Positions 1 to 64,000 are shown, counted from the first letter of the stretch. The stretch: 64,000 nucleotides of DNA from Paraphysomonas bandaiensis (GCA_965644295.1 CBFFRP010000136.1:62001-126000), one strand, 5' to 3'. The notes: generated by a model not told the origin, from the letters alone. Program-made: numbers and translations.

Positions 1-1
1 T

Positions 2-3000
2 ATTCCTAGTGGTGAACCAACGTCGATTCCCAGCGGGGAACCTTCAAGTGTTCCAAGTGGAGAGCCCACATCATTTCCGAGTGGGGAACCTAGTAGTATA
101 CCCAGTGGTGAGCCAACATCTCTTCCAAGTGGGGAACCGTCTAGTGTACCTAGCGGTGAGCCAAGTGCTGTTCCAAGTGGTGAACCTAGCAGTGTTCCTA
201 GTGGTGAGCCAAGTAGTGTTCCGACGGGCGAACCTAGCAGTGTACCAAGTGGAGAGCCTACATCTATTCCCAGTGGTGAACCTAGTAGTATTCCCAGCGG
301 TGAGCCAACATCTCTTCCAAGTGGGGAACCTAGCAGTATTCCTAGCGGTGAGCCAAGCGCAGTTCCAAGTGGTGAACCCAGCGGTATTCCAAGTGGAGAA
401 CCATCAAGTATTCCAAGTGGAGAGCCGTCAGCTCTTCCGAGCGGTGAACCTAGCAGTATTCCTAGTGGAGAGCCAAGTGCTGTTCCAAGTGGTGAGCCAA
501 GTGGTACACCAACGGGGGAACCAAGTAGTATTCCTAGTGGTGAACCAACGTCGATTCCCAGCGGGGAACCTTCAAGTGTTCCAAGTGGAGAGCCCACATC
601 ACTTCCGAGTGGGGAACCTAGTAGTATACCCAGTGGTGAGCCAACATCTCTTCCAAGTGGGGAACCGTCTAGTGTACCTAGCGGTGAGCCAAGTGCTGTT
701 CCAAGTGGTGAACCTAGCAGTGTTCCTAGTGGTGAGCCGAGTAGTGTACCTAGCGGTGAGCCAAGTGCTGTTCCAAGTGGAGAGCCTACATCTCTTCCAA
801 GTGGTGAACCTAGTAGTATTCCCAGCGGTGAGCCAACATCTCTTCCAAGTGGAGAACCTAGCAGTATTCCTAGCGGTGAGCCAAGCGCAGTTCCAAGTGG
901 TGAACCCAGCGGTATTCCAAGTGGAGAACCATCAAGTATTCCAAGTGGAGAGCCGTCAGCTCTTCCGAGCGGTGAACCTAGCAGTATTCCTAGTGGTGAG
1001 CCAAGTGCTGTTCCAAGTGGTGAGCCAAGTGGTACACCAACGGGGGAACCAAGTAGTATTCCTAGTGGTGAACCAACGTCGATTCCCAGCGGGGAACCTT
1101 CAAGTGTTCCAAGTGGAGAGCCCACATCACTTCCGAGTGGGGAACCTAGTAGTATACCCAGTGGCGAGCCAACATCTCTTCCAAGTGGGGAACCGTCTAG
1201 TGTACCTAGCGGTGAGCCAAGTGCTGTTCCAAGTGGTGAACCTAGCAGTGTTCCTAGTGGTGAGCCAAGTAGTGTACCTAGCGGTGAGCCAAGTGCTGTT
1301 CCAAGTGGAGAGCCTACATCTATTCCCAGTGGTGAACCTAGTAGTATTCCCAGCGGTGAGCCAACATCTCTTCCAAGTGGGGAACCTAGCAGTATTCCTA
1401 GCGGTGAGCCAAGCGCAGTTCCAAGTGGTGAACCCAGCGGTATTCCAAGTGGAGTACCATCAAGTATTCCAAGTGGAGAGCCGTCAGCTCTTCCTAGTGG
1501 TGAGCCAAGTGCTGTTCCAAGTGGTGAGCCAAGTGGTACACCAACGGGGGAACCAAGTAGTATTCCTAGTGGTGAACCAACGTCGATTCCCAGCGGGGAA
1601 CCTTCAAGTGTTCCAAGTGGAGAGCCCACATCACTTCCGAGTGGGGAACCTAGTAGTATACCCAGTGGCGAGCCAACATCTCTTCCAAGTGGGGAACCGT
1701 CTAGTGTACCTAGCGGTGAGCCAAGTGCTGTTCCAAGTGGTGAACCTAGCAGTGTTCCTAGTGGTGAGCCGAGTAGTGTACCTAGCGGTGAGCCAAGTGC
1801 TGTTCCAAGTGGAGAGCCTACATCTATTCCCAGTGGTGAACCTAGTAGTATTCCCAGCGGTGAGCCAACATCTCTTCCAAGTGGGGAACCTAGCAGTATT
1901 CCTAGCGGTGAGCCAAGCGCAGTTCCAAGTGGTGAACCCAGCGGTATTCCAAGTGGAGTACCATCAAGTATTCCAAGTGGAGAGCCGTCAGCTCTTCCGA
2001 GTGGTGAGCCAAGTGCTGTTCCAAGTGGTGAGCCAAGTGGTACACCAACGGGGGAACCAAGTAGTATTCCTAGTGGTGAACCAACGTCGATTCCCAGCGG
2101 GGAACCTTCAAGTGTTCCAAGTGGAGAGCCCACATCACTTCCGAGTGGGGAACCTAGTAGTATACCCAGTGGTGAGCCAACATCTCTTCCAAGTGGGGAA
2201 CCGTCTAGTGTACCTAGCGGTGAGCCAAGTGCTGTTCCAAGTGGTGAACCTAGCAGTGTTCCTAGTGGTGAGCCAAGTAGTGTTCCGACGGGCGAACCTA
2301 GCAGTGTACCAAGTGGAGAGCCTACATCTATTCCCAGTGGTGAACCTAGTAGTATTCCCAGCGGTGAGCCAACATCGATTCCCAGCGGGGAACCTTCAAG
2401 TGTTCCAAGTGGAGAGCCCACATCACTTCCCAGTGGGGAACCTAGTAGTATACCCAGTGGCGAGCCAACATCTCTTCCAAGTGGGGAACCGTCTAGTGTA
2501 CCTAGCGGTGAGCCAAGTGCTGTTCCAAGTGGTGAACCTAGCAGTGTTCCTAGTGGTGAGCCGAGTAGTGTACCTAGCGGTGAGCCAAGTGCTGTTCCAA
2601 GTGGAGAGCCTACATCTATTCCCAGTGGTGAACCTAGTAGTATTCCCAGCGGTGAGCCAACATCTCTTCCAAGTGGGGAACCTAGCAGTATTCCTAGCGG
2701 TGAGCCAAGCGCAGTTCCAAGTGGTGAACCCAGCGGTATTCCAAGTGGAGTACCATCAAGTATTCCAAGTGGAGAGCCGTCAGCTCTTCCGAGTGGTGAG
2801 CCAAGTGCTGTTCCAAGTGGTGAGCCAAGTGGTACACCAACGGGGGAACCAAGTAGTATTCCTAGTGGTGAACCAACGTCGATTCCCAGCGGGGAACCTT
2901 CAAGTGTTCCAAGTGGAGAGCCCACATCACTTCCGAGTGGGGAACCTAGTAGTATACCCAGTGGTGAGCCAACATCACTTCCGAGTGGGGAACCGTCTAG

Positions 3001-6000
3001 TGTACCTAGCGGTGAGCCAAGTGCTGTTCCAAGTGGTGAACCTAGCAGTGTTCCTAGTGGTGAGCCAAGTAGTGTTCCGACGGGCGAACCTAGTAGTGTA
3101 CCCAGTGGAGAGCCTACATCTATTCCCAGTGGTGAACCTAGTAGTATTCCCAGCGGTGAGCCAACATCTCTTCCAAGTGGGGAACCTAGCAGTATTCCTA
3201 GCGGTGAGCCAAGCGCAGTTCCAAGTGGTGAACCCAGCGGTATTCCAAGTGGAGTACCATCAAGTATTCCAAGTGGAGAGCCGTCAGCTCTTCCGAGTGG
3301 TGAGCCAAGTGCTGTTCCAAGTGGTGAGCCAAGTGGTACACCAACGGGGGAACCAAGTAGTATTCCTAGTGGTGAACCAACGTCGATTCCCAGCGGGGAA
3401 CCTTCAAGTGTTCCAAGTGGAGAGCCCACATCACTTCCAAGTATTGAACCTAGTAGTATACCCAGTGGTGAGCCAACATCTCTTCCAAGTGGGGAACCGT
3501 CTAGTGTACCTAGCGGTGAGCCAAGTGCTGTTCCAAGTGGTGAACCTAGCAGTGTTCCTAGTGGTGAGCCAAGTAGTGTTCCGACGGGCGAACCTAGTAG
3601 TGTACCCAGTGGAGAGCCTACATCTATTCCCAGTGGTGAACCTAGTAGTATTCCCAGCGGTGAGCCAACATCTCTTCCAAGTGGGGAACCTAGCAGTATT
3701 CCTAGCGGTGAGCCAAGCGCAGTTCCAAGTGGTGAACCCAGCGGTATTCCAAGTGGGGTACCATCAAGTATTCCAAGTGGAGAGCCGTCAGCTTCTCCGA
3801 GCGGTGAACCTAGCAGTATTCCTAGTGGTGAGCCAAGTGCTGTTCCAAGTGGTGAGCCAAGTGGTATACCAACGGGGGAACCAAGTAGTATTCCTAGTGG
3901 TGAACCAACGTCGATTCCCAGCGGGGAACCTTCAAGTGTTCCAAGTGGAGAGCCCACATCACTTCCGAGTGGGGAACCTAGTAGTATACCCAGTGGTGAG
4001 CCAACATCTCTTCCAAGTGGGGAACCGTCTAGTGTACCTAGCGGTGAGCCAAGTGCTGTTCCAAGTGGTGAACCTAGCAGTGTTCCTAGTGGTGAGCCAA
4101 GTAGTGTTCCGACGGGCGAACCTAGCAGTGTACCAAGTGGAGAGCCTACATCTATTCCCAGTGGTGAACCTAGTAGTATTCCCAGCGGTGAGCCAACATC
4201 TCTTCCAAGTGGGGAACCTAGCAGTATTCCTAGCGGTGAGCCAAGCGTAGTTCCAAGTGGTGAACCCAGCGGTATTCCAAGTGGAGAACCATCAAGTATT
4301 CCAAGTGGAGAGCCGTCAGCTCTTCCGAGCGGTGAACCTAGCAGTATTCCTAGTGGTGAGCCAAGTGCTGTTCCAAGTGGTGAGCCAAGTGGTATACCAA
4401 CGGGGGAACCAAGTAGTATTCCTAGTGGTGAACCAACGTCGATTCCCAGCGGGGAACCTTCAAGTGTTCCAAGTGGAGAGCCCACATCACTTCCGAGTGG
4501 GGAACCTAGTAGTATACCCAGTGGTGAGCCAACATCTCTTCCAAGTGGGGAACCGTCTAGTGTACCTAGCGGTGAGCCAAGTGCTGTTCCAAGTGGTGAA
4601 CCTAGCAGTGTTCCTAGTGGTGAGCCAAGTAGTGTTCCGACGGGCGAACCTAGCAGTGTACCAAGTGGAGAGCCTACATCTATTCCCAGTGGTGAACCTA
4701 GTAGTATTCCCAGCGGTGAGCCAACATCTCTTCCAAGTGGGGAACCTAGCAGTATTCCTAGCGGTGAGCCAAGCGCAGTTCCAAGTGGTGAACCCAGCGG
4801 TATTCCAAGTGGAGAACCATCAAGTATTCCAAGTGGAGAGCCGTCAGCTCTTCCGAGCGGTGAACCTAGCAGTATTCCTAGTGGTGAGCCAAGTGCTGTT
4901 CCAAGTGGTGAGCCAAGTGGTATACCAACGGGGGAACCAAGTAGTATTCCTAGTGGTGAACCAACGTCGATTCCCAGCGGGGAACCTTCAAGTGTTCCAA
5001 GTGGAGAGCCCACATCACTTCCGAGTGGGGAACCTAGCAGTGTTCCTAGCGGTGAGCCAAGTAGTGTTCCGACGGGCGAACCTAGCAGTGTACCAAGTGG
5101 AGAGCCTACATCTATTCCCAGTAGTGAACCTAGTAGTATTCCCAGCGGTGAGCCAACATCTCTTCCAAGTGGGGAACCTAGCAGTATTCCTAGCGGTGAG
5201 CCAAGCGCAGTTCCAAGTGGTGAACCCAGCGGTATTCCAAGTGGAGAACCATCAAGTATTCCAAGTGGAGAGCCGTCAGCTCTTCCGAGCGGTGAACCTA
5301 GCAGTATTCCTAGTGGTGAGCCAAGTGCTGTTCCAAGTGGTGAGCCAAGTGGTATACCAACGGGGGAACCAAGTAGTATTCCTAGTGGTGAACCAACGTC
5401 GATTCCCAGCGGGGAACCTTCAAGTGTTCCAAGTGGAGAGCCCACATCACTTCCGAGTGGGGAACCTAGTAGTATACCCAGTGGTGAGCCAACATCTCTT
5501 CCAAGTGGGGAACCGTCTAGTGTACCTAGCGGTGAGCCAAGTGCTGTTCCAAGTGGTGAACCTAGCAGTGTTCCTAGTGGTGAGCCAAGTAGTATTCCGA
5601 CGGGCGAACCTAGTAGTGTACCAAGTGGAGAGCCTACATCTATTCCCAGTGGTGAACCTAGTAGTATTCCCAGCGGTGAGCCAACATCTCTTCCAAGTGG
5701 GGAACCTAGCAGTATTCCTAGCGGTGAGCCAAGCGCAGTTCCAAGTGGTGAACCCAGCGGTATTCCAAGTGGAGAACCATCAAGTATTCCAAGTGGAGAG
5801 CCGTCAGCTCTTCCGAGCGGTGAACCTAGCAGTATTCCTAGTGGTGAGCCAAGTGCTGTTCCAAGTGGTGAGCCAAGTGGTATACCAACGGGGGAACCAA
5901 GTAGTATTCCTAGTGGTGAACCAACGTCGATTCCCAGCGGGGAACCTTCAAGTGTTCCAAGTGGAGAGCCCACATCACTTCCGAGTGGGGAACCTAGTAG

Positions 6001-7800
6001 TATACCCAGTGGTGAGCCAACATCTCTTCCAAGTGGGGAACCGTCTAGTGTACCTAGCGGTGAGCCAAGTGCTGTTCCAAGTGGTGAACCTAGCAGTGTT
6101 CCTAGTGGTGAGCCAAGTAGTGTTCCGACGGGCGGACCTAGCAGTGTACCAAGTGGAGAGCCTACATCTATTCCCAGTGGTGAACCTAGTAGTATTCCCA
6201 GCGGTGAGCCAACATCTCTTCCAAGTGGGGAACCTAGCAGTATTCCTAGCGGTGAGCCAAGCGCAGTTCCAAGTGGTGAACCCAGCGGTATTCCAAGTGG
6301 AGAACCATCAAGTATTCCAAGTGGAGAGCCGTCAGCTTTTCCGAGCGGTGAACCTAGCAGTATTCCTAGTGGTGAGCCAAGTGCTGTTCCAAGTGGTGAG
6401 CCAAGTGGTACACCAACGGGGGAACCAAGTAGTATTCCTAGTGGTGAACCAACGTCGATTCCCAGCGGGGAACCTTCAAGTGTTCCAAGTGGAGAGCCCA
6501 CATCACTTCCAAGTATTGAACCTAGTAGTATACCCAGTGGTGAGCCAACATCTCTTCCAAGTGGGGAACCGTCTAGTGTACCTAGCGGTGAGCCAAGTGC
6601 TGTTCCAAGCGGCGAACCGAGTGGTGTTCCCACGGGCGAACCATCTAGTGTTCCCAGTGGGAAGCCGTCATCTCTTCCAAGTGGTCAGCCAAGCGGTTTT
6701 CCGTCCGGTGAACCTAGTAGTATTCCCAGTGGTGAGCCGACATCTCTTCCAAGTGGGGAGCCGTCAAGCGTACCTAGTGGTGAGCCAAGTGCTGTTCCTA
6801 GTGGGATACCATCTAGTTTTCCAAGTTGTGAGCCAACGTCGGTTCCAAGTGGTGAACCTAGCAGTATTCCGAGCAGTGAACCATCATGTGCTCCGAGTGT
6901 TGAACCAACGTCTTTTCCAAGTGGTGGACCAAGCAGTGTACCTAGCGGACAACCGTCTTGCGTTCCTAGTGGTGAGCCTAGTAGTATTCCTAGCAGACAA
7001 CCATCTGGTATTCCCAGTGGTAAGCCATCTTGTGTTCCAAGCGGAGTACCATCTGGTGTGCCTACTGGGGAGCCATCAGGTATTCCAAGTAGTGAGCCAA
7101 GTGCTATTCCTACAGGCAAACCTACTGGTGTTCCAAGTAATGAACCTAGCAGTATTCCAAGTGGTGAACCTAGTAATATACCTACTGGAGAGCCATCTAG
7201 TGTTCCAAGTTTTAAACCTAGCGGCATTCCTAGTTGTGAACCATCTTGTGCTCCAAGTGGAGAGCCATCTAGCCGCCCTAGTGGTGAGCCTAGTAGTGTT
7301 CCTAGTTATGAACCATCAAGCATGCCCAGTGGTGAGCCGACATCTACTCCAAGTAGTGAACCAACATGTATTCCAAGTGGAAACCCTAGCAGTATTCCAA
7401 GTGGAGTACCATCAAGTGTTCCAAGTGGTGAGCCTACATCAGTTCCCAGCGAAAAACCATCAGGTGTTCCTAGTGCTGTGCCGACGTCTGTTCCAAGTGG
7501 AGAGCCATCTAGTGTACCCAGTTATGGGCCGACATCTGTTCCAAGTGTAATACCAAGCGGTGGGCCTAGCAGTATTCCCAGTGGGGATCCATCAAGTGTT
7601 CCCAGTGTTGAGCCGAGCAGTGTTCCCAGTGGGGAACCATCAAGTGTTCCTAACAGTGAACCGAGTGGTGTTCCAAGTGGACATCCGTCTTGTGTTCCAA
7701 GTGGAGAACCATCTTGTGTTCCAAGTGGAGAGCCATCTGGTTTCCCGACGGGTGTACCGTCTCGACTTCCCTCTGGATTACCCAGCTGTTTTCCATCCAG
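2..7800 (+). repeat. Coding tandem repeat: 24-bp unit (octapeptide PSGEP[S/T][S/A/G][I/V/L]) organised into a 528-bp higher-order repeat
   Basis: The marker TATTCCTAGTGGTGAACCAACGTCG recurs at 1, 529, 1057, 1561, 2065, 2857, 3361, 3889, 4417, 4945, 5377, 5905, 6433. Spacings are 528/504/792/432, all multiples of 24. The array degenerates after ~6600. Confidence 0.97.
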
Positions 7801-10800
7801 TTTACCCTCGGGGTTTCCTACTGGTATTCCATCCGGAGATCCTACTGGAATACCGTCTAGTTTGCCATCCTCATTGCCATCTGTGCTACCAACGTCTCCA
7901 ACGAGTTATCCTTCTGGAGTTCCCACAGCTGTACCAAGTTCTATTCCGACATGTAGTCCATCATCTCCGTCCAGTATGCCTAGCTCTTCACCTACATCAC
8001 CATCTGCTGTGCCGACGTTTCTACCGACGTCTACTCCGTCATGGTCACCCAGTTCTTTACCGTCTGAGGTTCCTACTACGGTTCCTTCGACTACACCAAG
8101 TAGTTTTCCTACCGACTTACCTACCCACGTCCCAACTATTGTGGACGTCACTCTCGATGTGTACGTTTGCGTGGCAGCGAACATTTCTATAGTCAATGTG
8201 TCCAACGACGATTTGTACGATTCTTTGTCAGTGGCAGCGGTCAAGTTGGGGCTTTCTGAATCTACAGGGATAGAACAAAGTTTAATTCAGTACGATATTG
8301 ATCCAACAACATTATGTCCAACTGGTGTGTTCATTGAAATCCGTACTCTTCTATGATCTAATATTGTATACAGTTGAGGAAAGAGACGAGGTTGAGAGTA
8401 ACATTAAAAGGAAACTGTCTGAAATTAGAGGCGAAATGCACTTTTCTATTCAGGGTTCACTTCATGGTAAGATTTCTCTTTGTGCGACATCGTTTTGACT
8501 TTTTTCAGATTCTGGTCTCTCTACTAGGGATGATTTGGGTAGTTTTCTAGCCACCACACTTGACCAGGCAGTTGTAAGCGGAGAATTTTCGAAGAAACTG
8601 ACCGCTGCTGTGGTATATCAATGGAATTGCTTTGTATTTGTTTGTAAGGATTTAATCGACAGGATATTCTTAATGCTACGAAACTATCGCACCCAAAATC
8701 ACGTGCTGCGTTGTCAGAAATAAGAAAAGTGTCAAGAAAAGATGCAGTGATATATCGTCAGCCATTTCCAACGCTAGCGCCGACATCGAGCGTACCAACC
8801 TTAGGACCGACGACGAGTTACCCCACTGGAGTACCGACTTTGCGACCTTCGTTTGGAAATATTCCCTATACCACAAACGACACACCCTTTTTAATGGCCA
8901 TCGGCATAGGGGTTCCGTTGGCCTGTGGATTTTGTGGTATGGAGTGCTATAGTTCTGTCTTCGCATTAACTTCGTTGCCAGGTTTTTTGATTTTTATATT
9001 TGTCTTTTGGCGACCAAACAAAAAGAAGTCGTCAGTTTATGTGACATCATGTGACGATTCTACAAGGTTCGATGGTATTTTCACTTAGTATGCCTATAAC
9101 GATCATGTAGGCTCCACTCCACTGTAAGAAAAGAGAAGGACTTGAAATTAAAGTATGTGTTTAATTTTGCTCCATTATACAGTTAATATATTTGCTATAG
9201 ACATTGCTTTCAAGCAGAAGAATTACCTAGTCCATCATCAGAACGTACCCCGCCATCAAATGTTATTCAGGAGCATATATCTTTTCCGGGTGAGTACTTT
9301 AGATACATAGTTTGGGATGACTTACACTTGGGTTAGTAGGAATTGTGAATAAAGCTTTTTTGTTTATCAAGCCACATGCGAACATACCACCCGTTAGGGC
9401 ACTTGTTCGGGATTGGTTGTGCTCGAAAGGAATGAAAATTTCTGGATATGGTATTATCGCAGGGAAAAGTCTCGCTAGGAGTATTCATAGACAGTATGCC
9501 GAGATTGGCAGAAAAGCTCTGCTTCTAAAAGCGCATGACTACTCGTTATCTTCAAGTGCACTAATCAGTTTTCAGAAAAAGTTTGGTATGAGTTGGTCCG
9601 AAGCTGTGGAAAGAGGCATGGTGCGGAATGCTATGGATACTTGCGCGATGCTGGACTTAAGCGACAGCGATCTGAGTAAAGCATGGTTGACTTGTTCATC
9701 AAATGGACTTGTATTGAAAATGGGGCAAGGTTTCTATTGCGGACTCATAAACATTTTCCCAGACAGAGGTCCTATATTCTGCGTAAATGGGTTTTATCCT
9801 GCCATGTATGCTGAATATGCCTCACCGAATGCATCCGTATATTATTTATCTGTGGAATGGCATGACAATTTGATGTCATGGGTTCATTTTCGATCGCACG
9901 TTGTGGGGTTTACGGACCCAAGTCATGCTCACCCAGATTCTCTGAGAAGTGTAATTATGATGGAGTGGAAGGAATTATCTCTAACGTCACCGCTTAATAT
10001 TCAAGACAACGCAATTCATGCCTCATCATCAGCATTTGAAGCATTTGCTGAAAGGTGTAATTGGCTCAATGATCCGTGGATGAATGATCCCTTAGGGTCA
10101 AGATTATATTCTCTGGGCTTAACACCTCACGTTATAAGAGATTGGATTGATAATACTAGTTTCCGTGGTAAACCTATATTTGATCATATGAAGAATTTAG
10201 GGTGTCAAGAATGTTTGTCATTGATACAGAACATGTTTTCTATTGCCACAGGTCCGTGTATATACCTTAATCGCTGTGTGCTTTTACTCTCGTTTCAGTG
10301 CTACATACTCCGAATTCTGCTACATCCACAGCGCTACATCCACAATCCCAAGGTTACACTTTGATATCTGTTTTTATTTCACTATATAATTTCATTCTTA
10401 GGCAAAGAAATTGGTTCCAGATTGTTGAGGCGAAACCACGCCTTTTTGTACTTCAAACCAGATGCCTGTATCTCCACAGTGATTAAATATGTTCGTGATT
10501 TTCTTGTAACCAGAGGATTTTCTGTAGCGAGTGAAGGCGATATATCTGCCAGCACGATTGAGAAAGAATGTTTAATTGATAGACAGTATGCTACTATTGC
10601 AAGAAGCTCAACGTTACTGAAACCTTCAGAACTAAAGCTTAACGCACCGGCATTCATTCGATTTCAAAAGAAATTCGGAAGTAGTTGGTCAGATGCCATT
10701 AATGAAAACAAAGTATTCAATGCTGTCGATGCTGCGTCGGTTCTATCTGTGAATTATAAAGAGTTATATGCCGCGTGGCTGGAGTGTGTTGAAAGTGGAA

Positions 10801-12001
10801 AGATGATAAAGTTGGGCCATGGCATGTATTGTGGTATGTTGACATCAGCAAAGGACACCGGGCATATATTCTGTATAAACGGCTTTTACATGGAAATGCG
10901 CGCGAAATATATTGCTCGGGCGGTATCAGTACATTACTTTTGTGTTGAGTGGGATAATGAGTTAATGAGTTGGGAAACATTCAACAGGAAAGTGGTGGGG
11001 TCCACAAACCCAAGTGTCGCACACAGTGAATCGATTCGTGCAGTGTTGGCAGCTGCATGGAAGGATTTGGGATTGTCATCTCCCCTCAATATGGAAAGCA
11101 ATGCAGTTCATGCGTCTGCTTCAGCGTTTGAAGCTATGGCTGAAAGAAGTTTATGGCTGAGCTGCCCGATTGAATCTGATGTACTTGGTAGCCTTCTGTT
11201 GTCTCGAGGAATTTCGCTGCAGGTTCTAAAGAATTGGATACAAAATCCTATTGAAGGAGGCACGAGTGTATTTGAACGCATGTTGAATAAAGGTACTGAA
11301 GCTTGTATCGATGAAAGTCTATTGCTGGTAAACCGATCAGGTGCGAAGTCTATTATATATAATACTATTTATTTTGACTTGATACTAGACACCATAATGT
11401 TGAGTCCTTCCCCGACATCTCTTCCACCACTTCATCGCGGGCGCACATTGCCACCTCTACGGCAAGTTCAAGCTCAAGGTAATGTCATTTAGTTACATAT
11501 ATTTCGTTTGATGACTTCAATGAAGGTGGACCTCCCGAGTATGCCAGCAGAACGAATGCACACCCTGATTTCTGTGGTGGACGATATGACGATATTGTCA
11601 GCGATGCATGCGAAGATAGCCAAGTTAAACTGAAGTCAGATGGATATAGATATTCATCAGAGGAGGATTATAATTATTCACCTTCTCAGAGGCCATATTC
11701 ATCAAGAACTCATATGTCGAAGTTACAAAATGACATCGACACGAGGCCCCTAAGGAGAGGTAGAGTTGAACATGTGTCGCGAATGAGTTATGCAAGGAGA
11801 TCGCAGTATTCACCGCAGGATAATACACAGTTCAAGAAACCGAGGATATACATGGAGCGGAGTTCTCGCTCTCGTGGTCGTATTGATGACAGAGATCGAG
11901 ATATTAGTTTGCCACTGGAGTCGAATAGACATTCATTGCGCCGTAAGAATCGAAGCAGGAGCAGCAGTAAGAAAAGCCCTGAACGAATATTGACAGTTTA
12001 G
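2..12001 (+). CDS. 5'-truncated giant single-pass membrane protein: PSGEPSS(I/V) mucin-like ectodomain + juxtamembrane domain + TM helix + two NDPK-like domains + RS-rich tail (12 exons visible)
   Basis: Frame +2 is open from base 2 (IPSGEPTS...). Eleven GT-AG introns, each keeping the frame: 8325-8373, 8467-8508, 8613-8662, 8937-8981, 9067-9110, 9153-9200, 9290-9339, 10252-10298, 10353-10401, 11341-11388, 11479-11525. Spliced TM is [26 protein letters not shown] followed by RPNKKK. NDPK motifs: FIKPHA/YFKPDA, GxT(D/N)P, S(L/I)R, NA(I/V)HAS. Stop TAG at 11999-12001. Confidence 0.8.
9340..10251 (+). other. Exon encoding NDPK-like domain 1 (insert-containing protist type)
   Basis: AFLFIKPHA ... 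RQY ... [11 protein letters not shown] ... SLRSVI ... [21 protein letters not shown]; His codon at 10017-10019. Confidence 0.88.
10402..11340 (+). other. Exon encoding NDPK-like domain 2
   Basis: AFLYFKPDA ... IDRQY ... [11 protein letters not shown] ... SIRAVL ... [21 protein letters not shown]; His codon at 11109-11111; clearly paralogous to domain 1. Confidence 0.88.
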
Positions 12002-12429
12002 ACATTTAATATAGAAACTACCTCTGTATATGAAAGTAGGTGCGGTAGTTACCTTTTGTATATAACATGACTGCAATTTAATTGTATGAATATGTATTTG
12101 CCTAAATAGAACAAATTGGCATTATCGAAGTAATAAATTTGTAACATATATTGATACTATTGTGTAACAAACGGTTCCGTATCGAACATCAGACAGTAGT
12201 ATCCTAGCAGATAATCGGAAAAGTAAACCTTTTCTATGCCAATGAATTTTATATTGTTACTACAAATATAATAACGCCCAACTCATTATGATAACATATA
12301 TATATTCGTGTGACACAACAGGAGAATATATCACATAATGGCGTCGGGTCTAGAGAGAATATCTGATTATTACATGAGAACGGTTGTGTACAGAAACTAG
12401 TTTTACATCTCTATGCTAACTAATAACTG

Positions 12430-13360
12430 GGCTTGCTATATACTACTAGTGGCGGGCATCCATCTCGGGACTGCTTGTGCATCGCTGCGAGCACCATAGT
12501 GCAACCGTCCCTTGCAGTGAGGTTAGTCGGGGGGTCTGTCTTTGGGCAGTGTGTCTGGCGGGCCTGTGTCATGGCTTTTACGGGGGATGGTTGGGGCTAG
12601 GTGTATATGAGAATGCAAGTCGGTGGAGGAGATGGTGCTGGTTGTCGAGGTAGGATTTCTGCCATAGATAAAGAGGAGTTGTTTCCGGAGTGGTGGCGCT
12701 TGTCGCTGTCAGATTCGGACTCTCGCAGAGGATAGTGTTCTTGGGGTGGATGTCGCTTGGAGTAGTTGGAGTGTTTTCAGTGTTGGGTGAGTGTCCTGTG
12801 ACTGACGTTGCTGTGAGTGTGGTGGGGTCGTAATCGTTGTTACTGGTGCCGTGTCTGTGTTGTGATGTCTGAGACCTCTGTTTTGAAGCATGCGGAGCCT
12901 TCCGTCATATATATAGGAGAAGGAGGATAGAGGTTACGGATTTTTCGACGACGTGGAACTGATGTTCGGACAGTGAGCTGGATATGTGGCGTCCGAATGC
13001 GTCGGCCAATTGTGTGGCAGTAATGTCGCCGGTCCAGTAGCGCTCAATCTAGGGTGTGTGTGGATTCCATGCGGCTTTTGCTAGTTTGGTTATGGCGGTG
13101 TGAAACCAGGGATGGGGTAGCGTGTGTGTGCAAAGTTTGTCAAGCTTGCTGTGGTGTGCTTGGTAAGCGTCTTCACGTATTTGAGTGAGGTCCGGTTATG
13201 TGCAGGTGAGAGGCATGTGCGCCATGTTGTCTTTTGGGTGCGCACAGTCTGCGCAAGCTGAGACCGTTATGTGATCATGCCCGGTTCTTCCTTTGGCTCG
13301 GTTTCTTCCCAGCGCATATGATTTGTCCCATACGTACGTTCTGGTAGGGAGATGGAGTAT
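12430..13360 (-). mobile_element. Decayed, 5'-truncated non-LTR retrotransposon (LINE ORF2 C-terminal region)
   Basis: Minus strand reads VWDKSYALGRNRAKG...CADCAHPKDNMAHMPLTC, a C-x2-C-x8-H-x4-C knuckle at 13202-13255. In-frame stops follow at 13196-13198 and 13049-13051. Strong A/C bias on the minus strand. Boundaries approximate. Confidence 0.7.
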
Positions 13361-13544
13361 TTGGAGGAGTTATGGGTACAGTTTCTGATTATGTATCACA
13401 GCTTTGGACAGGAATGAGTACGAGTACCACCAGCTCATCATAAAAGTCGTACTGATAAACACACAAATTATTAGCACAAGTATCATCTAACGGTGGGGTT
13501 CTTTCTGTTAGTAGAATAGACAGCAATTGTCGAATCTGTCCTTA

Positions 13545-13930
13545 CCAAGGCGCAACCACTTTCGCTCTATCACTCAAAGCAAACGCAGTGAGCAAGCAGA
13601 ATATTGATATACATGACATCATCTGCTGACTTCAGGATTTTTGAGTCCTCAAGGTGAACTAGCCCGGATTCTTAACTTCAGCAGGCAGCCCAATACCCCG
13701 GATGCCCTTCAGGGTAGCTGAATGAATGTTTGTACGTCAGGGGCCTCAAGACGTCTCTACAAAAGTGACACTTATTAGTGTCCTTAGTTCCACACATGCA
13801 TTTGACTATGAGTAAGCAGAACGATATCTGCTGTTTATGCTTGCGGTTCATGTTAGTTTCCGGGAGAAATATCTCCTGTACTTATCCTTTAGAACACCAC
13901 GACAAGGTGCAAGTCTGACTTTGTTGAAGG
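13545..13930. mobile_element. Copy A of a dispersed hairpin-rich inverted-repeat element
   Basis: 13545-13760 is homologous in reverse complement to 53981-54125 and 23423-23503; 13740-13930 is directly homologous to 54292-54482. Confidence 0.7.
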
Positions 13931-15263
13931 AACGGATACCATTGCGTCAGTAGACTACCCAACGTTTGGTTGCCTTTGAGGTGAAGAATTCCTCGTTTTG
14001 ATTTCTTCCTCAAGGCTCAAGCACTATTATTACCTACATTACGTATAGAAGATACTCAGTGTCATGATGAAGAGAACACAATTAGTTGTGGCAGTACACA
14101 AGCGTACACCTTCAACTAAAGTTTTCACTATAACACCTCGCCGTGTTTAGCATTCAAGGTGTAGGGATTTTTGTCACGGGTACTCAAGCCAGACAACTCA
14201 GCCTTATACTATTCGAGTACCGGTTACATGCAGAACCCTCTGGTAAGGTATACACTTAGAAGTATACCCCCAAAAGTATATTGCCTCTCACTTCACAGAA
14301 TCAATGAAAACGCACTATTGATATAACAATGCTATATCATATATATCTACATACAAACCACACTAAACCAGGTTTCATGATCACATCAACTTATTATTAT
14401 CACCTTTAAAACTTGTTAGTTTAACATATCATCGATTGCTGCAACAAAGCTGAAATCTACTATAGCAGATAGAAATTCTCAAGAGTAGTTTAACTTCAGA
14501 AGGTCAAGAGCAGTTTTAGAAGTACATGAAATACGCATCAGTGATAATTTATCTACATTATGCATGTGTTCCTAAGAGATACCGACGAAATAAGAAACGT
14601 ATGAATTATAGTGGGACTGTTATTCATCTTCTTCATTAACATTTTGGAATAAATGTTTTAAAGCTTTATAAAATCCATATCATACACATTTTCCAAATGT
14701 AAAGTGATATCCTATCTTCACAGAATTATTTTAAAATAATGCAGGAGATCAGAATGTATGGTTTCAACGCAGTAAACATGATGCTCACACGGAGCGATAC
14801 TCCAAGATTGTAGTGGGCGTTATGCTGTCAACCAAAAGGGGCAACAAAGACTCCCCACTAGACCGCGTCAGCGACGTGGACACACACGAAGTTCCCCCAG
14901 CTCGCGCTCAAAATGCAGCAATACACGATTCAAATCGAGCAACACCCAGCAAAAGCCACGGGTTCAGCGTTTACTACGCGTGAAGCGAAGACCTAACGCT
15001 CCCTTCCGATGCCGACTCCGTCAGCTACTCCTCTGCCCCAGGCCCAACTCACTGCAAAAGCCATTCCAAGACACGCAGGAGCCTCAACATACCCCCTCGT
15101 CCATGTATCTCAGGTTAAAAACACTTGACTCATTGATACAGAATCCTTCTCCACAAAGTTCTGAGGAGCTTTATCCTAAGGGGCGTCCTCTTGACTGATC
15201 CTTCTGTACTTCAAGGACAGAGTCCGTAGAGATCTTCTCCCTCACACACAAGAACGGAAGCAA

Positions 15264-15441
15264 TTGCACCTTGGTGCTTGCGGCGACGCACAAGCAGCTT
15301 CTGTAGCGCTAAATAGTAGGATATCAGAATTTGCACTAGTTAGTTACTGGTAGAGATCGATCTAGCTTGACTAGTCTTCGTCGTCTAACTACTTATCTGG
15401 TCTCTGTTCTTGACACCTACTGCTAATAACCAGACTTTCAC
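15264..15441 (+). mobile_element. Copy B (internal fragment) of the same element
   Basis: TTGCACCTTGGTGCTTGCG..CGCACAAGCAGCTT..TAGTAGGATATCAGA..TAGTTAGT shared with 23493-23575 and partly with 54120-54173. Confidence 0.7.
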
Positions 15442-15836
15442 ACACTGTGATATTTCAAACACAGTTACAATGTAAGGTGGATTTATAATTTATTATATGT
15501 GTAGTGCAGTAGTACGTATCAACTTATATATATACAAGCTGAAATCTATAAATTAAACTTTAGATAAATCACAAATACGATGATTTGCCTCACAGCAAAT
15601 TAGCTAGTGGCTGTTAACTACATGAAAAAGGTACATAAGAAAATGATAATTAAAAATACTCTATATTCAAATTATTTACTTTTGCAATATAAAGATAGCA
15701 GTGCTGGTCCGTAAAAGTGGGTATACGAATGCTTCTTATACTGAAGTATTCGAATTAAACTCATCAAAGAAATGAAAAAATATAAGAAAAATAATATTAC
15801 TTACGTAAAGAAATAGGCATTATATTCGTAAGTTAT

Positions 15837-18800
15837 TCATTCACTATCTTCGCACCAACTATCTTCGTTACTGGATATATATACATCATCCACATCATCT
15901 AATAAGTCAGTATCGCTATTCCCTTCTGACAATCGTTCCCCACCAATCGATACTGTGTGATCTCCCCAACCTTTCTGACCATTAGACTCAACAACAAACT
16001 CATTATCACTTTCCAAATCATCTTTCGGATTATTAGCTTTATCATTCTCAGGATAGCGTAGGTCAACATTTACATCCCAGCTGCTTAACTCCTCACCAAA
16101 ATCGCGTTCTATCCATTCTGCAACACAGACTCTCTCATTCATTCGTGAGGAATGGATGGAATCGAACATTAAACTTGAGCAATAAAGCGCAGAAAGCCAA
16201 TCATGCTCGTGGACCAAATCATCAACATCTCGTTTCTCTATACAATAAGTGTGCATCCAGTTCATGATATTGGCACGAGCTTTGCCAGTATGAACACGCA
16301 TTTGAGGAACAGATCGTACTAATCCTTTAGGTAATGGATATAACGCTTTAACCATGTCATCTGTTAATGTTTGTGAAAGTGATTGTACAGAGTCTATGCA
16401 AAGTAAACACCATCCAAACACCGGATACAAAAAGTAGGGTGATGCCCAGTCCTGAGATTCGACTTTTAACTTCAAGTGCTGCCCAACACTGGTGTCACTA
16501 TTCATTGGAGTTGAGACAGAGGGATCTGCGTTGCATTGTTTATCCCGCCAAGCGAAGCAGGTTATCAGAACTGTCTCCAAAGACAAAATCACCGTTCTAC
16601 AGACCCGAACAACCAACGACGCCAACGATGCTACAGTATGCAAGTGCTTTCTCTGGACTATTATATGATCAAACTCCAATACAACAAAAACAAACAGTTG
16701 CATTGCATGAATAGCAGAAAAATATGGTCCCATATACAAGGCTTTATCTTTTTTCGACCGGTTACTGTTTGGTATCGTAGGGCGAGCTAGTACTAATATT
16801 GACGGAACAAAACACAGAGCAAAAGACAAGTACTTGGAGAAATTATTCGGTGACACGCGTCGTATTCTGGGCCCAGTCTTGTCATGCTTTCTAAATATTT
16901 CACAGGACATGTATAAATACGAATTTGGCTCAACTGATGTACTACCAGTGTATAAAGACTCCGCGACACCGTCGACTTCATTGTTGATATCCTCCGCACC
17001 CAAAGATTTGCTTCCACTACTTACACGTGTTCTTGTCTCAGCAGTACCACTTTCAGGAGTGAAACGAACAACTGGGCGCTTCGAGCGTGCAGTTCTTCGA
17101 AGTGATTGATAAGAACCATCAATTCGTTGTGAGTGTGATGACGCCAATGTCTCGTCCTCCACTGACTGTACAGTATCGCTGCTCCTGCTATGAAGTATAG
17201 CTTCCATAAGTACCAAAAACAAACCATACACACGGTGATCATAGCTTTTAGTGCTACACTCCGAATACCACCATTGAATAAAGCAAGCGCGGAATACTTG
17301 AAAAGATTCGTTCTCTGACATGTTAAATAAACTACTTGAAGGCCGTGCCTTTTCGCGGGGTGGTGATAAGGCTATATTCATCACAGCCTTACATTGGTTA
17401 ACTACCTTGGCAAAGTTACCCACACCTCTATAGGTATGTTTCCAATATACAGTCATCAAATCCCCTGGAAGAGAAAACAAATACTCTTTTAGCTGTTCTT
17501 TGAGAGTATTACTGACAACGGATGAACTCGCGTGTGGAAATATCGACTGAGGATTGAACTCATGAACTTCTTTCAAAAGACTCCACGCAAGAGAAGAAAT
17601 TCGGCGAGACAGTCGTGTGCCTTTAGTCAACAAGAAAAGGAATTTCATTCCTGTCAAAGAAACCACAGAATTGAGAGTTGAAACCACGTGCTGTTCTACA
17701 ATAGAATAAAAGTATACAAGTCTTTCTTCATGACTACAGTCTTCCATGTATTCTGATGAAGACACAAATCGGCTGCTACTCTTCTCTGTACGAATCTCAG
17801 AGACTTTCAACACCTGAAAATTGCACATAATAAAGTTCCGAATCATTTTATTGAAGATAGGAGAATCCACAAGGGATACAGAACTGTCCTGATCCCAAGC
17901 ACATTTCTCTGACACATACATATCAAGAGACATGTAGAGTATACTAATCAAAAGTGAATATCCATTATAGTCCAATAAACTACAAGGGAAATTATCCTCA
18001 TCCCCCCCCCCACACTGTAACTCAGGGCCACGAACTGTCCTCAGTCTCTCAGAAAGCAATCTCATAATCGGAAGAAGCGAGCACATATGAAAAAACGTTT
18101 CTTCTTGGGTAATAATATTGGAAGCATACATCATCGGTGTAGCAATATCAGTGCTGCTATAAGAACTTGATCCGGAAGGGGTAGAAAAATTTCCAGATAT
18201 ATTGAATTGAAATATGAACTCATCGTTATTTTGTACATCACATTTCTTGTGATTATAAGTAATCTCTCGATGCGCTGTAAACAGCTGACGACATATATAC
18301 GTCGCAATATACAACCCCATATTAGAAAATAGAGGACATGACACCTCAGTCAAGGCGTCTGATATTTCAAAGGAATTTTTCTTTGCAAGATTCACGCAAA
18401 CATTTGCCAACCTTTGGGGATCTGTAACTACTGTATCTAACGCGAGGTACTGCTTCATATGAACTACAGGCAAGTGGCATGTCATCCTATCTATGTCTTG
18501 GCTAAGTTGACATATCAAAATTTTTATTTTCTGCAACAGAAAGTCCTGTAAAGTGAAAGTAGAGGTAGAAACAAGGCACTTACATTTGAAATGTCACTGA
18601 TATCGCATCCTCCATTATTCTCACACACTTTTAAATTTGAAAATGATGTTCCGGCTTTTCGTTTTTTACCAAGCATTTTCATATCAGCTTGGTGTGGACC
18701 GTTTGTAGGTATAGAGTTCTTCCGAGTTGCTCCATTGAGACATACAGTCTCGCAGACTCTCAAAAAATGCCTAATACAAGCTCATCATAAGAATTTCCAT

Positions 18801-21538
18801 TTATATATCTCAGCATTACCTTGCTTGAGAAAAGAATGCAACACAACGACAGAGCAGTGAGTCCTCGTCTAGAGACTTACTAGCCCCACCCAAAAACAAA
18901 GTCACACCCGATCTCAAGTAGCCCATCAGCACTGACCCAGCAAGGCAAAATTCAAGCGCCAGCTGTAACGGTATGAGAGGGTCAGTGACTTTGCCCTGAT
19001 CAACACTCACGACTCCAGCTGCCGAAAACTCTTCCCAGCAACTGCGTACCTGCAGGATCTTATCATCCACACATGATGACACTGACTCGTGTGTCGAGAG
19101 TATTAAATGCACACATAATTTGCCAAACGTGCTATTCGATCGAAGAGCATACACACGCCCATGCACACAGGCGGCTCTATACGTCATCCAAACTAGAGAC
19201 CGGAGAGTGTAAGAAGCCGAAGAAGTTGTAGAACTAGATAGATTGCATCCGGACATCATATATTTGATCATATTCACAGATACACAGGCAAGTGAGTAGT
19301 CAATCATGGACAAATTGTGTTGTTCAAAATTATTAGCGGAATTGTGTAGATGTGAGAAGCCAAGATGAAATTCAGCCGTCGCAGTGGCATTCAATGCTTT
19401 CTCTCCTGCTTTCAATGCTTTCTCTCCCCTACACATAATCTTTAACTACAAAAGGACAAGGGCTTGTATAATCCCAGTGCATTGATAGTACCTGAAAAGG
19501 TTCGGGTATCCACTGCAAAAGTCATCCCAGCATACTTGTAGCGTTGACTGCAATTGACCAAAATACTCGCTCATGCTAGACCTATAATACGTAATATAAT
19601 GGCTAATTACTGTTATCACATTGGTAGACATACATGCGGGCCGAAATCACAGCAAGCACATCCAAAGCATATGCAACACTGTAATCTCTCCGTCTGCTCA
19701 CGCAGCGCTGAATCCAAGACAAGATCGCAGCCAAATCCTGGTTTACGAATGATTGGCTGCGTAGTAAGAGCATTTGATCAAACATGTATCCAGCGATGAG
19801 TACTCCAACTGCAGATCTGCTATACAATTGCTGTGAAGGAGGGAGGATGGCATCCTCAGTTCCAGCTTCAATTCGAAATACAGTGCCCGCTCCACTTCGC
19901 ACCATAAACCCCCCCTGACTAACAAGAATATGCTCAATAGCTGGGTCGGAGGGTGCAGATTGACCCAAGAGTTTCTGGATAACTATCAGCAGTGTGTTCT
20001 CCAACGAAGAAACTCTGCCAATTGATTTCGTGATACACATAATGATTCTGACACAAACGTGATATAAAAACGGAATAAACAAGATCTAGAGCACCTGTGA
20101 AGAACATATGGACAGGGAAGCTCTAACATATTAGTCTTGTACTGATTGTACCCGAACTTTTCAATACTTGGAGCATGAATCCTATCTATGAGTGATGTCA
20201 AAACCGACCCCACAGTTTCGAGATTTTCGGAGACAATGTTCTCCAAAATAACAACTGCATTTTTCGAAATAGCGAGACGATCTCTTAAATCTCGTTTTCC
20301 TCCGGCATAAGCGATCAATTTTTCAGCTAACACCACACGAACCGGAGGTAAGGACCTGCCAGTCCTCGCAGCTATCGGTAGTGGGGACAGAGACCCGTGA
20401 TGCTCACAGCCATAGCAATGGCGAATCAACGTCTTGACGATAGCTTCACGCAGCTCAACAGCGTGTCTATACACACTTTTGAATAAGGATATTACATCAC
20501 CCAATAAACCGTTGGGCTGTAGTGGCCACTGTCTCTCAGTATGAGCGGGAATAATGTGAGGCAATCGGTCCAATAACCAACCTGCCATTCGCCATATTCC
20601 GGGGATCATGAGAGACCAAACCTCGTTGCTGCTTCGCAACTTAATCACAGTTTTCAGAATACCGAAAGGAAAAACTTTACTAGCTAGCCACGCGCGAACA
20701 ATACGACTACAGACACTCGCAGTCCCGTCCGCACAGTCCCCAGAAAGAAACAACACTGCTGCAACGTCGAGAGTGTCAGGTTGAACTGGTGCTGTGCTAA
20801 TCGCCATCTTGTAAACCTGCGATAGCCATATATGTGCTGCCTTGGGACAAGCTGGTAGCGTCTCTCGCATAGCTTCTAACACCAGCGACAATGTAGACAT
20901 TGGCAGAGGTGCTATCTAAACAACGAATACTTTTACTCCGGACAAGGTAATGATACAGATACACAAATTACCTCTTCTCGTATTTTACGAATTATCCTAG
21001 CACCATCCACCTCAAATATGTTCTTAATTAGAACACGAAAGAGGAACGGTATATCTGATTCATCAACAACTGTTATGGCATCTTCAGCTAATTCAGCGAA
21101 ACGAAATCTCAATTGTGGAGACAAAGGCAAATCAATGAGAGCTGATATTACACATAAAATAAATCTGCTGTCAGAACAAGCAAGTGAATGAAGCTCTTCA
21201 AATGCCTCTTCTATTATAGCCGGTGATGCAACGCCAAAAATACTTGGAACGATCTCAATAAATGGTGACGGGTCACTGAATGAAGCCAAATGAGAGAGTA
21301 AAACCACTCCAACTTGAAGGTTCGATGATCCAATCTTCCTCACCAGAGCAGCAATAGAGCTTAATATAGAAGACTCTATATTATTATGTAAGATAACTGC
21401 ACTGAGTAAACTATCAATGATGTGTTCTGAGGCAGATGGATCTGATGATTCAAGGAGACAATGGGCCTCGTCAACAGCTACTTGAAGAGGCTTTTCATTC
21501 AACCATGATTTACAAATCTCGTAGAGGGAATTATCCAT
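15837..21538 (-). CDS. FANCD2: Divergent FANCD2-like helical-solenoid protein (multi-exon)
   Basis: Exon 1 (FIEIVPSIF...LCVISALIDLPLSPQ...VDESDIPFLFRVLI...IIRKIREE) resembles, from recall, human FANCD2 IITSLPEIL...PILDVLSSLRLD...RLEDLPVIIKFIL...VISELREK. LLIVIQKLL resembles the K561 motif MHLVIRKQL. In-frame introns include 20971-20916 and ~20094-20049. The C-terminal half is poorly recognisable. Confidence 0.6.
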
Positions 21539-21986
21539 TTATTCCCTGATAATTTAAGAAATGTCTGTTGATAAGAACATGCTTTCTGGTCTAGTCGTTA
21601 AGCTGATAGTTCAAACTCTTACATACATATACAGAGTACCATACGCATACACCTCCATATCCATACAGCAGCAGACACATGCTGGTGCTGCCATATATTC
21701 TATATAGGGCACTTCTATACCTTTAAAAACCCAGATTTCAACCAATGGCTCTGCTAAAAATCTTTTGTTTTTTGAGGTGTGGGTGATATGGGACATTTAT
21801 TCCCTATATCATCTAGACGTACAGAGTACTGTACATACAGCAGAGGGAGGTGGGGTTGGGTGGGGTGTGTGGTTGTTATGTTAGGATTCATTTGCAGTTG
21901 ACATATACATACATACACATATATGTATCTTCCGCATCTGTCATAGTCAGCTTGCCACTCCTTTACAAAGCCCCGCATTCATAACA

Positions 21987-22900
21987 ATGGAAAACATTGC
22001 ATCCATGTTATTCAGTCTAGCCAGTAGTTGGGAGACAGAAGTGGAGAGGACTTTTAACTGCGAGTTCATGCATGACTGGATGGAACGTAATGGAAACTTA
22101 TTTTTCCTTTCTGTTGCAGTCTATTTATGCTTCTGCTACTTTGGTATTAAATTCATGGAAAATAAGAAGCGCTTTGATTTGCGTATACCACTGGCGATGT
22201 GGAATGCATTCTTGAGTGTGTTCAGCACTATCGGCATGTTGAGAACCGCTCCTGTGCTAATCGGAAAGTTGTTGACTGAATCTTTCGAGAATACTATTTG
22301 CGCTGATGCAACTGAAGCGTATGGTAATGGAACAGTTGGTTTCTGGACAATGCTCTTTATTTTGTCGAAAGGTTTTCTATACAGTTTTTAGTAATATTTA
22401 TCCTGATGTGTTGCACAGTCCCGGAATTATTCGATACTGTGTTCATTGTGCTGCGGAAACGTCAACTCATTGTCTTGCACTGGTATCATCATGGTAAGAG
22501 CAATTTTATATTTTAGATGTGTAGTAATGCTTGCAAAGCGTCGGTTTTACTGTACTGCTGGCATGCCTACACCACGAGAGCTGGTTCCGGTCTGTACTTT
22601 GTGGCCATGAACTATTCTGTTCATGCCTTCATGTATGGGTACTTCTGCTTGCAAGCCCTTCGAGTCATGCCAAAATGGTTCCCTTCTTATCTTATTACGA
22701 TCTTCCAGATTACACAGATGATAATTGGAACTTTTGTGTGTGCGTCAGCATGGTACTACCACATGAATGGCAGGGACTGCAAGAATGATAAGAACAACCT
22801 CATTGCTGGGGCAATTATGTATGCCTCATATCTTCTCTTTTTCCTGGAGTTCGCTATCACAAAATTTGTATTGCCACCCAAGAAAACAAAGTCTGCATAA
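21987..22900 (+). CDS. ELO/GNS1-SUR4 fatty-acid elongase (ELOVL6-like), 3 exons
   Basis: Spliced sequence contains [20 protein letters not shown], the LHWYHH box, [20 protein letters not shown], and C-terminal KKTKSA. Confidence 0.95.
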
Positions 22901-23422
22901 GTACAAGGGCTACACAGAGTTGCCTATTATGCACATGTGTCGTCAGAAATTTTCATAATGTTACTAATTCATCACACCATTGTGAAATCAACGGAAACCT
23001 ATTTCTACGAGTCTCCACATTACATAACACATTTTTGATCAAATGAGTAAGGGTAGTGATACTGTCATTATTACATATCCATGCTAATATTCACTACTGT
23101 CAGTACAACAACTGTGCTAACTTTTTAGCATTACAATCAACAAACAGTAATAATATATGATAAAAATATCATGGCTATACTTTACTTTAGATGAAAGGAT
23201 TTTGGAATTATGGTGTAAACTAGCGAATGAATTTATAAACCGTTAAATAATGTGTCGCAGATATGATATATGATGTCATTATTCTATATAGACATAGAGT
23301 ATTCCCGTATCCCTCCTCTTCAATTGCGACAGGCCTGTCTTCTACACTGCGTCCTTGTACAGTAGACAGTAGACTGATCTGCCTGCTTCAATTTATACGA
23401 CTGGCAGCAATCAATCAAAACG

Positions 23423-23640
23423 GCAGATAACGAACTAAGTGGAATATGCTCAATGCTCACTGTGTTTGTTTTGAATGATAGGGCAAAAGTGGTTGCACCT
23501 TGGTGCTTGCGTGACGCACAAGCAGCTTTCGTAGCGATAAGTAGTAGGATATCAGAGTTAAGCGTTAGTTAGTTAAATTGCAATGCTAGATTAGTTCTGG
23601 CTGATAAATGCCTGTGTCTAATAATAAGATTTTCACTACT
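23423..23640 (+). mobile_element. Copy C of the dispersed element
   Basis: TGCTCACTGTGTTTGTTTTGAATGATAGGGCAAAAGTGGTTGCACCTTGG...TAGTAGGATATCAGAGTTAAGC bridges copies A, B and D. Confidence 0.7.
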
Positions 23641-24122
23641 TAGAAGTAATGATTTCAACATCTTCTGCTTTTTGTTCCAGTCTAGTTGAAATCACTCATA
23701 TATTCATTAAGATAATAATTGTCTTGTTAGCTCATTATAATTAAAGCCGATTTCTTCACACACCACACATGTATCATCATTCATTATTTTTTACCTCGTT
23801 ATTACGGTTTGAGCGCTTTGTAATCATCAAGTTGCACGAGCATTTCATGGTTTTCGATAATCGGGTAATATATAATATAGTACTAACCACCAGTACATAA
23901 TAGATTTTAGCAAGCAAAACACAAAAAGTAGGGTGGTTGATGCCGCTTATTTTACCTTACCCAGAACTTGTTCAAAGTCCAAAGCGTTTTAGAAGCACCC
24001 ACAGTAAAACTTATGTATGTACTACTTTCGGTATTTATTCAAAGTCTTTTCTAACTTCATTCATGAATACAATAGATCTAATTATTATACACACCACTTT
24101 GTCAAATAATCCTACAATGCTA

Positions 24123-27100
24123 TCACTTAAACCACATAAGATCTGGCTCATCATACGGCACAATAACAGTATCTACTCCTCCATTTTCACTGTCATAAAG
24201 AACAGTGAGCATTCGAGAACCCTTGTTCACTTTATCAACAATTCCCTCCCTATCACTATCAGAAGACTGAACCACCCAGTACCCCGCACAGGCCTCAATT
24301 GGTGGAGGTGTGTCCAATTTGATTAATTCATCCTCCTCGTCATCATTTCCTGACTTTAGTTGCAGAACTCGTCTTCTATCCCGCCTAAATACAGATTGCA
24401 CTGCAAGTAAGCACAGCACAAGTCGTACACAAATATGTATACCTTCCACGAGAAATCGCCTGGATTTTGGTGGCAGCTTTCTCTTGGATATCTTTTTCCA
24501 CCAGTACATCAACGGCTTGTTTTTCATTTGTTATACTTTCGGCCTCTGCATCTTTATACCATTCCAGGTTGGGTTCATCGTACGGTACCTCGCTTATATC
24601 GATTCCGTCATCGTCTTCGTCGTACAGAACTCTAAGCACTCTCGTATTCCTTATGACTTTATCTACTAGACCATCTCGCGTATCATCGCTTCTTCTCACC
24701 CAATATCCAGGGCATCTCTCTATCGGGGGAGGCTTATCCAACCTGACCAGTTGCACGTCATCAACGTCTTCAGATAGTTCGGACAACTTCCTCCGTGTAA
24801 GACTGCGAATGTTATACTATGTTAATGAGCACTGCCATTGAACAAGGTAGACTCACTTTCCGCGTATGGTTGCTTGGATTTTGGTTGCAGCTTTGTCTTG
24901 CTTGTCATTCGGCACAGAAAGTGCGCTCTCTTGCTTTGGCTTCATCAATGCTCTTATTCGACTGTTGTATAAACAGGCTTAGACATTGATAATAGTAAAT
25001 TAATGTGCATTACCTTCCTCTAAAATGCGCTTGAATCAAGGCTACTGCTTTCATCTCTTTGGCTTGTTCCGCTGGAGTACACATGCGGAACCAGTGCGTA
25101 ATCTTGGGTGCATCATAATGAATAATATCTTCTACCGTTGGCGTCTCTTGAAGATAGCACACCGTCATCAATTTAGTGTCCATATTCACGGATTTAACTA
25201 TGGCTTCCCGTTCTCTGTCGCCTGGTCTTCCATCTGTAGCCGGATGACTAATCCAGTATCCTTTGGCAAACTCTAAGGCAGGTCTAGAGATGTGATGAAG
25301 AATCATGAGGTCATCACTATCCGAATCCTTTAACTTTGACCTGAAGAATTTTTGCAGAATCCGAGCACTATCATTTCTACGAGAATATTCACTTTTCTTC
25401 ATGTGATAATGCCGGATAAAACAGGTTTTGATGACCAAAGCTGCCTTCTCCCTCTGCCCTTTTCTCCGCCTTGCGATGAAACCACGACACAAGGCTTGCA
25501 GAATCTTGATGTATTTAACCAAGCTCTTGTATTTGTAATTTCTAAAGGCACGTTGAATTTTCACTGTGGCATTTCTTCGTCGAAGTTTTTCTTTGCGGTA
25601 AAATTCCATAGCAGCCCAACGGAGCTTACACTCTTTAATCCACACATGAAATATTTCCACGCCACGTCGCATACTACTCACACGCCTATTAGCTAACATG
25701 TACCGGAATTTGCTTTGAATAGTAATAGCAGCGTTTTTTCTTTTTCGCTTCAACGCTCTATATTTCTTTTGATCCGCTAAGCATAACATGGCTCGTGCTA
25801 ATCCCTCCTCGTGTTTCTGGATTCGACGCTGTAAAGTTCGTTCTCTTACTTTGAAAAAGAAGCGTTGCAATATATTCATAGAATTCTCACGCTGCTTTCG
25901 TGACATAAATGCTACGATCATCTCCTTTCTCAATCGATCAGCTTCTGCTCGGAGCACTCCTTCCATACTTAAATTCTCCAGCTCTGTTTCAGACCTTTTT
26001 CTAACCATTTCCGACGCAGAACTTTCAATTCGCTCTAAGTCAGCTTCAAGCTGCATACGGTGACTCTTCTCTGCCTTCAGAAGTTTCCAAACCTCTCTAA
26101 CTTGCTCCTCAGCTTTAATCGCGCGTTGTGGTGATCCAGATTGGTTGCTATCTATTATAATAGACGACGACAGGGCTTCATCTAATTTCTGCTGTAACCT
26201 ACTGTTCTTGGCCCTAAGCTTTGCTATTTTTTCGTGTAAATCCTTTGTCTTCTTGGACTTTTCAGTTGGCCTGTCCCCATCTAGTGCACATTGGCGCGGC
26301 GCTGTTCTGACTATTCCGCCTGTTAGAGCCATGAGGGCTGCATGCGCGGCTTCAACAGACACTACAAGTGGATCCAGAGGATCAACATAAGCAGAGGCAT
26401 CGACACTCTCAGCAGGCTCATTAGACATCACTGCGGATGCCCCGTCCAGCACCTGTTTCCATTCCCACCACGATACTGTTCCGTCACCATCGAGATCCAT
26501 AGCTTTAAATAAGTTCAGAATTCGCTCCTTGCTAAAAGCAGTGGAATCGTCCACGGGAGGCCCATTAACCAGTTCCATCAACCCAAGCAGCAAGTCAATT
26601 GCTCCTTCGTCAAACCCAACAACATCTCCTTTGTTAGACTTTGTAGAAATCGACTCAATAACACGAACCAGCTATACATGTAAAACGCGTAAGAGACAAT
26701 ATCCATCATCGAAAGTGTACAAACCTCTAATGAAGTGACCCCCCCACTGCCATCTTTGTCCGCCTTTACAAACGCCTGTTTGAGTCCCAATTCTGCACGT
26801 CCCTGTCCACGATCTCCAAGCGACGGAGGTGCATGCAGTGACATCTTATAATTCCTCAAAAAATCTACCACACAAGACGGAACTGAAGTCATCTCAAATT
26901 TTAATTTGATACGCACTGAGGCAACATGGACACGATGTGCGTTGTAGAGCTTGACAGGACAATATAGCGTTGTTGGAAAATCACGCGGTTCACCTTCTTT
27001 CTGTGCCGCAAAAATCATGCGAAGGGCCTGGAAATATATTGCTGCCGTCTGTAAATGACCCACAGCAATACAATAATTTTTGCCGGATGACTCAAGATCC

Positions 27101-30100
27101 ATTAGACTAATTCGAAGGTCAAAAATGTCGTCAGTACTATTCCCAAGACCACAGAGCATATCATACGTATTGACAGCAATACAAGGAGCATCAGCGACTC
27201 CTGAATCCTCACTTCGGTTATTCAGCTTCGGCGAAGAAGGGTTTCTTTGCATGGTCACCTGCTGTCGCAATTTGGACGACTTAGACCGCTTGTGGGAGTT
27301 ATTAAATTGCATCTTCTTTGGGCTCTGCGGGCCACTTTTCTTTAAACTACGGCGGGTGGCATTGGGACTTTTTGATGCACGTGACATCGAATGTGCTGAA
27401 AGAGTTGAACATTGAGACTTGCTCATTTCTACAGGAGAGACTGTGCTGGACCCAGTGCAATCAGATACTTTCATTGTAAACTTTGGCGAAAAGCAACTTC
27501 CGAAACCGCCTAGCGAATACCTCAAGGCACCAGGTTTGCTAGTTGCACCGGCGAACACGTCCGAGGCCGCTCCAAGAACTTCAATATTACTGTGGAAAAT
27601 GTGTAAAAAACCCGTAACATACGGAACAAAAACAGCTCCAAGCTTCAAGCGGGATAGACGTTGCTTAATGGCAGCAGTGTAATTACCAAGCAAATCAGGT
27701 CTAAGGACCACATCAAGGATTGGGACTTCTGTAGAAAGTGTAGTTGGAGTATCCGTGGCGGGTTTGGGAAGCGTATTCATCGTTGGAATTGATACTAAAA
27801 ATGGAGTCTGGTTGTGCTTCCTTGTGACACGCAGATGCGTAGTAGATCGCCCTCCAGGCACTGCTACGTGTCCGGATAAGATGTCAGCAACCTGGTTCTC
27901 GATATACATAGTCTGTCTCGTCTCGATACAACACGATCTAAAGGGAATGGTTCCATTGTTTTCGTCAAGGTCACCTGAAGAGGAAACCATCTCCACTTTA
28001 GCTTCAACAGAGAGGATATCTGCCGACGGATAAACTTTTTCCCGATGACTTTCTCCTTCACGGATGGAATGATACCATGTCGCTATCTGCCCAACGCCCG
28101 GAAATTCAGCATGGGGACCAACACTTTGGCATGTCCCAGCCTTGTCTAGCCTCTCCACCACAATATGTAGACGTGACTCTGGAGTTCGTACAAAAGATTC
28201 ATCCTCGTCATCATCATCATCAATAAGAGAAACTCCATTGGTGTCTGAAACCAGCAACACCCACTGATCGATTGGTCTCCCTTTAGCAAGAAGAGACCAT
28301 GGGATCGCAATTTGCGTGTGGGATATGACAGGGCATCCAAGCCGCAAAGCATCCCGACACCTCACAGACAGAGTCCACAGTTGCTTGGAGGCCACATCAC
28401 CCTCAGAAGTAGTAGCTGTATCAGGTATCGGAATTCTACATTTAGCATTCCACCTAACACTATTTAGATCAACAATTGGGGTCGAGTCAAAGAGTTTATC
28501 GTAACCGAGTCTCATATCCGGACCAGTACAATGACTAACAGGTTGGGTTAATGTACACTCAAAGTAGGGTTCCATAAACTGCGTCCATTCCCCATCCCAT
28601 ACGTTCCCTTCCGCCACACAGACACCAAGTTCATACATCGTATGCATTTCTCCCCCAGCAGCAACCGGCACCATAACAGCATTGCACTCTGCAGAAGATA
28701 CATGACAGCCGCATATCACCTCCGCCACCTTTAGACCGTCGCGGTTCCTTAACGGTAACCCCACATTCATAGGTTTACCAGTCATAAGAAGGTCACGGGG
28801 AAAAACAATACTTGACACGCCAATAACACTATCATCTTCATCTCGCACAAGTTGAACGCAAACAAGAATAGATGTATTGCTCTGCAAGCATACAGGCAGA
28901 GCTACACTGTCATTATTCAAAGTTATTTTTCCAGTATCGATATCTATTGAGCCCTGCATGGATACGGAGGGCTCATTGGAGCTGATAAACACAGTCACAC
29001 TTTCATCATCCTTGAGTGACCTCAAGGGTCCGGCAACTGCCACGATACTGTTCAAAGAAAAACTCATATGAACAAGATCATCGGTTCGCTCGTTCACGCC
29101 GCTGTTGCGGCGACTCATTAAAAGATTCTGGGAAAAATCTGCCCACCTCTCGATACAGAGCCTCTTCAGGTCAGAAAACGCACTCTTCGGAAAAGGTTGC
29201 TGAACTATCGACTGCGTATGATTATGATCTCTGGTTGTGGTCGCATGCGGAGTGTCACCAGCCCATGCAACTGACTTTGTTCCAGAGGATACTTGACAGG
29301 GCCTGTGGAATGCAGGATCGAGAGACTGCTGTTTAAATTGGAGCCCAACCATAACATAGCCAATGCAATTCATATAGTTCTCGTGACTGCAAAGAGCTGA
29401 CACAACAGGCAGAACACACACAATGGGATTATTGTTGATATTAATTACCGACGCTATATCAAGAGATATATATCCAACAGTATGCTTTCGTACATCTGTT
29501 GTTCCTTTAGGTTTCGATGACATGCACGACAGAGTTCCGAGCAAATACCCGACGTGCCGCTGCTGCAACGACCACACAATGGGAATAACAAACTCCTTAT
29601 CCCACAGGGCACAAAAAGGTGAGTCCTCCACTCCCTCAGGGTATTTACAGACGCGCGACGCTTCCGTCTTTTCTTTAGACGAGCCAGAGTGGGGCAGTGT
29701 GAAATCCATTGACAACATATCCGACTTTGTTAATGTGTATGTCCCGCCATACTTTGGTATAAACCCATGTGCATTCACAGTCAGCTCACCGCTTACAGAC
29801 TTAACAGGCTCGAATATTCGCTTCGCAATATGATCATTTTCTCGAGGAGAATCTATAGCATCTACGACCGCAAGATCTTCTTCTACAGCACTACGACTGA
29901 CCTCCACGTTATCCAGGCCTTCTGTGTCAAGGGCATCGCATGATACTTCGCACACCACTGCCCACTCAGATGACTTCACTCGATTAACACCACGCTGAGA
30001 TGGCGGCTCGACGACAAAAGACTGGTATGCTCCTTTACACTTACCATCCTTCAGTATAGCTGTGAGCGGAATAGATATCATCCCAATATTCACTGCACTG

Positions 30101-31629
30101 GTTTCCATCAGTTGCGTAACCTTGATGTCCAGAATATCAAGTGATGAGCTCTCTGATCTCATATGTTGTTGATACTTTGCTTCAATACCACGCTTAAACG
30201 TACTGTTCAGCACATCAGACGCACAAGACACACCACTGCTACTGAGAGATGCCTCTACAACACACGACTCAATGTTCTTGAAAGCTCGTCCATAAATTCC
30301 GATCACATGCACATTCACATCCACTGGGGGTGCTGTGTACGGAAGTGCCTCAGCTTTCCCAACATCCACCTCCCTAGAAATTTGTAGAAGACTATCGTCC
30401 ATCACCTGAAGTAAAAGAGTCGCTCTCCCCGCAGTCACCGGGCATTCCCATGGAGTAACAGTGCATTCTCGTGTTGATTTACTCGGCTGCATATTTACGA
30501 CTAGCATTTTACCACCGCGGACCTGCCGCAGTTCCGGCAGGTACATCGACCCATGGGCAGTGAACCCACCAGTTGTGAACTCGACCTGTAACCGTGGGCA
30601 GGCACCAACTGCGTACGCTTTACTGCGCATATCGGCTACACTAACCGCAATATTAACAGGCTGCATCTCGAAGTCAAAGTTGACACCATTTTCCCCACTT
30701 TCATCAGACGCTTTCGAACGAACGATATTACCTGTACCGGGAACAGGCTGAACGCTGAGCTTGACCTGTCCTGATGCTTTTTCTGTTGTTGAAGGGGAAT
30801 TCGCTGGTTTTGTATATAGCACAGAGTGAACACGCAAGGATATACTGCATGTAGCTGATCTTAAATCTGCCATGTCGTGCTGAACTGATTCAATAATATC
30901 TCTACTATAGTCCTCATACTTGGTCCACCCAGGCCGTTTCGACTTTCCAGACTTGGACCGACCCAACTTTTTATCCTTTGGGGACTCTAGGGTTTCAAAT
31001 TCTTCGTCATATCCTGGATCATATTGCAGCGACGCACTTTGTTTAGTTTCATTGTGTTGGGCCATGGTTGGCGACGGGATGTTATTCGGCTCTGGGGATG
31101 GAAATCCAGCCGACGTAGTTTCACCTTCGCCATTCAGAACGTCATCACCAAGTTCATTATCCACTATTCCAGAGTCATCCTCAGGGGATACACTGTCAGC
31201 TGGATTAGCACTTGGATTATTTGCATCATTTAGTTGCTCATTCTCTTCGTCTTCAGCCGCTGCTTCCGCTGCCCATGAGTACACAACCTCTCCAAAGGGC
31301 AAATCCGGATCCCCATTATCATAGAGAACGCATATATTATTTTCTCCATGAGGTTCATTGAATGGACCAATGGTACCAACACCATCATAGCATATATCAC
31401 AGTCATCGCCCTTGAAGAACAATTTAACTGTGAAGCTACACTTATCCGGTTCATCAGAATTAAAACATACATCTTCCTCAATAGAAATATCATCCTTATG
31501 TTTACTTCCGACTTTAGTTTTCTTTGATTCAGTGCTACTTACTCCAGTGCGAGGAGTTAACTGCACAAAAGGCAAGTTGGGCCCATTGATATCTATTTCG
31601 CGTAATGTATGTACAGTGAGTCGAATCAT
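24123..31629 (-). CDS. Large Ca2+-related protein: C2-like domains, two EF-hands, coiled coil, multiple IQ motifs and three C-terminal ~55-aa repeats (multi-exon)
   Basis: N-terminal C2-like IRLTVHTLREID..PFVQL..KKTKV; EF loops DKDGSGGVTSLE and DLDGDGTVSWWE; IQxxFR/IQAxxRG motifs; three repeats GYW..R.G.V.KV..L.V.Y..(V/I)(P/H)YD.P...W; ORFs joined by short GT-AG introns. Confidence 0.75.
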
Positions 31630-32396
31630 TTCCAATGATCAATACCACATAAAATACATTAATCAAACATACTCGTAATGATCAAATAAGTTTCATCGGA
31701 CCTTTACCAAGTGAGTAATATGAAGTCAATTGAGCCCTATACGAGCAATAGTGTTTATATAATTATCTTTTGAAAATATATCAATTGGCCAGTTACAATA
31801 AAATACTGTCATCATTATTCAAAAACTAGGAATATTCATATGAAAAATACCCCATATTTATAAAAAACATTGATTTATGCATACATGGAAATATTATCAT
31901 GCTCAATAGTCAGCTTTTATCTTTTTCGTGCTGAAAATTCGAAGAAAAGTTGTCGTTTTCCGTTATACAACAAAAACCTCCATCAGCGTATTCTATTCCT
32001 ACAATGTATTTTTGCTTAGTATTACGAGCCATTCGTTGGTCACATGAACTGACGACAGTGATGGATGGAGAGATTTGATATGATGACAAAAAAAAATGGA
32101 ATCTGGTGGTGGGTATATGTACCGTACCAACTGTTCGATAGGATGGTCAGATATATACGTACACAATACATATACATATACAATACATGTGTACCTCCTG
32201 TGGTTAGGGAGACCACATATATTAGTATGAGAACACAGTTACTTGTACGATATACACCTTTGAACCAAAGAAGCAAGTGATATATTACTCAACTGAGTAT
32301 TATCAGCACAAAGTACATTAAACTTTTCAGTTTTCTACACTTTTATATTAATATTGAAATGCCCTCTGAGCAATATTAATTTGATTGTGTTGGAAA

Positions 32397-34052
32397 ATGA
32401 AATTTCTTCGATTAATTGCTCGATCAAACCATCGTAATTTATTCATTTCAAATGTAGAAAACGGTAAAGCCGTATATGGTGTGGGTATAATTCGAAAGTT
32501 GCATACATCAGACATGCAACAGGTTCACCGATGGAAGTCTCTAAGAGTAAACACTCTTAGCGATCTTGCTTCTCGAAAAGATGCAATTGGCCTCCTCAGT
32601 GAGCTAAAAAATATATCTACTGAATTATTTAAATCCAACAGTGTGATTGATGCGGATTTAGCAATAATTGCTGCGAACATATGTGTTGGGGATAATGGCG
32701 TTAACTACAAACTTGGGTGTGATATATTCGATGCTCTCAATGTTCACCATCCTAGTTTGACAGAGACAGGATACAAAAAGCTGCTAGATTTATGTATTCT
32801 GCGGAATCAAGCTAGTATAGTGACGAATATACATTTGAGAATGCGTGCTCAGGGTGTAACACTTGCACCTGGCGCCTACGAACGCCTTATTGCTTTTCTA
32901 TCTGGTAAAGGAAGAGTAGCCGAAGCGGCGGAGTTGGTTATGTTAATGCCAACAGCTTCTACACGACCCTTGGTGACGCTTGCAGAACCGTTACTCATGA
33001 CCGGGCAGCATGACCGATATCTTCAGCTGTTCCGCCGATGTGTGTCATCTTCCCCTTGTGTGAAACCGGCTGATGTGCTCAAGATATTGGTTGCTGTTGT
33101 CTGGGCACAGGGTAGGGTTCCTGCCCAATCTTCGCTGGAGGAGAATACCCGTTTTATACGTGAACTATTGCACAGCGTAGATGAATATGCTGTTCGCCTA
33201 TCAAAAGAATCTGTGGATTTTGATGTTGACTTCCAAGCCGCAAAAGAGGCAGTCTCTCTAGTGCTACTGTCTGATGGTTTAGACTATAAGACGCGATCAG
33301 CGCTCGCACGATTGCGTTGGAAGTTTATGTCTTCCAAGGAGTTTGTACCATTTCCATATCTGGCAGAAGAGACTTTTGAGGCATCACAAGTAGTGGATCT
33401 CACCAGTGAAATGCAAAAACATCCGACATCGGCATCAGGAATAATGTTCTCGAAATCATTCTGGCCTCGTCAGTATAGTTCGGAGCTTCGGGGATTAGTT
33501 GGTGGAGAGTCACTGGATGATGATCAAGAGGATGATTTAGATGACGACGATTCTGATTCAGAATTTGATGAAGAACTTGGTTCTGGTATTCCGTCAAACT
33601 TACAGTCCCTCGTCGATGATGATGATGACGATGATGAGGTCATGTCCGATTTCAGTATGCTGGTCTCTGACGATGACGATATGAATGGACTTGATAGTGA
33701 TAGCGATGAAGAAAGTGAAGATGAGGACGACGAGGACGACGACGACGACGACGAATTCTTGGATGTTCCCTCACAAGAAACCCTCAAAGCCCTAGAGAAA
33801 ATGCATATGCTGGGCTGTGACTACCCTGGAGCGGGTATTGCTGGTGGATTGAACTGCAACGACTTAACAGCGCAGTTTGCTAATGCCGATAATAGTGAGT
33901 ATGCATCTTTGCCATTGAGATTTGCAGGGAACATATTTGGCGGGTATAATGATTCGTATGTATCTGGGTTTGATGGAAGTTATGAGGCAATTGAATGTAT
34001 GGAGAAACAGAGTCAATTAGAATTACATCATAACGAAGAAAACGATATTTGA
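32397..34052 (+). CDS. PPR-like helical-repeat protein with probable mitochondrial presequence and long acidic tract
   Basis: Intronless. MKFLRLIARSNHRNL presequence-like start; PPR-like segments GYKKLLDLCILRNQASIVTNIHLRMRAQGVTL and AYERLIAFLSGKGRVAEAAEL; D/E tract at ~33515-33755. Confidence 0.6.
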   Translation: MKFLRLIARSNHRNLFISNVENGKAVYGVGIIRKLHTSDMQQVHRWKSLRVNTLSDLASRKDAIGLLSELKNISTELFKSNSVIDADLAIIAANICVGDNGVNYKLGCDIFDALNVHHPSLTETGYKKLLDLCILRNQASIVTNIHLRMRAQGVTLAPGAYERLIAFLSGKGRVAEAAELVMLMPTASTRPLVTLAEPLLMTGQHDRYLQLFRRCVSSSPCVKPADVLKILVAVVWAQGRVPAQSSLEENTRFIRELLHSVDEYAVRLSKESVDFDVDFQAAKEAVSLVLLSDGLDYKTRSALARLRWKFMSSKEFVPFPYLAEETFEASQVVDLTSEMQKHPTSASGIMFSKSFWPRQYSSELRGLVGGESLDDDQEDDLDDDDSDSEFDEELGSGIPSNLQSLVDDDDDDDEVMSDFSMLVSDDDDMNGLDSDSDEESEDEDDEDDDDDDEFLDVPSQETLKALEKMHMLGCDYPGAGIAGGLNCNDLTAQFANADNSEYASLPLRFAGNIFGGYNDSYVSGFDGSYEAIECMEKQSQLELHHNEENDI

Positions 34053-35656
34053 AAACTTATTAATAAAATATGAATAACCGCTATACTGTACAAGCTTGAA
34101 GTTTCATTTTCCAATAGTAGCTACAGTGCAATCTGTAGACAGTACACTCTTTAGTGAGTGCAGATCTCTATTCCCATGTTGGAATACGTGATGTAGTATA
34201 TAACTGATCGTGTTACCAAAACGTGCGTAGTAGAATGTACTAGCACTAAATGATAAGGCTCCAGAAGCTGAAATATCATATCTACACAGGATATTTTAGA
34301 TTAAAGGTTCTTAGAATTAGTGAATGAATTGAAAGAGTTCGCCATACTATGATCTATGATTTTATGGTACCCCAATACAACAATCACAAGAGTATATAGC
34401 AGAATGAGACTTTAATTATTGTAATACACTCCAAGAACTTAGACTTGAAATACAGATGAGTTGAAATACAGACAACTCTCTTTAGTTATTGACTTGAAAA
34501 TCACTATTGCAGTGCATCAGATTCATCTACAATATATCCAGGCGATTGCACCATCAAAGCTGAATTACCTGCCACGAAACTCTAGACAAACACACGCAAA
34601 GTATGAAATGAGGCAAGAGAAGCAAGCAAAATTGATCTTTAGAGTGATCAATTTTTAGTAAAATAGAAGCCACGAATGGTGTATACAGAGTGCTCATCCT
34701 TACTATGTCCACAAGGCACATCTGTCCTATCCGCCCCCTGGTTTTAAAAGAAACAATACCCTCTCTTATGTGGAGAAACTTCATTCTTTAAACACTCCAA
34801 ATAGTAAATAAAGGTACGGTTTATTTAATGGTACACATTGCTATGCTATCTAGATATACCTGGGACTATTAGGACTGTTGGTGATGCAGAGCATTGTTAT
34901 CCTGACAAACCATCGCAGTGAGAACATTATAGCAGACAAGATCACATTTGTTATTTGCAGTACATCTATTTGTAATCTTATTAGTATCAACTTATACTGT
35001 TTATTTACTGTCTGAGAGAATATTGTGGACATATCAATTCTAGAGTTAGATAGATGTACATGCTGCTGTACATGATGCCTCACATCTAATTTCTGAGATA
35101 TACTGAGGTTCTTGCTTCACAAAATCCAGGAAATCTCTAATTTCTGATGTTTTGTTTTGATTTTTGGGGATATCTTGTTTGTTTTGTTATATGATCAATC
35201 ACCACTGCAACAATGATACATGTATCAACACATCGACATGGACACAACGAAATCGAAGTCAATGAAAGTGTATACCGACTGATGATTGGACTGGAATAAG
35301 TGAATATCTAGATATAAAGTGTGAGCGAGAGGTGGACAAACCGGTACATATCTTCATGTCATATAAGATTTCAGTTTGGTTCAGTTCGAGTCAATGGTTC
35401 CTTACTCTTTTTTCATACCCGGCATATCATATATATATATGGATATTACGAAGTTCTATGTAGGAAAAAACACAGCAATCCAGTGTTCAATATCACTATA
35501 TATATATATATAAGCCGTATGAGAGTACATGAATATGTCGATGTTTACTATACAGCCTGAAATATTGACCCAGAACTTGTGATCATTGAGTCACACCATG
35601 AAACAAGTTCTGTGTCATTATGAACATCCTTCTCTCGTGTTTCTCATAGTAAGAGC

Positions 35657-38302
35657 ATGGATTATATTAAAACAGAAGCTCATAAAGGTGAGTACGTACA
35701 CTCTAACACAAGCGTGATATACTACTATCAGTGGTGGTTGTTGGGCCTGCTGCATCGGGTAAATCAACTCTTCTTGAATACCTGTCTATGGGGTACATTG
35801 AGCCGAACAAAAAATATTCACCAACTAGTTGAGTGTATAGTGGATGTAGTGAAGCTAAAGATCGTGACTTTATGTTAGTTGGCTGTAGAATCAAAAGAAT
35901 TACTATTCATCGAGGCATGAAATGTATAGCATCTCTGTGGGAACTTGGCGGTACTCGCCTCTACAAAGAGCTGCATGATGCAGGTGGCTACTTATTTATT
36001 CATATATGGATTTTTAACAATCAAACAGCATACAAAGATGCAAATTGTGTAATACTTATGTGTGATATATCTGGACTGGAAAAAATTGAGGTATTTTTTC
36101 AGCAGCATTACTGTATCCATATTGACATGTTAAACAGGTGATAGGATCATGGATTGAACATTCACAACGACGAAATTCAGGTGTATGACATTAGAATGTG
36201 TTGAGTAAAATTAATTTATTTAGGATGTGAGCTTATTCTGGTTGGAAATAAGCGTGCTGCTTCTGTTGCCGCGTACTCTCGTCGTCTAGTGAAAGTATAA
36301 AATCGTTTATACTTCGGTGCCTTTCATAATATATTTTGAGACAGAAAATATCAAACCTCTACAATATTTGCTACGTTGAAGTAAACATGACATGTAGCGG
36401 GGGATTAGAGCGGCTGCTGACAATCATAGGCAATGTGATTAAGAGACATTCAGAGAACATTAATCTGATAGAGACTTCTGGGCTCAGCACCATAAACCAA
36501 CAACAATTTGACCAGGTCTATTGATGCTCTGCGTACCAATCAATTACATATCTCGCTTACAGCACTTGAGATCTCTATCTATAGAATCTTGCTACTGTTG
36601 TCCCTACTTTGACAATAATCTTGGCGAATGGGTTAGTGTACCCTCTGCATCCCCGTCCCACAACTCGAATACATCTTCAAGACAAAGTGAAGACGGCGTA
36701 GAAGATCTGCGTGGGGCACTGGTAGGCTGTTACTTGAACCAGAATAGCGCCAAGAGAAGTCCATACAGAGAAAATTCAGAGTATGGTTTCTATGCTCTGC
36801 ACTCAAAGTTTAACTTAACGATGCGTATGCGCAGTAAATATGCTCTTTATGACAAGAGTGAACAAAAGATTGTGATTCGAAATTTCAATACTCTTGAGTC
36901 CCAGTTGGAAGTGCTGCGGTATGTATATGACTCTAGATCTCCAACAGTATAAAAACCTTTGAACACAATAACTAGAGCCTACTTTACGAATACTGGCCCT
37001 GTAGTGTACTACTTTCCACACAAATTTCCAGACTGTGGTTCCAGTGAGGAACTTATTGCATACACATTACAACTTACAGAAGAAGGCACACGTCTCTCCC
37101 TATTCGAGAGGTATTATCCATGAGACAATAATATATAAAGTTTATGCTAACTTAGTATCTTAGGAATAAAAGGCTGTCAGGTGAACTGCTTGGAGTGTAT
37201 CTAATGGACATAGCGGACGTACGGCAGGGTAGGTGTTTTTTTTGTCTGTATATAGTTATCTTTGATCTGCAGACAACGTAAATGTGGGACCACAAAAGTT
37301 CCAAATGTTTCGACTTCTTGTAGTGGCATCAGAACGAGTTATACCTTTGTATGTCGTTGATCAGGACATCTGCAATATTGCTTCGCAGGTCACAACAAAT
37401 TATGTGTTAAATAGTATGGGTTGACGTGGATGTAGCACATCATCGACCTACGAGATATCGCTATCCATCAGGTTTGGGATTGGGCTAATGGTACTTACGT
37501 CGGCTAAATAATGTGCAGTGCAGTATGGATATTCAGCGTGTTTATCTTGCAAAGCAGCATCGCAATATTGTGGTAGGGGAATTTGCAGTAGAGAGAGGAG
37601 TCAATTACGTGCAGGCGATATGTCATTTATGTCCTCATCAAATGAAACTAAGAATGTTTGCAATTGACTATAAGAGACGCGCTGTACGTGTCCTTGCGGT
37701 AGGCTATAATAAAGCACATCTCTCGTCAATAATAATCTGAGTGTTAGCCATCGCAACGTATAGATATTAATGGGGCTCCACTGGATATTTGTGTTTCTAC
37801 GACCATGTCAAAGCTGAACGAGTCGTATCCAGAGTTCATTGTGGGAGAAGCTGCAAATGGTATGAGAGTTTTTGCACTATCTATTGCTTTATGAAACTGA
37901 TGGGGCATTAGAGTGCAGGAATTTTTGCACCGGTAGAAAAAATGTAAATGAAATGTTATTTTCAGATATATCAGAAATTAGGTACAGTACTCATTAGACA
38001 AAGCGAATTGCATCATCAACACTTTATGAATAGGGCTGGAAGTTACGCTTACTCCTTTCCTGATACATCCGCCGAACCGGAGGTATTGTGATAGTACCAA
38101 ATCGCTTATAATTTATAATCATGTATGCTTAATTTATCAGACGGATAAGTGCTGCCTTGCTATCATCGGAGGAACTGGATGCATTTGTCTACAGTTTACA
38201 TCCAGGTAGGAAGTTGATATATATCCCCCTATAGAGCGGTCTAAAAGTTGGTATCGTAGTTCATTGAGAAACAGTGTTTTTGACGAATTACGGTTAATAT
38301 AA
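35657..38302 (+). CDS. Atypical Ras-superfamily GTPase domain + long C-terminal extension (possible PH-like end), many short exons; copy 1
   Basis: Spliced: MDYIKTEAHKVVVVGPAASGKST (G1), YSPTIG (G2), SLWELGG (G3 variant), LILVGNKR (G4 variant); last exons give CCLAIIGGTGCICLQFTSSSLRNSVFDELRLI*. Middle exons not fully resolved. Confidence 0.6.
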
Positions 38303-38707
38303 TAAAGTCACTGTGGCTAAAATGCCAAATAGTTACAACCATAATTAATACGATATTGTTTATAATCTTCATGAAACAATATGATGGATGTATGATGTAT
38401 TAGCTCGGATATGAGTATTTAACCAGTGAGTACACTGTGGTAGCTGATAATGTTTGTGCGTTGTATCTGGAGTAGGCATGACTAATGCTGTCTCAAACAA
38501 CAATACGGTTTTAGTCGTATAATCTAAACGGTGTGTACGAATATGGATACAATACCTATGCATGAGGCATGAGTACAAACTAAATTCTCGCTTAGGAGTG
38601 TTTATAGACCTCCGAAACGGTAGCCAATAAACACTTCATTATAATAAAACAGTTCTATATACATTTATATAGCACCAAAAAACAGTAGCCAAACAACATA
38701 GACTAAG

Positions 38708-39571
38708 CTAATCGCTCCTTATGGATCGAGAGGAGCAGCAATACACGACAGCTTTCATTGGAAACACCGCTCTGCCGTCTTCGACGACATAGGGGCTATA
38801 CTTCTCAGCTATTGACTCTATGATTTCTTCAATATCGATATCCTCATCGATAATTGTGGAAATTGGAGACCCGTCGATAATAGCTCTCGCAGCTTCAAGA
38901 GGAGAATTCCACGCACACATCATGCACTCATCCCAACATTCAATGTTACTAAACCCAGTAGTTGTCAAGAGCCGTTTAACCTCTTCTTTGTTACGCATGG
39001 AGTATGGTTCTCGAAAATAGTCGCTATTATGTTGGTTATGGCTACTCTCCAAAACCTCATCAGCCAGGAAGCACAAGGGGTTATCCTCGAAATCACCCCA
39101 TACATTAAATATCAACTTACCACCATCGCTGAGAACGCGACTCACTTCAGTGAAAGCGAGGTGTTTGTCGTCACAAAACATAAAACCAAACTGACATACA
39201 ACCAAATCAAACATATTGTCTTTGTAAGGAAGTTTACAACACGAATGAACTTCCCAGTTCACTTTGGTGTGACTCGTCTCTTCCGATTCGGGTGTAAAAT
39301 TATTCTTCGCATAGTTGACCATATCTGCCGATATATCTGTGGCATATACAGTCGACTGAGGAAACGCAGACACAATCTGCTTCGTACATATCCCCGTACC
39401 ACATCCTAGCTCCAATATCATACGTGGAGGAGACGATAGCTGTATGCGAGAGATGAGATCCACCGCATAAGGCTCAAATAACTGACGACCGAATAACTCA
39501 TCATAATAACGAGGAACTTCTCCATCAAATTTCATTCCACAACATGCATCAGATTCACAGCAATTTGTCAT
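38708..39571 (-). CDS. Class I SAM-dependent methyltransferase (Methyltransf_11/UbiE-like), intronless; copy 1
   Basis: ILELGCGTG motif I, ATDIS, LPYKDNMFDLVVCQFG, EVSRVLSDGG. Confidence 0.92.
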   Translation of the reverse strand: MTNCCESDACCGMKFDGEVPRYYDELFGRQLFEPYAVDLISRIQLSSPPRMILELGCGTGICTKQIVSAFPQSTVYATDISADMVNYAKNNFTPESEETSHTKVNWEVHSCCKLPYKDNMFDLVVCQFGFMFCDDKHLAFTEVSRVLSDGGKLIFNVWGDFEDNPLCFLADEVLESSHNQHNSDYFREPYSMRNKEEVKRLLTTTGFSNIECWDECMMCAWNSPLEAARAIIDGSPISTIIDEDIDIEEIIESIAEKYSPYVVEDGRAVFPMKAVVYCCSSRSIRSD

Positions 39572-41485
39572 GATTATATTACTGATACGGTGTAAGTAAC
39601 AGGAATATTATCTCAATAACTCATCTACAGTATATGTATAGGAAGGTATGTCTTATATATAGGAATCTCTGTAGTGAGGTGTGTGGTATGTCTATCAACG
39701 TATCTTGTCATAGGAAAGTGCAACTTGAAGGAATTCCTTTTTAGAGTATAGAACAAAAACTACGTAAAAATCTTGTACTCTATTGTAGATGGGAGTGTAT
39801 TATCACTGTAGTCCACCCGTAGTTGAATCAAGTCATCATAGTGATACACAGCCGTTGGAAGCTACTGTACATGCATGTAGAACATATAGCTATGGATATA
39901 TAGATATGTGCTGCTGTATGTTGGTATTGATCGGCTAGTTGTGGGTTGCAATAAAGGGGAAGTAGTGAGAGAGGCATATGCATAGAAATAGAAGTAGATG
40001 TATAGATACAGTAACAGACACCATCAACCTATGTGTCCCAGTATCAACGATTGTATCTGTTCACAGTAATCGGTCATCATCACTCTCAGTAACAGTATTC
40101 AATACTGTGATAATACTGTGATTAGTATATTCGGAATATATTAGCTGTGATTTACGTCTTACTATGATTTGCTGTGTCCACACTTCACCTGGTCTTATCT
40201 GGTGCTGAGATTGCACTTACTCTGACTCGACATTCGCCAGTTATGTGGTTGGAATTCAGACGCATATTTGGTTAACGAGGCATGTCTATTTATTATGAGC
40301 AGCGAGAGAATAAGGTGTAGTAGTTATGTGATTATATTGCACTTGCTCCTGCGGTTCGATTTTAGTTTCGAGATCCTTCTGTGATTTACGCAGCAAAATT
40401 GGTATGTCAAGTATGGATGATTAAAGTGCAAGAATAAGAATGAAGTAGGGTAGGTTATAGTATGTGATGAGTCTTTTATGTTCTATAGAAAGAAGGTGTC
40501 TTTATGTTAGGTATTTTAAAAAGTACATGTAGCTAGTTCAAAGTCAGAGAAGTCTACGAAACTACGATATCTACATCCCATACAGAATATACCATCGTTT
40601 TTGTCAGATGGCGCAGTATGAAAGGATTTTTATTTAATAAAGGTACGGTTTATTTAATGGTACACATTACTATGCTATCTAGATATACCTGGGACTATTA
40701 GGACTGTTGGTGATGCAGAGCATTGTTATCCTGACAAACCATCGCAGTGAGAACATTATAGCAGACAAGATCACATTTGTTATATGCAGTACATCTATTT
40801 GTAATCTTATTAGTATCAACTTATACTGTTTATTTACTGTCTGAGAGAATATTGTGGACATATCAATTCTAGAATTAGATAGATGTATATGCTGCTGTAC
40901 ATGATGCCTCACATCTAATTTCTGAGATATACTGAGGTTCTTGCTTCACAAAATCCAGGAAATCTCTAATTTCTGATGTTTTGTTTTGATTTTTGGGGAT
41001 ATCTTGTTTGTTTTGTTATATGATCAATCACCACTGCAACAATGATACATGTATCAACACATCGACATGGACACAACGAAATCGAAGTCAATGAAAGTGT
41101 ATACCGACTGATGATTGGACTGGAATAAGTGAATATCTAGATATAAAGTGTGAGCGAGAGGTGGTCAAACCGGTACATATCTTCATGTCATATAAGATTT
41201 CAGTTTGGTACAGTTCGAGTCAATGGTTCCTTACTCTTTTTTCATACCCGGCATATCATATATATATATGGATATTACGAAGTTCTATGTAGGAAAAAAC
41301 ACAGCAATCCAGTGTTCAATATCACTATATATATATATATAAGCCGTATGAGAGTACATGAATATGTCGATGTTTACTATACAGCCTGAAATATTGACCC
41401 AGAACTTGTGATCATTGAGTCACACCATGAAACAAGTTCTGTGTCATTATGAACATCCTTCTCTCGTGTTTCTCATAGTAAGAGC

Positions 41486-44131
41486 ATGGATTATATTAAA
41501 ACAGAAGCTCATAAAGGTGAGTACGTACACTCTAACACAAGCGTGATATACTACTATCAGTGGTGGTTGTTGGGCCTGCTGCATCGGGTAAATCAACTCT
41601 TCTTGAATACCTGTCTATGGGGTACATTGAGCCGAACAAAAAATATTCACCAACTAGTTGAGTGTATAGTGGATGTAGTGAAGCTAAAGATCGTGACTTT
41701 ATGTTAGTTGGCTGTAGAATCAAAAGAATTACTATTCATCGAGGCATGAAATGTATAGCATCTCTGTGGGAACTTGGCGGTACTCGCCTCTACAAAGAGC
41801 TGCATGATGCAGGTGGCTACTTATTTATTCATATATGGATTTTTAACAATCAAACAGCATACAAAGATGCAAATTGTGTAATACTTATGTGTGATATATC
41901 TGGACTGGAAAAAATTGAGGTATTTTTTCAGCAGCATTACTGTATCCATATTGACATGTTAAACAGGTGATAGGATCATGGATTGAACATTCACAACGAC
42001 GAAATTCAGGTGTATGACATTAGAATGTGTTGAGTAAAATTAATTTATTTAGGATGTGAGCTTATTCTGGTTGGAAATAAGCGTGCTGCTTCTGTTGCCG
42101 CGTACTCTCGTCGTCTAGTGAAAGTATAAAATCGTTTATACTTCGGTGCCTTTCATAATATATTTTGAGACAGAAAATATCAAACCTCTACAATATTTGC
42201 TACGTTGAAGTAAACATGACATGTAGCGGGGGATTAGAGCGGCTGCTGACAATCATAGGCAATGTGATTAAGAGACATTCAGAGAACATTAATCTGATAG
42301 AGACTTCTGGGCTCAGCACCATAAACCAACAACAATTTGACCAGGTCTATTGATGCTCTGCGTACCAATCAATTACATATCTCGCTTACAGCACTTGAGA
42401 TCTCTATCTATAGAATCTTGCTACTGTTGTCCCTACTTTGACAATAATCTTGGCGAATGGGTTAGTGTACCCTCTGCATCCCCGTCCCACAACTCGAATA
42501 CATCTTCAAGACAAAGTGAAGACGGCGTAGAAGATCTGCGTGGGGCACTGGTAGGCTGTTACTTGAACCAGAATAGCGCCAAGAGAAGTCCATACAGAGA
42601 AAATTCAGAGTATGGTTTCTATGCTCTGCACTCAAAGTTTAACTTAACGATGCGTATGCGCAGTAAATATGCTCTTTATGACAAGAGTGAACAAAAGATT
42701 GTGATTCGAAATTTCAATACTCTTGAGTCCCAGTTGGAAGTGCTGCGGTATGTATATGACTCTAGATCTCCAACAGTATAAAAACCTTTGAACACAATAA
42801 CTAGAGCCTACTTTACGAATACTGGCCCTGTAGTGTACTACTTTCCACACAAATTTCCAGACTGTGGTTCCAGTGAGGAACTTATTGCATACACATTACA
42901 ACTTACAGAAGAAGGCACACGTCTCTCCCTATTCGAGAGGTATTATCCATGAGACAATAATATATAAAGTTTATGCTAACTTAGTATCTTAGGAATAAAA
43001 GGCTGTCAGGTGAACTGCTTGGAGTGTATCTAATGGACATAGCGGACGTACGGCAGGGTAGGTGTTTTTTTTGTCTGTATATAGTTATCTTTGATCTGCA
43101 GACAACGTAAATGTGGGACCACAAAAGTTCCAAATGTTTCGACTTCTTGTAGTGGCATCAGAACGAGTTATACCTTTGTATGTCGTTGATCAGGACATCT
43201 GCAATATTGCTTCGCAGGTCACAACAAATTATGTGTTAAATAGTATGGGTTGACGTGGATGTAGCACATCATCGACCTACGAGATATCGCTATCCATCAG
43301 GTTTGGGATTGGGCTAATGGTACTTACGTCGGCTAAATAATGTGCAGTGCAGTATGGATATTCAGCGTGTTTATCTTGCAAAGCAGCATCGCAATATTGT
43401 GGTAGGGGAATTTGCAGTAGAGAGAGGAGTCAATTACGTGCAGGCGATATGTCATTTATGTCCTCATCAAATGAAACTAAGAATGTTTGCAATTGACTAT
43501 AAGAGACGCGCTGTACGTGTCCTTGCGGTAGGCTATAATAAAGCACATCTCTCGTCAATAATAATCTGAGTGTTAGCCATCGCAACGTATAGATATTAAT
43601 GGGGCTCCACTGGATATTTGTGTTTCTACGACCATGTCAAAGCTGAACGAGTCGTATCCAGAGTTCATTGTGGGAGAAGCTGCAAATGGTATGAGAGTTT
43701 TTGCACTATCTATTGCTTTATGAAACTGATGGGGCATTAGAGTGCAGGAATTTTTGCACCGGTAGAAAAAATGTAAATGAAATGTTATTTTCAGATATAT
43801 CAGAAATTAGGTACAGTACTCATTAGACAAAGCGAATTGCATCATCAACACTTTATGAATAGGGCTGGAAGTTACGCTTACTCCTTTCCTGATACATCCG
43901 CCGAACCGGAGGTATTGTGATAGTACCAAATCGCTTATAATTTATTATCATGTATGCTTAATTTATCAGACGGATAAGTGCTGCCTTGCTATCATCGGAG
44001 GAACTGGATGCATTTGTCTACAGTTTACATCCAGGTAGGAAGTTGATATATATCCCCCTATAGAGCGGTCTAAAAGTTGGTATCGTAGTTCATTGAGAAA
44101 CAGTGTTTTTGACGAATTACGGTTAATATAA
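41486..44131 (+). CDS. Atypical small-GTPase-domain protein; copy 2
   Basis: Duplicate of 35657-38302 (+5829). Confidence 0.6.
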
Positions 44132-44536
44132 TAAAGTCACTGTGGCTAAAATGCCAAATAGTTACAACCATAATTAATACGATATTGTTTATAATCTTCA
44201 TGAAACAATATGATGGATGTATGATGTATTAGCTCGGATATGAGTATTTAACCAGTGAGTACACTGTGGTAGCTGATAATGTTTGTGCGTTGTATCTGGA
44301 GTAGGCATGACTAATGCTGTCTCAAACAACAATACGGTTTTAGTCGTATAATCTAAACGGTGTGTACGAATATGGATACAATACCTATGCATGAGGCATG
44401 AGTACAAACTAAATTCTCGCTTAGGAGTGTTTATAGACCTCCGAAACGGTAGCCAATAAACACTTCATTATAATAAAACAGTTCTATATACATTTATATA
44501 GCACCAAAAAACAGTAGCCAAACAACATAGACTAAG

Positions 44537-45400
44537 CTAATCGCTCCTTATGGATCGAGAGGAGCAGCAATACACGACAGCTTTCATTGGAAACACCGCT
44601 CTGCCGTCTTCGACGACATAGGGGCTATACTTCTCAGCTATTGACTCTATGATTTCTTCAATATCGATATCCTCATCGATAATTGTGGAAATTGGAGACC
44701 CGTCGATAATAGCTCTCGCAGCTTCAAGAGGAGAATTCCACGCACACATCATGCACTCATCCCAACATTCAATGTTACTAAACCCAGTAGTTGTCAAGAG
44801 CCGTTTAACCTCTTCTTTGTTACGCATGGAGTATGGTTCTCGAAAATAGTCGCTATTATGTTGGTTATGGCTACTCTCCAAAACCTCATCAGCCAGGAAG
44901 CACAAGGGGTTATCCTCGAAATCACCCCATACATTAAATATCAACTTACCACCATCGCTGAGAACGCGACTCACTTCAGTGAAAGCGAGGTGTTTGTCGT
45001 CACAAAACATAAAACCAAACTGACATACAACCAAATCAAACATATTGTCTTTGTAAGGAAGTTTACAACACGAATGAACTTCCCAGTTCACTTTGGTGTG
45101 ACTCGTCTCTTCCGATTCGGGTGTAAAATTATTCTTCGCATAGTTGACCATATCTGCCGATATATCTGTGGCATATACAGTCGACTGAGGAAACGCAGAC
45201 ACAATCTGCTTCGTACATATCCCCGTACCACATCCTAGCTCCAATATCATACGTGGAGGAGACGATAGCTGTATGCGAGAGATGAGATCCACCGCATAAG
45301 GCTCAAATAACTGACGACCGAATAACTCATCATAATAACGAGGAACTTCTCCATCAAATTTCATTCCACAACATGCATCAGATTCACAGCAATTTGTCAT
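44537..45400 (-). CDS. Class I SAM-dependent methyltransferase; copy 2
   Basis: Protein identical to that of 38708-39571. Confidence 0.92.
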   Translation of the reverse strand: MTNCCESDACCGMKFDGEVPRYYDELFGRQLFEPYAVDLISRIQLSSPPRMILELGCGTGICTKQIVSAFPQSTVYATDISADMVNYAKNNFTPESEETSHTKVNWEVHSCCKLPYKDNMFDLVVCQFGFMFCDDKHLAFTEVSRVLSDGGKLIFNVWGDFEDNPLCFLADEVLESSHNQHNSDYFREPYSMRNKEEVKRLLTTTGFSNIECWDECMMCAWNSPLEAARAIIDGSPISTIIDEDIDIEEIIESIAEKYSPYVVEDGRAVFPMKAVVYCCSSRSIRSD

Positions 45401-46651
45401 GATTATATTACTGATACGGTGTAAGTAACAGGAATATTATCTCAATAACTCATCTACAGTATATGTATAGGAAGGTATGTCTTATATATAGGAATCTCTG
45501 TAGTGAGGTGTGTGGTATGTCTATCAACGTATCTTGTCATAGGAAAGTGCAACTTGAAGGAATTCCTTTTTAGAATATAGAACAAAAACTACGTAAAAAT
45601 CTTGTACTCTATTGTAGATGGGAGTGTATTATCACTGTAGTCCACCCGTAGTTGAATCAAGTCATCATAGTGATACACAGCCGTTGGAAGCTACTGTACA
45701 TGCATGTAGAACATATAGCTATGGATATATAGATATGTGCTGCTGTATGTTGGTATTGATCGGCTAGTTGTGGGTTGCAATAAAGGGGAAGTAGTGAGAG
45801 AGGCATATGCATAGAAATAGAAGTAGATGTATAGATACAGTAACAGACACCATCAACCTATGTGTCCCAGTATCAACGATTGTATCTGTTCACAGTAATC
45901 GGTCATCATCACTCTCAGTAACAGTATTCAATACTGTGATAATACTGTGATTAGTATATTCGGAATATATTAGCTGTGATTTACGTCTTACTATGATTTG
46001 CTGTGTCCACACTTCACCTGGTCTTATCTGGTGCTGAGATTGCACTTACTCTGACTCGACATTCGCCAGTTATGTGGTTGGAATTCAGACGCATATTTGG
46101 TTAACGAGGCATGTCTATTTATTATGAGCAGCGAGAGAATAAGGTGTAGTAGTTATGTGATTATATTGCACTTGCTCCTGCGGTTCGATTTTAGTTTCGA
46201 GATCCTTCTGTGATTTACGCAGCAAAATTGGTATGTCAAGTATGGATGATTAAAGTGCAAGAATAAGAATGAAGTAGGGTAGGTTATAGTATGTGATGAG
46301 TCTTTTATGTTCTATAGAAAGAAGGTGTCTTTATGTTAGGTATTTTAAAAAGTACATGTAGCTAGTTCAAAGTCAGAGAAGTCTACGAAACTACGATATC
46401 TACATCCCATACAGAATATACCATCGTTTTTGTCAGATGGCGCAGTATGAAAGGATTTTTGAAGCAAATGCAAACTAAATTAAGATAAAACCATTGCATT
46501 GTATCGAACTTCGATAGCGCATTTGATTAAATACCAGGACTTTCTTTTTCAATACACTTAATTACAACGTACAACCATAACAATTTTAGAAGTACAATTA
46601 AAACTCTAGTCAAGATGATATGAAAATAATACGAGCACACTGATTATCCAC

Positions 46652-48191
46652 TCACGCAACTCTTTCTAATTTCTCAGAAAGTTCCTGTGGGATCGGAACA
46701 TTATACTTGTCGTGGAGAACCTCCATCATCTCTTTCTCTTTACCTGCCCATGCTACAAGAATTGTGTCCACATTTTCTAGCTTGTCGTGCATATTCATGG
46801 ATATGTAAAAATTAGAGAGCTCTTCCCTCCAATCAATACCAGAATCATTTCGAGGCCTTGATTGCACAGATTCATTTCCTTCTTCACTTCCTTCATATAT
46901 GACATGACTGGTAGCAGCCTCTCTTGCTTTCAGTCTTGCAGATTGCGACTGCTGCATCTGCGACAACCCAGGCTGGCGTTTTCCAGGAGAGCTGTGGGTA
47001 GACGCTAAAGACTCACTACGCAATGAACCTTTGGATAGCATACGGTCTATCTGTGGGGGATCATCACGCCTCTGGGATGCACGTGAGTTGTGTTCATCAT
47101 CTTGGGAGTGTTCTGAGAGTGTGCCAGTACCACTCCTTCCTCTGCCGTGAGCATTAATGTCTTGATGTGCTTCAGTGTCATAAGCAGGGTCCACAATTAA
47201 TCCATCTTGACAACACTCATTGTATACTTCCTGCAGTCGGAATGCCCACGCCCTTACTACTTCAGCTGCAGGAGTACCCCGAGGAAGCTGGTCAGGTCTC
47301 ACAAAGTGGTTGTATCTACGAGAAGAGGACGCTAAGAGACCCTCCTCACCTCCATTTGGAGTGGCGGAAGTAAATATGGAAACCGCGCCGTCCCCATCTT
47401 CATCGTCACTCTCATCTCCCCGTGCAACAGAGGAGTCAACAGTCTCCCCCGGGCCAATCAGGCCATGTCCGCACCATACGCCATTACCCCGCCCCACCAA
47501 AGCGTTCATGGATTGCAGTAATTCAGTTGGAGCAGCCGAGTATCCAGGACGTGATTCTTGAATGATTCGCCATGCTGCAAGCTTGAGGGGAGCGCAGTCG
47601 AAGAAGTCAGCTATATTATGGAGGTGTTGGCAATTTGACGAGTCGACAATGGACAGTAGAAAGCGCCAACATTTTTGCTCCAATGCTTGTAATTCCATCC
47701 GCCGTATTACTTTGAGCATTGCTTCAGCATTCTGCAACATCAATTGTAACCAGTTTGTTACATAGTTTCAAAAACATACTTACATCCACTGTAACCTCAA
47801 TTTCTTTACCATACATATAATCTAAAACCGCACCAAACTCAGCAGGAGTAAATACATCAAGGGAAATTATTTCTTGATCAGGCCCTTCCGAAAGTAACGC
47901 AAATAGCCACCTACTCCACGAACTACTCCACAGTTAGATACAAAATGTATTTATAATATGGATTGAATGCACCGACCTCACGATTACTTTGTGTGCTCTA
48001 AATAAGCAACCCTGTACGAGAAAAGCAACATCACAAAAAGATGCATCATTTCGCATCTCAAAAGTCGCAGCCATCGAAGCGGATTTCTCATGTTCACCAG
48101 GACTTACAAATAATGACACAGCTTTTTCCGTCACACTCTCATTATTATCTTCTGTGTGAACGGATTCTTCCCCTTGCTTACTATTCACCAT
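46652..48191 (-). CDS. BTB/POZ (BTB-BACK-like) protein with small C-terminal helical domain, 3 exons
   Basis: FCDVAFLVQGCLFRAHKVI; VLDYMYG; SSNCQHLHNIADFFDCAPLK; C-terminal LSNFYISMNMHDKLENVDTILVAWAGKEKEMMEVLHDKY. Confidence 0.85.
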
Positions 48192-48666
48192 ATTAACAAC
48201 TGATACGTCAAATAATGCGATAATACAGGCAACAGCAAGAATATAATACTGCTCTTATTCCTCTATTCAGCACTGCTCCTGTATTTGGTTTACTATAACC
48301 CTGCAGAGGCAGTATATTTTACCAGAGCTACTGGCACTGCCATATCATGCTATACGAAGCAAAGATAACAAGCAGAGTTTGTCATACGTACCAATATCCG
48401 TATATGGTACTGTATATTCACTGCTATAAAAGAGCGATACAGTTGTGTAGTTTGCCGTCACTAATAATATTCCGAAAATTTGTTGAGCTGACACTAGAAA
48501 GGGTAGTTTTTCCATTTTTTATATCAATTCTAGAAAATTAGGGCGGATATCACGAGTATTCGGGTGTTGAGTGTTTGTTTTTTGAAATATAAGAATATTG
48601 AGTTTTGCAGTACGTATATTTCTAGTGGTTGCATTAAGTAACATATCTGCATACAATATCACCGCT

Positions 48667-51600
48667 ATGTCCTATGTAAGTGCAGTGGAAGCACTAGGCT
48701 TGACTGAAGAGCATACACATGCTATTTCAGGTCTCCTTGATATCATGACAGCACCGGATGATCCTTTTTTCGCCTGAGTTTACTCGTCTATAGTGCCCAA
48801 TCAAACACACAGATATAATGAACTGTTCTGTATCACATGCGGTGAATGAGACTGCTATAAAGTCTTGGATATACCCCTCTAATTATCCGGTGCGGACTGT
48901 GTTTTTGATTTGAATGTTTTAATTGGGTTTCATACAGATTCGACAGTATCAGAGAGATATTGTTGAGCAGTGCCTTTTCAAGAACACTCTTGTGAGCTTA
49001 CCGACTGGATTAGGTATCTATTCGTATTTAACAGAATCTAGTTTGTGAAGCATATTTGCTTAGGGAAGACACTAATTGCAGCGGTCGTTATGTTCAATTT
49101 CTATCGTTGGTTTCCAACAGGAAAGATTATATTTATGGCACCAACGCGACCGCTGGTTTCACAGCAAATTAATGCATGCCATGATATAATGGGAATTCCG
49201 CAGCAAGACATTGCTCTTTTGGAGGGTTCAGTTGCACAAAAGACTCGGGAGCATATGTGGAAATCGAAGAGAGTGTTTTTTTGCACACCTCAAGTAGTAG
49301 ACAATGACATACAGCAAGGGAGATGCAATGCTCGGGATATTGTGTGTGTTGTGGTTGACGAGGCACACCGTGCAACAGGAAATTATGCCTATGTTAAAGT
49401 GGTAAGAATTTGAGGGATGAGTTAATTGTATTCCTCATTCTTCTAATTTAAGGTATATGAGATGTCCCGAGTCTCTTCCCTGTTCAGAGTTGTAGCGCTC
49501 AGTGCAACACCCGGCTCGGATGCTCGATCAATCCAGAAGGTAGAAGTTAATATAGGTAATATTTTGCTTACTCTTTGAGGTTTAGGTTTTATACAATCTC
49601 AATATTGCACATGTGGAGTGGAGGTCGGAAGAGGATGCTGACGTTGCACCTTATGTACAGGAGAGAGAAGTGAGTAGATGTAGTATTGATTGTATTCCCG
49701 ATGTGGGCACTTCGTAACTGCGCTTTGGTATTTACGATACAGGTAGAGATAATCAAATGCAAAAAAGTACCTGGGACTGGGGAGGGGTGGGCAGCATCCA
49801 CTAAGAGGCGCATAGATAGTTGCATACGCATAACTGCGGAATATGTGGTTACTGCTGGTTTTTTAGTCAGCTCTGATCCTGACAACATAAATGCTTTCGT
49901 CTTAAACGAGGCCAAAAGGTGTTTTGCTTGAAATGTTACCCTGTAATGCATTTAATGAATATTATTACGCTAGATATATGTCAACACAGAAACAGAATAT
50001 CGGCATTGCGTGGTCTGCGCTTATCTTGACGACGAAGTTATGTGAAGGGCGGACGGCCCTAGCCGAAGGTGGTATGTCTGCCTTATGGAATAGAGTGGAG
50101 GATCTGGTTGCACGTAGGGATAGAAAACTATGGCGAGATGAGGTGTGTGTACTCCTTTTTCTACTCTCAGTTGTGCTTATATTAATTAGGTGGATGCGAC
50201 ATTATTCAGAAGCCAGGCCTTTGAGAGCCTCGTCCAATTACTACGCGGTATAGAGGAATCAATAGCAGTCCGTGGTACTGTGCCTGTTACTGGACCTGAA
50301 TATTCCTTGGAAAATAATCCCAAGCTAGCTAAGCTAAAAGAAATTCTTGAGATTCATTTCGCTGAAGGCCAGGACACGCGCAGCGGAAGCAGAGCGATTG
50401 TATTTGTGGCTTTAAGAGATACAGTCTTCGGTATCAAAACAGAGCTCACTCATACGACACGTATGATCGAATTTTACGTTGTTGCGTTGTATTTACTTGC
50501 TATCAGGACTACGAGTTGCCCAGTTCGTTGGCCAATCTGCTGCATCTGGACGAAAAGGAGATCGAGGGAAGGGCCAGTCACAGCGAGAGCAGGAGGAGGT
50601 GCTACTAAAGTTCAACCGAGGAGACTATAACGTCCTCATTGCCACTTGTGTTGCTGAGGAAGGACTTGACATCGCCGAAGTCGATTTAATAGTATCATAT
50701 GATGTTGTAGCATCACCAGTACGAATGCTTCAGAGAAATGGTCGGACTGCAAGAAAAAAGGCTGGACGGGTTGTTATGCTGGTTACTGAAGGTCGTTCAG
50801 TCTGCATGTTTACGTCGTTATAACACTTGCACAGGAAAGGAAGAAGCGAAAGTATATCAGTCCAGTGATTCTGTGGCGAAAGTTAACGATGGGATGAGGA
50901 ACAGCGTATCACGTATGACACTATATCAACGTAGTCCACGAATGGTCCCGGACGGTGTCTTTCCAGTGATGATAGAAAGCGACTTGCGAGAACTTAAAGC
51001 TGATGCATGCTTGCGCGACGACTTGAATCTTGAGATGACGAAAAAATCTTCTCTTTCTGTAATCTTAAATGGTAAAAATAGTGCTGTTTCTGTGACTCAT
51101 GAAATGTGCACCGGTAATTCGTGCGCCACAAGTGGCTCCTCATCAACGGGTCAGAGTGCTGGGACAGGGATATTTAAGAGCTTCGCTTTTGAGTCTTCTG
51201 CTGTTGGTGATAAGAACGATCGCATCGCTCGGAGTGGGAACGAAAGAGTCTTTGATAAGACAAGGCATCAGAGTATGCGGTTGGTGGCCTCGTCTAGTAT
51301 GGTAACATGTTCTATTTGTGGTGCTAAGTGGAGAGCACGTGAGCACCGCAACCAAGAAGCGGCAGAAATGTGCACGAAGTGCGCGTCAGTTGTAGCGGCT
51401 TCTTTAAGGAACGACATAACTACCTACAAGGACAACGGCGATGATGGCTGCTGTCATACAGTTCATCCTGTCCAAGTTGTTTCGTCTGAAAAAGTCCATC
51501 AAGAGAAATCTCCTGGATTGGAATTCACGACTACAACAGAGGGAATTGATATGGGGCATCGTTCTAAGAAAGATACTGCTGCTATTACAGATAAAACACG

Positions 51601-53732
51601 ATCCGGTTCAACGAGTTATGACATGTTGGTGGCTGCACTGAGTTCACCTGAGCCGAAAGAGTTCCCAGATCATCCTATTGAAGAAAAGAATTTTAGAGAG
51701 CGATTTCCGGCTCTCTCGTGTGGTGCGCTGAGCTGTGTATCTTCTATATTTGACCCGAAAATATACATTGGCGGGTTATCTCATACACAGGAACTTCATG
51801 GTGAACAAACGTTGAATATTAGCGCAAGCTTATTTTTGAGGTCTAAAATAGAGTGCACAACATTTCCGGCCAAATCTCATCCTACTGAAATTAATAAGCT
51901 GAATTCTTCTGGTGACTTAAACACTATTGTGTCTAAAGAAGTTGATGAGTCTCTAGTTTCTGCTGCCAATGAATTCTCTGAGCAAGATGACCGTGTTGTG
52001 AACAGTGATACTACGGGAACTGATGCTGACATATTACCATCAAAGAATGATCAATTTTCGGTATTGCGAGATCGAGGGTTACGGAGCCCTAAAAATAATG
52101 GGGCCTGTTCAAGTACCTATCAGTCACCAGAGAGCCCCGTTCAAACACAACAAGTGCTACCAAATGATACTATAAATGTTAATGAAAAGTCGTTTCGCCA
52201 TGATGGAGAGAGTATATTAACCTTACGGTCGTCATCGAAGTGCCGTAATTTTACTGCTAATGCAACTCCATCCCCATCCAGCTGGGGAACGAAAATTTCT
52301 CCTTCTATTGCGCAAACATCAATTATTCTCGGAAGAGCGAATGATCGAATGAATTCTACCTCGAGGTCAAGTACGCCAAAGCATCGACCAGCACCTGATA
52401 GCACCGATCTCAGTGCACCCTGTGGCATATGCTCGAGTAAAGATGCCGACGAAAATGACCCAGGAGTATTTTGTGACGGCCCATGTGGTGGGTTTACTCA
52501 TTTGGCTTGTTATGGTTTGGGCTGCGTTCCTGCCGGAGATTTCTACTGCGACAGCTGCATGTACGGGATGAGAAAACCCAGCAGTGGGCGCAGAGAATTG
52601 AAATGTTTTCTCTGCAATATATCTGGTGGCATGTTACGACGTAGTACATGTGGACGATGGGTGCACATGATATGTGCTTTCTATACCCCAGATCTAAATA
52701 TAGATCCTGATAAAATGATTGTCACGAATCTCTCTGACTTGGACAGGGAGCGAGAGTCGCTCATTTGCTCCATCTGCAAAAATAAAGGTGGCGCCAATGT
52801 ACAGTGTTCCTATGGTAGTTGTCTTGTGTCTATGCATCCGTATTGTGCATTTGTAAAGCAGAGGCAAATGGTGATTCGAGCCGACAAAGACCACTATCCT
52901 CTATATGAGATCTATTGCCCTTCTCACCAGGATAAAGTACCTCGCTGTAATCTCGTCAGTACCTCTGTAAGCTTGAGATGTGAAAACCAAATTGAGATGG
53001 AGTCATACCCAAAGATTCGAATCAAGGGTGTAGACGAAGAAGTGTGGGGTTCTACGCAGAAAACTCCAGCGCCGAGGAACAATAAAAGAAAAAGGTACGT
53101 TATTATATGTTCGATTTTCGATAACACCACTACTTGCTTGTAGACTCCGTCGGGCGTCCCATTTAAGGAAAAAACTGGAGTTGTATACATCTCCTTTGAA
53201 GAAAGAACTACAAGATGCCAAGCGGTATGCGGCATCTCTTTTTGATAACGAGGCAGCTCTCTCTGGAAGGTAGGACAGCATTGTACTTTGGTTGGAAGTT
53301 GAGCTTGTGCATGTACAGCGACAGTGGTGATGATAGCGAACACAGTGGTGACTGTGAAGGCGATGACAGCTTTATAAATGACGGAGAGTATACCCCGGCC
53401 CCCGACGGCGTTGAAACAGGACTAGTAATGTACCATGAATTGCATAGGTTAGCGAAATGCGAGATATTTGTTACAGGCAAAGTTGTAATGAATTTGTTAA
53501 TAGGGAATTTGAACAAACTCCAAGTCCGTACCACGTGAGGTATAAATTTAGGGGTGGAGATAAACCACTTCCGATAACTGAGCGATTAATGAGGGAGCAC
53601 GCTGAAAATTCTGGACTAAACTCAACATTGCTAAGTGATGTGGAGTCGTACTCATCACACGATCAACGAATTAGCCCAGATAGGTCAGCACTTATTGATG
53701 ATAGTCCCTTAACTTGGTGTAGCTCATTATAG
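48667..53732 (+). CDS. FANCM: FANCM/Mph1 DEAH helicase with PHD + extended-PHD module and MM3-like acidic motif (multi-exon)
   Basis: [87 protein letters not shown]; late RHLFDNEAALS...DDSFINDG...LVMY. Confidence 0.92.
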
Positions 53733-53956
53733 AGGATTGGTTTTTTCCTCAGATTTTCTTGTATATTTTTCGTAAATAATTTATATAGGGCATAGTAGTA
53801 AATAATGGTTTTGAAATTTGTTGGGTTTAACAAACTTGCACTACAGTAAGAATCAGATGTGTTGAGGTAAATGCTATAAATTTCTTCCTGTGACATTTCA
53901 AAGTCAACCAATTCGATCTAAAATCACAAATGTTATATATAAAATATCACGAATAT

Positions 53957-54485
53957 TATAAGTGTCAATTGTGTAGACGTGTAGACGTCTTTGGGCCTTG
54001 AATAATAAACAGGCATCCGTGAATGGGCTCACCTCAAGGACATCCGGGGTATTTGGCTGCCTACTGAATGAAGTCAAACGTCCGGGCTAGTTCACCTTAA
54101 GAACAGAGAGCGAAAGTGGTTGCACAACAGATAGCGCAAAATAGTAGGATATCAGAGTTAAGCACTAGTTAGTGAAATTGTTTTGCTACACTAGTACTGA
54201 CTCTTACATGCTTATTGCTAATGATCAAATATTCAGTACTGCCCTAGAGGTGGACCCATTCCCGCATGCCTGATTATTAGTTATTAGTCAAGGCCCAAAG
54301 ACGTCTACACAAGTGATACTTATATGTGTCCCTTGTACAACACAAGCATTTGGCTATTTTATGAGTGGGCAGAAATTATCTGCTGTCTCTGTTAGCGGCT
54401 CACGTTAGTTCTCCGGAGATATATATCTCCGGTACATATCCCGCAGAACACCACGAAAGGTGTGAGTCCGTCATTGTTGAGGGTC
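53957..54485. mobile_element. Copy D: element with long imperfect inverted repeats (23-bp perfect core)
   Basis: GTGTAGACGTCTTTGGGCCTTGA (53979-54001) is the exact reverse complement of 54288-54310. The imperfect arms span ~53957-54041 and ~54241-54324. Perfect 20-bp palindrome at 54413-54432. Confidence 0.75.
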
Positions 54486-55230
54486 CACTTTTAGTGTTAG
54501 TCATTTAGATGACATGATAACCAAACCCACGACTATCTACTTCTAACTAATCACAAATTTTTTCATTCTCGTTCTCATTCTCTGAGCCATCACAACATTC
54601 ATTCAAAATTAATTGAGATGTGCATGCATCCGGCCACAACTGTGCAGACCCAACATCATATTAAGTTTAGCTGCGCTGAACAGGCGTTTACGTGTATTGG
54701 AAGTACGTACGTACATACAACATGACTCGTGCACCTGTACTTAGATATTTCAACTTTTCGTTTGAGCTGACTGAACTTCCCCATGAGCAGGTCTACTGCT
54801 TGTCTGCCTTTGTCAGGTTGTCATATCCCCTTGCTTATTTTTCTTCTTTCTGCTACTGATGAGTTCATTGACAGCATATTGTCATTCAGTATACTGTTTC
54901 GCAGCCCTTGTATATAGTATATATAACAATAAATGCAATTCAAGTAGAAAAAAGAAAAGTTGGTAGGAAACCCAGTTCACGTTTACTAGATTTTGGTCCT
55001 TTATTTCAACTACCAAGTTTTGCATAAACCAGCGGGGAGAGGAGGCAAGCATTTAACCCCCAAATCCCAATTGGGGATTCTCTCTATATGGAAATAGCAA
55101 ATCTCTACAAGTGAGTTGATAGTAAAGAGTATTCTCATGGTGAGTAAATTATACCCTGATTATTACTATTTGCCACTGAATGTCGCACTAGAATTCAAGG
55201 ATGATTAGTGTGCTATTCCACGAAGTAGGG

Positions 55231-56881
55231 CTAACACTTATAACGGTAGAAATTCAAATAAGCTGTGTGCCAGTCTCCACCTCCTTTCAGTTCCATTATA
55301 TCTGCTGTGCTTACCTCTGTTACTTTATCGTCGTCGTACTTCCACCATATGTGGGATTCAGGAGCCTGTCTGACCCAACCGATGTAGTGGCCAGAGTTGG
55401 CTGAACGTCCCTTGTGGGTAACGACGCCCATCAGCTCATATTGACCCCTGAAGTCACTGGGAATACCCTCACCAAAATCCACTGTCTCGGTATCAGGTGT
55501 TTTTGACTCAGTAGAAGCGGGAGCATCATCGATTTCCATAGCTGTCCCCTCGCTCGAGGAGTTCGCTGCACTCGAAGCCGCCACATCAGCATCCTCTGAT
55601 GCTTTGAACTTCTTCGCGTAGTATTCCTCTGCAATCTTCTCTGCTTTCTCCCTATTAGCCCGCAAGCCCGTCTGTAGCTTTTCATTGCAGAACTCATACA
55701 CATCGAGCACCTCTGGGTACGACACAGGACGTAAAATTTTACACTTTACCCCGGCATGGTCCATACTCTCAGGTGTTGGCTTCCAAAAGAACCGCATAAA
55801 CTGTACACAAATGTACCGTGGTAGCTGAGATAGGCGTTGTTTCTTGTTCCAGACGGCATTTCGACCAAGGATCTCAGAGTTCTTCTCAACTGTTCCTTCC
55901 ATCGCGAGTTTCAGTCCCTCCTGCAGGTGGTCCACCCCGGAGGTTGAACCAGAGCCACCTTGAATATTGCACACCAGCTTATTCATCCGCTCCCGCCTTG
56001 TCACCGATTGTTCTAACTCACTTTCGGCACAAGACATTGTTTCTTCTACTTCGAACTCAAGATACGATGATAGTGATTTCCCCGCATTCTGCAACCCAGA
56101 AGAGAGAGTCTGCACCATGGTATTGTAGAACTCCTCCGCATCCTGCTGTACATATCCACCACTGCGCTCACTTGTCTGTGCATACTGCGGAAACATAGAT
56201 CGCAACAGGCTCACAAATTGCATGGGAGGCATTGCCTGAGTCGAGCGGTCTAGCTGATTAAACGTCTCACGGAGTGCCACGGTGAATTTCTCCATGGGTC
56301 CGGAGGGGTTGACTACAGAAAGAGCCTACACAGCAACACGTCAGTATGTATAAAACTGCAGCAACTAAAGAGTATATCACCTCCCTCAGCTCCGGCATGT
56401 GGCGGACGCACTGGATCGTGGAGTTCATATAGCAAGTATTGCCTGCAATATATGATTCAGGAATGCATTATGTATCATAGTTGTCGAACCTAAATTCTGC
56501 AACCCCGCTGGCTCGACAGTGCCCTTCTCCGCCTTCTCGGCGTCAGTCATGTCTTCTACGAACTGAACCTGAACTTCAGGAGCAGCAATTACCTCAGCAG
56601 TACCCATTAAAGTGATTTGTTGTCCATCTTTAATTTTTAGTTTGGTCATATCGGCATCATCTTTCAGCACTCCAATCCACGCCCCTTTAGCCATAAGCTT
56701 CTGACGATCCATTGGAACACCTGAATGGACCAGTGAGATATAGGAATACAGTGTAGATATCATTACTGTGTGTATTACCAGTTAGACTGTATATCTGAGA
56801 CTTAAACACCTCGACACCGTTCGAAGGATCCAACTCGACATCGTCAAACACTTGTTTATTCCACTTTATTTTAACCAACAT
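55231..56881 (-). CDS. USP14: Proteasome-associated deubiquitinase USP14/Ubp6 (UBL + peptidase C19), 4 exons
   Basis: MLVKIKWNKQ UBL, GVPMDRQKLMAKG, spliced Cys box GLQNLGNTCYMNST, QQDAEE, His box THKGRSANSGHY, GGGDWH. Confidence 0.96.
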
Positions 56882-57291
56882 GATATGCGATATTAAATTA
56901 ATGAAGTGATTTTATTGTATTGCTATGAGTAGAGTGATATACTTATATATATATATATATGTATGTATGTATAGGATTGTGTTGGTATCAGTGCAGTGCA
57001 GTCCCAGTGCAGGGCGACTCTTTGATTGATGTTGGCTTTGTTTGCTTGGGAATAATCATACTGTACCATACTGCCGAACATACATACATACTATACGACT
57101 GTATAAACTGCATATGTACCTGTGTAAGAATTCCTACAGACAAACACCAATCTATGCGTACCTACCTACCTGTACACATACAGCAGTACATACTTACATG
57201 GACATACATGCATCATTGCATGCATATACACAGAGATAAGATCACATATGAGCTAAACACTCCTTCATTAACAAGATTACATCACCTAAAC

Positions 57292-58137
57292 ATGTTTCGA
57301 CAATCTAGATTTATCCTAGCATCAACTACTCTTGCATTAGGTGCTCATTCATCCTATGTCATCTATGAGCGGGGTCGATGTGTCGCCAGTAATCCGAATG
57401 ACTTTAAGCCAGGTAGCGCAGGTACAATACATCTAACCTAGAAGCTATTTACCCCTTATGTACTATGAGAGTAGATAGCATGATGATAGATACTCTACAT
57501 AGTGGCGATATCGTACTCTTTCGAAGGCATTGGTCTTATTATATGGTCAGTGTATGAGCACTTCTCAATGTTTATATTAATGAGTCATCTCCATTTGCAG
57601 TTTCCTAAGGGGCTACTCATATATATATACCAGTATCTGAATACTGCTGAATTTGATCATTGTGGTATAATTGTAGAAGATAAGTTTGGTGCCCCATATG
57701 TGTTTGAGCTTGGTGTAACTGGGTGCAAGATAACCCCATACGAATCAAGGATTGCGAAATCAACCGCCGAGCAAATCATATTAGTCCCTTTGCGTCAAAA
57801 CAAATTATCGAATGTTTCGTTTCGGAAAGAAATGTATAGTAATGCGCTGAAAATGACTCAGAATACTTCGATGCTATCCACCGAGCTGCCTACTCTTGCT
57901 GTTGGTTGTGCTTCAAAATTGCTAAATGCATGCTCCCCTTCTATACAACCAAGATATTCACTTTCACCAAGTATGCAGTTGTTGTTGAATTTATTGAGTG
58001 AGAGTGGGATCGATATGTCTTTTTCTTCAAGCCTAAACAACATGAGTGTTACATGTGACAATGTAGTAGATCATAACATTCACAGTAGCGAAGGTCTATT
58101 CACATTAGGAGAAAACGTTAATATACGAGCGAAATAA
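57292..58137 (+). CDS. Permuted NlpC/P60 (YiiX/YebB-like) fold protein, probably mitochondrial and catalytically degenerate
   Basis: MFRQSRF presequence-like start; spliced SGDIVLFRRHW, FDHCGIIV, PYVFE; no CSE motif where expected (SPSMQL). Confidence 0.55.
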
Positions 58138-58454
58138 CTAATTACTTACTATATGACCTCGTTAGTTGGTTAATGATTGATGTATATAATTCAAATAGTA
58201 TTCGACAAGTGATGATTGCCCATGTTTGCTATATATCATTCATCATTCTAATCGAATGTACTCGAGCAAAAAATGAGGATATTTCATACTCATAATTTAT
58301 AATTGAGTAGCACCAGGATCGTTGTCGATCTTACCTAGAAATAACTTTGAGCCTTGGTCTTCATGTAAATATTGAGCGGTTGGAAAAGGAATATTGAATA
58401 AGACAATTAATTACAAGTTCAAGCAATACTGCATAAAAAATCTCACGACCACAA

Positions 58455-60821
58455 CTACACGACAAATGACCCAACATCAAAGGTCCAAACTTCAACATTA
58501 AGACACTTAAAAAATTCATTCGATGATAGAGTTTGATTGTCATATGTCTCGCTACTATTTGATACCCCCGTACTGAGTTCGTCGTCTAATTGGAAAGCGA
58601 ATCCCCCGCCACCTCCCCCCATCGCGAGGTGATGGATATTACTCATAACAAAGAAGTCATTCCGTCCAGTCCATTTGTATGTTTCTTTGTTCGGAGTTAA
58701 GGAAAACACAAAACTTTCACCGTTCCCATAATAAGAGCTGCAGTTTCTGAGAGGGTGAGCTACGTATCCGCCGAAAACGTATCCCCAACTGTCCTCGATT
58801 ATGATAACGCATGATGTATACTGCTGTCTGTGGTGGCTATCCCCAACACAACAGTGGGCTAGAAGTGAATCCAAACTAGCACCATCTCGCAAGAGAGAGT
58901 ATCGCATACTCATACGAGACATAGACTGCGACGATGGTAGCCACGAGGCAATTACCTGCAATTGACCAACATCCACGATGGAGCTCACATCGTCTGTAAG
59001 AACTCTCACATCGGAGCTTCCGCGAGCTGAATTTCTCGTATTTCCTGAAAGGAGGGACGAATTTTCGAGTGTATCCACTTCGTCAAAGCTCTCCGAGTTG
59101 TCAAACTCAAGCATACTATCCTGTGTGGGTGTTGGAACCCGTCGCACGACAGTCGACTCGCTGGGCTTGGAAACAACACTATTTACAACAGAATTTCTAA
59201 CCTCTGTCATCTCTGACTCCATAGTCGTGCGGTCACCTTTACTCGGAGTCACAAAACGTCCCTTAAAGTATTTCTCGAATATAAACGACCAAGCGGCCAC
59301 GACACACATACAAACTGAGAGAGCCACCCAAGTACCATGCGAAGCCACCAGTGACACCACAATCGTGTTCTTTCCTCCAGATGACGGGAGAAGAAAGAGT
59401 ATCAACTTGCAGGCAAATGCAGCAGGAACAGGTGTGCTTACGGAGGGGTCAAGAGCACGGGCGAAAAGAATGCCAACGAAAGAGTGTCCCAGTGATTCCC
59501 CCATAAGAACAACACCACGCTCGAACCAAAAGTTAGGGAACATATTCTTCGCGTATAAAGCGAAGATGGCTACATTCCACATCGCACAGGCAAACACAAA
59601 TATACTAACAAGACCGTAATTGACCTGCTCCACATTCTGTGGACGGGGAAGGGCAGACGAGAACGCAGCAATGATAAGCATATCCAGCATTAGCCCACAT
59701 AGACGCATGAACCATTCAGCTCGGAATTTGAAGTTTGTATTGCGATGAATGAAATGCACAATTACAACAGAACAGAAGATAGACATTTCAAACATTCTAA
59801 TACCGCTAAGTATCCTATGCGCTTGAAACCAGGGTGTCGTAGACTCAAAGATTCTAGCGAATAATCCGAAATTAAATGACAGGAAGACAGATAAAAAGAT
59901 AACGCTCATGTGGGTACCCAACGAACATTCTTCAGACGGTGGCCGCTGGGTGGTCGGGTGGCCTGCACTAGAAGAGCGAACAGAGCGAGATGGCTTGCTG
60001 GATAGTGGATTGGGTATGCTCATCGCCGCTGAGTCTACTTGGTCCAAGGGGAACGACACCTGAGAACCAACGGCATACAATTTGTCATTGCCTCTAAACC
60101 CTTCGAACTCAGATGACCAGGTATCAGTTGTAACATACATATCATTCTTAGATGAGGAAGACCATGGTCCACGAGCATAGTAACGCCGCACACTAATTGC
60201 TATCACGCCCAGGGCACAAGCGGCGAAAAGTCCTAAAGACTCAGCTTCCTGGACGACAGTTTGGCTCCAGTAGTTCTTGTACACCGCCGTGGGAACGACA
60301 TCAATACCAGCTTCTATACCAAGTGGCACCATTGCCGATACGAGACTTGGAACAAAAACATCAACTGTCGATAGAATACAGCATATAAATAAACAAACGC
60401 AACTCTGACCCCATATTAAAATCTGACTGTAAATGACCATTGGCATGCCTTCATGAAGAACAGAAGCAAAAATTGCTCTCAGACTTGAATGCTGCGACGA
60501 TGTCCGTGAACAAAACAGTCCTAACGTAAATGCAGCAAACACAAAGTTGACTAAAGTGATCTTTAAAGCGACGAGCCCATTAGTTAAATCAGTGGTTATG
60601 GCTGAGTCCACAAACTCCATAACAAATATCCATAACAGTCCGAGTAATCCACTGACTACTGCTGGAGGTATCACCGCAACACGACACACAAAGTTACGGT
60701 ATAGAAGTAAGTGATGCACGACTTTTCCTATGATCAGAAGAGAGCTGAGGAATCCCAAGAGACCCAACACCGCATACTTCTTAGCCCAGTCTTCTAGTCG
60801 TTCGTGTTCCTCTGGTGACAT
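58455..60821 (-). CDS. GltS-family Na+/glutamate symporter fused to a C-terminal TLDc domain, intronless
   Basis: IPPAVVSGLLGL, ILIWGQ, PLGIEAG, GLMLDMLII, FWFERGVVLMGESLG, RALDP; TLDc motifs YSLLRDGASL, IEDSWGYVFGGY, YYGNGESFVF, LAMGGG, SETYDN, VEVWTF. Confidence 0.88.
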   Translation of the reverse strand: MSPEEHERLEDWAKKYAVLGLLGFLSSLLIIGKVVHHLLLYRNFVCRVAVIPPAVVSGLLGLLWIFVMEFVDSAITTDLTNGLVALKITLVNFVFAAFTLGLFCSRTSSQHSSLRAIFASVLHEGMPMVIYSQILIWGQSCVCLFICCILSTVDVFVPSLVSAMVPLGIEAGIDVVPTAVYKNYWSQTVVQEAESLGLFAACALGVIAISVRRYYARGPWSSSSKNDMYVTTDTWSSEFEGFRGNDKLYAVGSQVSFPLDQVDSAAMSIPNPLSSKPSRSVRSSSAGHPTTQRPPSEECSLGTHMSVIFLSVFLSFNFGLFARIFESTTPWFQAHRILSGIRMFEMSIFCSVVIVHFIHRNTNFKFRAEWFMRLCGLMLDMLIIAAFSSALPRPQNVEQVNYGLVSIFVFACAMWNVAIFALYAKNMFPNFWFERGVVLMGESLGHSFVGILFARALDPSVSTPVPAAFACKLILFLLPSSGGKNTIVVSLVASHGTWVALSVCMCVVAAWSFIFEKYFKGRFVTPSKGDRTTMESEMTEVRNSVVNSVVSKPSESTVVRRVPTPTQDSMLEFDNSESFDEVDTLENSSLLSGNTRNSARGSSDVRVLTDDVSSIVDVGQLQVIASWLPSSQSMSRMSMRYSLLRDGASLDSLLAHCCVGDSHHRQQYTSCVIIIEDSWGYVFGGYVAHPLRNCSSYYGNGESFVFSLTPNKETYKWTGRNDFFVMSNIHHLAMGGGGGGFAFQLDDELSTGVSNSSETYDNQTLSSNEFFKCLNVEVWTFDVGSFVV

Positions 60822-61000
60822 ATGTGACTATTGAGGTAGACTAGATGATGAAGAAGGGGTGTGTGGGGCCACTGCTGTTGTATTTCATGTCCACTGAATG
60901 TGTATCCTATTAACAACATCTTAACACACCTCCAGACCTCCAGAACATATCAACACACTGTAGTATATAGGTACACCAGTACATATATATAACATCTAGA

Positions 61001-61162
61001 CATACATGCGTACATACATACATACATACATACATACATACATACATACATACATACATACATACATACATACATACATACCTACATACATACATACCTA
61101 CATACATACATACATACATACATACATACATACATACATACATACATACATACATACATACA

Positions 61163-61194
<32 letters not shown>

Positions 61195-61353
61195 ACATAC
61201 ATGCGTACATACATACATACATACATACATACATACATACATACATACATACATACATACATACATACATACATACATACATACATACATACATGCGTAC
61301 ATACATACATACATACATACATACATACATACATACATACATACATACATACA

Positions 61354-61387
<34 letters not shown>

Positions 61388-61685
61388 CATACATACATAC
61401 ATACATACATACATACATACATACATACATACATACATACATACATACATACATACATACATACATACATACATACATACATACATACATACATACATAC
61501 ATACATACATACATACATACATACATACATACATACATACATACATACATACATACATACATACATACATACATACATACATACATACATACATACATAC
61601 ATACATACATACATACATACATACATACATACATACATACATACATACATACATACATACATACATACATACATACATACATACA

Positions 61686-61719
<34 letters not shown>

Positions 61720-61833
61720 CATACATACATACATACACACATACATACATACATACATACATACATACATACATACATACATACATACATACATACATAC
61801 ATACATACATACATACATACATACATACATACA

Positions 61834-61864
<31 letters not shown>
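61001..61864. repeat. (TACA)n microsatellite, about 215 units
   Basis: Near-pure TACA tract with a few interruptions; explains all the YIHT/MYVC ORFs. Confidence 0.99.
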
Positions 61865-61865
<1 letters not shown>

Positions 61866-62078
61866 CGGAGAGTACAGTAAATACAATCTGTAGACCGACT
61901 TTTGAAAGAGTGTATAACTGCCGCTGTTCTACTCTCTCTGTGTGTATGTATGTATATGTGTATGTATCGTTAGCAGTGTGCATGTATGTATGTATGGATT
62001 GTGCTCGTGTCTCATTAAACAGAGCAGAGGGTAGTATAACATAACATGCCTTGAGGTTCATTACATCTTGTATTGACC

Positions 62079-64000
62079 ATGGCAGATATTGATATTACTT
62101 CTCTGAGGAAACCCATCGATGTATGCGATGTGGGAAACTCTCGCATAGCTCTTCATTATGTGTTTGGAACAGACATATCTCGAAGAAATAATATCATCCT
62201 CGTTGAAGATCATCGCATTGCATACGTCTCTGGTAATGCGGTTATATTTGAAGATATTGTCACTCATGAGAAGGAGTACTTGATGTCTATTGATGAAGGG
62301 GGGGTGGGCTGTGTAGCTATTCACCCTTCAAGGTACACTCTCTCATATATATCACCCCATCCGTCTCATATATAGCAGAAAATACATTGCTGTTGGATGT
62401 AAAGGGTTTCAGCCTAATATATACATATATGACTACCCCTCTCTTAATGTAAGTGTGTGCAGATGATGAGGATTTATTTCATGGCTTGTGTTCGTATAGA
62501 TTGTGAAAGTCCTCCGTGGAGGTGCGGAGAGGGGCTACTCCTGCCTCACATTCAACAAAGAAGGAGAGATGCTTGCATCTGTTGCCAGTTCACCTGATTT
62601 CATGCTCACGCTCTGGTCCTGGGAAGAGGAGAAAATAACGTTGCATGCCAAAGCTTTCGGTCAGGAGGTCTATACTGTGCGTTTTTCTGATTACGACAAC
62701 AGACGATTAACGACCAGTGGAACCGGGCATATCAGATTCTGGAAAATGGCGTCTACATTTACTGGGAAAAAGTTACAAGGGTCAATTGGTAAATTTGGTA
62801 AAGTCGAATTGAGTGATGTCTCTGCATTTGTAGAGCTTCCGGATGGAAAAGTTTGTAGTGGGACAGAGTCCGGTGCCCTGCTACTGTGGGAGGGTAACTT
62901 TATCAAATGCCGATTTACCCAGCCCGGTGGTGCGTTGTGTCATGAGGGTGAGGTAACATCTGTAGAGTTAGATCGTGAGAACGGGTGCCTGATCACTGCT
63001 GGTGAGGATGGGTTCATTAGGTGGTGGGACTTTCATAAGATAGACTCGGCCGAAGTTGACTCCGACCACTCGATGGACTTCGCAATGCAACCCTTGAGTG
63101 AGTATAAGGTCCCTGAAAGTGGAGGTATCAGGTGTCTGGTCCACTCTGGTGATGTTAGTGGGGAGAAAATGCACTTTGTTCTCGACAACTCAGGGCGGAT
63201 GTCTGTTGTTAAGGTACCTGCAGAGGAACCATTTGGTGTTCCCACAGGTTCTCCTGTGCAACTTCTGTCCTCCGGGCATGGTAGCGCTATCACAGGCATG
63301 GACGTTTCACCCACCGGACACATTGCAGCAACTTGCGGAATTGATGGAAAGATAATTTTTTGGGATATTAAAGGGCGACAGCAATTGGGCGAACGCTCTT
63401 TTGAAGTACCTGTAGTTTCACTTTGTTGGGTGCCAACTAATGTGGAGCCCAGTGGACAGTCTGTTGCTATTGGGTTTGCAGATGGCGTTTTCAAAGTTTT
63501 GCGCATCAGTAGAGATCCATCGATGAAAGAATCCTTCAGAATGACCCAAATAATGGCAATGAAGCCACACAACAACGCCCTGACTCACATTAGTTTTTCG
63601 AACTCTTTACCACTTCTAGCAACAGGCGGTAAAGATGGCATCATATTTTTCTTCAGTTGTAAGCAGCGGTTTGTCGATGGACAGCTCTCCAACTGGACCC
63701 CACTGCGTTTTGTAACTCTTGCGAAAGTAGAGGAAGGTAGAGCTCCTACAACATGTACTTCAATGTCTTGGTCTGGATCATGTGTACTGATCGGGTGTAG
63801 CGATGGAGTGGCGAGAGAGGTCGACTCTGAGCTTGTAGTCGCCAGTGCGAATGAAGATGCAGAGACTTTTGAAGCCAAGTTTAAGTTGCGAGAAATTACT
63901 GTTAAGGCACGCACAATGGTGGCGTCAAATAGTGCCGCAGCAATTGACACGGAAGCCAATGAAAATGAAGAAAAAGCCGTTGCCGCTTCGGACGGAAAAT
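62079..64000 (+). CDS. CFAP44: Cilia- and flagella-associated WD40 protein 44 (3'-truncated)
   Basis: Spliced GGVGCVAIHPS-RKYIAVGCKGFQPNIYIYDYPSL, LRGGAERGY, PDFMLTLWSW, KAFGQEVY, TSGTGHIRFWKMASTFTGKKLQGSIGKFG, ELPDGKV. Confidence 0.93.

Follow-up and report, generated by a model that had tools for sequence, protein, structure and literature searches.

The first 12,001 nucleotides of the window, a 64,000-nucleotide stretch of a Paraphysomonas bandaiensis genome assembly (CBFFRP010000136.1:62001-126000), contained the 3' part of one gene on the + strand, which in this Paraphysomonas-type chrysophyte has 12 exons and yields one spliced mRNA. Frame +2 had no stop from base 2 until an unspliced stop at 8354-8356. 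An independent gene model led from this frame to the gene's stop codon at 11999-12001 through 11 introns, all of which were GT..AG, 42–50 nt long and frame-preserving, and added no stops. These were introns 1 (8325..8373, 49 nt), 2 (8467..8508, 42 nt), 3 (8613..8662, 50 nt), 4 (8937..8981, 45 nt), 5 (9067..9110, 44 nt), 6 (9153..9200, 48 nt), 7 (9290..9336, 47 nt, in its main form), 8 (10252..10298, 47 nt), 9 (10353..10401, 49 nt), 10 (11341..11388, 48 nt) and 11 (11479..11525, 47 nt).

All 11 joints were present within one 4,802-nt contig of transcriptome run X1 and, from a different study, within one 4,727-nt contig of run X3. A marine metatranscriptome (X4) contained 8 of the 11, among them those of introns 4 to 7. 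The DNA run X18 spanned the stretch unspliced, with 0 joints (that of intron 1 was thus also absent). Since the joints were found in RNA and not in DNA, the repeats, the transmembrane (TM) segment, both NDK-like exons and the tail belong to a single gene, as the initial annotation had proposed when it connected the repeats and the downstream open reading frames through 11 introns. Its junctions 9066/9111 and 9152/9201 were present in X1, X3 and X4. Only intron 7 required a correction. Its acceptor is a TAGTAG tandem (NAGNAG) of which both forms are in frame; the main RNA form in X1, X3 and X4 joined 9289 to 9337, whereas the predicted junction 9289/9340, which uses an acceptor 3 nt downstream (9290..9339, 50 nt), was found in X4. 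The view that the first NDK-like exon is not a separate gene was also upheld, as domain 1 has no ATG and starts in phase 1 right after the acceptor.

The X1 and X3 contigs began approximately 1.2 kb upstream of position 7950, within the repeats and short of the gene's 5' 17 kb, and reached 12074 and 11951, respectively. This RNA support consists of assembled contigs rather than single molecules and is compatible with extra internal starts. The 3' UTR extended to at least 12074-12155. A 525-aa peptide from the MMETSP1103 Paraphysomonas transcriptome (P0001) matched the gene with 100% identity and confirmed the last four junctions (introns 8 to 11) and the stop. The first residue of this peptide is a Met that lies within the last part of domain 1.

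Exon 1 started at C136:51478, 10,522 nt upstream of the window, and was 18,847 nt long (approximately 6,282 aa), a length taken from the genome assembly alone. The whole gene thereby has a CDS of approximately 22 kb encoding 7,335 aa. An in-frame stop lies one codon upstream of the ATG, and the N-terminus, MKLLAYLFLCVFISVQI, is a candidate signal peptide judged by eye. The part of exon 1 within the window carried octapeptide repeats of the type PSGEPSS[IV] at 2..7750, with a 24-nt period (TRF) and a higher-order period of approximately 528 nt. Across the whole exon there were 726 strict repeat units and 0 stops, and the composition was dominated by S (29.5%) and P (24.7%; S+P 54%), followed by G (13%) and E (11.4%). 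The Pro/Ser ectodomain of more than 2600 aa that had been predicted within the window was confirmed but proved far larger, with a repeat stalk of approximately 6,100 aa. The stalk is mucin-like, would be extended and is presumably O-glycosylated.

The strict repeats were followed by a degenerate P/S/T-rich stalk (7751..8143) and a juxtamembrane ecto-module of approximately 150 aa encoded by exons 1-4 (8144..8785), which aligned colinearly with the ecto regions of the related proteins P0045, P0167, P0168, P0066 and P0054. Its motifs include ..MHFSIQ, ..T.DDL..G.F and DILNATKL, and two sequons (ANIS and NAT) and a Cys pair (VCV..LCP) were kept in the relatives. The ecto-module had no match in Pfam, SEA included, and a search for homologues with residues 20-225 of P0045 recovered three proteins only. 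The AlphaFold model of the homologous ecto-module (alignment A3, 9 rows) had a pLDDT of 49, too low for a fold comparison.

A single hydrophobic span (8888..9010) was evident in the spliced sequence, where the joint of intron 4, which interrupts it, was seen in RNA. The TM segment of the paralogue C406 in the same genome and of the environmental loci L025 and L027 is likewise interrupted by an intron, and the homologous TM helices of relatives had Kyte-Doolittle values of 2.0-2.7 (19-residue window). The basic stop-transfer RPNKKK (9011-9028) directly follows the TM segment and precedes the motif VYV.S..D, a juxtamembrane motif common to P0040, P0045, P0054 and P0066. The single TM helix and the type I layout of the initial annotation were thus retained: a signal-like N-terminus, a single span with RPNKKK, and sequons and a Cys pair kept in relatives are consistent with this topology, as called from sequence and hydropathy.

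The cytoplasmic part contained two NDK-like domains, each encoded by a single phase 1-1 exon: domain 1 by exon 8 (9337..10251) and domain 2 by exon 10 (10402..11340). They were separated by an 18-codon linker, exon 9 (10299..10352), which was supported by the RNA joints and P0001. Exon 12 (11526..12001) encoded a charged, Arg/Ser/Asp/Tyr-rich C-terminal tail and the stop, in agreement with the RS tail noted earlier; no Pfam family was found in the tails of the gene and its relatives. For these searches, each exon was used singly, and spliced parts were represented by database proteins. HisKA, HATPase_c, protein-kinase and cyclase domains were not found by Pfam in the exons searched. Pfam NDK (PF00334) scored 16.5 bits for domain 1 (E 0.008) and 28.7 bits for domain 2, compared to a cut-off of 27, and the match was restricted to profile positions 83-131. 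In a profile search of the PDB, 13 of 14 matches were NDKs, all of them marginal (best E 0.029).

An NDK alpha/beta fold was predicted for the domains. The AlphaFold model of domain 2 had a pLDDT of 90 and a pTM of 0.82, and its best 50 Foldseek matches in the PDB were all NDKs (E 1e-4 to 1e-3, TM-score by target 0.57-0.79). With approximately 300 aa, the domain differs from the compact NDK subunit of approximately 150 aa by an insertion of approximately 100 aa (model residues ~57-125) and a C-terminal extension (~250-305). A contact between domains 1 and 2 was predicted with an ipSAE of 0.61, compared to 0.05 for the best control. Of 78 solved complexes, 51 reached this value, as did 2 of 108 mismatched pairs. 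In the predicted contact, a helix of domain 1 (residues 16-28) meets the FxKKFGxSW insertion of domain 2; at least 97% of contacts agreed between runs, the partner pLDDT was at least 89, and heterotypic and homotypic contacts were indistinguishable because the domains are paralogues.

Equivalents of K12, Y52, T94, R105, N115, H118, S120 and E129, the NDK active-site residues in human NME1 numbering, were present in both domains. The predicted catalytic His lies within N-x-x-H-(G/A)-S, as NAIHAS in domain 1 (His codon 10017-10019) and NAVHAS in domain 2 (11109-11111), with the Glu partner 11 residues on. In an alignment of 202 domains of the family, each active-site residue was kept in 161-192 domains, except for T94 (128); among them, the counts for H, N, S and E were 180, 183, 192 and 179, respectively. 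The catalytic His was lost in 22 domains, which belong to long multi-domain relatives. The R88 equivalent was variable in the family, and its position in domain 1 differed by one from that in domain 2. The initial annotation had described two NDPK domains; the predicted NDK fold and the catalytic His in both agree with this, but the domains are members of a divergent family of ~300-aa NDK-like domains and not canonical NDPK. Canonical NDK genes were located on C181 and C134 of the same genome, so the cell has other NDKs besides the giant protein.

The combination of a P/S/T-rich ectodomain, a juxtamembrane ecto-module, a TM helix and one to six NDK-like domains recurred in C406, in L025 and L027, and in approximately 10 database proteins (P0028, P0040, P0043, P0045, P0054, P0057, P0063, P0066, P0093, P0167 and P0168). 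In a phylogeny of the domains, domain 1 and domain 2 each grouped with their counterparts from C406 and L025/L027 (SH-aLRT 96-97), which indicates that the tandem pair predates these genes. The TM and no-TM labels of the tree are unreliable, as exon-level or truncated gene calls account for many of the no-TM rows. No paper on a TM + NDK protein was found among Creative-Commons papers and bioRxiv, and the same sources held nothing relevant on the NDK-like domain or on multi-NDK trypanosome proteins. The earlier statement that no described receptor of this kind was known therefore held for the literature searched, in which no characterised TM + NDK protein turned up, but the protein is not a one-off. 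It represents a real, conserved domain architecture that is undescribed in that literature.

Taken together, the gene probably encodes a type I membrane glycoprotein of approximately 7,335 residues, in which a membrane-tethered NDK-like pair acts via phospho-His under a surface coat. From the N-terminus, the protein would consist of a signal peptide, ~6,100 aa of repeats, the ~150-aa ecto-module, the TM helix, a linker of ~100 aa, two ~300-aa domains and the Arg/Ser tail. Both cytoplasmic domains may act through phospho-histidine, handing an NTP's gamma-phosphate on to an acceptor, whether an NDP or something else. The protein would therefore carry a phosphotransfer module on the cytoplasmic side of the plasma membrane, with a surface coat above it. 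The two domains probably pack together via the invariant FxKKFGxSW helix of the insertion. The functional unit would be the core of ecto-module, TM helix and NDK-like domains, and the repeat stalk would be an expansion specific to the lineage, given that the stalks of relatives range from none seen to ~6,100 aa. In the usual view, NDK/NME enzymes do housekeeping work as soluble or peripheral proteins, whereas their roles in signalling (GTP channelling to dynamin or G proteins, protein-His phosphorylation) are debated. A transcribed, conserved family with intact predicted active sites behind a TM helix would be a natural system in which to study membrane-localised NDK function. The acidic Pro/Ser repeat of 6,100 residues is also interesting with regard to the cell surface of a phagotrophic flagellate that carries scales.

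The gene's domains share with canonical group I NDK/NME (PF00334) the alpha/beta fold, the catalytic His motif and the Lys, Tyr, Thr, Arg, Asn, Ser and Glu ligands of nucleotide and phosphate. Unlike the soluble or peripheral canonical enzymes of ~150 aa, they are tethered to the membrane, are ~300 aa long with marginal sequence similarity, and carry a helical insertion of ~100 aa with the invariant FxKKFGxSW and a C-terminal helical extension of ~60 aa. Tandem or fused NDK-fold domains in larger proteins are also found in NME7, NME8/TXNDC3, NME9 and RP2. Those proteins are soluble or axonemal, with NDK domains of ~135 aa and neither TM nor ectodomain, and in group II NME arrays some domains are catalytically degenerate. 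The order of candidate signal peptide, long Pro/Ser/Thr repeats, juxtamembrane module, single TM and cytoplasmic tail resembles that of transmembrane mucins such as MUC1 and MUC16, whose juxtamembrane module is a SEA domain. In contrast to these mucins, the repeats are acidic with Glu in every unit, the juxtamembrane module has no Pfam SEA match, and the short tail is replaced by a cytoplasmic part of ~1,000 aa with two enzyme-like domains.

With its ectodomain, one TM and cytoplasmic enzyme-like domains, the protein follows the logic of receptor Tyr and Ser/Thr kinases and receptor guanylyl cyclases, and its putative phospho-His chemistry can be likened to that of two-component sensor His kinases, with an NDK fold instead of HisKA/HATPase_c. 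The initial annotation had gone further and suggested a putative signalling receptor or mechanosensor that could act by local GTP supply or as a protein-His kinase. If so, contact, a ligand or load on the stalk or ecto-module would alter the clustering of the NDK-like pair and thus switch its phospho-His output, either local GTP supply or protein-histidine phosphorylation. Distant relatives retained the ecto-module, the TM helix and the juxtamembrane motif along with the NDK-like domains, and such joint conservation outside and inside the membrane is expected if the two sides are functionally coupled. It is, however, equally expected for a constitutive anchor, and no ligand-binding domain was recognisable. 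The predicted contact between the domains is in line with a receptor, as canonical NDKs depend on oligomerisation, and elsewhere the family joins regulatory modules, such as the EF-hands in Bodo saltans CUF98075. On the other hand, whether NDKs act as protein-His kinases is disputed even in the case of NME1/2. Overall, we regard a true signalling receptor as unlikely. It is similarly doubtful that the proteins with ecto-module, TM and NDK-like domains form a new class of protist receptors in which surface events control a phospho-His module of the NDK type. Such a class would span chrysophytes and further lineages, would add a third receptor chemistry to protein-kinase and cyclase receptors, and would here have its sensor at the base of a micrometre-scale mucin stalk.

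Rather improbable is a structural role, in which the NDK-like domains would be non-catalytic nucleotide-binding or scaffold modules, as in the NDK-like C-terminal domain of RP2, and the protein a surface mucin or adhesin with a cytoskeletal or adaptor anchor. The ectodomain makes up the bulk of the protein's mass, the domains have strongly diverged from NDK, with the large insertion and the C-terminal extension, and the loss of His in 22 of 202 domains implies that the fold tolerates losing catalysis. Yet both domains of this gene keep K, Y, T, R, N, H, S and E, and most active-site columns are ~80-95% conserved family-wide (T94 ~63%), which argues for selection on catalysis. That two or more genes, a repeat protein and a soluble NDK-like protein, were joined by read-through or an assembly artefact is extremely unlikely and was rejected: the RNA evidence consists of contigs and P0001 has its own Met, but the joints, canonical and frame-preserving, came from three RNA data sets of separate studies, domain 1 opens at an acceptor without an ATG, and the order of TM, linker and domain is also found in C406, L025, L027 and the uninterrupted homologous proteins P0045 and P0167.

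The NDK-like family is not confined to these membrane proteins: it counts ~2,600 cluster representatives, with as many as 9 domains in one array, and its members come from kinetoplastids, dinoflagellates, diatoms and chrysophytes. The ~300-aa domain, often 2-9 in tandem, is found in CUF98075, in Trypanosoma theileri XP_028879250 and in dinoflagellate and diatom proteins. Most of the long members listed have no TM, and the ecto-module and TM occur in a subset only. The proteins described here and their relatives would define this large, unannotated family. A further paralogue in the same genome, C354, combines an NDK-like domain with a DHH phosphoesterase domain.

In the window, frame +2 remained free of stops from base 2 to 8353. 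The encoded octapeptides were of the PSGEPSS(I/V) type, and TRF gave a repeat unit of 24 nt. The octapeptide array decayed to a P/S/T-rich stretch from approximately 7750, which was followed by a non-repetitive segment from approximately 8144. An independent derivation from the DNA and its three forward frames yielded 11 GT..AG introns of 42–50 nt, and their removal placed all downstream coding pieces in one frame, stop-free up to 11999–12001. Both NDK-like exons, exon 8 (9337..10251, domain 1) and exon 10 (10402..11340, domain 2), were verified as phase 1-1.

In a sequencing-run search, runs labelled 'organism A' contained 73–76% of the sampled words and DNA-like runs 95%; approximately 78% was estimated for a fully spliced mRNA of the searched stretch. 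Reads were placed on positions 7950–12250. RNA run X1 gave a single 4,802-nt contig with all 11 joints and a 3' end at 12074, and X3, an RNA run from a different study, gave a single 4,727-nt contig, also with 11 of 11 joints, ending at 11951. Every joint in both contigs was GT..AG, and both contigs started within the repeats, approximately 1.2 kb upstream of 7950. The marine metatranscriptome X4 contained 8 of the 11 joints, and the DNA run X18 spanned the stretch from end to end as a single piece that contained 0 joints. When the domain-2 exon was searched against the protein collection, the top match was a 525-aa Paraphysomonas transcriptome peptide (MMETSP1103; P0001) with 100% identity, which extended from the end of the domain-1 exon over the last four junctions and terminated at the same stop. 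The joints in X1, X3 and X4 together with P0001 therefore confirmed that the repeats, the transmembrane (TM) helix and the NDK-like exons constitute one gene running through 11 canonical introns, as the initial annotation had claimed; the RNA evidence consists of assembled contigs and is compatible with extra internal starts. Two junctions that had been named as critical, 9066/9111 and 9152/9201, were present in X4. The third, 9289/9340, was also present there, but the main acceptor of intron 7 lay 3 nt upstream, with the exon starting at 9337. This acceptor is a TAGTAG tandem (NAGNAG, 9335–9340) whose two forms differ by one codon (Val), both in frame; X1 and X3 mainly used the upstream AG, and X4 contained both forms. 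Single-base differences from the window were found in every covering run, including the DNA run, at 9135, 10112, 11084 and 11584 (G>C, T>A, C>T and A>G), and in the DNA run only at 8362. They represent strain variation or else errors in the assembly.

In 20 kb retrieved upstream of the window (C136:62001–126000) from the same contig, the open frame extended to C136:51475. An ATG at C136:51478, one codon past a stop, began a sequence reading MKLLAYLFLCVFISVQITIVD, which was judged signal-peptide-like. Exon 1 thus comprised 18,847 nt (approximately 6,282 aa); it contained 726 strict octapeptide units and was rich in S (29.5%), P (24.7%), G (13%) and E (11.4%). Summed over all exons, the CDS was 22,008 nt (7,335 aa), with the exon-1 repeat length being that of the assembly alone; the RNA contigs cover the 3' part of the gene, and its 5' 17 kb are predicted from genomic sequence. 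The array (window positions 2–7750 plus 10.5 kb upstream) had a higher-order period of approximately 528 nt, or 22 units, and its self-identity of 0.74 at that lag points to a recent expansion through unequal exchange.

Splicing of intron 4 created a continuous hydrophobic span followed by RPNKKK; a Cys pair and the sequons ANIS, NVS, NAT and NDT lay in the segment preceding this span. Read from the sequence, these features and the signal-like N-terminus fit a type I protein (N-out, C-in) and support the membrane architecture initially proposed.

This architecture was not unique to the gene. In a paralogue on contig C406 of the same genome (C406:165825-170100, minus strand), with two NDK-like exons 52–53% identical to those of the window, the exons upstream of domain 1 encoded ..LYLAIIIGTSLAVGFVG and ..FVSALICFGLIVYWKKRMKG, a TM helix interrupted by an intron. 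The paralogue had a 418-aa tail and, in the upstream part covered, only a short P/S/T-rich stretch. Two environmental loci (L025 and L027) likewise encoded an intron-split TM helix, a preceding P/T-rich exon, two NDK-like exons and a long tail. A hydropathy scan over 161 retrieved proteins singled out about ten (P0028, P0040, P0043, P0045, P0054, P0057, P0063, P0066 and P0093) in which a strong TM helix preceded the first of 1–6 NDK-like domains and the N-terminal part was P/S/T-rich. The extracellular regions of P0045, P0054, P0066, P0167 and P0168 aligned colinearly with the juxtamembrane segment of exons 1–4 (8144..8785, approximately 150 aa), sharing the pattern VxVCVxANxS..LYD..STGI..LCP..NFxI..T.(E/D)EL..G.F..AV..YNATxL; P0167 also contained PSGEPS-type repeats. 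Distant members, too, had a basic cluster and then (V/I)Y(V/I)x(D/S) following the TM helix. In a quick maximum-likelihood tree, domain 1 of the window grouped with domain 1 of C406 and L025, and domain 2 with domain 2 of C406, L025 and L027 (SH-aLRT 96–97 for both), so the tandem pair is older than these genes. The TM/no-TM labels of the tree were unreliable because many rows were truncated gene calls.

Similarity of the domains to NDKs was weak at the sequence level. Pfam NDK matched profile positions 83–131 only, with 16.5 bits for domain 1 (E 0.008) and 28.7 bits for domain 2 (E 1.4e-6; cut-off 27), and a 15-member family profile searched against PDB sequences retrieved NDKs as 13 of 14 matches, all marginal (E 0.03–0.3). 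An AlphaFold model of domain 2 (pLDDT 90, pTM 0.82) had NDKs as all of its best 50 Foldseek matches in the PDB (target-normalised TM-score 0.57–0.79), so the domain is predicted to be an NDK fold enlarged to approximately 300 aa. The model contained a C-terminal helical extension as well as a helical insertion (approximately residues 57–125), which bears an invariant F..KKFG.SW motif. Both domains contained equivalents of the NME1 active-site residues K12, Y52, T94, R105, N115, H118, S120 and E129. In an alignment of the window's two domains with 200 others taken from 139 database proteins (202 in total), H was kept in 180, N in 183, S in 192, R105 in 191 and E in 179; most columns were 80–95% conserved, and T94 was kept in 128. 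The R88 equivalent was offset between domains 1 and 2 and variable across the family. From this conservation, both domains are likely catalytically competent. A reading of the domains as a non-catalytic scaffold is less likely, as the conserved active site counts against it.

The gene is thus transcribed and encodes a protein of conserved type I layout, whose two NDK-fold domains are predicted to face the cytoplasm. Both domains would act via a phospho-His intermediate, an activity that the protein may hold at the plasma membrane beneath its very long, acidic and mucin-like stalk. The core would be the conserved extracellular module, the TM helix and the NDK-like domains, with the repeat stalk as a lineage-specific expansion; the output could be controlled from outside (receptor) or constitutive (anchor). 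The domains resemble NDKs in predicted fold and presumed mode of action, and the two NDPK domains initially annotated stand in that respect. However, they are not compact subunits and their Pfam scores are marginal, and they are therefore best filed as divergent NDK-superfamily members in an unnamed family. The outer layout resembles that of transmembrane mucins, but the extracellular module was modelled with a pLDDT of 49 and no SEA domain was shown. Pfam identified no protein-kinase, cyclase or two-component domain in the exons searched. Searches and models were run on single exons, with database proteins in place of parts that span splice junctions. The initial annotation knew of no such receptor; no paper on TM-anchored NDK-type proteins was found in the Creative-Commons and bioRxiv literature, so that a conserved single-pass membrane layout with NDK-fold enzymes is undescribed in the literature searched, yet the layout is shared by the paralogue, both environmental loci and the proteins of the hydropathy scan.

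An exhaustive profile search retrieved 2,600 cluster representatives at E <= 0.001, 679 of these at <= 1e-30; Pfam has no dedicated model for this family of approximately 300-aa domains. Many members had 2–9 matched stretches, the longest of these proteins reaching 3,282 aa. They included dinoflagellate transcripts (Gymnodinium smaydae, Polykrikos kofoidii) and kinetoplastid arrays with 7–8 long domains per protein, namely Bodo saltans CUF98075 (P0016; 2,366 aa, 8 stretches, C-terminal EF-hands) and Trypanosoma theileri XP_028879250 (P0018; 2,516 aa). Some domains of such arrays lacked the catalytic His, and no paper on these two proteins was found. ESM Atlas neighbours were 'hypothetical protein' clusters; the two nearest were mainly eukaryotic, with Bacillariophyta the commonest phylum in one, and a third was recorded as mainly bacterial. 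The P. bandaiensis genome contained 11 NDK-like domains (12 matched pieces) across six genes: two each in the window's gene, the C406 paralogue and a gene on C39, one each in genes on C200 and C182, and three, nearly identical, in an intronless gene on C354 (134185-139026, minus strand; 1,614 aa). In the latter they were followed by a C-terminal DHH phosphoesterase domain (PF01368, E 2.2e-8), a fusion that suggests a role of the family in nucleotide or phosphate metabolism. Canonical NDK genes were located on C181 and C134.

Complex prediction with the domain-1 and domain-2 exons gave an ipSAE of 0.61 (best control 0.05); of 78 solved complexes, 51 attained the ipSAE mark, as did 2 of 108 mismatched pairs. 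At least 97% of contacts were shared between runs, with partner pLDDT of at least 89, and the predicted interface placed domain-1 helix 16–28 and residues 204–212 against the domain-2 insertion (78–97, the invariant FxKKFGxSW region). Since the partners are paralogues, the prediction supports contact between domains of the family, not necessarily in the domain 1/domain 2 pairing.

Directly past the 3' UTR, positions 12400–13600 had a strong G-skew (GC skew 0.27–0.33) at a GC content of approximately 0.5. A large adjoining gene on the minus strand (15837–21538) was convergent with the gene described here; its open frames of 899, 206, 159, 304 and 201 aa are probably exons of a single gene.
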